Source of the DNA: Alphaproteobacteria bacterium
Lineage (GTDB): Bacteria; Pseudomonadota; Alphaproteobacteria; RF32; CAG-239
Direction: 5' to 3'
DNA length: 64,000 bases
Assembly: GCA_020025875.1 (NCBI GenBank)
Contig: JAHHRI010000002.1
Span: 1,078 to 65,077, forward strand
Shown: positions 1-64,000 of the stretch, one piece after another
Position numbering within the stretch: the stretch's first letter is position 1
How the letters are laid out: every line of letters begins with the position of its first letter
Position numbers and translations under genes: made by a program
The notes under the pieces: generated by a model
Databases searched by the model: none
Told to the model about the DNA's origin: nothing
The model's input: the letters and a program-made list of their open reading frames with translations, nothing else

Positions 1-91
1 CTGTCATGTTTTTTCTTTCCGTTAAAGCTGTTTTCAATCTAGCGCAAAAAAGGATAATGTAAAGTGTATTTTGTTTTTTTGTCAAAAAAAC

Positions 92-120
92 TTGGCTTTC
101 GATAAAAAATATTTTATACT
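92..120 (+). promoter_or_regulatory. putative sigma70-type promoter for the 144..1331 gene
   Basis: TTGGCT (92-97), a 17-nt spacer, then TATACT (115-120), about 24 nt upstream of the ATG at 144. Read directly from the sequence; no other support. Confidence 0.35.
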
Positions 121-143
121 GCGGGCATTGGGCGGAGAGATGA

Positions 144-1331
144 ATGACAAAAGAAAAAAACAGAAAGTTTTTAGCAAGAACCGCGCTGGGGATGAGTTTG
201 GCGGCAGGAGTTTCCTTGTTTCCGCTGATGCACCGCCTCGTTGAGCGGCAGACGGCCGATTTTGACAAAATCAGGATAGCCGTTGGCAGAGATACGATTT
301 CTAAACAACAATTTTATGAAAGACTGAGCTATCGTGATCAAGGATGGTACTTGTCCGCCCCCGACGGAACTTTGGTTAATGTTGACAGCTTGACCGATTT
401 TAAGGTCAAAGACAATTTGCTGTATCAGGCTTTTCGCCAAACCAAGCTCAGAAACACCGTTGACACGGTTCATGTGCGTTATGTTCGGGGCAGTACGGAA
501 ATGCGTATGTCCGATATTGTGTACGGCATGGGAACAAAGGACAGTTTGGGATATATTCCGTCTTTTGGCAGATATAATTACGATCATCTTAATTTGCGCT
601 ATTTTAAAGCAGACAACGAAGCCTTGCAAAAAATTGTTGATAAATATAACGACAAATATAATTGTACCTATCGGCACGAGTATCAGCATTATTTGAATAC
701 CGTGTCCGGAATCGGGCGCGCCGGTCAGAGTTACGAAAACAAGTTTGTCGAATGTTGCCTTGACGAAATATCTGCCAATATTGCGCAGCTGTTGGAACAA
801 AGAAAACATTATTTGGACAGTGGTCGGGATTTGTCTTTTTTGACATCGCGTTTCAAATTTTATCGGGAAGCCATTGAAAGCGGCAAAGTTAAGCCGGCGG
901 CAGGCGTTTATTCTCCCCAAGAAATTAAACTGATTGCCAACGGCGTTTTTGATACATGGATGTCGGAAAAGTTTAATATTTATATTAAAAATAATGCGGG
1001 GCGGACGATTCATATTTTGAGCAAAACCAATTATAACGGCGTTCAGTCCGATGAGTTACGTCACCGGCAGCTGATGAAAGCCTGCTTTTATATCAACGGC
1101 ATCGATTTTTATCCCCATATTGCTTTGCGGGAAAAGGAGATAAAAGCCAAAATACCCGCTGAAAAATTGAAGCTTTTTCGGTTGCTGAAAAAAGACAAGT
1201 TCAAGACGATGAATCATCTGGCAGAGCTGGAAAAAGTACGAGCCGAAGAGGGAAAGCGCAGCTACAATATGATGCTGATTAAAAACAAGCTGCAAGCGCA
1301 TGCCAGAAGGTTGTTTGGCAGCGGACGCTGA
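144..1331 (+). CDS. hypothetical membrane-anchored or secreted protein with an HExxH (zincin-like) motif
   Basis: 395-aa ORF with a hydrophobic N-terminus (ALGMSLAAGVSLFPLM). Has HEYQH within YRHEYQHYLNT, followed downstream by CLDEISANIAQ as a possible third-ligand Glu. I recognise no family. Confidence 0.6.
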   Translation: MTKEKNRKFLARTALGMSLAAGVSLFPLMHRLVERQTADFDKIRIAVGRDTISKQQFYERLSYRDQGWYLSAPDGTLVNVDSLTDFKVKDNLLYQAFRQTKLRNTVDTVHVRYVRGSTEMRMSDIVYGMGTKDSLGYIPSFGRYNYDHLNLRYFKADNEALQKIVDKYNDKYNCTYRHEYQHYLNTVSGIGRAGQSYENKFVECCLDEISANIAQLLEQRKHYLDSGRDLSFLTSRFKFYREAIESGKVKPAAGVYSPQEIKLIANGVFDTWMSEKFNIYIKNNAGRTIHILSKTNYNGVQSDELRHRQLMKACFYINGIDFYPHIALREKEIKAKIPAEKLKLFRLLKKDKFKTMNHLAELEKVRAEEGKRSYNMMLIKNKLQAHARRLFGSGR

Positions 1332-1419
1332 AATGTTTTTTTGTCGCTGATGTTTTTGTTTTTATTGGGGAGACAATTTTTTAAGCATTTTTTATGGAGC
1401 AAAAACATCGGCATATGAA

Positions 1420-1450
1420 AAACCCCGCGTTTGACACGGGGCTCTTTTTT
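1420..1450. terminator. putative bidirectional intrinsic terminator between convergent genes
   Basis: Stem CCCCG (1423-1427) pairs with CGGGG (1437-1441). An A-run precedes it and a T-run (1444-1450) follows. The stem is short. Confidence 0.45.
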
Positions 1451-1477
1451 AGATATCTTTTCCGTTGGTGTATCGTT

Positions 1478-2770
1478 TTAATCGGTTTCCTTTATGCGGA
1501 CGATGTCGGCACCGACGCTACGCAATTTTTCTTCCAGTTTTTCATAGCCACGGTCCAGATGATAAACTCTGTTGACAACGGTTTCTCCTTCGGCAACAAG
1601 TCCTGCCAGCACCAATGCGAAAGAGGCTCTGAGGTCGGTTGCCATGACTTGCGCGCCATACAGTTTTTTAACCCCGCGGACAATTGCCGAAGCATGGCCG
1701 TGCACATTGATGTTGGCACCCATTCGCATCAGTTCGGGAACGTGCATGAAACGGTTTTCAAAAATGGTTTCCGTGACCATGGAAGCGCCGTTTGCCGTTA
1801 GCATCAGGGTTAAGAACTGTGCTTGCAGATCGGTCGGAAACCCCGGATAATAGTCGGTCATAATATCTTTGCCCTCAAGGCGGCAATTTTCTGCATTAAT
1901 GATGACGCTGTGGGGTGTTTCGGTTACTCTGACACCCATTTCGCTTAATATGCCGAGAGGGGTTTTTAAGGTGGCAGCCTGAGCGTTCAGCAGTTCTATC
2001 TTGCCGCGGGTGATGGCGGCGGCAACGGCATAAGAACCCGCCTCAATTCGGTCGGGAATGGTTTTGTGTATGGTGCCGTGCAGCTCTTTAACACCTTCGA
2101 TGGTCAGAATCGGCGTGCCGATTCCCGATATTTTGGCTCCCATGGCATTGAGCATTTCTGCCAAATTGCCGATTTCCGGTTCCATGGCGGCATTTTCAAT
2201 CACCGTGGTTCCTTTAGCCAGAGTTGCTGCCATCAGAATGTTGCAAGTGGCGCCGACGGAGGCTATGTTAAAAATCAGGTGTGCACCTTTTAGCCCATTT
2301 TCTGCTTGCGCGATAACATAACCGTTTTTAATTTCAATGGTTGCCCCCATCTGCTCCAATGCCGAAAGATGGATGTCCATCGGTCTGGCTCCGATAGCGC
2401 AGCCGCCGGGGAGGGACAATTCCACATAATGTTCTCTTGCCAGCAGCGGCCCCAGCACATAATAGGAGGCGCGCATTTTGCGCACATAGTCATAAGGAGC
2501 AATCAGACTGGTGGTTTTTGCTGTTTGGTAGCCGTACATTTTGCACGGGTTGCCGTCAATGACTTCGTCACGGCTGTCAATTTTGGTGCCGAGCTGTTCC
2601 AGAAGCAGATTCATGGAGCGAATGTCGGAAAGGGAGGGGATGTTGGTCAGCGTGACGCGTTCCCGTGTCAGCAGGGAGGCGCATATCAGCGGCAATGCCG
2701 CGTTTTTTGCTCCGCTGATGTGGATTTGACCGGAAAGTTTATGCCCGCCGTTAATCTTTAATTTGTCCAT
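1478..2770 (-). CDS. murA: UDP-N-acetylglucosamine 1-carboxyvinyltransferase
   Basis: MDKLKINGGHKLSGQIHISGAKNAALPL N-terminus and full-length MurA-like sequence. Start set at the internal ATG (2768-2770) rather than the basic 33-aa extension in the ORF track. Confidence 0.95.
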   Translation of the reverse strand: MDKLKINGGHKLSGQIHISGAKNAALPLICASLLTRERVTLTNIPSLSDIRSMNLLLEQLGTKIDSRDEVIDGNPCKMYGYQTAKTTSLIAPYDYVRKMRASYYVLGPLLAREHYVELSLPGGCAIGARPMDIHLSALEQMGATIEIKNGYVIAQAENGLKGAHLIFNIASVGATCNILMAATLAKGTTVIENAAMEPEIGNLAEMLNAMGAKISGIGTPILTIEGVKELHGTIHKTIPDRIEAGSYAVAAAITRGKIELLNAQAATLKTPLGILSEMGVRVTETPHSVIINAENCRLEGKDIMTDYYPGFPTDLQAQFLTLMLTANGASMVTETIFENRFMHVPELMRMGANINVHGHASAIVRGVKKLYGAQVMATDLRASFALVLAGLVAEGETVVNRVYHLDRGYEKLEEKLRSVGADIVRIKETD

Positions 2771-2906
2771 GTTTTTCCGCTTTCTCCGTTTGAGATTTTT
2801 TTTGTAAGGCTTCCTGTTGCTTTTTGCGTTTTTCCAAATTTTTGCGCAGGGCTTCCGCTTCGCGCTCAAAACGCAGATCGGACCGCCTTTTCATTTTTTC
2901 CGTCAT
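2751..2906 (-). CDS. small Lys/Glu-rich hypothetical protein overlapping the murA start
   Basis: 51-aa MTEKMKRRSDLRFEREAEALRKNLEKRKKQQEALQKK... from the ATG at 2904-2906, overlapping murA by 20 nt. The longer 138-aa ORF upstream looks non-coding (AT-rich, no RBS). Confidence 0.35.
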   Translation of the reverse strand: MTEKMKRRSDLRFEREAEALRKNLEKRKKQQEALQKKSQTEKAEKHGQIKD

Positions 2907-3308
2907 ATGAAATACAAGTCCCATTTTAATTTTTACCAGCACACTATAGCAGGTTTTAAAAACGCTAATCAAGCCGCACCATGACTTATTGTGTAAAAGT
3001 TTTTCTTTTCTGATTAAAAACAAAAGGTTGTATTGCGTACTGTTTAAACGGCAGCTGTTGTTTTGCGTACGGCAGATTGTTTGTCGTGAAAAGCAAAGCC
3101 CGTTTTGAAAAATGATTTTTATTGATTCGAAGTTGTTTCCTTTTTTGTTTGCAAAATCAATATGCAAATAGTTTTTTATATTACGGTGACTGTTACTGGT
3201 TTTAAAAAAACGGTAACATTTTTAGTATCATTTTCTCAATAAACGAACTTGACATATTTTGACATTAATATAATTTATTGCTCACTTATTATTTATTATT
3301 TTTTAATT

Positions 3309-3812
3309 ATGGAAGATAAAAAGAATTGCAAGATTCTAAAAAATAGTTTTTTAGAATCGCTAAAAGAAGGAATTACACCCCTTAAGTTGGAAAGTTTTGC
3401 TTCAATTTATTGGCAATGTGGCGGAAAAGAAGATTTTGAATCTGCTGTCGCAAATGTATTGCTAAAAATTGATGAGGTTTCAGAAATTATTCGAATGGTT
3501 CCTATTTTGATTAATCAAAGTCAAAATTATTCTAAATTTGTTTTTTGGGCAGAGCAATTATTTAATAAGTTGTCTGACCAAGATAAAAAAGCTGTTTCAG
3601 TTCCGATGATTTATTGGACTTTTGATGATGAATATACTTTGATTTCCGATGCGGAGTATGAGTATAGACGTGAGAATAAAAAAGTTACTTTTATTAAAGG
3701 AGAGAAGTATGCACGGCCGGCACATCTTATGGATTTAAGATGCTATGAAAAGGTGATTGAGATGATCTTCGCTTCCGGTACAGAAAAAGTTATTTTTGTC
3801 GGCGGTTATTGA
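3309..3812 (+). CDS. hypothetical cytoplasmic protein (orphan, AT-rich gene)
   Basis: ORF from the ATG at 3309 (MEDKKNCKILKNSF...). The TTG at 3249 would only add an implausible I/Y/F-rich extension. No motif recognised. Confidence 0.5.
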   Translation: MEDKKNCKILKNSFLESLKEGITPLKLESFASIYWQCGGKEDFESAVANVLLKIDEVSEIIRMVPILINQSQNYSKFVFWAEQLFNKLSDQDKKAVSVPMIYWTFDDEYTLISDAEYEYRRENKKVTFIKGEKYARPAHLMDLRCYEKVIEMIFASGTEKVIFVGGY

Positions 3813-3848
3813 TTGGTATTCTTGTCCTTTTAAGGGGCTGTTTGTCAA

Positions 3849-3876
3849 AAGGTTGCATTTCGGCAACCTTTTTTTG
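3849..3876 (+). terminator. intrinsic terminator after 3309..3812
   Basis: 8-bp stem AAGGTTGC (3849-3856) pairs with GCAACCTT (3863-3870), loop ATTTCG, then a T-run to 3876. Confidence 0.7.
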
Positions 3877-4170
3877 ATGGAAAACTTTTTAAATAGGAAG
3901 AAGAAAAAGGAATAAAAAAATTTCCTTTAAAACCAACAGCATCCAACACCATATAACAAAATAATGCAAATTCAATGCATTAACATAAGAATGATATTTT
4001 TTAAGCCGTAGATATGCCGTGTCTCTTTTTATGCTGTTTAAAGCCCGTTTTTTTTAAGCCTACAGAGGTTTTTGAGTGTTTAAGTATCACATACCGTAAG
4101 AACGGAAAACACAAAGCAATCAACTGATTTGGACAAATTTTACGCTCTTTGTTTTGTCTTAAATTTTTAC

Positions 4171-4195
4171 TTGCTAAAAATCATGATTTTGATAA
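4171..4195. promoter_or_regulatory. hix/gix-like imperfect dyad (candidate serine-recombinase site)
   Basis: TTGCTAAAAATCATGATTTTGATAA with a perfect 14-bp palindrome AAAATCATGATTTT (4177-4190). The bottom-strand arm TTATCAAAATCA matches 10 of 12 positions of the Hin half-site consensus TTATCAAAAACC, quoted from memory. Lies about 590 bp upstream of the recombinase gene. Confidence 0.3.
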
Positions 4196-4426
4196 AGTCA
4201 AATAAGCTCTTGAAAAAGAGCCAGAACCAGAGATGGTTCGGAGCCTTAGAAAGCTCTTATACAGAGCGGTGTTGGATATAACATCGTAATTGTCTGTCGA
4301 AACAGAACAATAGATATATCCCCGATTCATAACCATATGGTCGGGGAGGTTTTAGCGTATGTTCAAAAGCTCCGGCTTTAAAGGTTAAAACGGTCATCTC
4401 TCTGTATATGATTTTCTAACTCTCCG

Positions 4427-4455
4427 ACCGCCTTAAATCAGGCGGTTTCTGTTTT
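4427..4455 (+). terminator. intrinsic terminator or attenuator immediately upstream of the 4480 ORF
   Basis: ACCGCCT (4427-4433) pairs with AGGCGGT (4440-4446), followed by TTCTGTTTT. It ends about 25 nt before the ATG at 4480 and just before its GGAG RBS. Confidence 0.55.
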
Positions 4456-4479
4456 AATAAAATATGGAGTAGAAATCTT

Positions 4480-4695
4480 ATGAAAAAACTAGCAATAATT
4501 CTTTTAACTTCAGCCACTTTGTCTGGATGTGCTTCCATTATGGAGGGCAAAAGCCAAAATATAAACATGATGACATCTAATGGAGATAGCGTTAAAGCAG
4601 ATATTAGACAAGGAGATAATCACGCTGTTTGCAAATATCCTGCACGGTTTGACTATATTTTGCGTAGCTTGAAACTCAAAAAAACGGGATATTAA
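4480..4695 (+). CDS. short putative lipoprotein (possibly a truncated remnant)
   Basis: Lipobox LLTSATLSGC at the N-terminus and a GGAG RBS. Only 71 aa, and the C-terminal part looks unrelated to a folded domain. Confidence 0.45.
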   Translation: MKKLAIILLTSATLSGCASIMEGKSQNINMMTSNGDSVKADIRQGDNHAVCKYPARFDYILRSLKLKKTGY

Positions 4696-4787
4696 GCTGC
4701 CTGTTTGTAATGCTTATCAAGAATATCAAATGAAAGTTCCGACTCTGATTTAACAGCAAAAAAGTGTAAAAACTAAGTGGAATATCC

Positions 4788-5336
4788 TTGTTCAATTATA
4801 TAAGAGTAAGCACTGCCTTACAAAACACAGATAGACAGTTGGTTGGTGTAGCCTGCGACAGAGAATATATGGATAAACTTTCCGGCAAAGACACAAACAG
4901 ATCTCAGCTCCAAGCTATGATTGATAGCCTAAGAGAAGGCGACATTGTCAACGTTTACTCAATGGACAGACTTGCTCGTAATGTGCAAGACTTGTTATCT
5001 TTGATTGATACTATAATCAATAAAGGGGTAAAGATACAATTTTATAAGGAAAATTTAACTTTTGAAGTAAACAAGAAAACGGATACATTTCAAAAACTAA
5101 TGTTAACCTTACTGGGAGCTGTTTCTGAATTTGAAAGAGAAATCATTTTAGAAAGACAAAGAGAAGGAATAGTCATAGCCAAACAAAAAGGCAGGTGTAA
5201 AGGTGGTCAAAAAAAGCTTTCAGACGAACAAATAAAAGAAATCAAGGCGCTGGTATCCGTGAAAAGACTCCATATAACTGAAATTGCAAAGCAGTATAAA
5301 ATCACCCACCAAACAGTTTATAATCTGATGAAATAA
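4788..5336 (+). CDS. small serine recombinase (resolvase/invertase family)
   Basis: N-terminal YIRVSTALQNTDRQ (catalytic Ser), SMDRLARN, SEFEREIILERQREGI, and a C-terminal HTH (ITEIAKQYKITHQTVYNLMK). 182 aa with a TTG start at 4788. Confidence 0.9.
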   Translation: MFNYIRVSTALQNTDRQLVGVACDREYMDKLSGKDTNRSQLQAMIDSLREGDIVNVYSMDRLARNVQDLLSLIDTIINKGVKIQFYKENLTFEVNKKTDTFQKLMLTLLGAVSEFEREIILERQREGIVIAKQKGRCKGGQKKLSDEQIKEIKALVSVKRLHITEIAKQYKITHQTVYNLMK

Positions 5337-5433
5337 AGATGATTAAAAAAGCACACAGATTAGGTACAAAAACTAGGTAGAGAAACAAAAAAAACGACTC
5401 TATAAGTCGCTGTTTTCGCATAATTTTTTGAAA

Positions 5434-5508
5434 TGGTGCCGCTAGCAAGAATCGGACTTGCGACCCCACCCTTACCAAGGGTGTGCTCTACCACTGAGCT
5501 ATAGCGGC
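5434..5508 (-). tRNA. tRNA-Thr (anticodon GGU)
   Basis: Reverse complement is GCCGCTATAGCTCAGTGGTAGAGCACACCCTTGGTAAGGGTGGGGTCGCAAGTCCGATTCTTGCTAGCGGCACCA. It has a 7-bp acceptor stem, anticodon loop TTGGTAA, a T-arm GGTCGCAAGTCCGATTC, and an encoded CCA. Confidence 0.95.
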
Positions 5509-5845
5509 GTAACCGAATTGAGGGCAATATAAAACATCTTTTTTATAAATGCAATCATATTTTTACGATAATTGATAAAAAAGTGTAAGATGTTTTTATC
5601 TTGTTGACGGACAATGTTTTTTTGGGGCAAAGGGAGAGTTTTTTCCAAGGGCTGCGTTGCGGTAAGAAATGGGGCGACGAAAAAGGAAGGGAAAAAACGG
5701 AGGAGCCGGCAAGGGATATAACGGCGGCAAAATCAGCGGGAGAGCGGTGTCGTCGCGCATATTCTTGCGGTTAATTTTTGATTTTAGGTTGCCTTTGCCA
5801 TGAAAAAAATTATATTTATTGATGAAAAGGAGAGGATGACACCAG

Positions 5846-6097
5846 ATGCAGAAGATAATATCTTGGATTTTTATGTTTTTATTTGTCGGGTTGACATTTT
5901 CGTTTTTTTTATATGTCGCCTCAATTATTATTCCGATTTTGTTTTTTGCGGTATTTGTCGGTTTCTTATGGCTTCGTTACAAGCAACACAAAGCGGTAAG
6001 GCTGATGTTTGGGGACCGTAAAGGAGGCGATGATCGGCGTTCGCAAGGGGAAATTATTGACGTGGAATATGAAATTATAGACGATAAAAAGCATTAG
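5846..6097 (+). CDS. small membrane protein, two predicted TM helices
   Basis: 83 aa with two hydrophobic stretches (WIFMFLFVGLTFSFFLYVA and IIIPILFFAVFVGFLWL) and a charged tail. Chosen over the overlapping 5800..6021 ORF. Confidence 0.5.
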   Translation: MQKIISWIFMFLFVGLTFSFFLYVASIIIPILFFAVFVGFLWLRYKQHKAVRLMFGDRKGGDDRRSQGEIIDVEYEIIDDKKH

Positions 6098-6112
6098 AGG
6101 GAGAAAGGTTCA

Positions 6113-7006
6113 ATGAAGATCAATACAGTGCTGGCATTTGATATAGGAGGAACAAAAATTGCTTATGCACCGGTCGACAGAAACGGAAAACTGCTGAACG
6201 ATGTTGTCCGTCACCCGACACCGACGGCACCGGGGGCCGTGGCAAAACTTCTGAAAACCATTATCAACCAGTTTGAAAGCCGGATTGACGCGGTTGCCGT
6301 TTCGACGGCTGGAACGGTTGATCGAACCAACTCGCGGATCGTCGGTTCCGTCGGTAATATGCCCGACGGCTATTTGGAAACCGATTTTAAAGCCCTGTCG
6401 GTTAAGCCGGTGGTGGTGGAAAACGATGCTAACGCCGCCGTATGGGCGGAGTATGTTCTCGGCAATGCCAAAGGGCGCGCCAATGTGGTTCTGTTAACGC
6501 TCGGCACGGGTGTTGGCGTCGGTATTATTGCCGATGGCAGGTTGTTGGTCGGCAAGTCCGGCGCTGCCGGAGAAGTTCATTTCCCCGTACGTTACGATAA
6601 CAATCGTCTGTGCGGCTGCGGGCGTTATGATTGTTTGGAAGTTTATATGTCGGGCAGAGCTCTCGGTTTGGAAGCCAAAGCGGCGTATAAAGACGATAAC
6701 GCTAACGGTCATACCGTGATTGAGGGGCTGAAACAAAACGCGCTGCCGGCGGTGACTGCTTTTCATAGCTGGCAGGAGATGGTCAAAAACGGTATTGTGA
6801 TTTTTGCCGATATTTTTGATCCCGAAGTTATTTTGCTTGGCGGATCAATGGCTCATTTTATCGATTATAAGCGGTTGAATGAAGAGGCCAACCAAATGAT
6901 TGTGACCGCGCCGTTTGAGTTGAAAGAAGCCGCTTTTGAAAATGATGCCGGTTTGATCGGGGCGGCACTTTTGTGTGTGCAAAAGCTTGAACCAAAAAAG
7001 GCTTAA
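6113..7006 (+). CDS. ROK-family sugar kinase (glucokinase or N-acetylhexosamine kinase type)
   Basis: DIGGTKIAYA ATP-binding N-terminus, ENDANAA, LGTGVGVG, and the Zn motif CGCGRYDCLE. Confidence 0.85.
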   Translation: MKINTVLAFDIGGTKIAYAPVDRNGKLLNDVVRHPTPTAPGAVAKLLKTIINQFESRIDAVAVSTAGTVDRTNSRIVGSVGNMPDGYLETDFKALSVKPVVVENDANAAVWAEYVLGNAKGRANVVLLTLGTGVGVGIIADGRLLVGKSGAAGEVHFPVRYDNNRLCGCGRYDCLEVYMSGRALGLEAKAAYKDDNANGHTVIEGLKQNALPAVTAFHSWQEMVKNGIVIFADIFDPEVILLGGSMAHFIDYKRLNEEANQMIVTAPFELKEAAFENDAGLIGAALLCVQKLEPKKA

Positions 7007-7040
7007 ACCGTTTCGGTTGTCGGATATTTTTTACCAAGTA

Positions 7041-7071
7041 AAAAAAGCCGTCGAAATACGACGGCTTTTTA
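7041..7071. terminator. bidirectional intrinsic terminator
   Basis: AGCCGTCG (7046-7053) pairs with CGACGGCT (7059-7066), flanked by an A-run and a T-run. Lies between convergent genes. Confidence 0.75.
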
Positions 7072-7088
7072 AAGATCAAATTTTCCGA

Positions 7089-7637
7089 TTAGAAATTGTA
7101 TCTGACGCCAAGAGAGAATTCGTCAATGGCATCAATATCGGATTTCTGAGTATAAACATGATGATACATACCGCGAACCGACCAGTTTTCATCAATGTTG
7201 TACTGGGCACCGGCATTCAGACGGTAGCCGAAAGTTTCTTCTTTATCGGTCATATTGCCGACCATTTTGTATTTCATCTCATATTCACCGAGACCGGCAC
7301 CGGCAATCAGTTCAATATCACCGTCGCAGCCGAGCGGCAGAAAACCGAGAACATCTACGCCGTAGGCTTGGAATGAGGTGGTAAATTTGTCTTCGCCATA
7401 AGTGTTTTTCTCTTTTCCGGAGTGCTGATAGAAAGCTTCGGCACCGAAGTTTTTGTGGAATTTGGCACCGGCAACAAAGCTGACCGACTGATAATCGTCT
7501 TCAATGGCGTTTTCTATATCGTAAGCATAGTCAAAAGTGGAATAGTTGAAATCCAAACCGGCATAAGGTTTGATTTCGGCATTGGCATTGGCGGTAAACA
7601 TGCAGGCAACACCGGCCATTAACAAAGTTTTTTTCAT
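7089..7637 (-). CDS. small outer-membrane beta-barrel protein (OmpW/Omp25-like size class)
   Basis: Signal peptide MKKTLLMAGVACMFTANANA, alternating beta-strand pattern, and a C-terminal GVRYNF. Paralogue of 19390..19947. Confidence 0.8.
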   Translation of the reverse strand: MKKTLLMAGVACMFTANANAEIKPYAGLDFNYSTFDYAYDIENAIEDDYQSVSFVAGAKFHKNFGAEAFYQHSGKEKNTYGEDKFTTSFQAYGVDVLGFLPLGCDGDIELIAGAGLGEYEMKYKMVGNMTDKEETFGYRLNAGAQYNIDENWSVRGMYHHVYTQKSDIDAIDEFSLGVRYNF

Positions 7638-7789
7638 ATTCTTTTAGTCCTTTTAGTTTTTGTGAGTTTAATTTTCGCGAATAATAATTATGTCTTGTTG
7701 ATGTATATGATGTTTCAACTATCAATTTTTCAAGTCTATATCACTAATATTTAAAATTAGTTAACAAACGCTTTGTTAAGGAGGATGAA

Positions 7790-8704
7790 ATGAAGTATGT
7801 GACGCTGAATAATGATCGGCAGATGCCGATGATGGGACTGGGAACATGGAATGCTCCGGCGGGTAAGGTTTATCAAGCGATTCGCTGGGCAATCAAAATC
7901 GGCTATACACATATCGACTGTGCCGAAATTTATGACAATCAGGAAGAAATAGGGCAGGCCGTGACCGATGCCGTCAACGAAGGGGATATTCGGCGGAAAG
8001 ATTTGTTTGTTACGTCTAAGCTGTGGAACGACTCTCATGCGCCGGAAGATGTGTTGCCCGCGCTTGAAAAAACGCTGAAAGAACTTAAGCTTGACTATCT
8101 TGACTTATATCTCATCCATTGGCCGGTGGCGCAAAAAAAAGGAACCCGAATGCCGACAGGCGCTGACGACATGATATCTCCCGCGGCGTTGCCTTTGGAG
8201 CAGACTTGGGCAGAAATGGAAAAAGCCAAACGGCAGGGGAAGGCGTTGGCAATCGGGCTTTCTAACTGCGGCGCGCGGACCATTTCTTCGTTGTTGGAAA
8301 AGGCAGATGAGCTGCCCTCGGTTTTGCAGGTGGAATCTCATCCCTATCTGCCGCAAAACGAATTGGCCGACTTTTGCCGTAAGAACATGATTGCGATGAC
8401 GGCCTATTCTCCGCTTGGTTCGGGGCAGGGGGAACTTTTGGACGATCCGCAGATTGCGGAAATGGCATTGCGGCTGAAAATTTCGTCGGCGCAGCTGGTG
8501 CTGGCATGGCAGATTAATCGCGGGGTTGCGGTGATTCCCAAGAGTGTCGACGTTGAACATCTGAAAGAAAACTTTGCCGCAATAAACATTGAGCTTGATC
8601 GGGCAGATATGGAAATGTTATCCGGCATGAATAAAAATTTGCGTTATGTTTCCGGCGAAAAGTTTGCTTTCGGCGACTATTCGGCAGCAAATCTATTTGC
8701 ATGA
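7790..8704 (+). CDS. aldo/keto reductase (DkgA-like)
   Basis: MPMMGLGTWN, HIDCAEIYDNQEEIG, LDYLDLYLIHWP, and IPKSVDVEHLKEN are typical AKR blocks. Confidence 0.9.
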   Translation: MKYVTLNNDRQMPMMGLGTWNAPAGKVYQAIRWAIKIGYTHIDCAEIYDNQEEIGQAVTDAVNEGDIRRKDLFVTSKLWNDSHAPEDVLPALEKTLKELKLDYLDLYLIHWPVAQKKGTRMPTGADDMISPAALPLEQTWAEMEKAKRQGKALAIGLSNCGARTISSLLEKADELPSVLQVESHPYLPQNELADFCRKNMIAMTAYSPLGSGQGELLDDPQIAEMALRLKISSAQLVLAWQINRGVAVIPKSVDVEHLKENFAAINIELDRADMEMLSGMNKNLRYVSGEKFAFGDYSAANLFA

Positions 8705-8733
8705 GTCGTCAGGCTTATTTGCCGTTTTTTCCC

Positions 8734-8773
8734 AAAAAAAAGGAGCGGGTCACTAAGACCGGCTCCTTTTTTT
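8734..8773. terminator. bidirectional intrinsic terminator
   Basis: AGGAGCGGGT pairs with ACCGGCTCCT (one mismatch), flanked by an A-run and a T-run. Lies between convergent genes. Confidence 0.6.
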
Positions 8774-8791
8774 AAAGAGATAAAAAAAGCG

Positions 8792-9502
8792 TTAATACGC
8801 TTTCACATTGGCAACGGTAATACCATAGGTGTTTTCGTTACCCCATTTTTTGCCAGCATATTTTTTTGCTTTGGCATGCTTTTCCATCCGTGCCACTTTG
8901 TAGGCGGTTGTGTTCTTTAAGAACTTGCCTTGGGAATCGTAAATCTTCCATTGCTTTTTGTCGGGTACTTTGACAACGTAGCGGAAGTCTTTGCCGTCGG
9001 CTTGCTCAAGCAAGATAATCTTTTCCCATTCCGGAGAAAGCGGACCAACGCCCCATTTTCCGTTTTGAGCAAAGAATACGCGCTCGCCATGCAGGTAGAA
9101 ATTCTGATAAGGGCCGAAAGCTGACTTTTTGCCGTTTTTCAGGTAATATTTTCCCGCAGTATTTTCAAGCATGAAGTGGGTCGGCGCATAGGATATTTTA
9201 TCATACGTCTGACCGGTGACTGATTTGCCGTCCATGCCAAGCAGATCCCATTTGACAGGCTCGCCGGCTTGCTTTCGTCCGCGTTGGGCGACCAGATAAC
9301 CGTAGTGCGCTTCTGCCTTCACATAGAGCGGGGCAGTTAACGGGTTTTCGGCATTGGCGATTTTGATACCTACCAGAGGAGTGTTTTCCGCCGTGTAAGT
9401 AACGAGGTTTTTCGTTCCTTTAATCGGCGTTTCAACGGATTTGAATCTGTTGCAGCTCATCGCCAAAAGGCAGATGAGGGATGCTAATATAAACTTTTTC
9501 AT
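8792..9502 (-). CDS. hypothetical lipoprotein
   Basis: Lipobox LLAMSC and 236 aa. Repeated G-K-W/Y-type turns (NGKWGVG, DSQGKFL) are reminiscent of WG-repeat proteins, but the family is not verified. Confidence 0.65.
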   Translation of the reverse strand: MKKFILASLICLLAMSCNRFKSVETPIKGTKNLVTYTAENTPLVGIKIANAENPLTAPLYVKAEAHYGYLVAQRGRKQAGEPVKWDLLGMDGKSVTGQTYDKISYAPTHFMLENTAGKYYLKNGKKSAFGPYQNFYLHGERVFFAQNGKWGVGPLSPEWEKIILLEQADGKDFRYVVKVPDKKQWKIYDSQGKFLKNTTAYKVARMEKHAKAKKYAGKKWGNENTYGITVANVKAY

Positions 9503-9654
9503 AAGCGAAAAATTTAGAAGTTAATAAAAGTTAAAAATTACATGATCCTGAAAAAGATACATTATTTGTCTAAGATTGTCAATATATTAAATGATTTTTT
9601 ATTTTTAGCGATTATCTTGCTATTCAAATTGCTATCTTTACCTATGGGGGAAAA

Positions 9655-10983
9655 ATGGAGAAAATATCATCGAAGGAACTGCTTGCCGTGGTCGAATCCG
9701 CTTCGGAGGTGGCAGACAGGGTTATTGATCGGGTGACGACGGACAGCAGACAGGCGGTAGACGGCGCATTGTTTGTCGCCGTGCGCGGTGAAAATTTTGA
9801 CGGACATGATTTTGTCGGTCAGGCGTTGGATAAAGGCGCGGCCTTGGCATTGGTGGAAAGACCGCTTTCGGGGGTGCCGCTTGATCGGCAAGTGGTGGTC
9901 AAAAATACGCTTGACGCTTATGGCAAAATCGGTGCGTATAACCGTTCAAAATTTAGAGGAACGGTTATCGGCTTGACCGGAAGCGCCGGCAAGACAACCA
10001 CCAAGGAGGAAATTAAATTTGCCCTTTCCCGTTTTGGACGGGTGTATGCCACTTCCGGCAACCATAACAATCATATCGGAGTGCCGATGAGCTTGTGCGA
10101 AATGGATATGAACGCCGATTATGCCGTCATTGAGATGGGCATGAGCGCCAAAGGTGAAATTGCCCGTCTGACCTCGTATGTTCAACCTGATGTGGCTTTG
10201 GTGACCAATGTTTACCCGATGCATATTGAATTTTTTGAAAATTTTGCGGGAATTGCCGAAGCCAAAGCGGAGATTTTCGAAGGTTTGAAAAAAGGCGGTG
10301 TTGCGTTGATCAACGAAGATACCCATTTTGCAGACATTTTGGAACAACGCGCTTTGGAACACGCTGCCCGTGTGGTTAAATTTGGCCGCTCCCATCATTA
10401 TGCGGGCAAACTGACATTGGAGCAAGAAGGCGAAGCGCAGCTGTATAATGCGTGGGCAACCTTGGCTGTCGTTGAAGCTTTGGGGCTGGAGGTCGACAAA
10501 GCCGCGGCGGCATTGAAAGATTTTGGCGCTTTGCCGGGGCGGGGCAAAACTCATCGGTTGAAATTGCCGTCGGGCGGCGCGTTTACACTGATAGATGACA
10601 GCTATTCCGGACAGCCCGAAGCGATGATGTTGGCGATTGACGGCTTGGATAAGCAGGTGTGCGCGGGGCGAAAAATTGTGGTTCTCGGCAAAATGGCAGA
10701 GTTGGGACAAACCGCCGAAGCACGCCACAAAGAAATTGGCAAACGTCTTTCTGCAACTTCGATAGCCGTTGCCGTCGGTGTGTGTCCGGATATGCGTACC
10801 ATGCTTGCCGAACTAAGGCCGGATCAGGAAAAGCACTATTTTGAAGACAAACAGGGCGTGGTGGAATTTCTCTTAAATAATCTGTTGCAAAATAATGATA
10901 TTTTGCTTATAAAAGGAGCCAGATATTCGTCAAAATTATATCAGGTAACAGATGCATTGCTGAAAGGGCTGGAAAAAGCATGA
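9655..10983 (+). CDS. murF: UDP-N-acetylmuramoyl-tripeptide--D-alanyl-D-alanine ligase
   Basis: Mur ligase P-loop [13 protein letters not shown], plus [16 protein letters not shown] and [11 protein letters not shown] blocks. 442 aa. Confidence 0.93.
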
Positions 10984-11447
10984 AATGTCCGTTTTGCGGT
11001 TTTTTGGATTCTCAGGTCAAAGATTCTCGGCTGACCGAAGACGGCGTGTGTATCAGACGGCGGCGAGAGTGTCCGGAATGCGGATCGCGGTTTACCACTT
11101 TTGAGCGGGTGCAGTTGCGCGAATTGGTGGTGGTTAAGAAAAATGGCGCCAAAGAGCGTTTTGAGCGTGAAAAACTTGAACGCTCCCTTCAGCTGGCGGT
11201 GCGCAAACGACCGGTTGCGCCGGAGCGGGTGGAAAAAATCGTCACTTCGATTCAGCGGCGGATGGAAAGTTCGGGCGAAACGGAAATTTCTTCGCGTCTG
11301 ATCGGAGAATATGCCATGGAGGCGTTGGCGGCGCTCGACAATGTTGCTTATGTGCGTTTTGCTTCGGTTTATAAGGACTTTTGCGAAGTGAGCGATTTTG
11401 AAGAATTTGTGGCACAAATTGATGAAATGACCAAACCAAGAGGATAA
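10980..11447 (+). CDS. nrdR: transcriptional repressor NrdR
   Basis: [17 protein letters not shown] ... [12 protein letters not shown] zinc ribbon plus an ATP-cone. Overlaps the murF stop by 4 nt. Confidence 0.95.
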
Positions 11448-11466
11448 TAAGGAAAAGGAATAAGAA

Positions 11467-11958
11467 ATGGCAAAATTCGTTTCGGAAAAAATCAAAATGA
11501 GAACCGCTGCCAGACTTGCCGCGGTGCAGGCAACTTATATGGCTGTCTACGGGCAGTTGCCGGTAGACGAAGTCGTTAAGGAATTTTTAAATGGCGAAGT
11601 CGGGCGTTTTGTGATTGAAGATAATCCGGATAACGGAAACGAAGAATTTCGCGAAGTGGAACCGATGGACAAAGCCTATTTTGAAAAACTGGTGCGCGGT
11701 GTGCAAGCCAACAAAGAAGAATTGGAAAAGTCGCTTAACCTGTTTTTGAATGCCGGTTGGACGCTGGAGCGTCTGGACGGTACCATGCAGGCGCTTTTGT
11801 TATGTGCCGTTTATGAAATTAACAATACGCTCGAATTGGACGCCAAAGTGGTGATTCAGGAATATGTCGATATGGCATATGCCTTTTTCTCCAAAGGAGA
11901 ACCGAAAATGGTCAATGCCCTTTTGGACCAGATCGCCCGCGAAGTTCGCAGCGCCTGA
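11467..11958 (+). CDS. nusB: transcription antitermination factor NusB
   Basis: RTAARLAAVQATY N-terminus, 163 aa, and a position after nrdR typical of this neighbourhood. Confidence 0.88.
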   Translation: MAKFVSEKIKMRTAARLAAVQATYMAVYGQLPVDEVVKEFLNGEVGRFVIEDNPDNGNEEFREVEPMDKAYFEKLVRGVQANKEELEKSLNLFLNAGWTLERLDGTMQALLLCAVYEINNTLELDAKVVIQEYVDMAYAFFSKGEPKMVNALLDQIAREVRSA

Positions 11959-11975
11959 GGAGGAATGCAGACAAA

Positions 11976-12500
11976 ATGGCAAAACTGAAAATATACGAAT
12001 ATCCCGATCCGGTGCTCAAACAAAAGGCTTTGCCGGTCGAAAAAGTGGACGATGAGCTGCGCCGCTTGCTCGATGATATGTTGGAAACCATGTATTCCGC
12101 AGTCGGTGTCGGGCTGGCAGCACCCCAAGTCGGTGTCTTGAAACGGGTGATTGTGATTGACACGCATGACGAAGAAGAAGGCGAAAAGCCGCGCCCGTTG
12201 TATTTGGTGAATCCGGAAATTGTTGCCCATTCGGAAGAAAAAATCTGCCATGAGGAAGGGTGCCTGTCCGTACCCGATCAGCACGCGGAGGTGATGCGCT
12301 TTGCCGAAGTTCGGGTGCGCTATCTGGACTATCGCGGAGAAGAAAAAGAGCTGGCGGCTTCGGGCTTGTTAGCCATTGCCCTGCAACACGAAATAGATCA
12401 TTTGGACGGCATTTTGTACATTGACCACCTAAGCCGGTTAAAACGGCAGATGCTTTTGAAAAAATTGCAGAAAATGCGGACGGAGGTTGATGAAAAATGA
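11976..12500 (+). CDS. def: peptide deformylase
   Basis: GVGLAAPQVG, EGCLSVP and QHEIDHLDG, the three Def motifs. Confidence 0.96.
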   Translation: MAKLKIYEYPDPVLKQKALPVEKVDDELRRLLDDMLETMYSAVGVGLAAPQVGVLKRVIVIDTHDEEEGEKPRPLYLVNPEIVAHSEEKICHEEGCLSVPDQHAEVMRFAEVRVRYLDYRGEEKELAASGLLAIALQHEIDHLDGILYIDHLSRLKRQMLLKKLQKMRTEVDEK

Positions 12501-13387
12501 AAATTGTGTTTATGGGAACGCCGGAATTTGCATTGGCCGCTTTGAAAAAGCTGGCGGCGGAACACGAGGTGGTGGCGGTTTATACCAAAGAACCCAAAAA
12601 TGCCGGTCGGGGCAACAAACAACTCAAAACGCCGGTGCATTGTTGGGCGGAAGAACAGGGAATGGAAGTGCGCACGCCCAAAACACTGCGCAATGCGGAG
12701 GAGCAGGAAAAATTTGCCGCGCTTGGCGCAGATATGGCAGTGGTTGCCGCCTATGGTCTGATTTTGCCGCCGCCGGTGCTGGAGGCTTTTCCTCTTGGTT
12801 GCGTCAATATTCACGGTTCTCTGCTGCCAAGATGGCGCGGTGCGGCGCCGATCCAGCGTGCCATTGAGGCCGGTGACAAAAAAAGCGGTATTACAACCAT
12901 GAAGATGGATGCCGGACTGGATACCGGCGATATGTTGCTGAAAGCAGAAACCGAAATCGGCGATAAAATGACCGGCGGCGAGTTGCACGACAAGCTGGCG
13001 GAAATGGGGGCGGAGCTGATTGCGCGGACACTGCGGGAGTGGAAGGATATTTGCCCGCAGAAACAAGATGATGCGTTGTCTTGCTATGCCGCCAAAATAG
13101 ACAAAGCGGAAAGTGTGCTTGATCTCAACATATCGGCGGCTTTGCTGGAGCAAAAAATTCGTGCCTTTAATCCCTATCCGGCAGTGTGTTTTGAACACAA
13201 AAATGAGCGGTTCAAAATTTTGCGGGCAGCGCTTTGCAAAGAAGATGTTGCCGCCGGCAAAATGGTGCGTCGCGGCGAAAAATTGTTTATGGGATGTGTT
13301 GACGGCGCGTTGGAAATTTTGGAAATTCAACGACAAGGGAAAAAAGCAATGACTGTCGCCGAACTGTTGCGAGGATATGATTTTTGA
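12497..13387 (+). CDS. fmt: methionyl-tRNA formyltransferase
   Basis: MKIVFMGTPEFA and NIHGSLLPRWRGAAPIQRAI. Overlaps the def stop. Confidence 0.95.
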   Translation: MKIVFMGTPEFALAALKKLAAEHEVVAVYTKEPKNAGRGNKQLKTPVHCWAEEQGMEVRTPKTLRNAEEQEKFAALGADMAVVAAYGLILPPPVLEAFPLGCVNIHGSLLPRWRGAAPIQRAIEAGDKKSGITTMKMDAGLDTGDMLLKAETEIGDKMTGGELHDKLAEMGAELIARTLREWKDICPQKQDDALSCYAAKIDKAESVLDLNISAALLEQKIRAFNPYPAVCFEHKNERFKILRAALCKEDVAAGKMVRRGEKLFMGCVDGALEILEIQRQGKKAMTVAELLRGYDF

Positions 13388-13449
13388 GCCTTTTTGCAGA
13401 ACAAAAAGACCTTGTCAGCGAGCGAAAAAAAAGAGATAAGGGCGGAAAG

Positions 13450-13806
13450 ATGCTTTACGAAAGCGAAAAAATGCCCGCTGACGAAGTCGCCGCCCAAAAC
13501 GATAGCCGAGAAAAGCGGCGCAGAGCATATCAAAAGATTTTGCTGTTTGTTGTCGGTTGGTTTACCGTTCCGTTTCTGACTGGCGGGGTGTGGTATGATT
13601 TGTTCGGTGGGCTCGGTGTCGGAGAAATCTGGCAGCGGTTGACGCATCCGCGTGAGCTGATTGACGCATGGGGGGTTTATCCGCTTGCTTTTGCCGCATT
13701 TGCTTATTTGCCTGCCAAAATAAGCCAAGCAAGCTGGGGGAAGCGCATTGTTTATTTTGTGCTTTTTTATTTTTTGCTTTGCCGGCTGGTTGGCTTTTTG
13801 TCTTAA
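13450..13806 (+). CDS. hypothetical membrane protein
   Basis: Several hydrophobic helices (ILLFVVGWFTVPFL, VYPLAFAAFAYL, IVYFVLFYFLLCRLVGFL). The start is uncertain: ATG at 13450 versus TTG at 13384. Confidence 0.5.
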   Translation: MLYESEKMPADEVAAQNDSREKRRRAYQKILLFVVGWFTVPFLTGGVWYDLFGGLGVGEIWQRLTHPRELIDAWGVYPLAFAAFAYLPAKISQASWGKRIVYFVLFYFLLCRLVGFLS

Positions 13807-13957
13807 AAAAAATCTTTCGAAACAATTTGATGACTAGTGCCGCTGTGAGCTGTTGAAGGCCATGTACAACGGCAGGAAACAAATTTTTGTTGATTGATGG
13901 CGGCGGTCTGCCGATTGTTGTTTCAAAATGAGTTTGTTTGGCAAAACGGCATATATT

Positions 13958-13990
13958 AAAAAAGGAGCCTTTTTCAGAGGCTCCTTTTTT
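13958..13990. terminator. bidirectional intrinsic terminator
   Basis: 10-bp stem AAAGGAGCCT (13961-13970) pairs with AGGCTCCTTT (13978-13987), with flanking A and T runs. Confidence 0.75.
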
Positions 13991-14005
13991 GTATGTGCTT
14001 TTCCG

Positions 14006-15295
14006 TCAGAAGTTGTAGTTAAGCGAAAAAGCAAAAATGTTGACGCGGTTGGAATAATCGGCCTTGAGGGCGCCGCGTTCGGCATCTCCGGCATGGTCTC
14101 CGCGTAGGTTGACTTTGCTTTTGTCGGCATGAATGTATGTGTAGCCGAGGTTAAAAGTCAGTTTTTCGTTGTATTGATATTGCAAACCTGCGGAATACCA
14201 AATACGGTTGGCATCAGGGATACGCGGGGTGCGATATTCTTCACCGACGGCGCTTTTGTCAAGAGCCAAACCGAGACGTAGTTTCCACTGATGGTCAAGC
14301 TGATAGTTGGCGCCGATGGCATAAAAATCCGTATCTTTCCAGTTTTCTTCGGTCAGACTCAGGTTGGGCTTGTTTTCGCCGACGATGTTGAGGTTTTTGA
14401 ATCTGGACCAGAAAACCCGACTATATTCAGCCATGACGGCCCAACGATCGTTAATTTGGTGATAAACGCCGGTGCTGAAACTGGCGGGAGTGGTCAGACG
14501 GGCGGAAACGTCTTGGTTGAGACCGTTGGGACCGAGTTTGCCGAGTTGTGAGAGCAAGCCGCCGGAACCCATTGCGCCGTCAAAAGAAACATCACCTTTC
14601 AGTTTGTGGCGGATTTGGCTGCGATAGCCGACGCCGATACGTGTTGCCGGAGACAATTCGTATAAAGCACCGAGCTGATAACCGACATCCAGAGTTTTGC
14701 CTTGCAGGCTGGCATTGTCTTCTAAAACGCCGAGAGGGGTTGCCAGACGGACGCCGTTGCGGAGAACGGCTTTGATGTACTGGATCTGCATACCGGCACC
14801 GAGAGAGAGTTTGTCGTTGGCTTTGTATGCAACCATCGGGGTAACGGTGGCCGTTGTCACTTTGGAAACGGTGCCATGGAATCTGCCGGCCCAGCGGCTG
14901 TCATATTTGGTGATCATGCCATAAGGCACGTTAAGCGAAATTGCTGCCGTTATTTTGTCGTTTAGTTGCCGTGATAAATAGAAATGGGGCGACATGGCGG
15001 CGTGAACAATGTTGTCGACATAGCCGCTTTGATCGCCAAATTCGTTAAACGCGTTTTTGGCGGTTGAACGCGGCGAAATCCATGTGCCGCCCATGTAAAT
15101 ATGCGTTCCCCGATGGCGGGTTAAAACGGCAGGGTTGTAAAAAGAATAGGAAATATCTTCCGCGCCTGCGGTTGCACCGGCAAAGGCGTTGCCTTGCGCG
15201 GAGGCTGATTGTTCTTTAAGAAAAAATCCGGATGCGTTTGCTTCCGAACAGGAAAGAACCGCGGCAAGGGCGGTCAAAGTTATAAGTTTTTTCAT
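14006..15295 (-). CDS. fadL: outer-membrane long-chain fatty acid / hydrophobic compound transporter (FadL/TodX family)
   Basis: Signal peptide, then SGFFLKEQSASAQGNAFAG (FadL N-terminal hatch motif). 429 aa, with a C-terminal aromatic NYNF. Confidence 0.88.
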   Translation of the reverse strand: MKKLITLTALAAVLSCSEANASGFFLKEQSASAQGNAFAGATAGAEDISYSFYNPAVLTRHRGTHIYMGGTWISPRSTAKNAFNEFGDQSGYVDNIVHAAMSPHFYLSRQLNDKITAAISLNVPYGMITKYDSRWAGRFHGTVSKVTTATVTPMVAYKANDKLSLGAGMQIQYIKAVLRNGVRLATPLGVLEDNASLQGKTLDVGYQLGALYELSPATRIGVGYRSQIRHKLKGDVSFDGAMGSGGLLSQLGKLGPNGLNQDVSARLTTPASFSTGVYHQINDRWAVMAEYSRVFWSRFKNLNIVGENKPNLSLTEENWKDTDFYAIGANYQLDHQWKLRLGLALDKSAVGEEYRTPRIPDANRIWYSAGLQYQYNEKLTFNLGYTYIHADKSKVNLRGDHAGDAERGALKADYSNRVNIFAFSLNYNF

Positions 15296-15629
15296 TTTAA
15301 AATATCTTGTTGTAGTTTAGCCTTGCAACATTTTGCAATATCGGAACCGCAGCGGAATTTTATATATTATTTATTATGTTTGGCTGCCGATGTTTCCGTT
15401 TGCAATAAAACGAAATAAAATGTTACGGTTGGCAATCTAACCAGATTGTTGTCAAAAATCAAGAGGTTAATTTTATCCCCTGTATATTTTAATAAAAAAA
15501 GCCTATTTTCAATGGGTTATCTTTGGAGATGAGGTTATTGTTGACGGAATTTGTTTTTATGCTTTACAAAATTCTGTCGAAAATAGTACAGTATAGCCAT
15601 GTTTCAAGTGAATTACGGAGACTATCGTT

Positions 15630-17792
15630 TTGCGAAATTTTATAAGGTTTTGTTTGAAAACCATCTTTACAATATTTAAAGTCAGATGCTCAATTGAGTT
15701 TGACGAAAAGGATATGCCGGAGAAAGGCGTTTATGTTGCCAACCATGTTTCTTTCTTCGATCCGGTTTTGCTGTTTGCTTTTTTGCCGGGGGATCCGGTT
15801 TTTGCCCTAAACGGGCATTTGTACCGCAGCCGGCTGATCCGTTTTTTGATGAAAACAGCCGATATCATGCCCTTTAACCCCATTGAACCCGGTGACATCA
15901 AAGAGCTGATTGCCAAAGTGGACAGCGGGCGTTTGTGTGTGATTTTTGCCGAAGGACGGGTGACGGAAAGCGGTGGTTTGATGAAAATTTATGAAGCGCC
16001 GGGGTTGGTTGCCGACAAGTCGGGAGCGCCGCTCATTCCGGTTTGGATTGAAGGACCGCAATATGGTTATTTTTCCAAAACCAAAGGCAAGCTGCCTCAT
16101 CGTCCGTTGCCCAAAGTGCGGGTGATTGTCGGACGACCGCGCTCCTTTAAGCTAAAAGATGAACTCCGCCGTCAGCGCGATCACATCAGTAATGAAGTGT
16201 ATATGATTTTGCGCGAAATGAGTTTTGAAGTTCGTTATAATCCGGATATTTCGCTTTTTGCCCAACTGATGAAAACCGCCAAAGTGCACGCCAAAAAAGG
16301 CTTGTTTCGGCGTCCGAAGTTTGTTGAGGACATTCAGCGCAAACCACAGTCTTACCGCGACATTATCATCAAGTCTTTCGTGCTTGGAAAATATTTGAAG
16401 CGGCGGACGGAGCCGGAAGAACATGTGGGCTTGTTTTTGCCCAATTCGGTTGCCGCGCTGTGCAGCTTTTTCGGGCTGACGGCTTACGGCAGAATTCCGG
16501 TTATGCTCAATTTTTCTGTCGGTGCCCAAAACATGGCGTCGATGTGCAAGACGGCACAGGTGCGAATCGTGGTGACGTCACTGGCTTTCATCAAAACCGC
16601 CAAAATGGAAGAAGCGGTGAAGATGATGGAAAAAAACGGCGTGAAGATTATTTATTTGGAAAAAGCTGCCAAAGAAATCGGCTTGTGGGATAAGATCAAC
16701 GCTTATTTGCGCTACAAAATTAAACGCGTGCCGATTAAAAAAGGCGGAAACCGTAAGGCAGTGATTTTGTTTACTTCCGGTTCGGAAGGCGCGCCGAAAG
16801 CCGTTGTTTTGAGCCATGCAAACATCATCTCCAACATCAAGCAAATGTCGGCGATTGAAACCATCAACGTGACCGATACGGTGTTTAATGCTCTGCCGAT
16901 GTTCCATAGCTTCGGTCTGGTGGTGGGCACTTTGTTCCCGTTGTTTGAGGGAGCCAAGCTGTTTTTGTATCCGTCGCCTTTACACTATCGTGTGGTGGCA
17001 GAAATCGTTTACGAGATCGGCGCCTCAATTATGTTCGGAACCGATACTTTCTTCCGCGGTTACGGACGTATTGCCCACCCGTTCGATTTTCATAATATTC
17101 GTTTTATGTTCGGTGGCGCGGAAGCCGTTAAGCCCGATACGCGAAACATATGGATGGAGCGGCTCGGCATTCGGGTGCTGGAAGCATACGGCGCTACAGA
17201 ATGTTCGCCGGTGGTGAGTGCCAATAACCGTATTTTTAACCGCTTTGGCTCCATCGGCAAACTTTTGCCGGCGATAGAGTACAGAATTGATCCCGTGCCG
17301 GGTATCGAAAAAGGCGGCGAGTTGGTGGTGCGCGGACCTAACATTATGATGGGGTATATCATGCCCGACAATCCGGGGGTGTTGGTGCCGCTTAAAGACG
17401 GTTGGTATCACACCGGAGACGTGGTGGAAATTGATGAGATCGGGTTTGTTTATATTCGGGATCGGATCAAACGTTTTGCCAAAATCGGCGGGGAAATGGT
17501 TTCCTTAAATGCGGTGCATGAAATGGTATGCAAAGCCTATGAGGTCGATGGCGAATTTCAGTATGGCGTGGTGGCGGTGCCGCATGAAAGCAAAGGCGAG
17601 CAGATTGTGTTGGCAACCAACAACCGCAATGTGACGCAAGACGGGCTGCATGCCTATATCAGGGCCAATGCCATGTCGGAGTTGTTTTTGCCGAGAATGA
17701 TCCTGTATATGGACAAGCTGCCGGTTTTTGCCACCGGTAAGGCCGACAATGTAACTTTGAAAAAACTTGTCTTAGAAGAAATGGCCAAATAG
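15630..17792 (+). CDS. aas: bifunctional lysophospholipid acyltransferase / acyl-ACP synthetase (Aas-like fusion)
   Basis: N-terminal PlsC-type H(X4)D box (ANHVSFFDP). The C-terminal adenylate-forming domain has FTSGSEGAPKAVVLSH, YGATE, GDVVEIDEIGFVYIRDRIKRFAKIGGEMVS. TTG start at 15630. Confidence 0.85.
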   Translation: MRNFIRFCLKTIFTIFKVRCSIEFDEKDMPEKGVYVANHVSFFDPVLLFAFLPGDPVFALNGHLYRSRLIRFLMKTADIMPFNPIEPGDIKELIAKVDSGRLCVIFAEGRVTESGGLMKIYEAPGLVADKSGAPLIPVWIEGPQYGYFSKTKGKLPHRPLPKVRVIVGRPRSFKLKDELRRQRDHISNEVYMILREMSFEVRYNPDISLFAQLMKTAKVHAKKGLFRRPKFVEDIQRKPQSYRDIIIKSFVLGKYLKRRTEPEEHVGLFLPNSVAALCSFFGLTAYGRIPVMLNFSVGAQNMASMCKTAQVRIVVTSLAFIKTAKMEEAVKMMEKNGVKIIYLEKAAKEIGLWDKINAYLRYKIKRVPIKKGGNRKAVILFTSGSEGAPKAVVLSHANIISNIKQMSAIETINVTDTVFNALPMFHSFGLVVGTLFPLFEGAKLFLYPSPLHYRVVAEIVYEIGASIMFGTDTFFRGYGRIAHPFDFHNIRFMFGGAEAVKPDTRNIWMERLGIRVLEAYGATECSPVVSANNRIFNRFGSIGKLLPAIEYRIDPVPGIEKGGELVVRGPNIMMGYIMPDNPGVLVPLKDGWYHTGDVVEIDEIGFVYIRDRIKRFAKIGGEMVSLNAVHEMVCKAYEVDGEFQYGVVAVPHESKGEQIVLATNNRNVTQDGLHAYIRANAMSELFLPRMILYMDKLPVFATGKADNVTLKKLVLEEMAK

Positions 17793-17946
17793 GGCGGCAA
17801 GGACGCTCTGTGCGGCAATGCTTTGGTTGGCAAACGAATTGCGAAGGGCTTGTTCATGATATGATCCGTTAAACAGAATCCATATCTATTGAAAAAGGCA
17901 ACAGCGTTGCGTTTGCGTTGAAGGCGGTTTGGTAAACCGGTTTATC

Positions 17947-17977
17947 AAAAAAAAAGGAGTTTGGAACTCCTTTTTTT
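17947..17977 (+). terminator. intrinsic terminator after aas
   Basis: GGAGT (17956-17960) pairs with ACTCC (17966-17970), within an A-run and T-run context. Confidence 0.55.
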
Positions 17978-18064
17978 GTGTTTTAACGAAACCGGCTCTT
18001 GCTTTTCTTGAGAAAGATATTTATCGTATCGGTATGTTTCAGCAAATAATACAGGAGAAAAATT

Positions 18065-18706
18065 ATGCAGAAATCTGTTTTGTGTCTGTTGCTTGCCGCA
18101 AGCTTGATCAGCGGATGTGCAACCGATCCGTACACGGGCGAGAGCAAAGTGTCGAAAACGGCATGGGGGACGGGTATCGGTACGGTGGTTGGTGCCGGTG
18201 TCGGCGCTTTGGTCGGCGGAGAAAAAGGAGCGTTGATCGGTGCCGGAATCGGTGCTGTTGGCGGTGCTTCTGCCGGCGGATATATGGATTTGCAGGCACG
18301 CAAACTACGACAGGAACTTGTCGGCACCGGTGTTCGGGTTGCGGTTTTGGAAAACGGACAAATCCAACTTTTGATGCCAAGCAATATTACTTTCGATTTT
18401 GATTCCGCTGTTTTTAGAACGGGTTTTAACCGTACGCTTGATTCGGTGGCTAAGGTGCTGACGGAATATGATAAAACGAAAGTGATTGTTTCCGGCTATA
18501 CGGATAATGTCGGCAAAGCCGCCTACAATAACGCACTTTCGCTCAAACGGGCGCAGGCCGTGGCAAACTATTTGGTGTTGCGTGATGTTTCGCCGGAAAG
18601 AATCAGTGTTTACGGCTATGGTTCTCAGTATCCCATCGCTTCCAACAAAACAGATGCCGGTCGTGCGCAGAACCGTCGGGTGACGATTACTTTACAGAAG
18701 ATATAG
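18065..18706 (+). CDS. OmpA-family lipoprotein with a glycine-zipper N-domain
   Basis: Lipobox LISGCAT, Gly-zipper GTGIGTVVGAGVGALVGGEKGALIGAGIGAVGGA, and OmpA_C block GYTDNVGKAAYNNALSLKRAQAVANYL ... NRRVTI. Confidence 0.9.
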   Translation: MQKSVLCLLLAASLISGCATDPYTGESKVSKTAWGTGIGTVVGAGVGALVGGEKGALIGAGIGAVGGASAGGYMDLQARKLRQELVGTGVRVAVLENGQIQLLMPSNITFDFDSAVFRTGFNRTLDSVAKVLTEYDKTKVIVSGYTDNVGKAAYNNALSLKRAQAVANYLVLRDVSPERISVYGYGSQYPIASNKTDAGRAQNRRVTITLQKI

Positions 18707-18721
18707 TATCGCTTTTGAGGG

Positions 18722-18753
18722 AGAATGCCGCTTTTGTGCGGCATTCTTTTTGT
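18722..18753 (+). terminator. intrinsic terminator
   Basis: 10-bp stem AGAATGCCGC pairs with GCGGCATTCT, loop TTTTGT, then a T-run. Confidence 0.7.
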
Positions 18754-18911
18754 TGTCGGCAAAACATAAGCCTGCATACCGTTTGAGCAAACGGGGGGCG
18801 GTGCGAAGAAAAAAATGCCATGCGGATATAAACGCAATATCTATTGAACCTGCCGCTGTTTGTGAATATCTGAAATGATGTATCGTAACATTGAGCAAAG
18901 GATGAAAAATT

Positions 18912-19253
18912 ATGAAAAAAGCATCTGCACTGATTATGTTTACTTTGCTGGCAACGGTGGGATATTTTATCGGCAATGCGGTTGCCAAAAGCAAAATGTC
19001 TACAGATCGGAATGCTTCGGACGGTGTGCTGGTGGTTGAAGAAACTTATGGCGTTGCCGTTCCCGTTCAGGGCAATATGTCCGCCGCCGCTCAAAACAAC
19101 GGATCTTCTTCCGTTGATGTCAATGCGGGCAAAACGACTCATGCCGATAAGGCTGCTTCTGCCGTGCCGATGGTTGACAGCAAGGCACCCACCGACGGCG
19201 ACGATGTGATGGTTGTCGAAACCGTCAATGAAGAAGGCTATGTTGACGAATAA
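18912..19253 (+). CDS. hypothetical membrane-anchored protein
   Basis: 113 aa with one N-terminal TM or signal anchor (ALIMFTLLATVGYFIGNAV) and a low-complexity acidic tail. Confidence 0.5.
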   Translation: MKKASALIMFTLLATVGYFIGNAVAKSKMSTDRNASDGVLVVEETYGVAVPVQGNMSAAAQNNGSSSVDVNAGKTTHADKAASAVPMVDSKAPTDGDDVMVVETVNEEGYVDE

Positions 19254-19350
19254 TCAATTATTAAGCAGACTTTCTGCCTCAAACGCCCCTCAAAGGATTT
19301 TTCCCCCAACCCCTTGTCCTTTGAGGGCTTTTGGGGTGGTGAAGACAATC

Positions 19351-19381
19351 AAAAAAGCCTCGTGATAAACGAGGCTTTTTT
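19351..19381. terminator. bidirectional intrinsic terminator
   Basis: AGCCTCG (19356-19362) pairs with CGAGGCT (19370-19376), with an A-run and a T-run. It is preceded by a second hairpin, CCCTCAAAGGA pairing with TCCTTTGAGGG (19288-19327). Confidence 0.75.
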
Positions 19382-19389
19382 GATATGGC

Positions 19390-19947
19390 TTATCGGAAAG
19401 TGTAGCGGATGCCAAACGAATATTCGTTCATATGATCCAAGCCGTCAACACGGTCAATTTTGATGTAACGAGCCAGCAGTCTGGTTGACCAGTTCTCGTT
19501 GATATGATAAGTCAGTCCGCCGCCAAAGCGATATCCCCAGCCGCGGTCGTTATGGTCTTTTGAAAAGCGAAAATCGTGCTTAAACGAATATTCTCCGAGA
19601 CCAAAGGTTGCCGTCGGTGCCAACCGTCCGTCGCAGCCAAGCGGCAGATAGGCCATGAGATCGAGGCCGTATGCCTGAAAACTGGTGCTTTTGAGGTTTG
19701 ACGGTGCAGCAAACTTGTGTTTGTCGGCATATTGATAAAAAAGTTCGGTGCCGAAATATTTGTTGTAGACCGATCCAAGGTTGAGCGAGCCGGCGTTGTG
19801 ATATGTGTGCGTGCCGTCTGCCCGAACTTCTCCGTATGCATAATTGGCGCCGATATACGGTTTGTAGTTGTTTTCAATGGCGTTGGCGGCAGCCGTGTTT
19901 AGGCAGATACCGGCAGCCAGCAGTATGGCTGTGTTTATTTTTTGCAT
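19390..19947 (-). CDS. small outer-membrane beta-barrel protein, paralogue of 7089..7637
   Basis: Signal peptide ending AANA. Shares blocks with 7089..7637: SFQAYG(L/V)D, LPLGCDG, GLGEY, NENWS, and a C-terminal (I/V)RYTF versus RYNF. Confidence 0.8.
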   Translation of the reverse strand: MQKINTAILLAAGICLNTAAANAIENNYKPYIGANYAYGEVRADGTHTYHNAGSLNLGSVYNKYFGTELFYQYADKHKFAAPSNLKSTSFQAYGLDLMAYLPLGCDGRLAPTATFGLGEYSFKHDFRFSKDHNDRGWGYRFGGGLTYHINENWSTRLLARYIKIDRVDGLDHMNEYSFGIRYTFR

Positions 19948-20041
19948 TTTTGTTCCTTTCTTTAAGACTTTTTAATATAATCTACGCTAGGATTTAAGAA
20001 AGTAAAGTGAAAAGTGGAATTATTCCGCAAAGGAGTGAGTT

Positions 20042-20587
20042 ATGGAAGAACGAAAATCGCAGTCCGGCTATACCCTGATTGAGTCGATTATGTTTATCGG
20101 TGTTGTTTCGATGTTGGCAATAGCCGTGATATCTCTGATCAACAGTATGCTTGACAAATACAGAATGAGCCGAGTTACCCAGCAGATTGTGGATTTGCAA
20201 AAAAATATCGATTTTCGTTTCTCTTCGGCAGAAAATTTCGAAAATCTGAAAGCCAAATTGCTAACGGATGAAAGCATCGTTCCGGGAGATATGGTGGACG
20301 GAACAAAGATTCGTCATGCCTATAAAGGTCCCGTGACAATCAGGAGCCGGCAAAGCCACAGTGTTTATGAGGTGATGTTTGGGGAGCTGCCGTATCATGC
20401 CTGTACGGAATTGGCGATGATCGACTGGATGACCGGTTACAATTCGCATCTGGTGCATATTAAAATTAACAGCAAATTTTTTACATGGCAGGGGAAAAAA
20501 CAAGGTAAATTGCCGATGGAATATAGTGCCGCGTTGGCAGCTTGCCAAGATAATCGTAATAATGTCATTATTTGGCAGTTTCAGTAA
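20042..20587 (+). CDS. type IV pilin / pseudopilin-like protein (class III signal peptide)
   Basis: The N-terminus MEERKSQSG|YTLIESIMFIGVVSMLAIAVISLI has Gly at -1, Glu at +5 and a hydrophobic helix. No other pilus or T2SS genes are nearby. Confidence 0.65.
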   Translation: MEERKSQSGYTLIESIMFIGVVSMLAIAVISLINSMLDKYRMSRVTQQIVDLQKNIDFRFSSAENFENLKAKLLTDESIVPGDMVDGTKIRHAYKGPVTIRSRQSHSVYEVMFGELPYHACTELAMIDWMTGYNSHLVHIKINSKFFTWQGKKQGKLPMEYSAALAACQDNRNNVIIWQFQ

Positions 20588-20714
20588 ATCTTTACCGTAT
20601 CGTTGAAATCTGGGTTCAAAATGATTTTTTGCTTGAAGAAAATAATTGAAATTTATATATAATTGGCTATATGAAACCGATTGTAAAAATATAAACTTGA
20701 ATAGGAGAGATAAA

Positions 20715-21140
20715 ATGGTTGAAACGTCTGTTATTCTGCCTCCCGATTATAGACCTTCGGCAGATGAGGAATATATGAATGAAATGCAGATCGAATATTT
20801 TCGCCAAAAATTGCTGGAATGGAAAAAATCTCTTCTTGCGCAGTCGAAGGACACGTTGGAAGAACTGCGTCAGGGAGGGCTGAACCAGCCCGATGAGCTG
20901 GATCGGGCCTCTATGGAAACAGACAAAGCGCTTGATTTGCGTACCAAAGATCGTGCCCGTAAGCTAATCAGCAAGATCAACGACGCATTGAAACGGATTG
21001 AAGACGGTACCTATGGCTACTGCGAGGAAACCGGAGAACCGATCGGGGTTGAGCGGTTGGAGGCCAGACCGGTGGCTACGCTTTCCATCGAAGCTCAGGA
21101 ACGCCACGAAAGAATGGAAAAAACCTATAGCGAAGACTAA
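20715..21140 (+). CDS. dksA: RNA polymerase-binding transcription factor DksA (zinc-finger cysteines mostly absent)
   Basis: Coiled-coil tip DELDRASMETD (DxxDxA) and a C-terminal GYCEETGEPIGVERLEARPVATLSIEAQ. The ATG at 20715 is preceded by AGGAGAG. Confidence 0.9.
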   Translation: MVETSVILPPDYRPSADEEYMNEMQIEYFRQKLLEWKKSLLAQSKDTLEELRQGGLNQPDELDRASMETDKALDLRTKDRARKLISKINDALKRIEDGTYGYCEETGEPIGVERLEARPVATLSIEAQERHERMEKTYSED

Positions 21141-21148
21141 ACAAAACC

Positions 21149-21721
21149 ATGGAAAAAAAAGACTTTATACTTGCTTCGGCTTCCCCCCACCGGCTGGCTC
21201 TGTTAGAACAGGTGGAGCTATGCCCGAAGCTGGTTTGTCCGGCAGACATTGACGAGAGTGTCCGGCGCTTTGAAACCCCTTCGCGCTATGTTAAAAGGAT
21301 GGCGCAGGAAAAGGCTCGTCGCGTGGCTGCTTTGCATTCGGGCGAAAACATACTGGCGTGCGATACGGTGGCCGTGGTCGGACGCCGGATTTTGCAAAAA
21401 GCCGGCAGCGACGAAGAACAGAGGCAAGTGATGCGTTTGGTTTCGGGGCGTGCCAGCCATGTGCTTTCCGCCGTTTGTTTGATTGATAAAAACGGCAGAG
21501 AGGCCTTGCGTTTTTCCGATTCCAGAGTCATCACCAAAAGGCTTTCGGAAGAAGAAATTGAACGCTATGTTGCAACCGGAGAGTGGAAAGGATGCAGCGG
21601 GTATAAAATTGAAGGACGTTTTGCCGGCTATGTCCGCAGAGTTGTCGGTTCTTATTCCGGCATTGTCGGGCTGCCGCTGTTTGAAACGCAGAACTTACTG
21701 AACGGAGCGGGAATTAGATGA
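21149..21721 (+). CDS. maf: Maf-like nucleoside triphosphate pyrophosphatase
   Basis: ILASASPHRLALLEQ N-terminus, ACDTVV, GYKIEG and GLPL blocks. Confidence 0.9.
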   Translation: MEKKDFILASASPHRLALLEQVELCPKLVCPADIDESVRRFETPSRYVKRMAQEKARRVAALHSGENILACDTVAVVGRRILQKAGSDEEQRQVMRLVSGRASHVLSAVCLIDKNGREALRFSDSRVITKRLSEEEIERYVATGEWKGCSGYKIEGRFAGYVRRVVGSYSGIVGLPLFETQNLLNGAGIR

Positions 21722-22893
21722 CAATAGATACCATTGTTTATGATAAAAATTCGACTGTGACGGGGATTGCGGCACTTGAAAACGGTTGCCCCGTAGAGCT
21801 GGAAATTATTACGGGCAGACAAGCCATCAGCGGTAATGTGTATTTGGGAAAAATTAGCAAAAAGGTGATGTTGGCAGGAGCCAAGGAAGGCTTTTTTGTT
21901 AATCTTGGTGACGGTCTTGAAGGTTTTTTAAATGCCGAGGAAAACGGTTTGGCAGATGTGAAGCTAACCGAAGGACAAAGTATCGTGGTGCAGGTTTCGC
22001 AAGAAAAAAGAGCGGAAAAACACGCGCGCTTGGTGCGTTCGGTACAGCTGGCAGGGCGCTATTTGGTATATTGTCCCTATCGTTTGCGGGTGGAGGCTTC
22101 CGCTAAAATCGAAGATAAGCACACTCTGACAGAATATATGGAAAAGGTCAAAGAAAACGTCACCGGTCAAGAAGGGTGGATTTTGCGCACGGCCTCGGTG
22201 CAGGCTGATTTTGCCGAAGTGGAAAAAGAGATGAAGGAACTGCGTGAGATTTTTGAAAACATCCGCAAAAAAGCACGCAGCGAGCAAGCCCCTTGCTTGC
22301 TTTATGCCAAGCCCGATTCCCTGTTTGAACATTTGGCACTTCGCGCCGAAAAGCTAAACAAACTGGTGACCAACAGCCGCAATATCGAAAAAGAAGTCAA
22401 AGCCCTTTATGGTGATGCCTTTACCATTGAAATTTGCCAGAACCCGTTTGAAGAATGCGGGATTGATGAGGTTATTGCCCAAGCCTTGGAAAAAGAAGTT
22501 GTTTTAAAAGGCGGCGGACGGATCAGCATTGAGGAAACACGGGCTTGCACAGCCATTGATGTGGACAGCGGCAGAGATGTCGGCGGTGGTGCGCTGAACA
22601 GAATCAATGAAGAGGCCGCATATGAAATTGCCCGACAAATCCGCTTGCGGAATCTGGCGGGAAAAATTGTAATCGATTTTGCCGGTCATTCTGACTATAA
22701 ATATATTAAACCGCTGCTGGAAATTTTGGAACAGGAATTGGCCAAAGACAGCCAGAAAAATCATATTGCCGGTCTGAGCCGTGCGGGTTTGGTTGAAATT
22801 ATCCGTGTTCGGAGACGCCCGCCGCTTTCGGAATTGATGACGGAAGAATGTGCCGTTTGCTGCGGTACGGGGCGGGTGGAAAAAGGAGCGTGA
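21718..22893 (+). CDS. rng: ribonuclease E/G family protein (short form)
   Basis: S1-like N-terminus ([12 protein letters not shown]), TAIDVDSGR, and the [12 protein letters not shown] catalytic-core blocks. 391 aa, shorter than enterobacterial Rng. Confidence 0.8.
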
Positions 22894-22895
22894 AA

Positions 22896-23111
22896 ATGGG
22901 GGAAATTTTAAAAACTTGCCGTTGCCCGATCTGCGGAAAGGTTGCGCCGGCGGGGAAATATCGCCCCTTTTGCTCCAAACGCTGTGCAGACATAGACCTC
23001 GGTAACTGGTTAAACGAAACTTATTGTGTGGAAGCGGAAGAAATAGATGATCAGGATATTGAGGCTTTGGAAGAATTGGTTTCTCGCGGCAATGATGACG
23101 GTGAAAGCTAG
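22896..23111 (+). CDS. yacG: DNA gyrase inhibitor YacG (zinc finger)
   Basis: [30 protein letters not shown]. The ATG at 22896 follows the rng stop. Confidence 0.85.
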
Positions 23112-23348
23112 CTTTTGTTAAATTGTTTTAGTCGGTGATTTTTGTTTGTCATCGGCTTTTTTTTGCCCTTTTGAAAAGCTTGCGTGGGGTACGCTTTACC
23201 AAGACTTGCGGTGTGATGACAGTGAAAGCTAGCTTTTATTAAAATTGTTTTAGTCGGTGATTTTTGTTTGTCATCGGCTTTTTTTGCCTTTTGAAAAGCT
23301 TGCGTGGGGTACGCTTTGCCAAGACTTGCGGTGTGATGACAGTGAAAG
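23094..23348. repeat. tandem duplication, 2.1 copies of a 120-121-bp unit covering the yacG 3' end and its terminator
   Basis: Units start at 23094, 23215 and 23335 (partial). The copies differ by a handful of substitutions and 1-bp indels. Each copy contains GATGAC(G/A)GTGAAAGCTAG (the last six yacG codons plus stop) and a wobble-paired hairpin followed by a T-run. Confidence 0.9.
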
Positions 23349-23412
23349 GTACTTCCGCCATTATATATATCTTTCGGTTAATCGGGGAATGCTCTATTAG
23401 CCGTCAAGATAC

Positions 23413-23445
23413 AAAAAATCCCAAGCGTCGGCTTGGGATTTTTTG
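23413..23445. terminator. bidirectional intrinsic terminator (ftsZ 3' end)
   Basis: ATCCCAAGC (23418-23426) pairs with GCTTGGGAT (23431-23439), loop GTCG, with a flanking A-run and T-run. Confidence 0.8.
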
Positions 23446-23457
23446 AGAGTGTTCATC

Positions 23458-25149
23458 TTAACGGCGTCTGAGAAACGAGGGAATATCCAAGTTGACCTGC
23501 TCATCTTCGCTGTCGGTAAAAGACGGCGTTACCGGTTCCTGATAATGTTCGGTTTCCATTTTCTTCTTGCGGTTGCGCTTGGCTATGGAAAAGCCGGTGA
23601 CGCGTTCAATGAGGGTCGGTGTATATTCTTCTTCGTCGCTGACAATCAATTTTTCGACAGGTTCTTCTTTTGATGAGGCGAAAAGCTGCGGATTGTGTCC
23701 GAATAATTCCGGCTCTTCTTCAACCATACGAGGCGCGCTTTTGGCGCTGAAAGTACTGCCTTGGTTGGAAATGAGACTTTCGAGCTGAGCGTCGACATCG
23801 CTAAATTCGCTTTTATTTAAGATGGCATTGAACAGAGAGGACGCTTTGGGCATATCGCTCATGGAAGAAGGGGCGCGAGATTGCGGATCGGCAAACATTT
23901 CCGGTTCTTCTTCTTGGCGGATTGTCGGCTCCGGTTTTTCTTCCGCCGTGGGAATTTCTTCCGCCGATTCAACCATTGGTTCGGTTTCTTCTTCTTGTTG
24001 CAGGGCTGAGCTATCTTCGTTTTCCTCTATGTCGTCAGGCAAAGTGGCTGCAAATTTTTTGAGGTTGGAATCTATCTCCTCATTGGGGGTTATCGGAATA
24101 ATGGGGGCATCGGAAAAGCTATCTTCTATGTAGTTGGTCGGCTTTGGCTGCGGTTTGCTTTTCGGCATTTCCGCCCGTCCGCCTTCAATGCCGGTGGCAA
24201 CAATGGAAACCCGAATTTTGCCGGCAAGGCTTTCGTCAAAGCTGGAACCAAAGATGATATTGGCATCTTCGTCCACTTCTTCTTTAATGCGGTTGGCGGC
24301 TTCGTCAATTTCAAACAAGGTGATGTCCATGCCGCCGGTGATGTTGATCAGCACCCCTTTGGCTCCTTTCATGTTGCTGTCGTCAAGGAGCGGGTTGGAC
24401 AAAGCCTGTTCGGCGGCTTTGATTGCACGGTCATCGCCTTCTGCTTCTCCCGTTCCCATAATGGCTTTGCCTTTATCTTCCATAATGCTTTTGATGTCGG
24501 CAAAGTCGAGGTTAATCAGCCCCGGCATCATCATCAGATCGGTAATTGAACGAACCCCGTCATAAAGCACATTGTCTGCCATCACGAACGCATCTGCCAA
24601 AGTGGTGTTTTTATCGGCAATTCGGAACAAATTTTGGTTGGGGATGATAATAATGCTGTCTACGGCAGAGGTGAAGTCGTTGAGTGCTTCTTCGGCAATT
24701 TGGTAACGGCGGCGCCCTTCAAATTGGAATGGTTTGGTGACAACGCCGATGGTGAGAATGCCTTTTTGTTTGGCAATGCGAGCAACAACGGGCGCTGCGC
24801 CGGAACCGGTACCGCCTCCCATGCCGGCCGTAATGAATACCATGTTGGCGCCTTCCAATTCTTTTTCGATTTCTTCTTCCGCTTCTTCGGCGGCTTTGCG
24901 TCCGACTTCGGGGCAGGCACCGGCACCCAAACCACGAGTGGTTTCAACTCCGAGCTGAATTTTTCGTCCCGATTTTGAGTTGGCAAGAGCCTGAGCATCT
25001 GTATTAGCGACAATAAAATCAACGCCTTCAAGATTTTTGACGATCATATTGTTAACGGCATTACCGCCGCCGCCACCGACTCCGATAACCGAAATACGTG
25101 GTTTTAAGGTGATCATGTTGGTTTCCGGTACTGCTAATTTTATCGACAT
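23458..25149 (-). CDS. ftsZ: cell division protein FtsZ (long disordered linker)
   Basis: [24 protein letters not shown], and the C-terminal peptide DIPSFLRRR. Start set at MSIKL (ATG 25147-25149). Confidence 0.97.
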
Positions 25150-25250
25150 TGCTCGCTCCCAAAAGTATTGTGCATATTCAGTTTTATTATACAATATTTG
25201 AAAAGTGCTTAAGGTTTCGTTACTAAAGCGTCATTTTTTTCGTTAATTTG

Positions 25251-26522
25251 TCAAAAGTTTTGTTTCAGCCAATTTAAAATCCGCTTAAAACGTCCGCCTT
25301 CCGTTCCCATCGGTTTGCTGATAATTTTGTTTGGCTTACGTTCGGTATAGTTGATGACAAACAACAGCAGCCCGATGACGGAAGAAAATGCCGGAGACTG
25401 CAATACGGGGTAGTTTGAGATGTCGAGCATATTGGCAATGTTGCGTGGTCTTCCCAAACGAACTTGTTTGTCGAGGATCATGGCCGCCACTTCGCGCATT
25501 CCGGACAACAGCGATCCGCCGCCAGTCAGCACAATGCGGTGGCTGTTAATGTCTTTTAAGCCGTGGTCTGCCAGTTTGTTGTTGACGAGTTCAAACATTT
25601 CTTCCACCCGCGGGGTAATAATGCTGATCAGCTCCGATTTCGGCACCTGCTTGATTAGGCTGTCGTCTTCTTCTCCGACCGGATAGACATTGATGGTTTC
25701 GTTTTTGTCCTGCGATGTCATGAAAGCGCAGCCGTGCAGGGTTTTTAGGCGTTCGGCATGGGTAAACGAAGTGGTCAGTCCCCAAGCGATGTCGTTGGTT
25801 ATGTTGTTGCTGCCGACACCGATGGAGCTGAAATAGACCGGATGCCCGTGTTTGAAACTGGAAATACTGGTGGTGCCGCCGCCAATGTCGATGACGGTGG
25901 CGCCCAGTTCTTTTTCGTCATCAACCAAACACGCAAGCCCCGAAGCATAGGAAGAAAGTGCTTTTTCGGCAATTTCCAAATGCGAATTGTCGAGCACCGT
26001 TTTGACATTGCGGTACATAATTTCCGGCACCAAACCGAGCAGCACGTCAACGGAGAGGTTTTCGCCGTAAAGATTGCGCGGATCGTTGGTTTCTTCGCCA
26101 AAGTCGAGCCGGTAGCCGGTTGGCAGACAGTGAATAAGCTCATTGTTTTCGACATTGATTTTGTTGATGCCTTTTTCAATGACTTTTTTGATGTCTGTTT
26201 CCGAGACGGGCTTTGATTTGTTTAAGTTGATTGCCGAGCGTTTGATGTTGCTTTTGACCCGATCTCCGGAAATGTTGACAATGATGCGGCTGACGCGTTC
26301 GTTGGCCATTTGTTCGGCAGCCTCCACGGCGTCGCAGACAGAGTATGTGGCCTGTTTGATGTCGGTAATGATGCCGTTTTTGATGCCCTTGGAGGCATTG
26401 TAACCATAACCGGCAATGCTGATTTTTTGATCGCGACTGATGCGGGCAATAACGCAGCAGACTTTGGACGAGCCGATGTCCAAAGCGGCAATGGTGGTCA
26501 ATCGGTTAAATGAATGAGTCAC
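25251..26522 (-). CDS. ftsA: cell division protein FtsA
   Basis: Actin-like ALDIGSSKV and DIGGGTTS blocks, and a C-terminal amphipathic RFKRILNWLKQNF. Confidence 0.95.
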   Translation of the reverse strand: MTHSFNRLTTIAALDIGSSKVCCVIARISRDQKISIAGYGYNASKGIKNGIITDIKQATYSVCDAVEAAEQMANERVSRIIVNISGDRVKSNIKRSAINLNKSKPVSETDIKKVIEKGINKINVENNELIHCLPTGYRLDFGEETNDPRNLYGENLSVDVLLGLVPEIMYRNVKTVLDNSHLEIAEKALSSYASGLACLVDDEKELGATVIDIGGGTTSISSFKHGHPVYFSSIGVGSNNITNDIAWGLTTSFTHAERLKTLHGCAFMTSQDKNETINVYPVGEEDDSLIKQVPKSELISIITPRVEEMFELVNNKLADHGLKDINSHRIVLTGGGSLLSGMREVAAMILDKQVRLGRPRNIANMLDISNYPVLQSPAFSSVIGLLLFVINYTERKPNKIISKPMGTEGGRFKRILNWLKQNF

Positions 26523-26541
26523 TTTCTGTAGCCTTTCGCTG

Positions 26542-27420
26542 TCAAATGTTACTTTCGTATTCGTTGCCCAAAGTCAGATGTTCTTCGTTTGGGGCGTTGC
26601 GTAGTTTTACCAAAACTTTATTGGCAAATCTTAAATCAATGATGGTTAATTTACGTTTAAGAAGTCCTTGTGTTTTGTTTAATTTTAGCAATTTTTTCCA
26701 AGCTTTGTCCATATTTTTGGCAGGCAGTTTGACGGTGATGCCGTTTTCGACGTCGTCAAGAATGAGATTCCATCGGCGGTCGGAAATGAAGTTGGCAACT
26801 TTGATGCGCGGGTAAATATCTTTGTCGCTTTCGATAACCGCCAGCAGTTTGTTCAGATGTTCCGGCGCGCCGCGTCCGACAATCAACAGCACCGGATGCG
26901 AGGGAATAAAATCGGCATGAATGACCGCGCCGTCGGTATCAATCGGATAAAAAGCGTTGTTAATTTGCCATAAGGAGCGCACATGCCGTTCCTGAAGATT
27001 GATTTTGAGCAGGTTGGGCAGATAAGAGCGGCTGACGGTTGCCGATTTTACCCATGGCAGCTGCTCCAGATCGTTTTTCATCTGCCGAATGTCCAGACGG
27101 AGAATGTTGTCGCCGCGGCGGGTGTTGACTATGTTGTGAATTTCCTCAAGGGCGGTTTTGTGGCGCCCGTAGACGAGAATATCGTCGACCGTAAAACCAA
27201 AATAGGAGGTAAAGCCGTAAAAATAGTCGGAGAGAGAGTTTAGCTTTTGCGTAACCAGATTGTTTTTGGCTATGACCATGCCGGCAGAGGCAAAACCAAG
27301 TAAAACCAGCAGCAAAATATTGCCGATCAGACGATAGGGCCAAAGCTGGGGAAGATAGATCCGTTTGTCGGCGACAACCGTCGGCGCGGCGGTGGGGGCT
27401 GTCGGTGTGCTGATTGTCAT
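26542..27420 (-). CDS. ftsQ: cell division protein FtsQ
   Basis: One TM helix plus a POTRA-like region, positioned between murB and ftsA. The ATG at 27418-27420 overlaps the murB stop (TAATG). A longer start at 27453 is possible. Confidence 0.85.
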   Translation of the reverse strand: MTISTPTAPTAAPTVVADKRIYLPQLWPYRLIGNILLLVLLGFASAGMVIAKNNLVTQKLNSLSDYFYGFTSYFGFTVDDILVYGRHKTALEEIHNIVNTRRGDNILRLDIRQMKNDLEQLPWVKSATVSRSYLPNLLKINLQERHVRSLWQINNAFYPIDTDGAVIHADFIPSHPVLLIVGRGAPEHLNKLLAVIESDKDIYPRIKVANFISDRRWNLILDDVENGITVKLPAKNMDKAWKKLLKLNKTQGLLKRKLTIIDLRFANKVLVKLRNAPNEEHLTLGNEYESNI

Positions 27421-28355
27421 TATTTTTCCGTTCCCAGTCTTTTGACTTCCCACTCAAGCGTAATCAAAGTTTGTTGCTGCACTTTTTGAACAATCATTTC
27501 TCCCAAAGTTTCAATATCTTTGGCGGTGGCGTTGCCGGAGTTGATCAGAAAATTGCAATGCTTTTCGGAAACTTTGGCTCCGCCGACGCTCAGTTCCGCG
27601 CAACCGGCTTTCTTGATAAGTTCCCACGCTTTCAGACCTTTGGGGTTTTTGAAAGTGGAACCGGCGGTTTTCTGGTTATATGGTTGGCGGGTTTTGCGAA
27701 ATTGATGATGTTCATCGAGCAGACGTTCAATGTTTTCCCGAGATGAAAGTTCGGTTTTAAAGGTGATGGAAAGAATGATCCAGTCGTCGGGAAACAGGCT
27801 GCTGCGATAAGACAAACCGAGATCCGCCACGGTAACAGTCTGAATTTTTCCTTCGCCGTTGACAATGCGGGCGCTTTGTATCACGTCGCTGACTTCTCGT
27901 CCGAAGCAGCCGGCATTGGTTTTGACCGAACCACCGATAACTCCGGGGATGGAGCAGAGAAATTCGAGCCCGCCCAGATTGTGCTTCAGCAAATATTTTT
28001 TGAGCGATATGTTGCGAAAACCGGCGCCACAGGTGATGGTGCCCTCGCCGAGGACAACGTTTTGAAAGTTGCGATTGTCCAGTTTGATGACCACGCCGGG
28101 GATGCCGCCGTCCCGAACCAAAAGGTTGGAACCGCCGCCGATGAGGCAGACGGGAATGTTATGCGGTTTGTTACGCAAAAAATGGGCAAGATCTTCGTCA
28201 TCTTCCGGAAGGTACATCACTTCGGCATTGCCGCCTACGCCAAACCATGTATGACGCGCCATGCTGATGTTTTGCAGGTAGCGTCCGCGGACGGCGGGCA
28301 GAAGCTTAATGAGAGGATCTTTTGCTTGCGGCATTTTGAAAGGAACACGAAACAT
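27420..28355 (-). CDS. murB: UDP-N-acetylenolpyruvoylglucosamine reductase
   Basis: FAD-binding WFGVGGNAEV, IGGGSNLLV, and GSTFKNP blocks. Confidence 0.95.
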   Translation of the reverse strand: MFRVPFKMPQAKDPLIKLLPAVRGRYLQNISMARHTWFGVGGNAEVMYLPEDDEDLAHFLRNKPHNIPVCLIGGGSNLLVRDGGIPGVVIKLDNRNFQNVVLGEGTITCGAGFRNISLKKYLLKHNLGGLEFLCSIPGVIGGSVKTNAGCFGREVSDVIQSARIVNGEGKIQTVTVADLGLSYRSSLFPDDWIILSITFKTELSSRENIERLLDEHHQFRKTRQPYNQKTAGSTFKNPKGLKAWELIKKAGCAELSVGGAKVSEKHCNFLINSGNATAKDIETLGEMIVQKVQQQTLITLEWEVKRLGTEK

Positions 28356-28357
28356 TT

Positions 28358-29500
28358 TTATTTCTCCGTCTGTCGTTTGGCGGCAGGAACAAGAATTTTG
28401 TTTTCGATTAAGTCGGCAAACCGCACGGCGGCATCGGTAATGGCAAATTTGGCGGTGCTTTCCGCCATGGTTTTCAAAGCGGCGGGATTTTGCATCAGAT
28501 CGTTTAAGACCGAGGCGAGAATGGTTGGCGAAAAGTCTTTTTGCGCAATGACAATGCCGGCTTTGTTGGTTTTAAATTCTGCGGTGTTTGACGTTTGGTG
28601 ATCGTCGGCAGCGGAAGGCAGCGGAACCAGTATGGCAGGAATGCCGGCGGCGGCAATTTCCGAAACCGATGAGGCGCCGGCTCGGGAAATAATCAGATGC
28701 GTTTGCGCATAAAGTTCCGGCATATTGTTGAAAAAGTGAGAAAGTTCTAATGTGCATTTGCTCCCTTGATAAGCCTCGCGAAGGTTATTGATGTCTTCTC
28801 GGCGGCATTGTTGCGTTAAGTAAATGCGTTTTTGCTGTTTGGGAGCAAGTGTGGCTATTGCTTGGGGAAGCACTTCCGCAAACACTTTGGCACCTTGAGA
28901 ACCGCCCAGCACAAGCAGGTTGAACGGCAGAGTTTTTCCAGCTTTGGGATAAGGGTGGTGATAGAGCTCGGCAATGGCTTTGCGAATTGGCATACCTGTT
29001 TGTACCGTTTTGCGGCCGGTCGGCGCATATTTGGTTTTTTTGAAACTGGTTGCAACGGTGGAGGCATAGCGCCCGAGAAAACGGTTGGTGCGGCTCATAA
29101 TGGAGTTTTGTTCGTGGATGATGAGGTCGATACCCAGCAGTATGGCCGCCATGGAACAGGGAAAAGAGGCGTAGCCGCCAAAACCGACAACACAGGCAGG
29201 GTGTTCTTTTAACAACAGGCGCATACATTGCAAAATGCCAACGGCGGTTTTAAACAAGCTCTTGATTTTAAACCATTTGGATTTGCCCATAATGGCTCCT
29301 GACCAAACCGCACGGTTGGGAATTTTGCCCAGTGTGCCGCTATAGTTGTTTAAGCCACGCTTGTCGGTAACAAGCATCAATCGGTAGCCGCGGCAGGAAA
29401 GTTCTTCCGCCAGAGCTTCTGCCGGATAGATATGTCCGCCGGTGCCGCCGGCAGTCAGGATAATCAGCGGTTGTTTGCTTTTTTTTGTTTTAGATGTCAT
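28358..29500 (-). CDS. murG: undecaprenyldiphospho-muramoylpentapeptide beta-N-acetylglucosaminyltransferase
   Basis: AGGTGGHIYPA and GGSQGA. The ATG at 29498-29500 is preceded by GAGGA with 5-nt spacing. Confidence 0.95.
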   Translation of the reverse strand: MTSKTKKSKQPLIILTAGGTGGHIYPAEALAEELSCRGYRLMLVTDKRGLNNYSGTLGKIPNRAVWSGAIMGKSKWFKIKSLFKTAVGILQCMRLLLKEHPACVVGFGGYASFPCSMAAILLGIDLIIHEQNSIMSRTNRFLGRYASTVATSFKKTKYAPTGRKTVQTGMPIRKAIAELYHHPYPKAGKTLPFNLLVLGGSQGAKVFAEVLPQAIATLAPKQQKRIYLTQQCRREDINNLREAYQGSKCTLELSHFFNNMPELYAQTHLIISRAGASSVSEIAAAGIPAILVPLPSAADDHQTSNTAEFKTNKAGIVIAQKDFSPTILASVLNDLMQNPAALKTMAESTAKFAITDAAVRFADLIENKILVPAAKRQTEK

Positions 29501-30626
29501 CTTTGTCCTCCGCATGAACGTTTTTGCGTGTGATGGCCAAAAGCATACCTATGCCGATGGCTGTAGCCAGTATTGACGAACCGCCGTAGGAAATAAACGG
29601 CAAAGTCATACCCTTGGTAGGCATGAGGTGCAAGGTTGAAGCCATATTGATAATAGATTGTAACCCAAAAGAGGCAGCTAGTCCAGAGGCCGATAAAATA
29701 ATAAACAAGTTGTTGTCTTTGCAAGAAATAATCATTGTTCTGATGACAATGACCATATACAAAGAAACAATCGCCAAACAGAGAAATACGCCATATTCTT
29801 CTGCCGCCACCGCATAGATGAAGTCGGTATGCGCATCGGGAATGCTTGAGCGAACAACGCCTTCTCCGGGGCCGCGCCCAAACAAGTTGCCGCTTTGAAA
29901 AGCCTCAAGAGATTTTTTGACCTGATAGCTCAATTCGCTTCCCGAAGCAAGGAATTGGTGAATACGGATTTGGAAGTGGGGAAAAACAAAATAGGCGACA
30001 AAACCGGAGCAGATAACGATTAGCCCGAAAACACCAAGCAACAGCAGCGGCATACCGTTTAAAAAAAACTGAAACAGCCAAACGGCCGTAATGACCATGG
30101 TCATGCCGATGTCCGGTTGGCAAAAAATCAGCAGCGCGGTAAACGAAAACAGCGAAAAAGACAGCAACTTTCCGGGAAATTCGGGATGTCGCCGCTCGCC
30201 GTCGAGCAGCCAAGCGGTGGTGACAATAAAAAAGGGCTTAACAAACTCGGAGGGTTGCAAAGAAAAGCCGCAGATGAGCAGCCAGCGAGCAGCTCCTTTG
30301 TTGGCTTCGCCGAAGAAAAAAGTGCAGATCACAAGGGTGGCGGCAGCCAGATAGCCAACCAGCGAAAGCCGGCGGATAAATTTGAGCTTTTGCATGGAAA
30401 GGGCAATCATGATCATATAGGCCATGGGTGCGAAAAAGAAGTGGCGTTTGATGAAGTGATAGTTGTCAAAGCCGATCCGTGTTGCCACGGCAGGGCTGGC
30501 GGAAAAGGTCAGCAGCATGCCCAGAATGATTAAAATGCTGACGCAGCTTAAAAGCACTTTGTCAACGGTCCACCACCAGTTGGCAATAAGATTGCGGTTG
30601 TTGTGTGAAAAAAACATCATCGGCAT
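29490..30626 (-). CDS. ftsW: SEDS-family peptidoglycan polymerase FtsW
   Basis: Polytopic membrane protein with QPSEF, HTDFIY and PTKGMTLPFISYGGSS blocks. Confidence 0.93.
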   Translation of the reverse strand: MPMMFFSHNNRNLIANWWWTVDKVLLSCVSILIILGMLLTFSASPAVATRIGFDNYHFIKRHFFFAPMAYMIMIALSMQKLKFIRRLSLVGYLAAATLVICTFFFGEANKGAARWLLICGFSLQPSEFVKPFFIVTTAWLLDGERRHPEFPGKLLSFSLFSFTALLIFCQPDIGMTMVITAVWLFQFFLNGMPLLLLGVFGLIVICSGFVAYFVFPHFQIRIHQFLASGSELSYQVKKSLEAFQSGNLFGRGPGEGVVRSSIPDAHTDFIYAVAAEEYGVFLCLAIVSLYMVIVIRTMIISCKDNNLFIILSASGLAASFGLQSIINMASTLHLMPTKGMTLPFISYGGSSILATAIGIGMLLAITRKNVHAEDKDDI

Positions 30627-30632
30627 TCTCTG

Positions 30633-31688
30633 TTAAAAAATGAGCGAAGCAAGACCGATAACGGCAGCGATGACGGCAACAATATGAAAGCGGGCGACAA
30701 CCGTGGTTTCTTTCCAACCCAGCTGTTCAAAATGGTGATGGATCGGTGCCATCAAAAAAATGCGGGTTTGCTTGTGTTTGTACCAAAAAACTTGGATGAT
30801 GACCGAAAGAGCCTCGATAACGAACACAAAGCCGATGACGGCAAGCAAAATTTCGTGTTTGGTCATGATGGCAACGGTACCGAGCAAAGCTCCCAAAGCC
30901 AGTGAACCGGTATCTCCCATAAACACTTTGGCAGGCGCGCAGTTAAACCAAAGAAAGCCCAGACAGGCACCGGCGGCAGCGGCGCATACGACGGCAACTT
31001 CTCCGCATTCGGGGATAAACAGGCTATGCAGGTTGACGGTTTCGGGAAAAGCAGTGACGAAAGCAAGGCAGGCAAAAGCACCGAAGGCAGTCAGACACAG
31101 ACCGCCTGCCAGTCCGTCCAGCCCGTCACTTAAGTTAACCGCATTGGATGCACCGGCAATGACAATCATGGCAAAAGGCAGGTAAAACCACCACAAATTG
31201 AAAACGTGGTTGATATAGGGAATCGCCAAGCTAAAACGCAGGTTTTCGGGCAGTCGGTCGGTTATCAGCCAGACCACGACAAAAGCGGTGACAAATTGCA
31301 GCAGGAGTTTCATTTTGGCCGTCATGGCATCGGGGGTGTGTTTTTTGACCTTGACATAGTCGTCGGCAAAACCGGCGGCGCCAAAAACAAGAACAACCGC
31401 CAGACAGAGCCAGACAAACAGGTTAGAGAGATTGCACCACAGCAAAGACGAAACGCTGATGGCAGCCAAAATGAGAATGCCGCCCATGGTGGGAGTGCCT
31501 TTTTTAGTCAGCAGGTGACTTTGGGGACCGTTTTCGCGGATCGGTTGCCCCAGCTTTTGGCAGCCGTGCAAAAAGGCGATAAACTTGTTGCCGCAGGCCA
31601 GCGTTAGGGCAAGAGCGGTCAGAAAAGCAGCCAAAATACGGGGTAAAAGCATCAGCTCAGATGAAAATATAGCGGCAAACATCGACAT
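30633..31688 (-). CDS. mraY: phospho-N-acetylmuramoyl-pentapeptide transferase
   Basis: KKGTPTMGG, NAVNLSDGLDGLA, MGDTGSLALG and PIHHHFE blocks. Confidence 0.96.
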   Translation of the reverse strand: MSMFAAIFSSELMLLPRILAAFLTALALTLACGNKFIAFLHGCQKLGQPIRENGPQSHLLTKKGTPTMGGILILAAISVSSLLWCNLSNLFVWLCLAVVLVFGAAGFADDYVKVKKHTPDAMTAKMKLLLQFVTAFVVVWLITDRLPENLRFSLAIPYINHVFNLWWFYLPFAMIVIAGASNAVNLSDGLDGLAGGLCLTAFGAFACLAFVTAFPETVNLHSLFIPECGEVAVVCAAAAGACLGFLWFNCAPAKVFMGDTGSLALGALLGTVAIMTKHEILLAVIGFVFVIEALSVIIQVFWYKHKQTRIFLMAPIHHHFEQLGWKETTVVARFHIVAVIAAVIGLASLIF

Positions 31689-31849
31689 TATCCTTAAAGA
31701 AACGAAATTTCTTTTATAAAATAGGCGGAATATATAAAAATTTGATTAAAATATACGGATAAAATTGAGCGGAAGTATCTTGAATTAGAGTTGTTGTCCA
31801 TTATTTAAATTTTTATTTAATTGAGGCATGGCAGAAGAAGGGTGCGGAT

Positions 31850-32998
31850 ATGAGCAACAACGGCAAAAACAAATATACGGGCGGTTTGGGGATTCTGGTT
31901 TTGGCAGGGTTGCTTGTGGTGGGCTATTTGTTTTGGCAACACGGCGAAAAGGTGCCGCCGGCGGAAGAAAACCTTGTTGAGCGCACCATTTCGGCAGCTC
32001 CGCTGATTGAGCGCGAAGTGCAGGTCAGGAAAGAATATATCGGTTATGTGATGCCGATCAATGATGTTAACGTGCGTCCGTATATCAGCGGTTTTGTTCA
32101 TGAAATTCGGGTGAGGGGAGGCGCGGAAGTGAAAGTCGGCGATGTGATGGTGATTATTGATCAAGCCGAATACAAGGCCAAACTTGATGCGGCGGCGGCA
32201 GCGGCGGCACAGGCAAAAGCAGACTTAAATAACCGTAGCATTTATTATCAGCGAATGCGCAAAGCCGGTGTGCGGGCGGTGTCCAAAACGGAGCTGGACA
32301 ATGCCGAAGCCGCGTTTTTATCGGCGCAAGCGGCTTGGCAACAAGCCGAGGCGTCTCGGACGGCGGCACAGGTCAATTACGACTATACGGTGATTAGGGC
32401 GACAATTGACGGAATGGTCGGCAACGTGCCGCTTTCCAAGGGAGACTATGTGTCGCCGGAAAAGGTGTTGCTGTCGGTGATACAGTATGATCCGATCCGT
32501 GTTGTGTTTTCGATTACCGACAAAGACTATTTGGAAGAAATTGGCAAGCCGCAGATGTTTGCGGGAGAAACTCTGGGGTTGAAATTGGCAGACGGCAGCA
32601 TCTATCCGCAGACGGGCAAAGTTGCCTATGTTGACAACAGCATTGATAAAAACACCGATTCAATAGCGGTTTATGCCGATTTTGCCAATCCGAACAAGCA
32701 ACTTGTTGCCAATGCTTACGTTAACGTTTGGTTGGAGAAAAAATATCGGGGCATGGTGGTGCGCAAAGATTGGGTCTATCTGGAGCCGAACGGCAGTTAT
32801 ATTTATGTGGCAGGCGCAAACGGGGTGGTCAAGACGGCGGTTGATATTTTGAGCGAATATGGCAATGACGATTATATTCTCAAAAACACGTTTACGCTCG
32901 GTGAACATATTGTGCTGGACAAGATGAGCGCAAAAGACGAAGGGCGTCGGTTTAAGATTGTGATGGAGGGTACCGTAGCGGCAGGGAGGAAAGACTGA
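31850..32998 (+). CDS. RND efflux periplasmic adaptor (membrane fusion protein)
   Basis: N-terminal anchor, an Ala-rich coiled-coil hairpin ([21 protein letters not shown]), and a [13 protein letters not shown] beta-barrel block. Confidence 0.9.
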
Positions 32999-35900
32999 TG
33001 TTTTCGGAATATTTTATTGTTCGCCCGCGGTTTGCCGGCGTTATCTCAATTATTATGGTGTTGCTCGGTCTGCTGGCCATTGCGGTGTTGCCGGTTTCCC
33101 AGTATCCGGAGATTACGCCGCCGCAAATTGTCGTCAGTACCGTTTATCCGGGGGCCGGTGCTCAGGTGGTGATTGACACGGTGGCGGTGCCGGTGGAAAA
33201 TCAGATCAACGGTGTTGAAGATATGCTGTATATGACATCTAGTTCTAATGATGACGGCAGTTACAAATTGACAATCACCTTTAACATCGGGACCGATCCC
33301 GATATGGCTCAGGTTAAAGTGCAAAACCGTCTGAACAGAGTGATGTCGCAGTTGCCGGAAATTGTGCAGCGGCAGGGGTTGGAAGTGAGCACGCAGATGT
33401 CTAATATCTTGGCGCTCTTGGCATTGCGCTCACCGAAAAATACATATGATGACCTCTACTTGAGCAACTACGCCTACGCCTATTTGAAAAATCCGCTGTC
33501 GCGCGTGGAGGGTATCGGCGATGTGCAAATTTTTGGACCTCAGTATAGTATGCGCATTTGGTTGAATGCGGAAAAACTATCTTCGCTTGGGCTGAATAGT
33601 TCGGATATTGTGCAGATTATCGAAAGCCAGAACGTGCAGGCTTCCATCGGCGGAATCGGTACGGCACCAAGCCCCGCCGGCACCAATCAGGTTTTGTCGC
33701 TGACGGCCAAAGGGTTGCTCAACACGGTCAAAGACTTTGAAAATATGGTGGTAACAACCTCGGAAAACGGCGGTCTGGTGCGTTTGAAAGATGTGGCCAG
33801 AGTGGAGCTCGGCGCAGATACCTACGCCATGAATGCCAAGTTTGACAATGCGCCGGCGGTGATTATGGCTTTGAGCCAAACCCCCGGCTCCAATTCGCTT
33901 AACATTATGGATGATGTTGCTCGGCAAATTGCCGATTTGCAAAATTCGTTTAAAGAAGATATGGAGCTAAAAATTGCTTACGATTCCACGCTTTATGTTC
34001 GTTCTTCAATCGGCAGCATTATCGAAACCTTGCTGATTACCTTTGCGCTGGTTGTGTTGGTAACTTATGTCTTTTTGCAAAAAGCCAAAACCACCTTGAT
34101 CCCGCTGATTACCATTCCGGTGTCGCTCATTGCCACTTTTGGCATTATCTATCTGCTGGGATTTGATATTAACATTCTGACGCTGTTTGCCATGATTTTG
34201 GCTATTGGGCTGGTGGTAGATGATGCCATTATCGTGGTTGAGCGAGTGCAGTATCTGATGGCTTTTGAAAAACTGGATTCTTATGCCGCCTCGGTAAAAG
34301 CCATGCGGCAGATCGGCAGTGCCGTGGTGGCTACCACCTTTGTGCTGTTGTCTATTTTTGTGCCGGTGGGACTGATGGCGGGCATCACCGGTAAGATTTA
34401 TCAGCAATTTGCGGTGACCATTGCCACGGCAATTATTTTTTCGGCATTCAATGCATTAACGCTCAGCCCGTCGCTATGCGCCATTTTCTTAAAAGGAGAG
34501 CAAGCAGGTGAGGCGCATGGTTTTTTCAAGCAGTTTGATTATATGATTGATAAGATGAAGGAACATTATCTTGCCGCCGTGAGGTTTTTTTCTGCCAAAT
34601 TGGCGGTTACGGCAGCGGTAACTGTCGGGCTTATTTTTCTTTTGGTGCTAGGCTTTCAATGGATGCCGACATCGTTTTTGCCGCAAGAAGATCAGGGAAT
34701 TATTTTTGCCGATTTTCAGCTTGCGGATACAGCCAGTATCAACCAAACCGGCAAAGCCTTGGAAGAAGCAGCGCAAAAAGCCCTCAAAATTGACGGCGTG
34801 AGCTACTTTATCAGCGTTGCCGGCTACAGCCTTTTGGGAGGCACCGGAGAAAACGTGGCATTGGGAGTGATTGGGTTGGAACCGTGGGATCAGCGAGATT
34901 CTCCCGAACTTTCCATAGATGCCCTTATGTCGTCTTTGGCCCAAGCGACGGAAACCATAAAAAACGTGAAGATCAACTATTTTGCTCCTCCTGCTATTCC
35001 CGGCATTGGCAACAGCGACGGTTTATCGCTTGAGCTTTTGGCGATTAATCAAAATATCAGTTCAAATGAGATGTTTGAAAAATTGCAGCACTTCCTCCGC
35101 AAACTGAATGCCGATCCGGCGCTGGCTTATGCTTTTAGTCTTTATACCGCCGATACACCGCATATTTATCTTGATATAGATCGCACGAAGCTGGAGGCCT
35201 ATCAGATACAGGTGGCAGATCTGTTTGCGGTGTTGCAAAACAACCTTGGCTCACGTTATGTTAATAATATTACTCTGACCGGACAGGTTAACAAAGTGAT
35301 TATTCAGGCAGATTATGCCTACCGTGGCAAAGTGGCAGACGTCCCAAATATGTATGTGCGTTCAAGCAGCGGACAAATGATTAAAATCGGCAGTTTTGCC
35401 GATGTCAGAACCGTTATGCAGCCAAAAATCATAAACCGCTACAATCAGTATACGGATGCTTCAATCACGGCTTCTGCCGCCAAAGGAGTCAGCACCGGTA
35501 CGGCAATTGAGGCCGTGGAAAAAACGGCAAAGGAAATTCTGGCGCCGAGAGATTACAAAATAGCATGGACGGGACTGAGCCTGCAAGAGGTGGAAACCGC
35601 CGGCTTGGTCGTTTTTCTGATTATGCTGGCCATGTTGTTTTGCTATTTGTTTTTGGTGGCATTGTACGAAAGCTGGATGTTGGCGTTTTCGGTTATGTTC
35701 TCTACCCTTTTTGCCATTTTGGGGGCGTTGATCGGCTTGCATATCATGAAACAGCCGTTGAGCATTTATGCCCAGTTGGGATTGGTGATGCTGATCGGGC
35801 TGGCGGCTAAAAATGCCATTTTGATTGTTGAATTTACCAAAGCTTACCGCGAAAGCGGCGAAAGTATTCTTGACGCTGCATTGAAAGGAGCATCGGAAAG

Positions 35901-36153
35901 GTTTCGCGCCGTGTTGATGACGGCATTGACTTTTATTTTGGGTGTGTTTCCGATGATTGTGGCAAAAGGGGCCGGTGCTTCAAGCCAGCTGGCCATCGGT
36001 ACGTCGGTGTTTTTCGGCATGATTGCCGCAACCGTGGTCGGCATTATTTTTATTCCCGCTTATTTTGCTCTGTTTGAAACAATTAAGGAACGAATCAGCG
36101 CTTCCAAGGAGGGGCAAAAGAAGAAAAACGGCAGGAAAGGAGAAACGAGATGA
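32998..36153 (+). CDS. RND efflux transporter permease (AcrB/MexB family)
   Basis: 1051 aa, [14 protein letters not shown]-terminus, 12-TM architecture, and [12 protein letters not shown] and [13 protein letters not shown] blocks. Confidence 0.95.
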
Positions 36154-37547
36154 ACGGCAAAAGTTGGGCGTTGGTTTCTTTGTTGGCACTGGTCTCCTGT
36201 ACGGTCGGTCCCGATTATGTGCGGCCGAAATTTTTTGACAATGAGCAGCAGTCCACTACCTTAAATAACGGTCAAGGAGATGATTTTCCGGTTTCCGTAT
36301 GTTGGTATCGTCAGTTTGAGGATACCACTTTAAACAACTTGGTTGAACGAGCTCTTGCCGGCAGTCCGAATGTGCAGGTTGCCATACAGAAACTGAAACA
36401 GGCACGCTATGCCTTGATGATCAACAGGGCAGAATTTATGCCCCGACTGAATGCCGAAGGTGGTTATGAATATCATTATCTTGCTATCGGCAAAAATGCG
36501 CCAAGCATGACGGAAGATTATTATAAAGCGGGGCTTGATGCTTCGTGGGAAATTGATATTTGGGGCGGCGGACGTCGCCTGAACGAAGAATCGCGCGCGT
36601 TGATGCAGGCGGCTGCTCATCATTTGGTCAATGTCATGCTTTCGATAACGGGAGAAACGGCAAGTGACTATATTGCGTTGAAAACCGTGCAGGAGCAACA
36701 GCGCATTACCAAAGAAAACCTGCGTTTGCAGCAAGATATTTATCAAACCGTGAAAGAAAAATATGACAACGGGTTGGTCGATGCTTCGGCATTAAACCAA
36801 GCCGAGTTTGCGGTGCAAACAACCAAGGCTCTGTTGCCGGCATTGGAGCAGCAGGAAGAAAGCTACAAGAATGCGCTGGCGGTGTTGCTCGGCGTATTGC
36901 CAGGCAGCTTGAAAGAGTTGGAGCGGAACCAAAACAATCTTGTGAGGAGGAGGCTTTTTTTCCCTGTTGACAAGCTGTATCATTTTCCGCTTGCGGCCAT
37001 TCGCAACCGTCCTGATGTGCAGATGGCAGAGAATATGTTGATTGCCAAAAACGCGGCCATCGGTCAGGCGGTGTCGGAGCTGTTTCCCAACGTGAGCATT
37101 GGCGGCGTTCTCGGGTGGCAGCCACGGCATTTTTCCGATTTTGCGTCTTCTTCTGCCGCCACATACGGCTTTATGCCGAAAGTTTCTTTGCCGTTGTTTC
37201 ATTTCGGTCAGTTGATCAATCAGGTTAAACTTAACCGAGAAGTGAAAGAGGAATATGTTTATCTGTATAAAAACACGCTGCTCAATGCGGTGCAAGAGGT
37301 CAAAAACGCCACTGTTGCCGTGCGCAAAGAATATGAACGCAATCGGGCTTTGGCGCAGTCCGTGCGCAATATGCGGCAGGTGCTTTCTTCCATGCGTGAC
37401 AAATATAAGGAAGGGTTGATAGAGTTTAGCGATCTGTTGATGACCGAGCAAAATCTGCTGACGGCACAAAACAATTTGGCAGCTTCAAACGGTGCCGTTT
37501 ATCGTAACATCATCAGTTTTTACAAAGCCGTCGGCGGTGGTTATTAA
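36150..37547 (+). CDS. RND efflux outer-membrane factor lipoprotein (NodT/OprM family)
   Basis: Lipobox [12 protein letters not shown] and two alpha/beta repeats. Overlaps the permease stop. Confidence 0.9.
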
Positions 37548-37551
37548 GGCT

Positions 37552-37983
37552 TTAGCGTGGGCGTCCGTGCAGTCGGATATTGGTAATTTCCGGTATTTCG
37601 TAGGTGCGGGTGTTGTAGCCTTTGTTTTTCATGCAGCTTCTGTAGCTACTCGGGCTGACGTCGGCATCGTCTCGCAGATAGTTGACGATCAGCGGTTGAG
37701 CTCCGGGGTAGGGAATGTATGTTGCCCAAATACCTTTGTCCGCATCCCAATCGGCACGGATGGCCAGCTTTTGCTCTTCGGTATAGAACATGGAGTGCCA
37801 CAGGGTTTTCATCCGTGGCAGCATACTGAAAGATTCTGCCTCACGCATACAGGCATTGTGATCACGGGCAAATTTTTCGATCCCCGTATTGTGGCGTTCC
37901 CAGTGGTAGACAATTTGTCCGTCGCCGGAAACACAGGCGGAAAGCAAGATGGTGATGGCAAAGAAAAGCAAATTTTTTTTCAT
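37552..37983 (-). CDS. hypothetical lipoprotein
   Basis: Lipobox ILLSACVSG, 143 aa, no family recognised. Confidence 0.6.
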   Translation of the reverse strand: MKKNLLFFAITILLSACVSGDGQIVYHWERHNTGIEKFARDHNACMREAESFSMLPRMKTLWHSMFYTEEQKLAIRADWDADKGIWATYIPYPGAQPLIVNYLRDDADVSPSSYRSCMKNKGYNTRTYEIPEITNIRLHGRPR

Positions 37984-37985
37984 GT

Positions 37986-38651
37986 TTAAAAATCCAGATT
38001 GGCGTAATGTTTGGCAGGGAGAATCCCCTTGATGTTGTCTTTTAAAATATCTTTGAAAGCGGGGCGTGACTTAATTTTTGAATACCACAGCTTGGCATTT
38101 TTGTAACCTTCCCACGGCACGTCGCCCAGATAGTCGATAACCGAAAGGTGTGCGGCTGCGGTAATATCTGCCAGCGAAAAATTGCTGCCTGCCAGATAAT
38201 TGCGAGATTCGCAAAGCCAATCGATATATTCCATGTGAAAATTGAGATTGTTCAGCGCGGTTTTGAGAACTTTTGAATCGGGAGCAAGTCCTTTACCAAA
38301 GCGTTTGAACACTTTTTCGTTGATCATGCTGCGCCCAACTTCTCGCTCAAACTTCAGGTCAAACCATTCGCTGAGGCGTCTGATCTCGGCTTTTTGTCGG
38401 GCGTCGCCGCCAATGAGGCGCACATCGGGGTTTACTTCTTCCAAAAATTCGCTGATAGCGTAGTTGCCGGCAATGACGTTGCCGTCAAAAATAAAAATCG
38501 GCAGTTCTCCGGCGACGTTGAGTTTGTATATTTCCGGCGACAAATGCCATGGTTCTTCTTCTCTTAAGACGAACAAAATGCGTTTTTCTGCCATCAGCAG
38601 GCGGATTTTGCGAGATATGGCAGATACCGGATGATGTATCAGCAGAACCAT
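37986..38651 (-). CDS. glutathione S-transferase family protein
   Basis: Thioredoxin-like N-domain (SAISRKIRLLMAEK..., ELPIF) and a helical C-domain (FSLADITAAAHL). 221 aa. Confidence 0.75.
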   Translation of the reverse strand: MVLLIHHPVSAISRKIRLLMAEKRILFVLREEEPWHLSPEIYKLNVAGELPIFIFDGNVIAGNYAISEFLEEVNPDVRLIGGDARQKAEIRRLSEWFDLKFEREVGRSMINEKVFKRFGKGLAPDSKVLKTALNNLNFHMEYIDWLCESRNYLAGSNFSLADITAAAHLSVIDYLGDVPWEGYKNAKLWYSKIKSRPAFKDILKDNIKGILPAKHYANLDF

Positions 38652-38729
38652 ATGTTTTATTACTCCCCATTTTTGAAATTGTATCGGTTTTGGCTATAAT
38701 TTAGCAATTTGTTTGATCAAGGTCAAGTG

Positions 38730-39650
38730 CTACCTGCGGGCAAACGGTGATCTGTCCGCAAACGGCGCAAAATCGTCTTGTTTGTTTGGGACGTCTTCCG
38801 CGGAAGATTTTTTTTCTGAAAGAAAAGAAGGCGGAACGGTGCCGGCATATTCTTCGATCACCGCATTGACAAGATCGTCCATGTCTTTTTGTATTTTTTC
38901 TTTAATTTCCGGTTTTTCCAGCAATTTGCTCAGCGTGTGCGACAAATATTCACGGTGGACGGAAGCTTTGGAAATGCCGATAAAAACCGGAATGTTCCAC
39001 AGGCTTTGTTTGGAGAATGCGACTTGGTGACGAATTCCCAATTTAGCGGTTTCGATAGTGCCGAAATAGATGCCGGTAAGAACATAGTCGATCTCGCCGC
39101 GAATGAGTTTGCCGTACAGTTCATGGGAATTGTCTACATATTCAACAGCAAAATCTTTCAGCTTGTCGTTGACATAATCACTGAACATTTCTTTGGAATG
39201 AATGGCGCCTTTGAGCGATTTGAGATCTTGAACCGAACGTATGGTGCTGATTTTGGAAGGCAACATCACCAGATGGATCGGGTTGTCTATGGCTGCCGGA
39301 TATATAAATTTGAGATCGGCGTAAAGACTGGTTTCCGAGTACATACCAAGTACCACGTCGGCTTCGCCCTTGCTCACTTCGCGGATGGTGTCTTCATAAT
39401 TCATGCTGATCGGCAGATAGTCGAGCACATATTGTCCGTGGTCGGCAAAATATTCGATAAACGGTTTGAAAACGCCGGAATAGATGTTGTTTTGGTATTG
39501 ACCAAATGGATAGTAGTCGAAAAAGCCAGTTACCTGCAATTTTTCTTGGGTGCGGCTTTTGATCTGTTCAAACTCCACCTGCGCAACAGCTGCGGAAGCA
39601 AAAGCAAAGAGAAAAACCACAAATGTCAGCCATTTTTTCATTTTCTGCAT
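38730..39650 (-). CDS. periplasmic solute-binding protein, family 3-like (orphan, no ABC partner genes adjacent)
   Basis: Signal peptide MQKMKKWLTFVVFLFAFASAAVA, and an SBP_bac_3-like pattern (YYPF, KGEADVVLG, GEIDYVL). Has a disordered C-terminal tail. Confidence 0.7.
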   Translation of the reverse strand: MQKMKKWLTFVVFLFAFASAAVAQVEFEQIKSRTQEKLQVTGFFDYYPFGQYQNNIYSGVFKPFIEYFADHGQYVLDYLPISMNYEDTIREVSKGEADVVLGMYSETSLYADLKFIYPAAIDNPIHLVMLPSKISTIRSVQDLKSLKGAIHSKEMFSDYVNDKLKDFAVEYVDNSHELYGKLIRGEIDYVLTGIYFGTIETAKLGIRHQVAFSKQSLWNIPVFIGISKASVHREYLSHTLSKLLEKPEIKEKIQKDMDDLVNAVIEEYAGTVPPSFLSEKKSSAEDVPNKQDDFAPFADRSPFARR

Positions 39651-39657
39651 TATCCTT

Positions 39658-40569
39658 TCAGTATTGGCGTTCGACGATATAAGAGGCAAGCTGTTTTAGG
39701 TTTTGCGCACGATCGCCGAAAACGGAAAGATCTTCTTGTGCGGCGGCAGTCAATTCGACGGCAATCCGTCGGGCGTTTTCCAAGCCGTAGAGACTGACAA
39801 AAGTGAGTTTGTTTTGGGTTGCGTCCTTGCGGAGTGTTTTGCCCATGGTTCGTTCGTCTCCGATAACGTCTAAAATGTCGTCCGCAATCTGGAAAGCAAT
39901 GCCGATTCGCCGCGAATAGGTAATCAGCGCTTTCAGCTGGTTGTCATCGGCACCGCCCAAAACGGCGCCGGCCTCAACCGCATAACGCAGCAGGCGTCCG
40001 GTTTTCATTTCTTCAATGTGGCGAATTAAGTCTTCTTTGTCGTCGTCTTTAACGCTATATGCCGCTCCGATCAAATCAAGCATCTGACCGGCAACCATGC
40101 CGTTGAAAGCACCGGCGGCGTTGGCCAGCATTGCAATCAGGCGGCAGCGAATGTCAGGATCGGGGGCTGCCGACGGTTGACTTAAAATTTCGAAAGCATA
40201 AGTGAGCAGACCGTCGCCGGCGATAATTGCCGTTGCTTCGTCAAACTGTTTATGGCAAGTCGGAAACCCGCGGCGCAGATTATCATCGTCCATGGCCGGC
40301 AGATCGTCATGGATCAGCGAATAGGTGTGCAACATTTCCAAAGCCATGGCAACGTTAAGAGATTGCTCAAAACGCACACCGAAGAGCCCCGCCGTTTCAT
40401 AAGTGAGAAACGGGCGCAGGCGTTTTCCGCCGCGAGTGAGCGAATAGTGCATTGCTTCGCTGACACGTTTTTCGTCCCCTTGAGGAAAGGGAAAAAAACG
40501 GTCAATCTCCTGATTGAAGCGGGTTGCATATTGTCCTAAAATGCTTTTAATGTTGTTTTCAGTCATCAT
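39658..40569 (-). CDS. ispA: (2E,6E)-farnesyl / geranylgeranyl diphosphate synthase
   Basis: First Asp-rich motif LIHDDLPAMDDDNLRRG and second FQIADDILD. Confidence 0.9.
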   Translation of the reverse strand: MMTENNIKSILGQYATRFNQEIDRFFPFPQGDEKRVSEAMHYSLTRGGKRLRPFLTYETAGLFGVRFEQSLNVAMALEMLHTYSLIHDDLPAMDDDNLRRGFPTCHKQFDEATAIIAGDGLLTYAFEILSQPSAAPDPDIRCRLIAMLANAAGAFNGMVAGQMLDLIGAAYSVKDDDKEDLIRHIEEMKTGRLLRYAVEAGAVLGGADDNQLKALITYSRRIGIAFQIADDILDVIGDERTMGKTLRKDATQNKLTFVSLYGLENARRIAVELTAAAQEDLSVFGDRAQNLKQLASYIVERQY

Positions 40570-40804
40570 TTTTATCCAAAGGCGTTAACGAAAGTGCCCC
40601 GTCGGGGGAAACGATGATTTTTTCGATTTTTAATTTTGCTTCCTGAAGTTTTTTTTCGCAAAAGTTTTTCAAATAAACGGCCTGTTCGTATGCCTTGACG
40701 GCATCGTCCAGTTTGATTCTTCCCGCTTCCAGTTCGCGAACAATTGCTTCCAGACGGGAAAGTGCGTCTTCAAAGCTCAATTCGCCGTTGTCTTCTGCTG
40801 TCAT
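40559..40804 (-). CDS. xseB: exodeoxyribonuclease VII small subunit
   Basis: SFEDALSRLEAIVRELEAG...LDDAVKAYEQ. Start at the ATG 40802-40804. Overlaps the ispA start. Confidence 0.9.
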   Translation of the reverse strand: MTAEDNGELSFEDALSRLEAIVRELEAGRIKLDDAVKAYEQAVYLKNFCEKKLQEAKLKIEKIIVSPDGALSLTPLDKNDD

Positions 40805-40923
40805 TGATATGCTCCTTGTATTAATTATAAATAATATTATTAGTTTAATTTTCAAAATTCAATACTAAATACATTGCATAACCGATATCTTTGTTATTGA
40901 GAGATATGAAGGAGGATAAAATA

Positions 40924-41202
40924 ATGGATAATCCGAGCGTGTGTCAAGGGGCGAAATTGCTGAAAGCTTTGGGCAACAAAAAACGACTGGAAGTGATGTA
41001 CATTCTCCGAGACGGTGAACAAAAAGTCGGGGACTTGGAAAAAATGATCGGTCTCAGTCAGTCGGCACTATCACAGCATTTGGCGGTTCTCAGGTCGTCG
41101 GGTATCGTCGGCACAAGACGGCAGGCTCAGGCTGTCTATTATTCGGTGAAAAACAAGAATGCCCTACGGCTGCTAAAGATGTTAGATGAGATATACCGAT
41201 AA
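40924..41202 (+). CDS. ArsR/SmtB-family transcriptional regulator
   Basis: LKALGNKKRLEVMYIL ... LSQSALSQHLAVLRSSGIV wHTH. The ATG at 40924 is preceded by AGGAGG. Confidence 0.85.
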   Translation: MDNPSVCQGAKLLKALGNKKRLEVMYILRDGEQKVGDLEKMIGLSQSALSQHLAVLRSSGIVGTRRQAQAVYYSVKNKNALRLLKMLDEIYR

Positions 41203-41277
41203 AGTTTCCATTATGGAGCATTACCATATCGCAAACAAAAAACGATTGTTATGCAGGCGGTTTGGCGGTTGCGATAA

Positions 41278-41352
41278 AGAATAATCTTTTACCAAAGCAA
41301 GATTTGAGCAGAAGAAATCGAGAATAATCTTTTGCCAAAGCAAGATTTGAGC
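41278..41352. repeat. two direct 32-bp repeats with a 43-bp period
   Basis: AGAATAATCTTTTACCAAAGCAAGATTTGAGC (41278-41309) and AGAATAATCTTTTGCCAAAGCAAGATTTGAGC (41321-41352), with one mismatch. Confidence 0.85.
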
Positions 41353-41373
41353 GAAGGTGCTTCCCATAAAAAT

Positions 41374-41406
41374 TTTCCCCCTTTGATTTGCTCAAAGGGG
41401 GAAAAT
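41374..41406. terminator. bidirectional intrinsic terminator (perfect 12-bp stem)
   Basis: TTTTCCCCCTTT (41374-41385) pairs with AAAGGGGGAAAA (41395-41406), loop GATTTGCTC. Lies 7 nt past the stop of the coupling-protein gene. Confidence 0.8.
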
Positions 41407-41412
41407 TAGGGG

Positions 41413-43584
41413 TTATGCCGTTTCTTCGCCTAAACCAAGTTTTTCAAGCATATTGTCGTTGATGTCCTCACGTTGGGCAACAATCCACTCAGGGACGTTC
41501 GGGGCTGCCGGCAGCTTTGACAAAGCCCGCATTTTGGGATCCAGATAATAGCGTGGAGAATCGGCAATAATCGGTCTGTCGATGTAGCTTTGATAGAGAA
41601 TCACCTGCTTGAGCATCGGCAAGCTCAACAACTGAGATGTTGTGATAACCGAAACCCGCTGCAGTTGGTAGCTGACGTTTTTGGAAAACGGGTTAGCTTG
41701 TTTGGAAAAGCCTTCCTGCTTGGAATAAGATGACGTTTGCACGGTTTTGTCGCCGACCATCTTTGAAAAACGTTGAGCCGTTTGTTCGTTGTTCTGCGAC
41801 AAGATAATCTTGCAGGCGGTGGTAGAGATAACGGTTTCCAAGTCGTCCTTACCATATTTTCCGGAGATTTGCCCCAAGTCTTGTCCGATCAGGAGATAAG
41901 ACACTTTTTGTCCACGTCCGACTGCCGGTCCATCAATAACCGCTTTCAGCTTGGGCATTTGCGGAAACTCGTCCAAAACAAACAGAGCGGGGAACGGTCC
42001 CATTTTGCCGTCTGTGGCGTTTACATAGTTCGGCGGGTTGGAAATCAAATAAGATGACATCAGCTCAATGAAAATGCCGCTGATAACCCCCAAAGCTCTG
42101 GCGTCTACCTGATTGATCGACAGATAAACCGAAATCGGCTTCCATTCGCCGGTGATGGGGTCTTTCATACCGCGCAGATCTTTAAACTGCAAGTCTGAAA
42201 AACAGGTTCGGGAAACAACCGCGGAGTTCTTAAAGACGCCGATCCCCGAAAATGCCGTCGACATAACCGAACCACGTTCTTTGTCGGGCATATTGCTTAA
42301 AGTGGAAAGCTCGGTATAGGCGCGTTGCGAATAGCCGTATTTGCGCGCCTCCTCAATCGCGGCATCCAGAAGATCACGCATGGGGTCTGCCATTGCCGCC
42401 ATCTGATCGCCTTCTGCCAGACGACGTTTAACTTCTTGCCCCTGTTTGATCTGTGCCTCGGTCAGCCATTCCATAATCATGGCAATACAGGCCTCTCTGC
42501 CGATCCATTTATCCGGCAGCAGATCCCAAGTGCCGATCGGCACATAATTTTCAACCGTCAGATTGTTGTTGCGCAAATCATTGATGGCGCGTCTCACATC
42601 GGGATTGTGCGTTCTGATGTCTTCGTAGTAGCCTTCCAGCACCTGTTTGTCTTCATCATCCAGCTTACCTTCGTAAATGCGCCCGATAAAATAGTCGTTG
42701 GCGCGTGCTTTTTCGCATTTGGAAGAAATAAAGTGTATAAAACCGGTCAATGCGGCGCGTCCCGTTTGCGACCAGTGAGGATCTGCCCCGCCTTTGGGGT
42801 CTTCCACCAAAATGTTGCACATGGAGTCCACATACATATCTCGCGCCGGTCCCTGCGCCGGCAGAGCCGACGGCGACAACGGATTCCAGCTTGGATAATA
42901 TAGCCCTTCCGCCGGATTATCTTCGGCGCCCCAGTTGATGATAAAAACCGGTCCTTCTTTGGCGCGCGCACCCGAAGTGCTGAAACACAATTCCGGTTTA
43001 GGATCGTTGATGACCAAACTGAGGCCTTTGGAGTTGAAAATTGTCGGAATAACCACGCCGGCGGTTTTACCGGTACCCGGAGGTGCGCAGCATAGTGTGG
43101 AAAGTGTTTCCGGCAATTTGAGATAATAGCCTTTGAATTTGCCGATAACCATGCAGAAACCGTCCAAAAGCTTCATTGCTCTGATGTCTTTTAAGGTCGC
43201 AATGCGACCGGATCCATGAATGTTTGACTGAAAGCGGTAAGGGTTGGTAACGGCCCCGATAATTAGCCCGATAGGTAACGAGAGAACCGGCAAAATCGGC
43301 AGCCACAGTGAAAAGCTAAACGGCCCGTGATAGTTGCCGATCTGGCGCATCCAGTTCCAGTATCGCGAAAACAGGTATGACGGATCGTGAAAGATCATGT
43401 TGATAAATTTGCCGACATTGTCCATAGATTCCTTGGAAATGCCGTTGCCGATGATATAACCCAGCGGCATGGAGATAACTGCCAGAAAAACCGTAACCAG
43501 AAGTGTAATGATGACGGTCAGAGACATCCATTGCACGGCGTGGTCATATTCTTCCCATTCTTCTCCTCGTTTTTGTAATCCCAT
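41413..43584 (-). CDS. type IV secretion coupling protein, VirD4/TraG family ATPase
   Basis: Two N-terminal TM regions, HGSGRIATLKDI, Walker A CCAPPGTGKTAGVVIPT, DPHWSQTGRAALTG, Walker B ALFVLDEFPQMPKL, and LIGQDLGQISGKYG. Strong RBS AGAGGTG before the ATG. Confidence 0.9.
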   Translation of the reverse strand: MGLQKRGEEWEEYDHAVQWMSLTVIITLLVTVFLAVISMPLGYIIGNGISKESMDNVGKFINMIFHDPSYLFSRYWNWMRQIGNYHGPFSFSLWLPILPVLSLPIGLIIGAVTNPYRFQSNIHGSGRIATLKDIRAMKLLDGFCMVIGKFKGYYLKLPETLSTLCCAPPGTGKTAGVVIPTIFNSKGLSLVINDPKPELCFSTSGARAKEGPVFIINWGAEDNPAEGLYYPSWNPLSPSALPAQGPARDMYVDSMCNILVEDPKGGADPHWSQTGRAALTGFIHFISSKCEKARANDYFIGRIYEGKLDDEDKQVLEGYYEDIRTHNPDVRRAINDLRNNNLTVENYVPIGTWDLLPDKWIGREACIAMIMEWLTEAQIKQGQEVKRRLAEGDQMAAMADPMRDLLDAAIEEARKYGYSQRAYTELSTLSNMPDKERGSVMSTAFSGIGVFKNSAVVSRTCFSDLQFKDLRGMKDPITGEWKPISVYLSINQVDARALGVISGIFIELMSSYLISNPPNYVNATDGKMGPFPALFVLDEFPQMPKLKAVIDGPAVGRGQKVSYLLIGQDLGQISGKYGKDDLETVISTTACKIILSQNNEQTAQRFSKMVGDKTVQTSSYSKQEGFSKQANPFSKNVSYQLQRVSVITTSQLLSLPMLKQVILYQSYIDRPIIADSPRYYLDPKMRALSKLPAAPNVPEWIVAQREDINDNMLEKLGLGEETA

Positions 43585-43596
43585 TTATTTCACCTC

Positions 43597-45111
43597 TTAA
43601 CTCATGCTGCGGATTAGTTTCATAACTTTGTCCAGTTTTGATGCGGGAATTGATTTTTCGGCTTCGGAAAGTGTTCTCGCAAACAGCTTGATTTCTTTAG
43701 GCGTACCCCTGTCAATTCGGGTGACGTTGATGTTTAATTCGTCCCATATTTCAAACATATCTTCTGCGTTAATAATATTACCTATTTGCACGATCACAAA
43801 AGCGTCGACGATAAAATTCATTTCCGCGTTGCTTAGTTTATCAAGCAAAACTTGTTTTGCCAAGTCTATTTTGCGCACCGGAGAAATTCGGTGTGTGCTT
43901 TCCGAAAACCACAAAGGCTCCTCATCGTTAAAGCGTTCTTCGTCAGCCAACCAGTCGCCCGGTTCGCGGTCGAGTATGCACAGGCAGATGCGATCTCCCG
44001 AAACACCGACATAGTCGATGAGTGTGTTTTTGATGGTAACGCGACTGATAACTTCGTAACCTTTTTGTTTGATGATATCCAGACAGGAGCCGCCGGGCTG
44101 ACGAGCGGGAATCGGGACGGTTGAAACTCTGTCTTTTCGGCGTTCGTTGTTGCGGTTGCGGGAACGTTCGTCTTTTCGTTCTTCGCGCCGATCATCACGC
44201 CGATCATCACGCCGATCATCACGCCGATCATCACGCCGATCTTTTTCTCGGCGTTCGTCGCGTTTGTCGGCATTCCGGTCACGCGAGAGATCGTTTCTGC
44301 GCTCATAGTCGTGATCGCGGCGGCGGTCGTCATCACGGTCTCTGCGGTTGTCTTCCCGATTGCGGCTGTCTTTGCGTTCTCTGCGGTTGCGCGACGTATT
44401 ATAGTCGTCGTCCTCTTCTTCGCGACTGCCCGTCCGTGCGGATTGGGCAGAGCCATAGGTTGATTTTTCCTTGGATTTTTGGGTTTCGATTTCAAAAGAA
44501 TCTATATCAAAATCCAAGTCGTCAAAATTGTCGTCAAATTTAAACAGAGCGTGCTCAAAGTTTTTCGGCGCGCTCTCTCTTTCTGTCGCAACGGACGATT
44601 GAGGTGCCACGGTCATTTGCGGCGTTACCAGAGCAGGGGAAACGGTGGGAATGGTCATCGGCATCTGCGATACTTCTCTGTGCTCGCCGGCAGCCACGCT
44701 GCGAACAGCCCGCGGGCGGATTTCTTTATAAGATTTTTTCTTTTTTATGGGGGTGACACCGGTATTGGTGGTGATAATTTTGACCGGTTTGTAAAAGAAA
44801 TTCTTAAATAGTTTCCAAGGCAGAGAGAGAATAAACCATACGACTTTTCCCCAAGAAACAAGGCTCAAGGCAATCCAGCCGGTAAACCACAGCGGAATAA
44901 AAGAGATGATGATGAGAACAAAGGCCCATTCTTTGGGCTCGGAAATGACCCATGAGTTGAGCCACAACTCCCAAGCGATCTGCCAGTGCCCCATGTCGAG
45001 GATGTCAAAATGCCAGTTGCGAAGCATGATAACGCGTATGCTTTCCATAAAGAAAACACTCCACAACAGGCCGACAATTATAATTCTGGTCAGTATCAGT
45101 AAGGGCTTCAA
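43597..45111 (-). CDS. hypothetical membrane protein: N-terminal 3-TM module, Arg/Asp-repeat linker, C-terminal NERD-like domain
   Basis: 504 aa. The TTG start at 45111 has a GGAG RBS and preserves the TM1 that is homologous to the upstream paralogue. Has a DRRD-repeat run, and the C-terminus has GYEVISRVTIKNTLIDYVGVSGDRICLCILDREPGDW. Confidence 0.75.
   Translation of the reverse strand: MKPLLILTRIIIVGLLWSVFFMESIRVIMLRNWHFDILDMGHWQIAWELWLNSWVISEPKEWAFVLIIISFIPLWFTGWIALSLVSWGKVVWFILSLPWKLFKNFFYKPVKIITTNTGVTPIKKKKSYKEIRPRAVRSVAAGEHREVSQMPMTIPTVSPALVTPQMTVAPQSSVATERESAPKNFEHALFKFDDNFDDLDFDIDSFEIETQKSKEKSTYGSAQSARTGSREEEDDDYNTSRNRRERKDSRNREDNRRDRDDDRRRDHDYERRNDLSRDRNADKRDERREKDRRDDRRDDRRDDRRDDRREERKDERSRNRNNERRKDRVSTVPIPARQPGGSCLDIIKQKGYEVISRVTIKNTLIDYVGVSGDRICLCILDREPGDWLADEERFNDEEPLWFSESTHRISPVRKIDLAKQVLLDKLSNAEMNFIVDAFVIVQIGNIINAEDMFEIWDELNINVTRIDRGTPKEIKLFARTLSEAEKSIPASKLDKVMKLIRSMS
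44187..44241. repeat. 12-bp tandem repeat, about 4.6 copies, inside the 43597..45111 CDS
   Basis: GCCGATCATCAC is repeated head to tail from 44187. On the minus strand it encodes the (DRRD)n run. Confidence 0.9.
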
Positions 45112-45178
45112 TTAAATCTCCATAAAGTTTTAACTATTGTATACGCGAGATGGTTAACAAGTGTTTTACATCCTCCGA

Positions 45179-45703
45179 TTAATTGTCGCCCGATTCCATT
45201 TTTTCGTGGAATTTACGATTTTTTTGCTCAAAATTGCTGCGAATCTTGTTCGAGTTGAGGTCCTTTTTCTTTTTTTCCTTAGGCATTCTGCTGGAGATCA
45301 TCTCTTCCATCATTTGCTGCGGTGTCTGATTTTTTACTTTGCTTCCGCCCATGTTTTTCAGCACAATACGCGCCGGCTGATTGGCATATTTGCGGCTGAC
45401 ATAGTCGTGGTACCAAAAAACGGGGAAGAAAATAATTCTGACATAAGAGAGTTGTCTTGCTTTTTTGAAGCCAAAAAACCAGCCGGGAATAATTAAAACC
45501 AACATGAGCAGGAACATATATTCCGACAGTTGGTCAATGACGCCGCCGGCACTCCAAAATTTGCTGATGATGAGCCAATAGCGTTTTTCTAAAATATTGA
45601 AATGCCAAAAATAATTCATAATCAGGCTAATGAACCAAAAGTAAAAAACGGTCCAGCCCACAAAAATGAAAATCAACTTCAGATGGTTGGCGAGTTTCTT
45701 CAT
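45179..45703 (-). CDS. hypothetical membrane protein, paralogous to the N-terminal module of 43597..45111
   Basis: 174 aa. FWHFNILEKRYW aligns with NWHFDILDMGHW, and LVLIIPGWFFGF aligns with IIISFIPLWFTGW. Has a basic Lys-rich tail. The start lies 2 nt after the upstream stop. Confidence 0.7.
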   Translation of the reverse strand: MKKLANHLKLIFIFVGWTVFYFWFISLIMNYFWHFNILEKRYWLIISKFWSAGGVIDQLSEYMFLLMLVLIIPGWFFGFKKARQLSYVRIIFFPVFWYHDYVSRKYANQPARIVLKNMGGSKVKNQTPQQMMEEMISSRMPKEKKKKDLNSNKIRSNFEQKNRKFHEKMESGDN

Positions 45704-45705
45704 GG

Positions 45706-47499
45706 CTACATCTCGTATCCGCTGCGTGCGTCATATTGCCAGCCGCGGAAACCGTTTTTCCGCCCTTCGGCAACCGCTTCTTGCTGTTTGTTGTTTTTGA
45801 TTTGATTGATGCGCGAGGCAAGCAAACCGCCTCTTTGCGAATGTTGTGTCTCTCGCGCCGCCAAATCGTTTTCTTTGTCTTTAAGAGATTCTTGCTTGTC
45901 TTTAAGCTGCCCGTCTGTCGTTTGGTTGTTAACGGCTTCGTCACACATACTCTGCTGGCGGCGGGAAACATCTTCCTGCTGCGGATTTTTTATCTCGTTG
46001 TCGCGGCGCGCTTTCTCCTCCTCCGCTTCGCGTTTTGCTGTTTGCAGCTTTTGTTCTTCCGGCAGTTGTTGCGTGCGGCTCTGATTGTCTACCATTTTTT
46101 CTAAGTTGGTCAGCGTTTTGTTTGCCGGCGGTTCTTTTCCCATTTCCGCAATCTTGAAGCGAGTGATGGTATGGGCGGCGTTGTGAGATGCTTGCCAAGA
46201 CATATCATAGTAGCGCTGGATTGTCCCCGGCGTATTCAAATTCAGCGGGGACATGATGAAACTTGAAGACTCGGGTTTAACGTTTGTACCGGTGATATAT
46301 TTGTTCTGCTCTTTAATCGTTGCTTTGCTTAAAGAGGTGTGCTGCTGTATAAAATCGCTTTTAAATGTTTCCGCAATATCCTTGCCGTTAAACGCGGCGC
46401 CGTCTCTGGCGACTTTGTCAAGTATCCGCGCTTCCGCCATGTTGAGCGCCGTTTGATCGATCAGGGAATTGAAATAATTTTTTCTTCCCTCGTGTTGAGC
46501 AAAGCGAGCGCCTAATTTGCACATATCTTTTTGCGCGTTGACGAGGTCTTTGTGCTGCTGTTTTGCCAGCTCAAAAACCTCTTTGTCTTTGGGGTTGGAA
46601 CTGTTTTGGAGCTTTTTCATCGCTTTTTGTTTGCATTGACGGTCTTTTTTCAAATCTTCCCGCGTAATACCCAAGGTGCCGTATAATTTGTTTTCGCTGC
46701 TTGTCAATTGGTTTTGGGCATTGATAATTTCAAACATGGCCTTGTGTCGGGGATTTTCGATTTTGTTCGTATCAATGCGCCCGTCTTGAGTTTGATATTG
46801 TTGATATTGCTGAAGCTGCTCATTGTTGACGCCGTGTGTTTCCGCCAACATTTCAAGCGCGGAGCGATTGCCGATTTTGGCGTTCGGATCGTTTAGTCGC
46901 CCTTCGCCCAAAATGCGGCTCAGCTGATGAGTTTGCTCTTTTTGCTTGCGATGGCGTTCGGCGATGTTTTTGTTGTTTTGGGCCTTGAGCTCTTTGATTT
47001 TGTTATAGACATTATAGGCGTTTGTGGCTTTCCCCTGTTTAATATTTGCCAGATATTTGTTGCCTTTGTCGATCATATTGCGCTCTAACTTGTTGTAGGC
47101 ATTGCCGACGGTTTGTTCGATTTTTCCGCCGCTCCAGCAAAAAAACGCAATTAACCATTCGTTATACATATATTTGATGATATCGTCTTCCGAAAACTTC
47201 TTTTTTTCGGGGTCGTCCTCTTTGATATTGTCGTCTTTCTTTTCGTTGGTAACACCCTGCGCGTCGTTTTCGATTGCTTTCTTTTCATCTTCCAGTTTGG
47301 CACGCTGATCAACGGTTAAGATGTCGCTTTTAAGCTGCTGGTTGATTTCTACCAGCCTTTCTTGTTTGCTTTGATTGATGGTGACGGATGCTTTCTGCGC
47401 TGTTTTATCAGATGTCGCATTCCCTGGTTGCATCGCTGCAGGCTGGGGGCGTTCCTCCGGTGCTCTCGTCGGTTGAGATTTGCTTTCTTGTTCTGCCAT
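45706..47499 (-). CDS. hypothetical 597-aa Q/K/N/E-rich, largely coiled-coil protein
   Basis: Long uninterrupted ORF with a good RBS (AAAGAGGA). Has one short hydrophobic patch (EWLIAFFCWSGG). No catalytic motif recognised. Confidence 0.75.
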   Translation of the reverse strand: MAEQESKSQPTRAPEERPQPAAMQPGNATSDKTAQKASVTINQSKQERLVEINQQLKSDILTVDQRAKLEDEKKAIENDAQGVTNEKKDDNIKEDDPEKKKFSEDDIIKYMYNEWLIAFFCWSGGKIEQTVGNAYNKLERNMIDKGNKYLANIKQGKATNAYNVYNKIKELKAQNNKNIAERHRKQKEQTHQLSRILGEGRLNDPNAKIGNRSALEMLAETHGVNNEQLQQYQQYQTQDGRIDTNKIENPRHKAMFEIINAQNQLTSSENKLYGTLGITREDLKKDRQCKQKAMKKLQNSSNPKDKEVFELAKQQHKDLVNAQKDMCKLGARFAQHEGRKNYFNSLIDQTALNMAEARILDKVARDGAAFNGKDIAETFKSDFIQQHTSLSKATIKEQNKYITGTNVKPESSSFIMSPLNLNTPGTIQRYYDMSWQASHNAAHTITRFKIAEMGKEPPANKTLTNLEKMVDNQSRTQQLPEEQKLQTAKREAEEEKARRDNEIKNPQQEDVSRRQQSMCDEAVNNQTTDGQLKDKQESLKDKENDLAARETQHSQRGGLLASRINQIKNNKQQEAVAEGRKNGFRGWQYDARSGYEM

Positions 47500-47606
47500 C
47501 TTCAGGGTCCTCTTTAATCTAAGACTTTTATTAAAATCTGCTTATTGTCAAATTGTAGCATTGTTTTTTTGTTTTGTCTATAATTTTTCTATAAACTTTA
47601 CTTTGT

Positions 47607-48521
47607 CTATATTTTGAGCTTTTTTAAAAATTCTCCGATTTTTCGGTTAAAAACCAAGCCGTCTCGCGGGGACGGTTTGATCAGCCCGAAAAACTTCGGT
47701 TTTATTTTGTCAATTTTAATCGGGGCAAAGATTGCCGGATTGTTGGTCAGGGCCTTAAAAGAGCCTTCCGGATCTTTTTGCGCCACTTTGAAGTATCCGT
47801 GAACCAATTTTGTAGCATCGATGGGAAATTTTTTCTTTTCGATGGCATCAATATATTTGCGTGCCCGTTCGCCGCGTTTGCGGTGTTCTTCGATAATTTC
47901 TTCTTCGATCTTGCGGTGTTCATATTCCAGCAAGCGTTTTTCGTAAGCAATTTCACAACCCTCAATTTCAAACAGAATTTCGACATAAGAAACAACGGCC
48001 ATCTGCAAATTTTCGTCGGTATGCTGTTCGGCAAAATCCAGCAGTTCTTCGTCGCCGGCATTGGGTTGGATGTTGATGATGTCTTGGGGAAAAGCCTCAA
48101 ACATGGTATCCCAGCCCTGCAGAACGTCAATGCTGATCAGGTTGCCCAAGCTGGGGGTGTAGCGTGGGTATAAGACCTGCGCTTTAATATGGAAAACGGG
48201 GGCTTCCAAACCATGCGCGTCGGCAATGAACTGAATCGAATCAACATAGTTGCGGTATGCGGTGTAGAGCTTTTGTTCCGCCAGTTCGAGCGAGCCGGCC
48301 ACTTCTTTGTCGCTGGCGTTGGTTTTAATCGGTCGCGGTTCCGGTTCTTCCAACATGACGCGGGTGTTGTTTTTTTCTTCCTCGATGTTTTTTAGTTCCG
48401 ATTGGATAAAATTGTCGAGTAAAAGGTTAAATTCTTCATCCTCTTCAGCCGGAAAAGTTGCTTTGCCGTCGGGGACGTCTTCGGTCAGTCTTTTGATGAT
48501 GTCTTCAGAATTTTCGCTCAT
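47607..48521 (-). CDS. hypothetical acidic protein
   Basis: 304 aa from the ATG 48519-48521 with a GAGGT RBS that overlaps the stop of the upstream small ORF. The 68-aa N-terminal extension in the ORF track is discarded. Confidence 0.65.
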   Translation of the reverse strand: MSENSEDIIKRLTEDVPDGKATFPAEEDEEFNLLLDNFIQSELKNIEEEKNNTRVMLEEPEPRPIKTNASDKEVAGSLELAEQKLYTAYRNYVDSIQFIADAHGLEAPVFHIKAQVLYPRYTPSLGNLISIDVLQGWDTMFEAFPQDIINIQPNAGDEELLDFAEQHTDENLQMAVVSYVEILFEIEGCEIAYEKRLLEYEHRKIEEEIIEEHRKRGERARKYIDAIEKKKFPIDATKLVHGYFKVAQKDPEGSFKALTNNPAIFAPIKIDKIKPKFFGLIKPSPRDGLVFNRKIGEFLKKLKI

Positions 48522-48528
48522 TTTAACC

Positions 48529-48798
48529 TCAGTTGATATTGATGGTGGAAATTGTTTGATATGTTTCTGTGTCAAAAATAATAATTCGGTCTGCTTTGTC
48601 GCCGCCTTTTGCCAAAATATACAATTTTTTCCCCGCCGCAGCCATGCCGTCGATCCGCGAATGGGCGGGTTCTTTAAGAGTGACGTTTGCCGGCGGCGTC
48701 GGCTTGCCGCGCGTATGGGAAACAAGTTTGATAAAGCCGAAAAACAGCAAAAAAGTCAGGACAAAAACGACGGCTTTTAAGATCTTGAGCTTTGACAT
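48529..48798 (-). CDS. small membrane-anchored hypothetical protein
   Basis: 89 aa, one TM (AVVFVLTFLLFFGFI), then a beta-rich tail (KLYILAKGGDKADRIIIFDTETYQTISTI). Translationally coupled to 47607..48521. Confidence 0.55.
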   Translation of the reverse strand: MSKLKILKAVVFVLTFLLFFGFIKLVSHTRGKPTPPANVTLKEPAHSRIDGMAAAGKKLYILAKGGDKADRIIIFDTETYQTISTININ

Positions 48799-48878
48799 AA
48801 ACTTAAACCCTTGCAATTTGACAAATAACCTGTATACATCAAAAAAGATTATATAACATAAATTTTATTTTCGCAAAC

Positions 48879-49877
48879 ATGAATATGGATGACAGCAACA
48901 TATTTTTTACTTCTCCGGTCGATGATGGACAAACGGGGATGCGCTTGGATCTTTTTTTACGGGAAAAGGTTCCTTCCATGTCGCGCGTCCGGTTGCAAAA
49001 ACTGATTGTCGGCGGCTGTGTCAGTTTGGACGACGATATCGTTACCGACAAAGATTTTAAGGTGCGGGCGGGGGACAGTTTTACCGTTTTCGTGCCACCG
49101 GCGGAAGCTGCCGAACCGGTGGCGGAAAATATCCCGCTTGACGTGGTTTTTGAAGATGAAGATTTGATTGTTGTCAACAAACCGGCAGGAATGACCGTGC
49201 ATCCGGCCCCCGGCGTCTATTGCGGCACGTTGGTCAACGCCTTGTTGTACCATTGCCGCGATTGTTTGTCTGGAGTGGGCGGGGTGAAGCGACCGGGGAT
49301 TGTTCACCGAATAGATAAAGACACGAGCGGCTTGTTGGTGGTTGCTAAAAACGATTTGGCGCATCAGGGGCTGGCGGCGCAGTTTTTTGAACACAGCATT
49401 GAACGTACTTATTATGCCGTGGTTTACGGCTGCCCGCAACAGACAGAGGGAACGATTGTCGGCAATATCGCCCGCAGCCGTTACGACCGCAAGAAAATGG
49501 CGCTGGTTGCCACCGGCGGCAAGCACGCGGTGACGCATTATCGTTGTTTGCAAACCGCAAACGGCGCCGTCAGTTTGCTGCAATGCCGGTTGGAAACCGG
49601 ACGCACTCATCAAATTCGGGTGCATATGGCGTCAATCGGTTGCAATCTGGTCGGCGACAAGCTTTATGAAAAGGCGGGCAAAAGTCGGATTGTCGGTCTG
49701 CCGGCGGCAACAAAGTCTTTTGTCAATGCTTTCCCGAGGCAGGCTCTGCATGCCGCCTCGCTTGGCTTTGTTCATCCCGTAAGTCGGCAGTTTTTGCAGT
49801 TCTCGGTTGATTTTCCTGCGGATATGCACCTACTTTTAGATACCTGTTTACTAAATTTAGGTACTTCTCTGAAATAA
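48879..49877 (+). CDS. rluD: 23S rRNA pseudouridine synthase, RluA/RluD family
   Basis: S4 domain N-terminus (RLDLFL), HRIDKDTSGLLVVAK catalytic block, and GRTHQIRVH. Confidence 0.92.
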   Translation: MNMDDSNIFFTSPVDDGQTGMRLDLFLREKVPSMSRVRLQKLIVGGCVSLDDDIVTDKDFKVRAGDSFTVFVPPAEAAEPVAENIPLDVVFEDEDLIVVNKPAGMTVHPAPGVYCGTLVNALLYHCRDCLSGVGGVKRPGIVHRIDKDTSGLLVVAKNDLAHQGLAAQFFEHSIERTYYAVVYGCPQQTEGTIVGNIARSRYDRKKMALVATGGKHAVTHYRCLQTANGAVSLLQCRLETGRTHQIRVHMASIGCNLVGDKLYEKAGKSRIVGLPAATKSFVNAFPRQALHAASLGFVHPVSRQFLQFSVDFPADMHLLLDTCLLNLGTSLK

Positions 49878-49951
49878 AAACCTGTTTTAAAACAAAATAA
49901 ACATTCGGATTAAAGTTTTTTTGATCGGAAAGATTTTGTTTTGAGGAGGAT

Positions 49952-50830
49952 ATGATGGAAAATCAAGTTTCGTTTGACGTGCAGGACTTTTCGCCGGAGA
50001 TCAATTTGTCGCGGTATTTGCAGAATATTAAGCGCTTTCCGATTTTGACCCAAGAGGAAGAATATGATTTGGCCAAGGAATATATCAGGACTCGCAATGC
50101 TCAAATATCTTATCGGTTGGTGACGTCGCATTTGCGTCTGGTGGTCAAAGTGGTATCAAAATTTCGCGGATACGGTCTGCCGACGGCGGAGATGATTTCC
50201 GAAGGCAATATCGGGCTGCTGTATGCGGTTGACAAGTTTGATCCGGATAAAGGCTTTCGCTTTTCCACCTATGCGTTGTGGTGGATACGTGCCGCCGTTC
50301 AGAAATATGTGCTCAACTCATGGTCGTTGGTAAAAATCGGCACGACGTCGGCGCAGAAAAAGCTCTTTTTTAATCTGCGCAAAGTTAAAAATCGGCTGAA
50401 TTTGACAGATGATCGGGAGATGTCGCAAGATGTGATTAAAACTATTGCCAATTCGCTTGACGTCAGCGTGCAGGAAGTAACCAGCATGAACAACCGCCTC
50501 AAAGCCCATGACGGTTCCTTAAACGTGCAGCTTGACACTTCGTCGGACAGCGGTTCTGAATTGCTTGATTTTATTGCGGACAGCAAGCCCAATCAGGAAG
50601 AATGGCTCAGTCGGGCGGAAACGTTTAATTATCGCAAAAAGTTGTTCAATCAGGCGCTTGGCAGCCTTAACCCGCGCGAAAAAGACATTTTATTCAAACG
50701 CCGGTTGTTTGAAAAGTCGATTACGCTTGACGATCTCAGTAAGTCTTATGCCATTTCCAAAGAGCGGGTGCGGCAAATTGAACTCAACTCCATTCGCAAA
50801 ATCAGAAAAGCGGTTGAGGTGCTGCAATAA
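49952..50830 (+). CDS. rpoH: RNA polymerase sigma-32 (heat-shock) factor
   Basis: Region 2 (EGNIGLLYAVDKFDPDKGFRFSTYALWWIRAAV), the RpoH box SAQKKLFFNLRK, and a region 4 HTH (SKERVRQIE). Confidence 0.93.
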   Translation: MMENQVSFDVQDFSPEINLSRYLQNIKRFPILTQEEEYDLAKEYIRTRNAQISYRLVTSHLRLVVKVVSKFRGYGLPTAEMISEGNIGLLYAVDKFDPDKGFRFSTYALWWIRAAVQKYVLNSWSLVKIGTTSAQKKLFFNLRKVKNRLNLTDDREMSQDVIKTIANSLDVSVQEVTSMNNRLKAHDGSLNVQLDTSSDSGSELLDFIADSKPNQEEWLSRAETFNYRKKLFNQALGSLNPREKDILFKRRLFEKSITLDDLSKSYAISKERVRQIELNSIRKIRKAVEVLQ

Positions 50831-50868
50831 ACAAATTGAATCGGAGCGCAATGAGCGGAGGTTGACGG

Positions 50869-51483
50869 ATGATGAACAATGAGCAGGTCAAGGAGCGGAA
50901 CTTGTCCCCTGAAAACGGAAGCAGCCAAACCGGTCGGTACGGATATACCAAGCCGGACGATTATCCGAGCTGTATGTATGATGAAGAAACGGGGCTGCCG
51001 AGTTTTAACCTCTTTGAAGACCGTTTGATGATGGCGTTGATTAACGAAAGAGCGAAGAATCGGCGGATGCGGAAACAAAATATTGCGGTGATCGGTGTGG
51101 CTATTGAAAACTTTGCCGATTTTTCCGTGCCGTCCGTCCGCGCCGCGGTGATGCGCAAGACGGCGGAGCGCTTGACGGGGATTTTGCCGCCAAATCATAC
51201 CGTGGCTCGCGGCATCAACTATCCTTTTTGGATTATGATTCCTTCTCTGTCGACCGGAAAAGAGGCAGAAACATGGGTTGATAAAATAAGAGAGGCTCTC
51301 CGGCAGGAGGTTTCCGTTCGCGGGCAAGTGTATGGCTTACAATGTCGTTTCGGGGTCAGCCTTTTTGAACACGATCCGCAAGACACGGTAACGACTTTGG
51401 TCGGTAAGGCCATCGCTTCTTTGCAAAAAGCCGCTGCCGGTCATTGCGATGTTGTTTATTTTTTTGAGCTGGCTAAAGGTTAG
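50869..51483 (+). CDS. GGDEF-fold protein lacking the GGDEF signature (degenerate diguanylate cyclase-like)
   Basis: DEETGLPSFNLFEDRL resembles D-x-LTGLPNR-x-F. At the active-site position it has VARGINYPFWIMI instead of R-x-GGDEF. The tail is GVSLFEHDPQD...L...A..ALQKA. Confidence 0.6.
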   Translation: MMNNEQVKERNLSPENGSSQTGRYGYTKPDDYPSCMYDEETGLPSFNLFEDRLMMALINERAKNRRMRKQNIAVIGVAIENFADFSVPSVRAAVMRKTAERLTGILPPNHTVARGINYPFWIMIPSLSTGKEAETWVDKIREALRQEVSVRGQVYGLQCRFGVSLFEHDPQDTVTTLVGKAIASLQKAAAGHCDVVYFFELAKG

Positions 51484-52207
51484 GCAGGCATTTACCGCGG
51501 CGGAGAACACTGTCGGCTGCTTCGGAATAGGAACCGTCTGCATTGTGAATGGTCAATCCGGAGAGAATCCTTGCCGGCGCTTTAGAATCTTTGCGCGCGG
51601 AAATTAATATGCGTTTGGCGGGTTGTCCCGCTTTTGAATAAAGCGGAATGACGGTAACGGCGCCTGCTTTGTTATGCAGCGCGGCAAGGGTTTCCGTCAG
51701 CGCTGCCGTGCGATTGATCATGTAGAAATATCCTTGCGGGCGCATCATTTTTAGGGCAAAGGCAATCCACGACGCCAAATTGAACTGCTGATAATTGTGG
51801 GCAAAGGCTTTGCCGATATTGGGGGACGGCATATCATGTTCGGCGTAGGGCGGGTTGGTGATAACATGATGAAAGCTGCAGTTGGCAATATTTGGCAGTG
51901 GTCGGCGAATGTCGCAATTAAGGTAATGCAAATTGCCAAAACCGTTGGCTTCGGCACTTAGGTTGGACAGTTCGCTCAGTTGGGGTTGAATTTCCAATCC
52001 GGTTATTTTGCAGTCAGGAAAGCGGTGGGCAAGACATAAAGAAACGGCACCGGTGCCCGAACCGATGTCCAAAATTTGTTCGTTCGGCGCCGCACGGCTG
52101 ACCAATGCCGACAAAAAAACGGCATCAATCGAGGCGCGGTACCCGTTGTCGGGCTGAAAAATCCGCACCTGTCGGTCAAGCAGGTAATCTTCGCTGTAAT
52201 CTACCAT
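51473..52207 (-). CDS. SAM-dependent N6-adenine methyltransferase, TrmN6/YfiC-like
   Basis: SAM motif ILDIGSGTGAV and the catalytic VITNPPYAEH (NPPY). Confidence 0.8.
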   Translation of the reverse strand: MVDYSEDYLLDRQVRIFQPDNGYRASIDAVFLSALVSRAAPNEQILDIGSGTGAVSLCLAHRFPDCKITGLEIQPQLSELSNLSAEANGFGNLHYLNCDIRRPLPNIANCSFHHVITNPPYAEHDMPSPNIGKAFAHNYQQFNLASWIAFALKMMRPQGYFYMINRTAALTETLAALHNKAGAVTVIPLYSKAGQPAKRILISARKDSKAPARILSGLTIHNADGSYSEAADSVLRRGKCLPNL

Positions 52208-52234
52208 CGTCTGTTGTTCCGCTTATTTGCACGA

Positions 52235-52543
52235 TTATTTTTTCGTTGCCCGTTCGGAGGCTTGCCGCAACGATCTGACGGCGCTGGCGGCAATGTTTAA
52301 GCTTGAGGCGGCATTGATGTCATCGCCGTTTAAATTTAAACGTCGCATACAAAGACGTAATGCTTCCTGAGCGGCAGTCCACTCGTCGGCTGAGAGTTTT
52401 CCGCTTTCCTGCCAGCCGTAGATTTCTCCCAGCATACAAGAATTGAGCCGGCCGGTTGTCGTCCGCGGGGTTTTGTCGATCGGCGTTGCGGCGCAGCCGA
52501 CAATCAGCAGAGAGGAAAGGACGGCGATTGTGGTTTTGAGCAT
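52235..52543 (-). CDS. hypothetical lipoprotein
   Basis: Lipobox LLIVGCAAT. The ATG at 52541-52543 is preceded by AAGGAG. Confidence 0.55.
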   Translation of the reverse strand: MLKTTIAVLSSLLIVGCAATPIDKTPRTTTGRLNSCMLGEIYGWQESGKLSADEWTAAQEALRLCMRRLNLNGDDINAASSLNIAASAVRSLRQASERATKK

Positions 52544-52719
52544 GGTTTTCTCCTTTGTTTTTTTTGTTTTCATCCAACTTAAGAAAATTTTGCAAAGATT
52601 AGGTTAACAAATAAAAATATCTTCAAAAATGTCATTTTTTGATAGATTTTTGCATTCTTCCATGCTATAGGGAAAGCAGAAATTTTTTCTAACATGGTTA
52701 ACATTTACAAGGAAATAAA

Positions 52720-55700
52720 ATGTCAGAAGTGAAAATGAAAATGATGGACGGCAACGAGGCGGCTGCTTCGGTCGCTCATCGTATGAATGAAGTCTGCGTC
52801 ATTTACCCGATTACCCCGTCCTCGCCGATGGGCGAATGGGCTGACGCATGGTCTGCCGCCAAGCAGAAAAACTTGTGGGGTATTGTGCCGGAAGTGCAGG
52901 AAATGCAATCCGAGGCTGGTGCCGCCGGTGCCTGTCACGGTTCCGTACAGGCAGGCGCCCTGACCACAACCTTTACCGCTTCTCAGGGGCTGCTTTTGAT
53001 GATCCCCAATATGTACAAGATTGCCGGTGAGTTGTCTCCGTTTGTTATGCATGTGGCAGCCCGTTCGCTGGCTTATCATGCCCTGTCCATTTTCGGTGAT
53101 CATACCGACGTTATGAGCTGTCGCCAGACCGGTTTTGCCATGTTGGCTTCCAACTCGGTGCAGGAAGCTCACGATATGGCTGCAATCGCTCAGACTTCCA
53201 CCCTGCGTTCGCGCGTTCCGTTTATGCACTTCTTTGACGGGTTCCGCACCTCTCACGAAATTAAAAAGACAAAAGTGCTTTCCGATGATGATTTGAGAGC
53301 AATGTTGGAAGGCGTGGACTATGCTTTCAACGCCAAACACGCACTGCGTCCGGAAGCGCCGGTTGTTCGCGGTACCGCACAAAATCCCGATGTCTTTTTC
53401 CAAGGGCGCGAAGCTTGCAACCCTTATTATGATAAAGTGGAAGGCATTGTTCAGGAAGAAATGGACAAGTTCGCCAAAATTTCCGGTCGTCAGTATCGGG
53501 TTGTTGACTACACCGGCGCTGCCGATGCCGAACAGGTTATCGTGATTATGGGTTCTGGCGCCGAAACGGTTGAAGAAACAATCAGCTACCTGAACGACGA
53601 AGGCGCAAAGCTGGGCGTTTTGAAAGTTCATTTGTATCGTCCGTTCCCCGAAAAGTCTTTCCTGAAAGCCTTGCCGAAATCGGTTAAGGTGGTTTCCGTT
53701 TTGGATCGCACCAAGGAATCTGGTTCGATCGGTGAGCCGTTGTATCTTGACGTGGTTGCCACTTTGACACAGGCTTTTGCCAACGGCGAAATAGCCAATA
53801 TGCCGAAAATTGTCGGCGGACGCTATGGTTTGTCCTCCAAAGAGTTTACTCCGGGTATGGTTAAGGCCGTATTTGATAATGGTTTTGCCGCTCACCCGAT
53901 CAACGGTTTTGCCGTCGGCATTACCGATGACGTAACTCACAAATCTTTGGCTTTTGACGATTCAATCGATACCGAACCCAAAGATGTCGTCCGCGCGGTA
54001 TTTTATGGCTTGGGCGCAGACGGTACGGTCGGTGCCAATAAAAACTCAATCAAAATTATTGCCGAAGATGCCGGCAAATATGGTCAGGGCTATTTTGTTT
54101 ACGACTCTCGCAAATCGGGTTCCATGACCACTTCTCACTTGCGTTTTTCGGATAACCCGATTAAATCGGCTTATCTGATTAATAAAGCGGACTTTGTCGC
54201 CTGTCACCAGTTCCCGTTTATGAACAAGGTGGATATTTTGAAAATTGCTAAGCCGGGGGCGACCTTCCTGCTGAATGCACCTTATGATGCCAAAGAAGTA
54301 TGGAATCACCTGCCGATTGAAGTTCAGGAAGAAATTATTGCCAAAAAGCTGAACTTCTACAGCATCAACGCCATTGAGGTTGCGCGCGAAACTGGTATGG
54401 GACAGCGCATTAACACGGTTATGCAAACCTGTTTCTTCGCCATTTCCAATATCTTGCCCAAAGATGAGGCTATTGCGCAGATCAAAAACGCCATTAAGAA
54501 AACCTACAGCAAAAAAGGCGATGCCATTGTTCAGAAAAACTTTGCCGCGGTTGATGCCTCGCTTGCTCACCTGCACAAGGTGGAATATCCGTCTGAGGTT
54601 ACTTCGACTTTCCGTCGTCAGGCTCCCGTTCCTGCCAATGCGCCGGAGTTTGTTAAGAAACTGACGGCCGAGCTGATTGCCGACCGCGGTGACAAACTGC
54701 CCGTTTCGGCTTTTGGCGAAGTTGTCGACGGCACATGGCCGACAGGTACCACTCAATATGAAAAACGCTGCATTGCTACGGAAATTCCAGTTTGGGATCC
54801 TGCCGTCTGCATTCAATGCGGCAAGTGTTCTCTTGTTTGCCCGCACGGGGTTATCCGTATGAAGATCGCTTCTGAAGACGAATTGAAAAATGCCCCCGCC
54901 GGCTTTAAGTCTGCCGCCTATAAGGGTAAGGAATTTGCCGGCAAACAGTTTATCTGGCAAATGTCGCCGGAAGATTGTACCGGTTGCGGTATCTGCGTTT
55001 CTGCCTGTCCGGCAAAAAATAAGGCCGATCCGAGCAAAAAGGCAATCAATATGGAGCATATCGAAAACCATCTTGAGGAGCAGGTTGCCTGCTGGAATTT
55101 CTTTGAAAAACTGCCGTATGTCAAGCGCACGGAAGTTGCCAAAAATCTGCCCAAGACTACCCAGATGATTCAACCATTGTTTGAGTTCTCCGGTGCTTGC
55201 GCCGGTTGTGGCGAAACACCGTATGTTAAGTTGCTGACACAGTTGTTCGGTGACCGTATGGTGGTTGCCAATGCGACCGGTTGTTCCTCCATTTATTCCG
55301 GTAACTTGCCGACAACTCCTTATGCCAAAGACGAAAAAGGACATGGTCCGGCTTGGGCAAACTCGCTGTTTGAAGACAACGCGGAGTTTGGTTTGGGTAT
55401 GAGATTTTCGATTGATCAGCAAACGGCTTTTGCCAAAAAGCTGTTGGAAGATCAGAAAGATCAGATCGGCGCCGAACTGGTTGAAAAAATTCTGACCAAC
55501 CCACAGTCGACAGATGCCGAAATTGATGAACAGCGCGCCAATGTTAAGGCTTTGCGTGAAAAACTGGCAACGGTTGACAGCGAGGAAGCCAAACACCTGA
55601 ACGAACTGGCAGACTACCTGATTAAAAAGTCGGTATGGATTTTGGGCGGCGACGGCTGGGCTTATGATATCGGCTTCGGCGGTTTGGATCATGCCATTGC

Positions 55701-56301
55701 TTCCGGTAAAAACATCAATATTTTGGTTATGGATACGGGCGTTTATTCCAACACCGGTGGTCAGCAGTCTAAAGCGACTCCGATGGGCGCTTCCGCCAAA
55801 TTTGCTACTGCCGGTAAGGCACTGCCGAAGAAAGATCTTGGTATGATTGCCATGTCTTACGGCAATGTCTATGTGGCTCAAATTTCCGTTGGTGCCAACG
55901 ATATGCAGACGATTAAGGCTCTAAACGAGGCAGAAGCTTATGACGGTCCGTCTCTGATTATTGCTTACTCGCACTGTATTGCCCAAGGCTTTAACTTGGC
56001 TGACGGTTTGGAACACCAGAAAAATGCCGTTGAAACAGGAAGCTGGCCGCTTTATCGTTACAATCCGGAAAACGTTGATGCCGGTAAGGCGCCGTTGATG
56101 CTTGACTCTAAAGCACCGAGCAAGCCGTTGTCCGACTATATGTCGAACGAAACCCGTTTTCAGGTTGTTAACAAGATGAACCCCGAACGTTATGAAACTT
56201 TGCTCAACAGAGCTCAGGAAAACGTTAAGGAAAAACGCAGCTTGTTGGAACATATGGCAGAATACAAAGTCGAAGAAACAGATTCTCCGGCTGCGGAATA
56301 A
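52720..56301 (+). CDS. nifJ: pyruvate:ferredoxin (flavodoxin) oxidoreductase
   Basis: 1193-aa single-chain PFOR. Has MDGNEAAASVAHRMNEV, two ferredoxin motifs (CIQCGKCSLVCPH and CTGCGICVSACP), and the TPP motif GGDGWAYDIGFGGLDH. Confidence 0.96.
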   Translation: MSEVKMKMMDGNEAAASVAHRMNEVCVIYPITPSSPMGEWADAWSAAKQKNLWGIVPEVQEMQSEAGAAGACHGSVQAGALTTTFTASQGLLLMIPNMYKIAGELSPFVMHVAARSLAYHALSIFGDHTDVMSCRQTGFAMLASNSVQEAHDMAAIAQTSTLRSRVPFMHFFDGFRTSHEIKKTKVLSDDDLRAMLEGVDYAFNAKHALRPEAPVVRGTAQNPDVFFQGREACNPYYDKVEGIVQEEMDKFAKISGRQYRVVDYTGAADAEQVIVIMGSGAETVEETISYLNDEGAKLGVLKVHLYRPFPEKSFLKALPKSVKVVSVLDRTKESGSIGEPLYLDVVATLTQAFANGEIANMPKIVGGRYGLSSKEFTPGMVKAVFDNGFAAHPINGFAVGITDDVTHKSLAFDDSIDTEPKDVVRAVFYGLGADGTVGANKNSIKIIAEDAGKYGQGYFVYDSRKSGSMTTSHLRFSDNPIKSAYLINKADFVACHQFPFMNKVDILKIAKPGATFLLNAPYDAKEVWNHLPIEVQEEIIAKKLNFYSINAIEVARETGMGQRINTVMQTCFFAISNILPKDEAIAQIKNAIKKTYSKKGDAIVQKNFAAVDASLAHLHKVEYPSEVTSTFRRQAPVPANAPEFVKKLTAELIADRGDKLPVSAFGEVVDGTWPTGTTQYEKRCIATEIPVWDPAVCIQCGKCSLVCPHGVIRMKIASEDELKNAPAGFKSAAYKGKEFAGKQFIWQMSPEDCTGCGICVSACPAKNKADPSKKAINMEHIENHLEEQVACWNFFEKLPYVKRTEVAKNLPKTTQMIQPLFEFSGACAGCGETPYVKLLTQLFGDRMVVANATGCSSIYSGNLPTTPYAKDEKGHGPAWANSLFEDNAEFGLGMRFSIDQQTAFAKKLLEDQKDQIGAELVEKILTNPQSTDAEIDEQRANVKALREKLATVDSEEAKHLNELADYLIKKSVWILGGDGWAYDIGFGGLDHAIASGKNINILVMDTGVYSNTGGQQSKATPMGASAKFATAGKALPKKDLGMIAMSYGNVYVAQISVGANDMQTIKALNEAEAYDGPSLIIAYSHCIAQGFNLADGLEHQKNAVETGSWPLYRYNPENVDAGKAPLMLDSKAPSKPLSDYMSNETRFQVVNKMNPERYETLLNRAQENVKEKRSLLEHMAEYKVEETDSPAAE

Positions 56302-56319
56302 GCCTTGCTTTGACAGCAC

Positions 56320-56351
56320 AAAAAAGCACCTCTGACGAGGTGCTTTTTTTG
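56320..56351 (+). terminator. intrinsic terminator after nifJ
   Basis: AGCACCTC (56325-56332) pairs with GAGGTGCT (56337-56344), loop TGAC, then a T7 run. Confidence 0.8.
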
Positions 56352-56541
56352 TGCAGACGGCACCCATCTGTTCTAACGGAAAATATTGATAAAGAAAAAA
56401 CGTGTTTTATGCTTTTGTTTTACAAAGCTTAGGTTGCGCTTGCCGTAGTGCTTTTCTTGAGAAGATGAGATTTTTAAAGCTTTACAAACACTTTTTCGCA
56501 AGGCATAATGAAAAACATAAAACTTATGGAGTGTAGAGGGC

Positions 56542-57702
56542 ATGGAAGGCGCCGTATGTCTGCATAACGCAACCATCTATACCGGTTTTTCGGTGATGAA
56601 AAACTGTGCAATTTATGTCAAAAATGGCAAAATTGCCGATGTTTATAATGAAAAGAGATTTCAGCAAAAAAAATTTTCTCCCAAAGTGAGAATTATTGAT
56701 ATGTGCGGAGCCAATATTGTTCCGGGGTTTATTGATACACATATTCACGGCAGCGGGGGGTTTAGCACCGACGATATGACCGCCGAATCTATTCTCGGAT
56801 TGTCGGAATTTTTGGCAGGTTTTGGGGTGTCGGCCTTTATCCCGACCATCAGCGCCACGCCGGAAGCCGAGTTGATGAAAAAAATTAAAGCCGTTGTGAA
56901 AGCCATGGGGAAAGAAAAAGGCGCGCGGATCTTGGGGATTCATCTGGAAGGGCCGTTTTTATCACCGGCACGGATCGGTGGACAGCCTGCCGAGGGGATT
57001 TCGCCGGTCGATTTGCCGTTGATGGAGCGAATCTATAAGGCGGCTAAAGGAAAAATCATCAACATGACGGTGGCGCCGGAGTTGAAAAATATGCGCGAAT
57101 TGGCGCTTTACTGCATTGAACGCAACATTATTTTGCAAGCAGGGCACACCGATGCAACCTACGAACAGATGATTGAGGGGATGCAGGTGAATATTGTGCA
57201 CCTGACGCATATGTTTAATGCCATGAGACCGTTGCACCACAGAGAGCCGGGGGTGGTCGGCGCAGGACTGATACATCGGGAAATTTCCTGTGAATTTATC
57301 GGCGACGGCGTGCATACCAATCCCAACCTGATAAAGCTTTTGATACAGAGCAAAACGGCGGATAAGCTGGTGCTGATTACCGATGCGCTGAAATATGCTC
57401 AGGTAACGCCGCCGGCAGATGCCGACTTCTATTTTGACAAATGTTTCAAACGTAAGCTTGATGAGGTGATTATCGGGTCCGGCATAACCATGCTTGATGG
57501 TTTTCGCAATTTGATTGCCTACGGCGTTTCGCCCGAAGATGCGGTGCGGATGGCCGCGGTTAATCCGGCGCGGATTATGCAACAAAGCGAGCGCGGGACA
57601 CTTGTCCCCGGCCGCGTGGCAGACTTAAACATTATGGACAAGAACTTTAACCTGATTGACAGCATGATCGGCGGCAATTTTGTACGGGAGAAAAAAATAT
57701 GA
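56542..57702 (+). CDS. nagA: N-acetylglucosamine-6-phosphate deacetylase
   Basis: [23 protein letters not shown] and HLTHMFNAM metal-binding blocks. Confidence 0.92.
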
Positions 57703-58505
57703 GAGTGATTATTAAAAAAGATTATGACGCTTGTTCTTTGTGGGCGGCAAATTATGTGGCGTATAAAATTAAATCTTTCCGTCCGACAAGGGAAAAGCCT
57801 TTTGTATTGGGGCTGCCCACCGGTTCGACGCCGCTGGGAATGTACCGACTGCTGATTGAAATGGTGAAAGAAGGGAAACTTTCGTTTGCCAATGTGGTCA
57901 CTTTTAACATGGACGAATATATCGGCTTGCCGCCGGCACATCCCCAAAGCTATCACTATTTTATGGAAGATCATTTTTTCAGACATATTGATATTCGCCC
58001 CGAAAACATCAATTTGTTAAACGGAATGACGCGCGACTTTGGTAAGGAATGTGCGGAATATGAGGAAAAAATCCGTAAATACGGCAAGATACATCTGTTT
58101 ATCGGCGGGGTTGGCGAGGACGGGCATATTGCCTTTAACGAACCGGGATCGTCACTGGCATCGCGCACCCGCGTTAAAACGCTGACACGCGATACGATTA
58201 AGGCAAATTCCCGCTTTTTTGAAGGAGACGAAAGCCAAGTGCCGACCATGGCGCTAACTGTCGGCGTGGGGACGATTATGGATGCGGAAGAAGTGATGAT
58301 TCTTGCCACCGGCGCTAAAAAAGCGCGCGCCTTGCGCCATGCGATTGAGTGCGGTGTTAATCATATGTGGCCGGTCAGTATGCTGCAAATGCACCGCTAT
58401 GGGATCATTGTTTGTGATGAGCCGGCGGTCAGCGAATTGAAATCGGACAGCGTGCAATATTTTAAGGACATCGAAAGCCGGAAAATGCCGCCACGCGGCA
58501 GCTGA
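57699..58505 (+). CDS. nagB: glucosamine-6-phosphate deaminase
   Basis: [17 protein letters not shown] and [16 protein letters not shown]. Overlaps the nagA stop. Confidence 0.95.
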
Positions 58506-58595
58506 TTGTCGGAGTGAAAATGCCGCCGTTTTTTGCTCTTGCCAAGCGTTGTTTTTTTTCTTATATTTCATGCAAATACTAAGGGAAGAACAAAA

Positions 58596-59639
58596 ATGGT
58601 TGAAGTGGTGACGTTGGGCTGTCGGATAAACAGTTACGAGTCTGAAATTCTAAAGGAAAAATTTGCCGATACCGATCAATTGGTGATTGTTAATACCTGC
58701 GCGGTGACACGCGAGGCAGAACGGCAATGTCGGCAGACGGTGCGGCGGTTGAGGCGAGAACGCCCGCAGGCCAAAATCGTGGTGACCGGTTGCGCCGCGC
58801 AAATTAATCCGAAGGCGTTTGCCCGTATGCCGGAGGTGGATTTGGTGCTCGGCAATCGGGAAAAAGCAGAGCTGGAAAAATATATTCAAAATGAAATTGT
58901 TGAAAAAACAATCGTCGGTGATATTTTCAGTTATGATCAATATGACAACTTTTTAATTACCGGTTTTGAGGGCCGCCAGCGGGCTTTTGTGCAGATTCAG
59001 CAAGGTTGCGACCATCGCTGTACCTATTGTATTGTGCCGTTTGCCCGCGGCAACAATCGCTCGGTTCCGGAGGACGAAGTGTTGCGCCAGATCGGCGTGT
59101 TGCTGGAACGGGGGTTTGAACAAATCTGTTTGACCGGAGTCGATGCTTGTTCTTATCGGCCTTCTTTTGCCGGATTGGTGAAGAAAATTTTGGAAACATT
59201 TCCCAATTTGCCATCGCTGCAATTCGGATCGTTGGATCCGGCAGCGGTTGATGATGAATTTATTGCCTTGGTCGGAAGCCATCAGAACGTTTGGCCTCAT
59301 TTTCATCTTTCGGTACAGTCGGGCGACAATATGATTTTGAAAAGAATGCGCCGTCGTCATAGCCGCGAGGACGTGATCAATCTATGTGCCAAAATTCGTG
59401 CCGTGCGGCCGGAGGCAACTTTTGGGGCTGACTTTATCTGCGGTTTTCCGACAGAAAGCGACGAGGCATTTGCCAACACGGTGAAATTGGTCGAAGATGC
59501 GGGAATTGACAGGCTGCACGTGTTTCCGTACTCCGAACGTCCCGGAACACCGGCGGCGTTGATGCCGCAAGTGCCGGTTGAAGTGCGACGGGAAAGAGCC
59601 AAAATTTTACGCGGGAAAGGAGAGGTTGTTGATGGTTAG
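58596..59639 (+). CDS. mtaB: tRNA methylthiotransferase MtaB-like radical SAM enzyme (no TRAM domain)
   Basis: The N-terminus VVTLGCRINSYESE is the UPF0004 domain, and the radical SAM motif is QGCDHRCTYCIVP. The protein ends shortly after FPYSERPGTPA. Start set at the ATG at 58596. Confidence 0.85.
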   Translation: MVEVVTLGCRINSYESEILKEKFADTDQLVIVNTCAVTREAERQCRQTVRRLRRERPQAKIVVTGCAAQINPKAFARMPEVDLVLGNREKAELEKYIQNEIVEKTIVGDIFSYDQYDNFLITGFEGRQRAFVQIQQGCDHRCTYCIVPFARGNNRSVPEDEVLRQIGVLLERGFEQICLTGVDACSYRPSFAGLVKKILETFPNLPSLQFGSLDPAAVDDEFIALVGSHQNVWPHFHLSVQSGDNMILKRMRRRHSREDVINLCAKIRAVRPEATFGADFICGFPTESDEAFANTVKLVEDAGIDRLHVFPYSERPGTPAALMPQVPVEVRRERAKILRGKGEVVDG

Positions 59640-60546
59640 TTGGTTGGAAAAACTGGGACTGGGGTTGAAAAAGTCATCGCAGAAAATCGGCGGTGGCATC
59701 AGTGATATCTTTACCAAAAAAAGACTGGATACGGAAACGCTGGCAGAGCTGGAAGATTTGCTGATTGCATCAGACGTAGGCGTTAAAACGGCGGCAAAAA
59801 TTGTCAATGAATTTTCCAAAATGAGGCAAGACAAAGAGATTTCCGTGCAGGAAATTCGAGAAAAACTGGCGGCGGAATTGGCAAAGATTTTGTTTCCTTG
59901 TGAACGGAAGTTTGCGGTTTCTGACAACAAAAGACCGTTTGTCGTTTTGATGGCAGGGGTCAACGGTGCCGGCAAAACCACCACCATCGGCAAGCTGGCA
60001 ACAAAACTAAAAGCCCAAGGGTTGCAGGTTTCTTTGATTGCGGCAGACACTTTTCGGGCGGCGGCGGTTGAGCAATTAAAAGTATGGGGTGAGCGTTCAA
60101 AGGTGAGGGTTTTTGCCGGCGAAGACGGTTGCGACAGTGCCGGATTGTGTTTTGACGGTCTGAAGGAGGCGCTTGTTAAAGGTGATGATGTGGTGTTTGT
60201 TGATACGGCAGGCAGGTTGCAAAATAAAAACGGTCTGATGGATGAGTTGAAAAAAATTGTGCGGGTTATGCAAAAAGTGGTACCTGACGCCCCGCACGAA
60301 ACGCTTTTGACATTAGATGCCACGACCGGACAAAACGCGCTTTCGCAAGTGGCGGTTTTTAAACAATGTGTGGCTGTTTCCGGACTGGTGATTACCAAGC
60401 TCGACGGAACGGCTAAAGGCGGCGTGGTGGCTGCCATTGCCGGCGAAAATCCGACCCCCGTCTATTATATCGGCGTTGGTGAAGGAATAGACGATTTGGA
60501 CGAATTTCGGGCAGCGGATTATGCGCGAAATTTGGTTGGTTTATGA
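59632..60546 (+). CDS. ftsY: signal recognition particle receptor FtsY
   Basis: GVNGAGKTTTIGKLA, DTAGRLQN and TKLDGTAKGG. The ATG at 59632 overlaps the mtaB stop by 8 nt. Confidence 0.95.
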   Translation: MVSWLEKLGLGLKKSSQKIGGGISDIFTKKRLDTETLAELEDLLIASDVGVKTAAKIVNEFSKMRQDKEISVQEIREKLAAELAKILFPCERKFAVSDNKRPFVVLMAGVNGAGKTTTIGKLATKLKAQGLQVSLIAADTFRAAAVEQLKVWGERSKVRVFAGEDGCDSAGLCFDGLKEALVKGDDVVFVDTAGRLQNKNGLMDELKKIVRVMQKVVPDAPHETLLTLDATTGQNALSQVAVFKQCVAVSGLVITKLDGTAKGGVVAAIAGENPTPVYYIGVGEGIDDLDEFRAADYARNLVGL

Positions 60547-60860
60547 TGGGCTTGCAACAACAAAAGCCTCTTTCTTGAGCTGCTGCGGACGGATCTTTGT
60601 TGCAAAATGCTGAATTTGTTTGACAATAATAGCGTAAGATAGTAACATTTAAATGTTTATTTATGAGTATGTTCATTATTAGGTTTATTTTTGATTGTTG
60701 TTTTTTGAGTTCCGCTCAAGACGATGATTGTTAAAATTGTGGCCGAAATTGAAGTAACTCTGCAAATAGGCAATTTTCCGGATGCTTTTGCATCGTCTCT
60801 CGGAAAATTTCATAATTTTACCCAATCGGAGACTAGGGCGCCATTAAAACAAATTATATT

Positions 60861-61916
60861 ATGGCAAAGATTTCAAAAAACAATGGTATGATTTTCTCAA
60901 AAGCTAAAATGCTTTGGCAATGGATTTACAGAATAGGGGCAGCCGTGCTTGAAGGAGCTGTAGGGCTGTTCTTTGTTCTGGTGATGATCTTCATCATTTT
61001 TAATCCACTCTTTTTTATTCCGCTCTGCCTTCTTGCACCGCAAAGGGCAGCAAAACTTTTAGGAGTGGAGATGGTGCTGACAGATATAATGAAGGTGTTG
61101 TATACGCCGTTCATTGCTCTTCTGCCTTTTAGGTGGAAGAAGCATTTTATGGTGGTGTATGGCTTGAGTTCGTATTCAAACAAGATGCAATGTCGTTATT
61201 TTGCATCTGTGAAAAGCCAGAAAAAGAGGACTGAGCTGCTGAAAAGAGAAATGTCTCTTGAGGCTATCAGCTTTCTTTGGGCACAAAGTGAACACGATGT
61301 GCGCGAAGAAATCATCTTAGCAGATGTGGTCTTGAACGACAAACAATTTAAAATGTTGGTCGACAAAGAAGAAACACTGCTTATAAGACGATACCTGAGC
61401 AAGAGAACACCGTCTGAAGCTATGCTGCAGATGTTGTTGTCGGCACGGATGGCGGAGCCTTTCCTTTTCTGCGTTGAGCAGTATGGTCTGTCCGCTCGTT
61501 TGATAGGCGAAGTGTTTGCTTTGGAAAAGCTCAGCGGTTCAGATATGGAAAGTGAACGTTCTAAAATGTTCCGTCAACAAATCGTTGGCTTGACACAGCA
61601 AGCACTGAACCGATACGCTCAGCGACAGATGGTGCGGCAAGCCCATAGTCAGGAGGAATGGCAACTCTTTTTGCAGCAGCAAGACAGTTTGTGTCTGGCG
61701 GCGCAAAAGATGATGAATGTTTGGCAGTATAATGTATATCATGCTGCTGGCTTCCATCTTTCTGCCGAGGCAATCGTATGGTTCCTCAGCAAGGGAGATG
61801 CGTCAATGTGGAGATGTATTTTGAAATACGAACCCCAAAGCGCATTCAACGGAGAGGCGCAAGCCTTAATCAATGCCAATCCTCAGCTGATGAGTTTAGC
61901 TTTGAGTAACTCTTAA
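60861..61916 (+). CDS. hypothetical membrane-anchored helical protein
   Basis: 351 aa. Has N-terminal hydrophobic helices (AVGLFFVLVMIFIIFNPLFFIPLCLL), and the remainder is helical and Q/L-rich. No family recognised. Confidence 0.6.
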   Translation: MAKISKNNGMIFSKAKMLWQWIYRIGAAVLEGAVGLFFVLVMIFIIFNPLFFIPLCLLAPQRAAKLLGVEMVLTDIMKVLYTPFIALLPFRWKKHFMVVYGLSSYSNKMQCRYFASVKSQKKRTELLKREMSLEAISFLWAQSEHDVREEIILADVVLNDKQFKMLVDKEETLLIRRYLSKRTPSEAMLQMLLSARMAEPFLFCVEQYGLSARLIGEVFALEKLSGSDMESERSKMFRQQIVGLTQQALNRYAQRQMVRQAHSQEEWQLFLQQQDSLCLAAQKMMNVWQYNVYHAAGFHLSAEAIVWFLSKGDASMWRCILKYEPQSAFNGEAQALINANPQLMSLALSNS

Positions 61917-61918
61917 AT

Positions 61919-61962
61919 AAAAAAAGCGTTTTCTTTCGATTATGAAGGAAAACGCTTTTTTT
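61919..61962. terminator. bidirectional intrinsic terminator
   Basis: 11-bp stem AGCGTTTTCTT pairs with AAGGAAAACGCT, with a flanking A-run and T-run. Confidence 0.8.
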
Positions 61963-62128
61963 GTTGTCTTGGCTGCGGTTGTTTTGCTTCTGTTTTCAAA
62001 TGATGGTTACGCCAGACTTGTTTTTTGAGCGGACAGTGTCTTGGGTGAGGCAGCAGGTATCGGGGCAGCTTGAAATGGAACAGGCTTTTGTGGCAATTCC
62101 CTTATGCTGCCGTGCGGAAAAGAAAAGT

Positions 62129-63151
62129 TTACCCGCAGAACAGTGCCGATGCCTGAATACGAACTTTTTGCATCAAGGTGGAAAAAGGGTAGTCCGTCAG
62201 TTGATTGATGTTTATGAAAAAACCGTCATCAATGGGAGAAATATCTTGTTTTAAGTGCAGCGTGTATATTTTTAGTGTCAGACGTATGTGGGTAAAAATG
62301 TGAAGAACCGTTAGCCCGCTGTCTGAAGCATTGGCAACCATCGGAGAACCGTCATCTGTCCATGGAAATTCATATAGACCGGAAAGCAGACCTTTTTCGG
62401 AACGTTTGCGGATCAGAATTTCTTTTTTTTCGTTGAATATCAGGTAGACACTGCCGTTCTTGTCTTTTTTTGTCGGTTTGGCGCGGTTGGGAATTTGCTC
62501 AAGTTCCGGCAGCCCGCGGGACAGACAATCTTGCTGCCAAGGACAAAGCGGGCATTGTGGCTTTTTGGGCGTGCAAATCATTGCGCCCAGATCCATGATT
62601 GCGGAAGCATAATCGGCGGGATGTTGCCGATCGGTCAGGGCAGATGCTTTTTCGCGGATAAGGTTTTCTATTTCGCCGATCGGGGACATCAGCCGGTATA
62701 GTCGGCAAATAATGCGGATAACGTTGCCGTCGACGACGGTTTCCGGCAGGTTGAACGCAAGCGCGAGAAAGCTGGCGGCCGTATAGCTGCCGATACCTTT
62801 TAGTTTTAAGACGTCTTCCCGTTTTTGCGGAAACTGTCCGTTGAGATTGCGGACAATGGTTTGTGCGGCGGTATGCAACGCTTTGGCGCGCCTGTAGTAG
62901 CCAAGCCCCTGCCAATGACGGTAAACTTCTTCCAAATCGGCAGCCGCCAAACATTCTACCGTAGGAAAACGCTTCATAAAAGGCGTGAAGTAGTTAAGAA
63001 CGGTTTTTACGGTTGTTTGTTGCAACATAAATTCGGAAACCAGAACAACATAGGGATCGCTGTGAGCGCCTCCCTTTTTTCGCCACGGAAGTGTGCGTCC
63101 GTTATCTTGGTACCATTTGAGCAGCCGTGTTGAGTGTTTTTGTTTTGTCAT
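62129..63151 (-). CDS. mutY: A/G-specific adenine DNA glycosylase
   Basis: PWR...DPYVVLVSEFMLQQT, an HhH-GPD block (LKGIGSYTA), and the Fe-S cluster CTPKKPQCPLCPWQQDC. Has a NUDIX-like C-domain. Confidence 0.93.
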   Translation of the reverse strand: MTKQKHSTRLLKWYQDNGRTLPWRKKGGAHSDPYVVLVSEFMLQQTTVKTVLNYFTPFMKRFPTVECLAAADLEEVYRHWQGLGYYRRAKALHTAAQTIVRNLNGQFPQKREDVLKLKGIGSYTAASFLALAFNLPETVVDGNVIRIICRLYRLMSPIGEIENLIREKASALTDRQHPADYASAIMDLGAMICTPKKPQCPLCPWQQDCLSRGLPELEQIPNRAKPTKKDKNGSVYLIFNEKKEILIRKRSEKGLLSGLYEFPWTDDGSPMVANASDSGLTVLHIFTHIRLTLKIYTLHLKQDISPIDDGFFININQLTDYPFSTLMQKVRIQASALFCG

Positions 63152-63256
63152 ACCGTAACTATACGAGTTTATGGGAAAAATGTCTATTTTAAAAGGGCAT
63201 TAATGATGTGTCAAAAACACTTCAGCCTCCCGTTGAATGTGGGAGGCTGTGAAGAT

Positions 63257-63344
63257 TGGTGCCCTGAAGAAGACTCGAACTTCCACGACCAAACCGGTCA
63301 CAAGTACCTGAAACTTGCGCGTCTACCAATTCCGCCATCAGGGC
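63257..63344 (-). tRNA. tRNA-Leu (anticodon CAG), class II with a long variable arm
   Basis: Reverse complement is GCCCTGATGGCGGAATTGGTAGACGCGCAAGTTTCAGGTACTTGTGACCGGTTTGGTCGTGGAAGTTCGAGTCTTCTTCAGGGCACCA. The anticodon loop is TTCAGGT, and CCA is encoded. Confidence 0.95.
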
Positions 63345-63538
63345 AACGGGTATTTTAATAGCTGGATTTTTTTTATTAGTCAATAGTTTTTGTAAATTTT
63401 TTCTGAAATTATGCGAAAAAAAACGGTATAAGGCAATCTTGGAGAATGTCATGCAAATTGATAAAGACATCACGGGCGTTCGGAGCCATGTTTCGATATT
63501 TGCGAGATACGGCAAAAGAAAAACGCCCGCCCGAAAGG

Positions 63539-64000
63539 TTATATGTATCCGTACGAGTGGAGGAGGAGAAAAATCCCCAAACCGATGCGGTAGATGACAA
63601 ACGGCAGAAAAGTGTAGCGCTTTAACCATTTCATCATAATAAAAATGGCGGCGATGGAAGCCACGAAGGAGTAACCTATGCCGCTTAAGGCATAGATCAG
63701 GTTTTCGTTGTTGCCGCTTTGCCAAATTTCTACAGCGACCAAAAGACCGGCGCCGGCTATGGCGGGAATCGAGAGCAACATACAGAATTTGGCGGCTTCG
63801 CGACGTTTTAGCTTAAGAAAACGGCTGGCGGTGATGGTAATGCCCGAACGGCTTGTGCCGGGGATCATTGCCAGACATTGCATCAGACCAATCAGAAAAG
63901 CATCTTTATATGACATATCGTCAATGGTATATTTTGAAGGCATAAAATGATCCGCCACCCACAGAAGAATGCCAAACAGCAAGATATTCCAACCGATAAT
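63539..64000 (-). CDS. uppP: undecaprenyl-diphosphate phosphatase (partial, runs off the window)
   Basis: AMIPGTSRSGITI signature and a polytopic membrane pattern. The reading frame is open to the window edge, so the N-terminus is missing. Confidence 0.9.
   Translation of the reverse strand: MIGWNILLFGILLWVADHFMPSKYTIDDMSYKDAFLIGLMQCLAMIPGTSRSGITITASRFLKLKRREAAKFCMLLSIPAIAGAGLLVAVEIWQSGNNENLIYALSGIGYSFVASIAAIFIMMKWLKRYTFLPFVIYRIGLGIFLLLHSYGYI

Follow-up and report, generated by a model that had tools for sequence, protein, structure and literature searches.

The locus described here raises the question of what a VirD4/TraG-type coupling ATPase (T4CP) does at the end of a six-gene cluster with no secretion channel beside it, given that, to our knowledge, every characterised T4CP works with a type IV secretion system (T4SS). 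The window, i.e. the whole stretch of 64 kb that was analysed, was covered by a Pfam scan of 30 further larger ORFs and, over the orthologous 22 kb, by precomputed annotation. By these means neither a relaxase nor any VirB, Trb or Tra gene could be recognised in the 64 kb, as the preliminary description of this DNA had already stated. Apart from a few ORFs without a Pfam match, the genes covered in this way are housekeeping genes (among them ftsZ, mur genes, RND efflux, PFOR, nagA/B, rpoH, rluD and ispA). The sole mobile-element gene is a resolvase (4788-5336), located 36 kb from the cluster. The GC content of the cluster matches the rest of the window and its composition is that of the host genome, and no integrase, relaxase or repeat boundary was found near it.

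All six minus-strand ORFs claimed earlier were recovered. They are designated g1 to g6 in the order of transcription and encode a small single-pass membrane protein (g1, 48798..48529), a soluble, acidic protein of 304 aa with a pI of 4.95 (g2, 48521..47607), a hydrophilic, helix-rich protein of 597 aa (g3, 47499..45706), a 174-aa membrane protein with a basic tail (g4, 45703..45179), a membrane-anchored, NERD-like protein of 504 aa that starts with TTG (g5, 45111..43597) and the 723-aa T4CP itself (g6, 43584..41413). The g1 ORF opens at a TTG codon (48816), and the ATG at 48798 is its probable start, in agreement with the gene calls of relatives. The genes are separated by 7, 107, 2, 67 and 12 nt respectively, and ribosome-binding sites of the GAGG/GGAG type precede g2, g3, g5 and g6. 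With dN/dS values ranging from 0.026 to 0.37 across the six, the substitution pattern indicates that these ORFs are real genes under purifying selection. Two promoter-like sites were detected on the minus strand, both as consensus matches only. The first (TTGCGA-17-TATAAT, 48848..48876) precedes g1 in the intergenic region that separates it from the divergent rluD, where such sites are no more numerous than expected by chance. The second (TAGACA-17-TG-TACAAT, 47552..47580) lies in the 107-nt gap between g2 and g3 and could provide a second transcription start for g3 to g6.

The product of g6 matches the Pfam family T4SS-DNA_transf (PF02534) with 198.7 bits (cut-off 20.1, E 2e-58), as well as TraG-D_C (PF12696) and TrwB_AAD_bind (PF10412). 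These matches, together with the Walker A (APPGTGKT, 43063-43086, minus strand) and Walker B (VLDEF, 41965-41979, minus strand) motifs, confirm the first assignment of this gene as a T4CP with both Walker motifs intact. Two N-terminal hydrophobic segments (approximately residues 15-50 and 89-115) are visible in the hydropathy profile and the C-terminal tail is acidic. The T4CP architecture of g6 is complete: besides the membrane anchor and the all-alpha domain it has a nucleotide-binding domain that bears Walker A and B. The g6 family profile matches Cag5/VirD4 (8dol) at E 1.5e-11 and DotL at E 0.0057, and none of the curated NCBIfam T4CP models is reached at its cut-off. The dN/dS of g6 (0.026-0.038) compares with 0.015-0.03 for PFOR and 0.04-0.06 for RpoH, indicating that g6 is constrained like core enzymes and is among the slowest-evolving genes compared.

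The gene directly upstream, g5, consists of three parts. In its N-terminal membrane domain (residues 1-126, 44734..45111, minus strand), two hydrophobic helices flank a Trp-rich loop and a Lys-rich stretch comes next. A charged linker then contains a perfect tandem repeat of a 12-nt unit (4.7 copies, 44186..44241, minus strand) that encodes (DRRD)n. This linker is variable in length, g5 measuring 404 to 517 aa among species, and the repeat is missing from the ortholog at locus L088. The highly conserved C-terminal domain (residues 325-504, 43600..44139, minus strand) is assigned to the PD-(D/E)xK fold from its alignment, NERD matches, AF2 model and Foldseek search. The preliminary guess that g5 is NERD-like holds at the family level, since 28 of 49 homologs of this domain match Pfam NERD (PF08378; best 28.1 bits, GA 22.1), although the copy in the window falls below the Pfam threshold. 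The AF2 model of the domain has a pLDDT of 90.8. PD-(D/E)xK nucleases head its Foldseek matches, which are weak (best E 3e-4 to 6e-3, TM 0.3-0.5). The invariant positions in the alignment are a D, a D-x-E, GDWLA, PLWFSE..HR.SPV and NIIN.E.M. The canonical PD-(D/E)xK site reads D...(D/E)-x-K; because the site is D...D-x-E here, the domain may not be catalytic.

The first 126 residues of g5 are 28% identical to g4 (E 3e-15), so that the paralogous membrane proteins noticed earlier are indeed present, g4 being a copy of the anchor of g5 without the rest of that protein. BLAST recovers g4 in most RF32-type loci, and its dN/dS is about 0.09-0.11. At locus L092 a g5-type membrane domain is likewise encoded separately, by a gene of 117 aa. 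A literature search for the pairing of a NERD-like protein with a T4CP returned no description; going by this search, the fusion of a two-helix anchor to a NERD-like domain and its obligatory pairing with a T4CP are undescribed.

The earlier view that none of the five partners carries an assignable motif has to be corrected for g1, which falls in the described family DUF6476 (PF20082; 26 bits, cut-off 24). It is the least constrained of the six genes (dN/dS 0.24-0.37) and its membership in the module is uncertain. In g2 the C-terminal 200 aa or so are well conserved in the alignment and dN/dS is 0.05-0.07; no match was obtained in Pfam, NCBIfam or PDB sequences. The g3 slot is occupied in all 75 loci of 75 by a fast-evolving protein (dN/dS 0.19-0.31) of 437 to 755 aa with a single conserved patch (approximately residues 101-125), and family searches including Pfam and NCBIfam gave no match. 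Both g2 and g3 were found in RF32-type loci only.

The order rpoH-rluD followed by g1 to g6 is kept in about 80 species-level genomes, among which T4CP identity is 74-96% and RpoH identity 60-92%; the arrangement is clearly not peculiar to this genome. No partner matches a Tra, Trb, Dot or Icm family in Pfam and NCBIfam. Searches of IMG/VR revealed no relative of the cluster, and neither g2 nor g5 has a match in PLSDB, g5 being unmatched in phage records as well. Host-like composition, synteny across these species, the lack of IMG/VR relatives and strong purifying selection bear out the proposal that the locus is something other than a fragment of a conjugation system. We conclude that these uncultured gut Alphaproteobacteria carry in their chromosomes a vertically inherited module with a domesticated coupling ATPase of the VirD4 type at its core.

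About 165 chromosomal loci of the T4CP clade were fetched (22-96% T4CP identity). In a tblastn search of these loci and the window (2.8 Mb) with VirB2-B11 of the Erythrobacter set, none showed a T4SS gene within 10 kb of the T4CP, the sole matches being in the two plasmid loci used as query and control. In the sampled loci, Pfam-annotated neighbours are housekeeping genes. Phylogenetically, 35 orphan T4CPs form a clade (bootstrap 80) that is sister to plasmid T4SS-linked proteins (bootstrap 96 for the union). The loss of linkage to channel genes may be a single ancestral event, in which case the 165 unlinked loci are not independent evidence. The sequence A-x-A-N-D-Y-F (ARANDYF in g6, 42688-42708, minus strand) is present in 35 of 35 orphan T4CPs, with L as the last residue in two, and absent from five plasmid relatives and IncP TraG. 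This new invariant clade motif suggests an altered specificity, because it is missing from the T4SS-linked relatives.

A near-constant companion is encoded directly upstream of the T4CP, 0-27 nt away or overlapping. Every RF32-type locus has a g5 ortholog in this place, as have L088, L092 and L093, even next to T4CPs only about 55% identical to g6. In most other lineages (groups A and B) a soluble pentapeptide-repeat protein with a very basic C-terminal tail occupies this position, and one basal member of the clade has neither companion. In sister lineages the T4CP is followed on its 3' side by genes for a conserved protein that bears an HNH-like motif and for one with weak similarity to SUKH (below threshold, E 0.009-0.1), which could be a toxin-immunity pair. 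Both the basic tails and this pair are also compatible with T4SS substrates.

Because the T4CP is conserved, chromosomal, close to a NERD-like or pentapeptide-repeat partner and, in the fetched loci, never near channel genes, its role may differ from classical type IV secretion. Our leading reading, to which we give a probability of roughly 45%, is that of a T4SS-independent membrane motor within this conserved chromosomal module. The T4CP hexamer would assemble with the membrane hairpins of g5 and g4 in the inner membrane, placing the cytoplasmic NERD-like domain of g5 at the mouth of the motor. The ATP-driven motor would then engage and thread a nucleic acid or DNA-like substrate, which the NERD-like domain would bind or cut. 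The pentapeptide-repeat fold is a known DNA mimic, and in other lineages such a protein would take the position of the NERD-like one. The function would be housekeeping or lifestyle-critical, independent of a dedicated adjacent T4SS, and neither conjugative transfer nor anti-phage defence. It counts against such a motor that the closest cultured relatives of g6 are genuine VirD4 proteins of virB operons.

Alternatively, and possibly, if with lower probability, the locus encodes a substrate-receptor complex for a T4SS whose channel genes (VirB4, B6, B8-11) lie at one or more distant loci, on the pattern of the scattered rvh system of Rickettsiales. Then g2 to g5 would act as adaptors, chaperones or substrates specific to the lineage, much like DotM, DotN and IcmSW around DotL, with the pentapeptide-repeat proteins and the variable g3 as secreted effectors. 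It is established that all characterised T4CPs feed a T4SS, and the virB operons of the nearest cultured relatives carry the T4CP gene at their 3' end. Basic C-terminal tails serve as VirB/D4 secretion signals, which those of the pentapeptide-repeat partners resemble; the fast evolution and variable length of g3 are common traits of effectors; and the possible toxin-immunity pair fits as well, although its SUKH matches are sub-threshold. In Rickettsiales, the candidate effectors that have been put forward for the rvh system include pentapeptide-repeat proteins (PMC11077975). Against this stand the unlinked loci at 22-96% T4CP identity, the clade-invariant motif that T4SS-linked relatives lack and the partners without Tra, Trb, Dot or Icm affiliation. 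Rickettsiales, by contrast, keep virD4 beside virB8-11.

A defence function, in which an ATPase of the FtsK/HerA superfamily and a PD-(D/E)xK nuclease would capture and cut incoming plasmid or phage DNA at the membrane, appears very improbable. The pairing with a nuclease-fold protein, a membrane placement suited to intercepting entering DNA, the hypervariable repeat linker of g5 and the fast-evolving g3 would agree with it. However, PADLOC gave no match for the partners and only an insignificant one for the T4CP (mad8, E 0.005, 14 bits), and most lineages have a pentapeptide-repeat partner instead of a nuclease. Defence islands are patchy and turn over fast; here, every related species that was examined has the cluster as a syntenic core locus, devoid of island features and with an ATPase evolving as slowly as PFOR. 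A defence island is therefore unlikely, and the defence module proposed in the preliminary description is not upheld. Finally, the usual association of T4CPs with mobile elements and the single resolvase might suggest that the cluster is what is left, in decay, of an integrated conjugative or mobilisable element after the loss of its channel and relaxase genes. This is effectively refuted by six intact genes under purifying selection and by synteny across some 80 species. The genome-like composition, the distance of 36 kb to the resolvase, the lack of an integrase, relaxase or repeat boundary in the vicinity and the lack of plasmid or viral matches for g2 and g5 also speak against it.

Among known systems, g6 shares Pfam domains and architecture with VirD4/TraG/TrwB of VirB/D4-type (MPF_T) plasmids. 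The nearest cultured T4CPs, 33-36% identical across 84-98% of the length, are from megaplasmids of Erythrobacter aureus, Sphingosinicella sp. BN140058 and Microvirga sp. VF16, and they form the sister group in the tree. Their genes end virB2-virB11 operons, at loci that also carry relaxase, TopoIII, primase or Rad52 genes, whereas g6 lies in the chromosome, lacks a channel gene within 10 kb, possesses the A-x-A-N-D-Y-F motif that they lack and stays under all curated NCBIfam T4CP cut-offs. The Legionella Dot/Icm coupling complex (DotL with DotM, DotN, IcmS/W and LvgA) similarly has its T4CP encoded next to a partner in the membrane and to small proteins of acidic or adaptor type, the complex being predicted from genes in our case. 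Its coupling genes sit among channel genes, g6 is not DotL-type (profile E 0.0057 for DotL vs 1.5e-11 for Cag5/VirD4) and the partners match no Dot/Icm family. HerA-NurA, which acts in DNA end resection, and HerA-nuclease defence pairs also place a ring ATPase of this superfamily beside a nuclease-fold protein. In contrast, g6 belongs to the membrane-anchored T4CP family, g5 is NERD-type and membrane-tethered, and the g5-g6 pair lies in a core locus, not an island, with no sequence relationship to them. The g5 domain resembles NERD (PF08378) proteins through its 28 matching homologs of 49 and a predicted fold like that of PD-(D/E)xK nucleases, and differs from them in its sub-threshold score, D...D-x-E site, two-helix anchor and T4CP pairing. 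With the scattered rvh T4SS of Rickettsiales, in which virD4 remains adjacent to virB8-11 whereas no fetched locus of the g6 clade has a virB gene near its T4CP, the module shares a chromosomal, vertically inherited and strongly conserved VirD4 in small-genome Alphaproteobacteria.

Six open reading frames were found on the minus strand of the window, at the positions proposed in the preliminary description: g1, 48798(48816)-48529; g2, 48521-47607; g3, 47499-45706; g4, 45703-45179; g5, 45111-43597; and g6, 43584-41413. They are separated, in order from g1 to g6, by gaps of 7, 107, 2, 67 and 12 nt, and Shine-Dalgarno-like sequences are present ahead of g2, g3, g5 and g6. Since a promoter and terminator scan returned sites that were not above chance, the case for a single operon is one of gene spacing. 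The other genes of the window are mostly housekeeping (ftsZ, mur genes, an RND pump, PFOR, nagA/B, rpoH, rluD, xseB and ispA) and, as had been reported, no type IV secretion system (T4SS) channel gene or relaxase was recognised in the 64 kb. The paralogous membrane proteins noted earlier proved to be g4 and the first 126 residues of g5, which align with an E value of 3e-15. The five partner genes of g6 had been judged unassignable. This holds for g2-g5, which gave no match in Pfam, NCBIfam or PADLOC, but not for g1, which matches the small membrane protein family DUF6476 (PF20082) at 26.0 bits for a gathering score of 24, an annotation also carried by its orthologs.

Further features were recorded in the window outside the cluster. 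The GC content is 30-37% at 3001-6000 compared with about 47% elsewhere, and this stretch, which is probably a small inserted element, contains a serine resolvase/invertase ORF (4788-5336, plus strand; Pfam Resolvase 3e-34 plus HTH_7) together with small ORFs without matches. A 181-aa protein encoded at 20042-20587 (plus strand), just upstream of dksA and maf and in housekeeping surroundings, matched type IVb pilin families (Bundlin 2e-7, PilS 1e-5). Related loci also have pilin-type genes within 10 kb of the g6 homolog, namely one for a pilin-like protein (L088 13456-13803) and one for a prepilin peptidase (L087 483-1220); this proximity may be a coincidence. Finally, a 204-aa protein encoded after rpoH (50869-51483, plus strand) and a 112-aa lipoprotein-like protein (52235-52573, minus strand) are syntenic in the closest relatives (L002-L004); their orthologs in relatives have no Pfam match on record.

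The product of g6 is unambiguously a VirD4/TraG-type coupling protein (T4CP). It matched PF02534 (T4SS-DNA_transf) with 198.7 bits (cut-off 20.1, E 2e-58), PF12696 (TraG-D_C) with 85 bits (cut-off 22) and PF10412 (TrwB_AAD_bind) with 61.5 bits (cut-off 20.5). Its Walker A motif (APPGTGKT) occupies residues 167-174 and its Walker B motif (VLDEF) residues 536-540; among relatives K173 shows no variation, and D538 little or none. An N-terminal anchor, with hydrophobic segments at about residues 15-50 and 89-115, is predicted from a Kyte-Doolittle scan, and the protein ends in an acidic tail. The NCBIfam T4CP subfamilies tried were VirD4 (PRK13897/PRK13850), IncP TraG, Ti TraG, F TraD, SXT TraD and CD1115. 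Like the 10 relatives tested, g6 fell below every curated cut-off, its best scores being 142 bits for CD1115 (250 needed) and 125 bits for VirD4 (728 needed). The family profile built on this T4CP was nearest to Cag5/VirD4 (1.5e-11), ahead of TrwB or DotL, and PDB searches from the single sequences of the T4CP and its homolog P0173 gave no match.

The g5 protein begins with a membrane anchor of about 126 residues, in which two hydrophobic helices are followed by a Lys-rich stretch; a cytoplasmic C-terminus is therefore expected from the positive-inside rule. A charged linker of variable length comes next, which in the window contains (DRRD)n, encoded by a perfect 12-nt tandem repeat. The C-terminal domain of 180 residues displays, in the alignment of homologs, an invariant D, D-x-E, GDWLA, PLWFSE..HR.SPV and NIIN.E.M. 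In order to characterise this domain, Pfam and structural comparisons were combined. A NERD (PF08378) match at E <= 0.05 was obtained for 28 of the 49 homologs, one of them above the gathering score (P0488, 28.1 bits for a GA of 22.1); the copy in the window itself had no Pfam NERD match. An AlphaFold2 model computed from the homolog alignment reached a pLDDT of 90.8 and a pTM of 0.84. Its top Foldseek matches were nearly all PD-(D/E)xK proteins (3fov, 1y88, NucS/EndoMS, Hjc and RecU, as well as the R2 restriction-like endonuclease and a phage 'nuclease-related domain protein'), at weak values (E 3e-4 to 0.1, TM 0.3-0.5). From these homolog matches and the model we conclude that the domain is most probably of NERD-like type, with the fold of a restriction endonuclease. 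The acidic site of the domain, formed by the invariant D42, D57 and E59 (domain numbering), reads D...D-x-E; in NERD and PD-(D/E)xK nucleases the canonical arrangement is D...(D/E)-x-K, and g5 thus has a glutamate at the lysine position.

One homolog, P0434 (271 aa, on a 1,027-bp JGI contig), combines in a single ORF a g5-type NERD-like domain with an FtsK/SpoIIIE-like segment that is degenerate (PF01580, 1.3e-13, model positions 57-147). This could reflect a chimeric assembly or a genuine gene fusion that involves a different FtsK-superfamily ATPase. An apparent g5-T4CP fusion in L011 (1164-aa ORF) was rejected, as a scaffold gap of 100 N lies at 9900-10000.

The remaining partners gave fewer clues. 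The g2 profile had no match among PDB sequences and the single-sequence AlphaFold2 model of g2 was unusable (pLDDT 46.8). Pfam scans of divergent g2, g3 and g4 orthologs returned noise only. The g3 slot was occupied in 75/75 loci by an ORF of 437-755 aa that retains one conserved patch.

The first homolog search with the T4CP was dominated by near-identical gut variants (95-96% identity) from humans and animals, filed under 'Azospirillum sp. 51_20', 'Alphaproteobacteria bacterium' and similar names, on contigs of up to 2.02 Mb. When one genome per GTDB species was scanned with a query alignment of 11 sequences, a T4CP relative was detected in 449 genomes. The best 80 of the 449 (74-96% T4CP identity) come without exception from gut MAGs of Alphaproteobacteria, CAG:495 and Candidatus Scatocola among them. 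Essentially all of these loci retain the gene order rpoH-rluD / g1-g2-g3-g4-g5-T4CP; the more remote loci have lost the arsR-xseB-ispA synteny downstream. Estimates of dN/dS against three relatives, which are approximate because dS is near saturation, were 0.026-0.038 for the T4CP, as compared with 0.015-0.03 for PFOR and 0.04-0.06 for RpoH; the values for the partners were 0.05-0.07 (g2), 0.09-0.11 (g4), 0.10-0.16 (g5), 0.19-0.31 (g3) and 0.24-0.37 (g1). Overall, g6 is shown to be an intact and highly constrained T4CP of conjugative VirD4 ancestry. The GC content of the cluster is that of its flanks and of the genome, and neither an integrase nor a relaxase was found within 10 kb. Searches of PLSDB were negative for g2 and g5, those of phage records for g5, and those of IMG/VR for the T4CP. 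The g1-g6 cluster is a core, vertically inherited locus, and neither a mobile element nor an island.

We then considered how the T4CP is accompanied in other lineages. An exhaustive search over a library of 50%-identity clusters (E <= 1e-30) recovered 246 clusters with T4CP relatives, whose full-length members form two groups, A (closer) and B (distant). In three sister lineages (L088, L092 and L093), whose T4CP is about 55% identical to that of the window, an ortholog of g5 lies directly upstream, with the anchor and NERD genes either fused or separate. In the more distant members of group A (including P0123, P0133, P0137, P0130 and L134) and in the great majority of group B loci, which come from gut metagenomes, this position is held by a gene for a soluble pentapeptide-repeat protein of 330-520 aa, 0-27 nt from the T4CP gene or overlapping it; the sampled neighbourhoods of these pairs consist of housekeeping genes. 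A basal member, P0122, has neither type of partner; the 151-aa gene upstream of it is not NERD-like and was ruled out as such. These data show that the T4CP is tightly tied to one upstream partner gene, the type of which varies by lineage. Most distant pentapeptide-linked T4CPs, in group B, share a conserved C-terminal (D/E)WW(L/M)xExAF...NPF tail (L105 9941-12298, L095 10001-12352 among others) that is missing from g6 of the window.

Downstream of the T4CP, the sister lineages carry two conserved genes, X and Y (L088 12265-13334, L092 4311-5623, L093 2898-4020). Protein X (212-287 aa) has an invariant H-L-K-Y-P-L-x-Y-G-G...N...P-x-H pattern reminiscent of HNH nucleases and no match in PDB or Pfam; kinship between X and g2 was rejected on comparison. 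Protein Y (144-157 aa) gave sub-threshold matches to SMI1/SUKH immunity families in two of three copies (E 0.009-0.1). X and Y could be a toxin-immunity pair.

The nearest cultured relatives, 32-36% identical, are encoded on megaplasmids of Sphingosinicella, Erythrobacter, Microvirga and Thalassospira, where they terminate canonical virB2-virB11 operons; the first three loci additionally carry relaxase, TopoIII, primase or Rad52 genes. When the plasmid VirB set was searched by tblastn against the fetched loci, which with the window amounted to 2.8 Mb, no homologue was detected outside two plasmid loci, the query and a control. For about 165 related loci this means no channel gene at a distance of 10 kb or less from the T4CP, and among the fetched loci no lineage has them nearby. 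In a neighbour-joining tree (200 bootstraps), all 35 chromosomal orphan T4CPs, those without adjacent channel genes, formed one clade (bootstrap 80), sister to the T4SS-linked plasmid T4CPs (bootstrap 96 for the union). The pentapeptide-linked subclade was supported at 97 and the NERD-linked one at about 51-55. Every orphan (n=35) carries the motif A-x-A-N-D-Y-F, with L as last residue in two of them; it lies at residues 293-299 of g6, between Walker A and Walker B, and neither the plasmid relatives nor IncP TraG has it. A further relative (28% identity) is located on Azospirillum argentinense plasmid p5 (L091, 1-14496), directly preceded by three genes: one of about 27 kb labelled 'AAA family ATPase' and two hypothetical ones, of which one measures 5.8 kb and the other is small. 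The 26 kb shown contain no virB gene.

In the lineage of the window, the partner is predicted from its sequence to be membrane-tethered and NERD-like. We propose, with a probability of roughly 45%, that a T4CP hexamer and the membrane hairpins of g5 and g4 would form an inner-membrane complex, in which the ATP-driven motor would engage a nucleic acid or DNA-like substrate for binding or cleavage by the NERD-like domain. The g2 and g3 proteins would be lineage-specific accessories. The pentapeptide-repeat fold is known as a DNA mimic; the occurrence of such proteins in the same position elsewhere therefore suggests DNA as the common theme.

The main rival, a serious possibility that we nonetheless hold short of probable, is that the cluster encodes the substrate-receptor complex of a T4SS located far away in the genome. 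It is favoured by the basic tails in which the pentapeptide-repeat partners end, by the fast evolution of g3 and by the possible toxin-immunity pair of the sister lineages. Moreover, since the split from the channel genes may have been a single ancestral event, the unlinked loci, however many, do not count as independent evidence on this point. The preliminary description had put forward a self-contained translocation or defence module, distinct from a fragment of a conjugation system. A role in defence appears improbable because of the core-gene behaviour of the cluster, with synteny in all related species, and because the sole PADLOC-DB match, of g6 to mad8, was insignificant (E 0.005, 14 bits). 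The distinction from a conjugation-system fragment was borne out, as was conservation of the arrangement beyond this genome: the conserved position, the flank-like GC content and the lack of integrase or relaxase within 10 kb, together with the IMG/VR and PLSDB results, effectively exclude a decayed mobile element.

A more far-reaching reading, which we consider rather unlikely, is that the whole clade of VirD4-derived ATPases marked by A-x-A-N-D-Y-F, in roughly 450 species-level genomes, was recruited to a T4SS-independent and near-essential inner-membrane role in gut Alphaproteobacteria. This role could be DNA handling or translocation, with a NERD-like protein tethered to the membrane or a pentapeptide-repeat protein mimicking DNA as the partner. 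If so, a coupling protein would for the first time have been shown to act without a type IV secretion channel; to our knowledge, coupling proteins have been understood solely as gatekeepers of type IV secretion and conjugation. We are thus faced with a large, conserved chromosomal T4CP clade, never seen beside channel genes, whose partners have a probable nuclease fold or a DNA-mimic fold. It could be part of a T4SS that has so far escaped recognition because its genes are widely dispersed, and that would bring new adaptor or effector families to very prevalent human and animal gut bacteria. Otherwise, it would be the first known coupling ATPase to have been turned to a different nucleic-acid transaction at the membrane. 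The current MAG label, 'conjugative DNA transfer family protein', may wrongly imply mobile elements.

The finding is real, conserved and undescribed: literature searches on orphan T4CPs, on secretion in RF32 and on coupling proteins in connection with NERD domains, defence or pentapeptide repeats retrieved no description of this module. A Dot/Icm-like coupling complex, our first idea, was discarded, as DotL scores E 0.0057 with the T4CP family profile, which prefers Cag5/VirD4, and none of the partners matched the DotM, DotN, IcmS or IcmW families in Pfam or NCBIfam. Typical T4CPs are linked to channel or relaxase genes, unlike g6, for which none was seen in the window or, in its related loci, within 10 kb. 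The T4CP gene family was already known; what is new is this clade, its partners and its consistently channel-gene-free chromosomal context.
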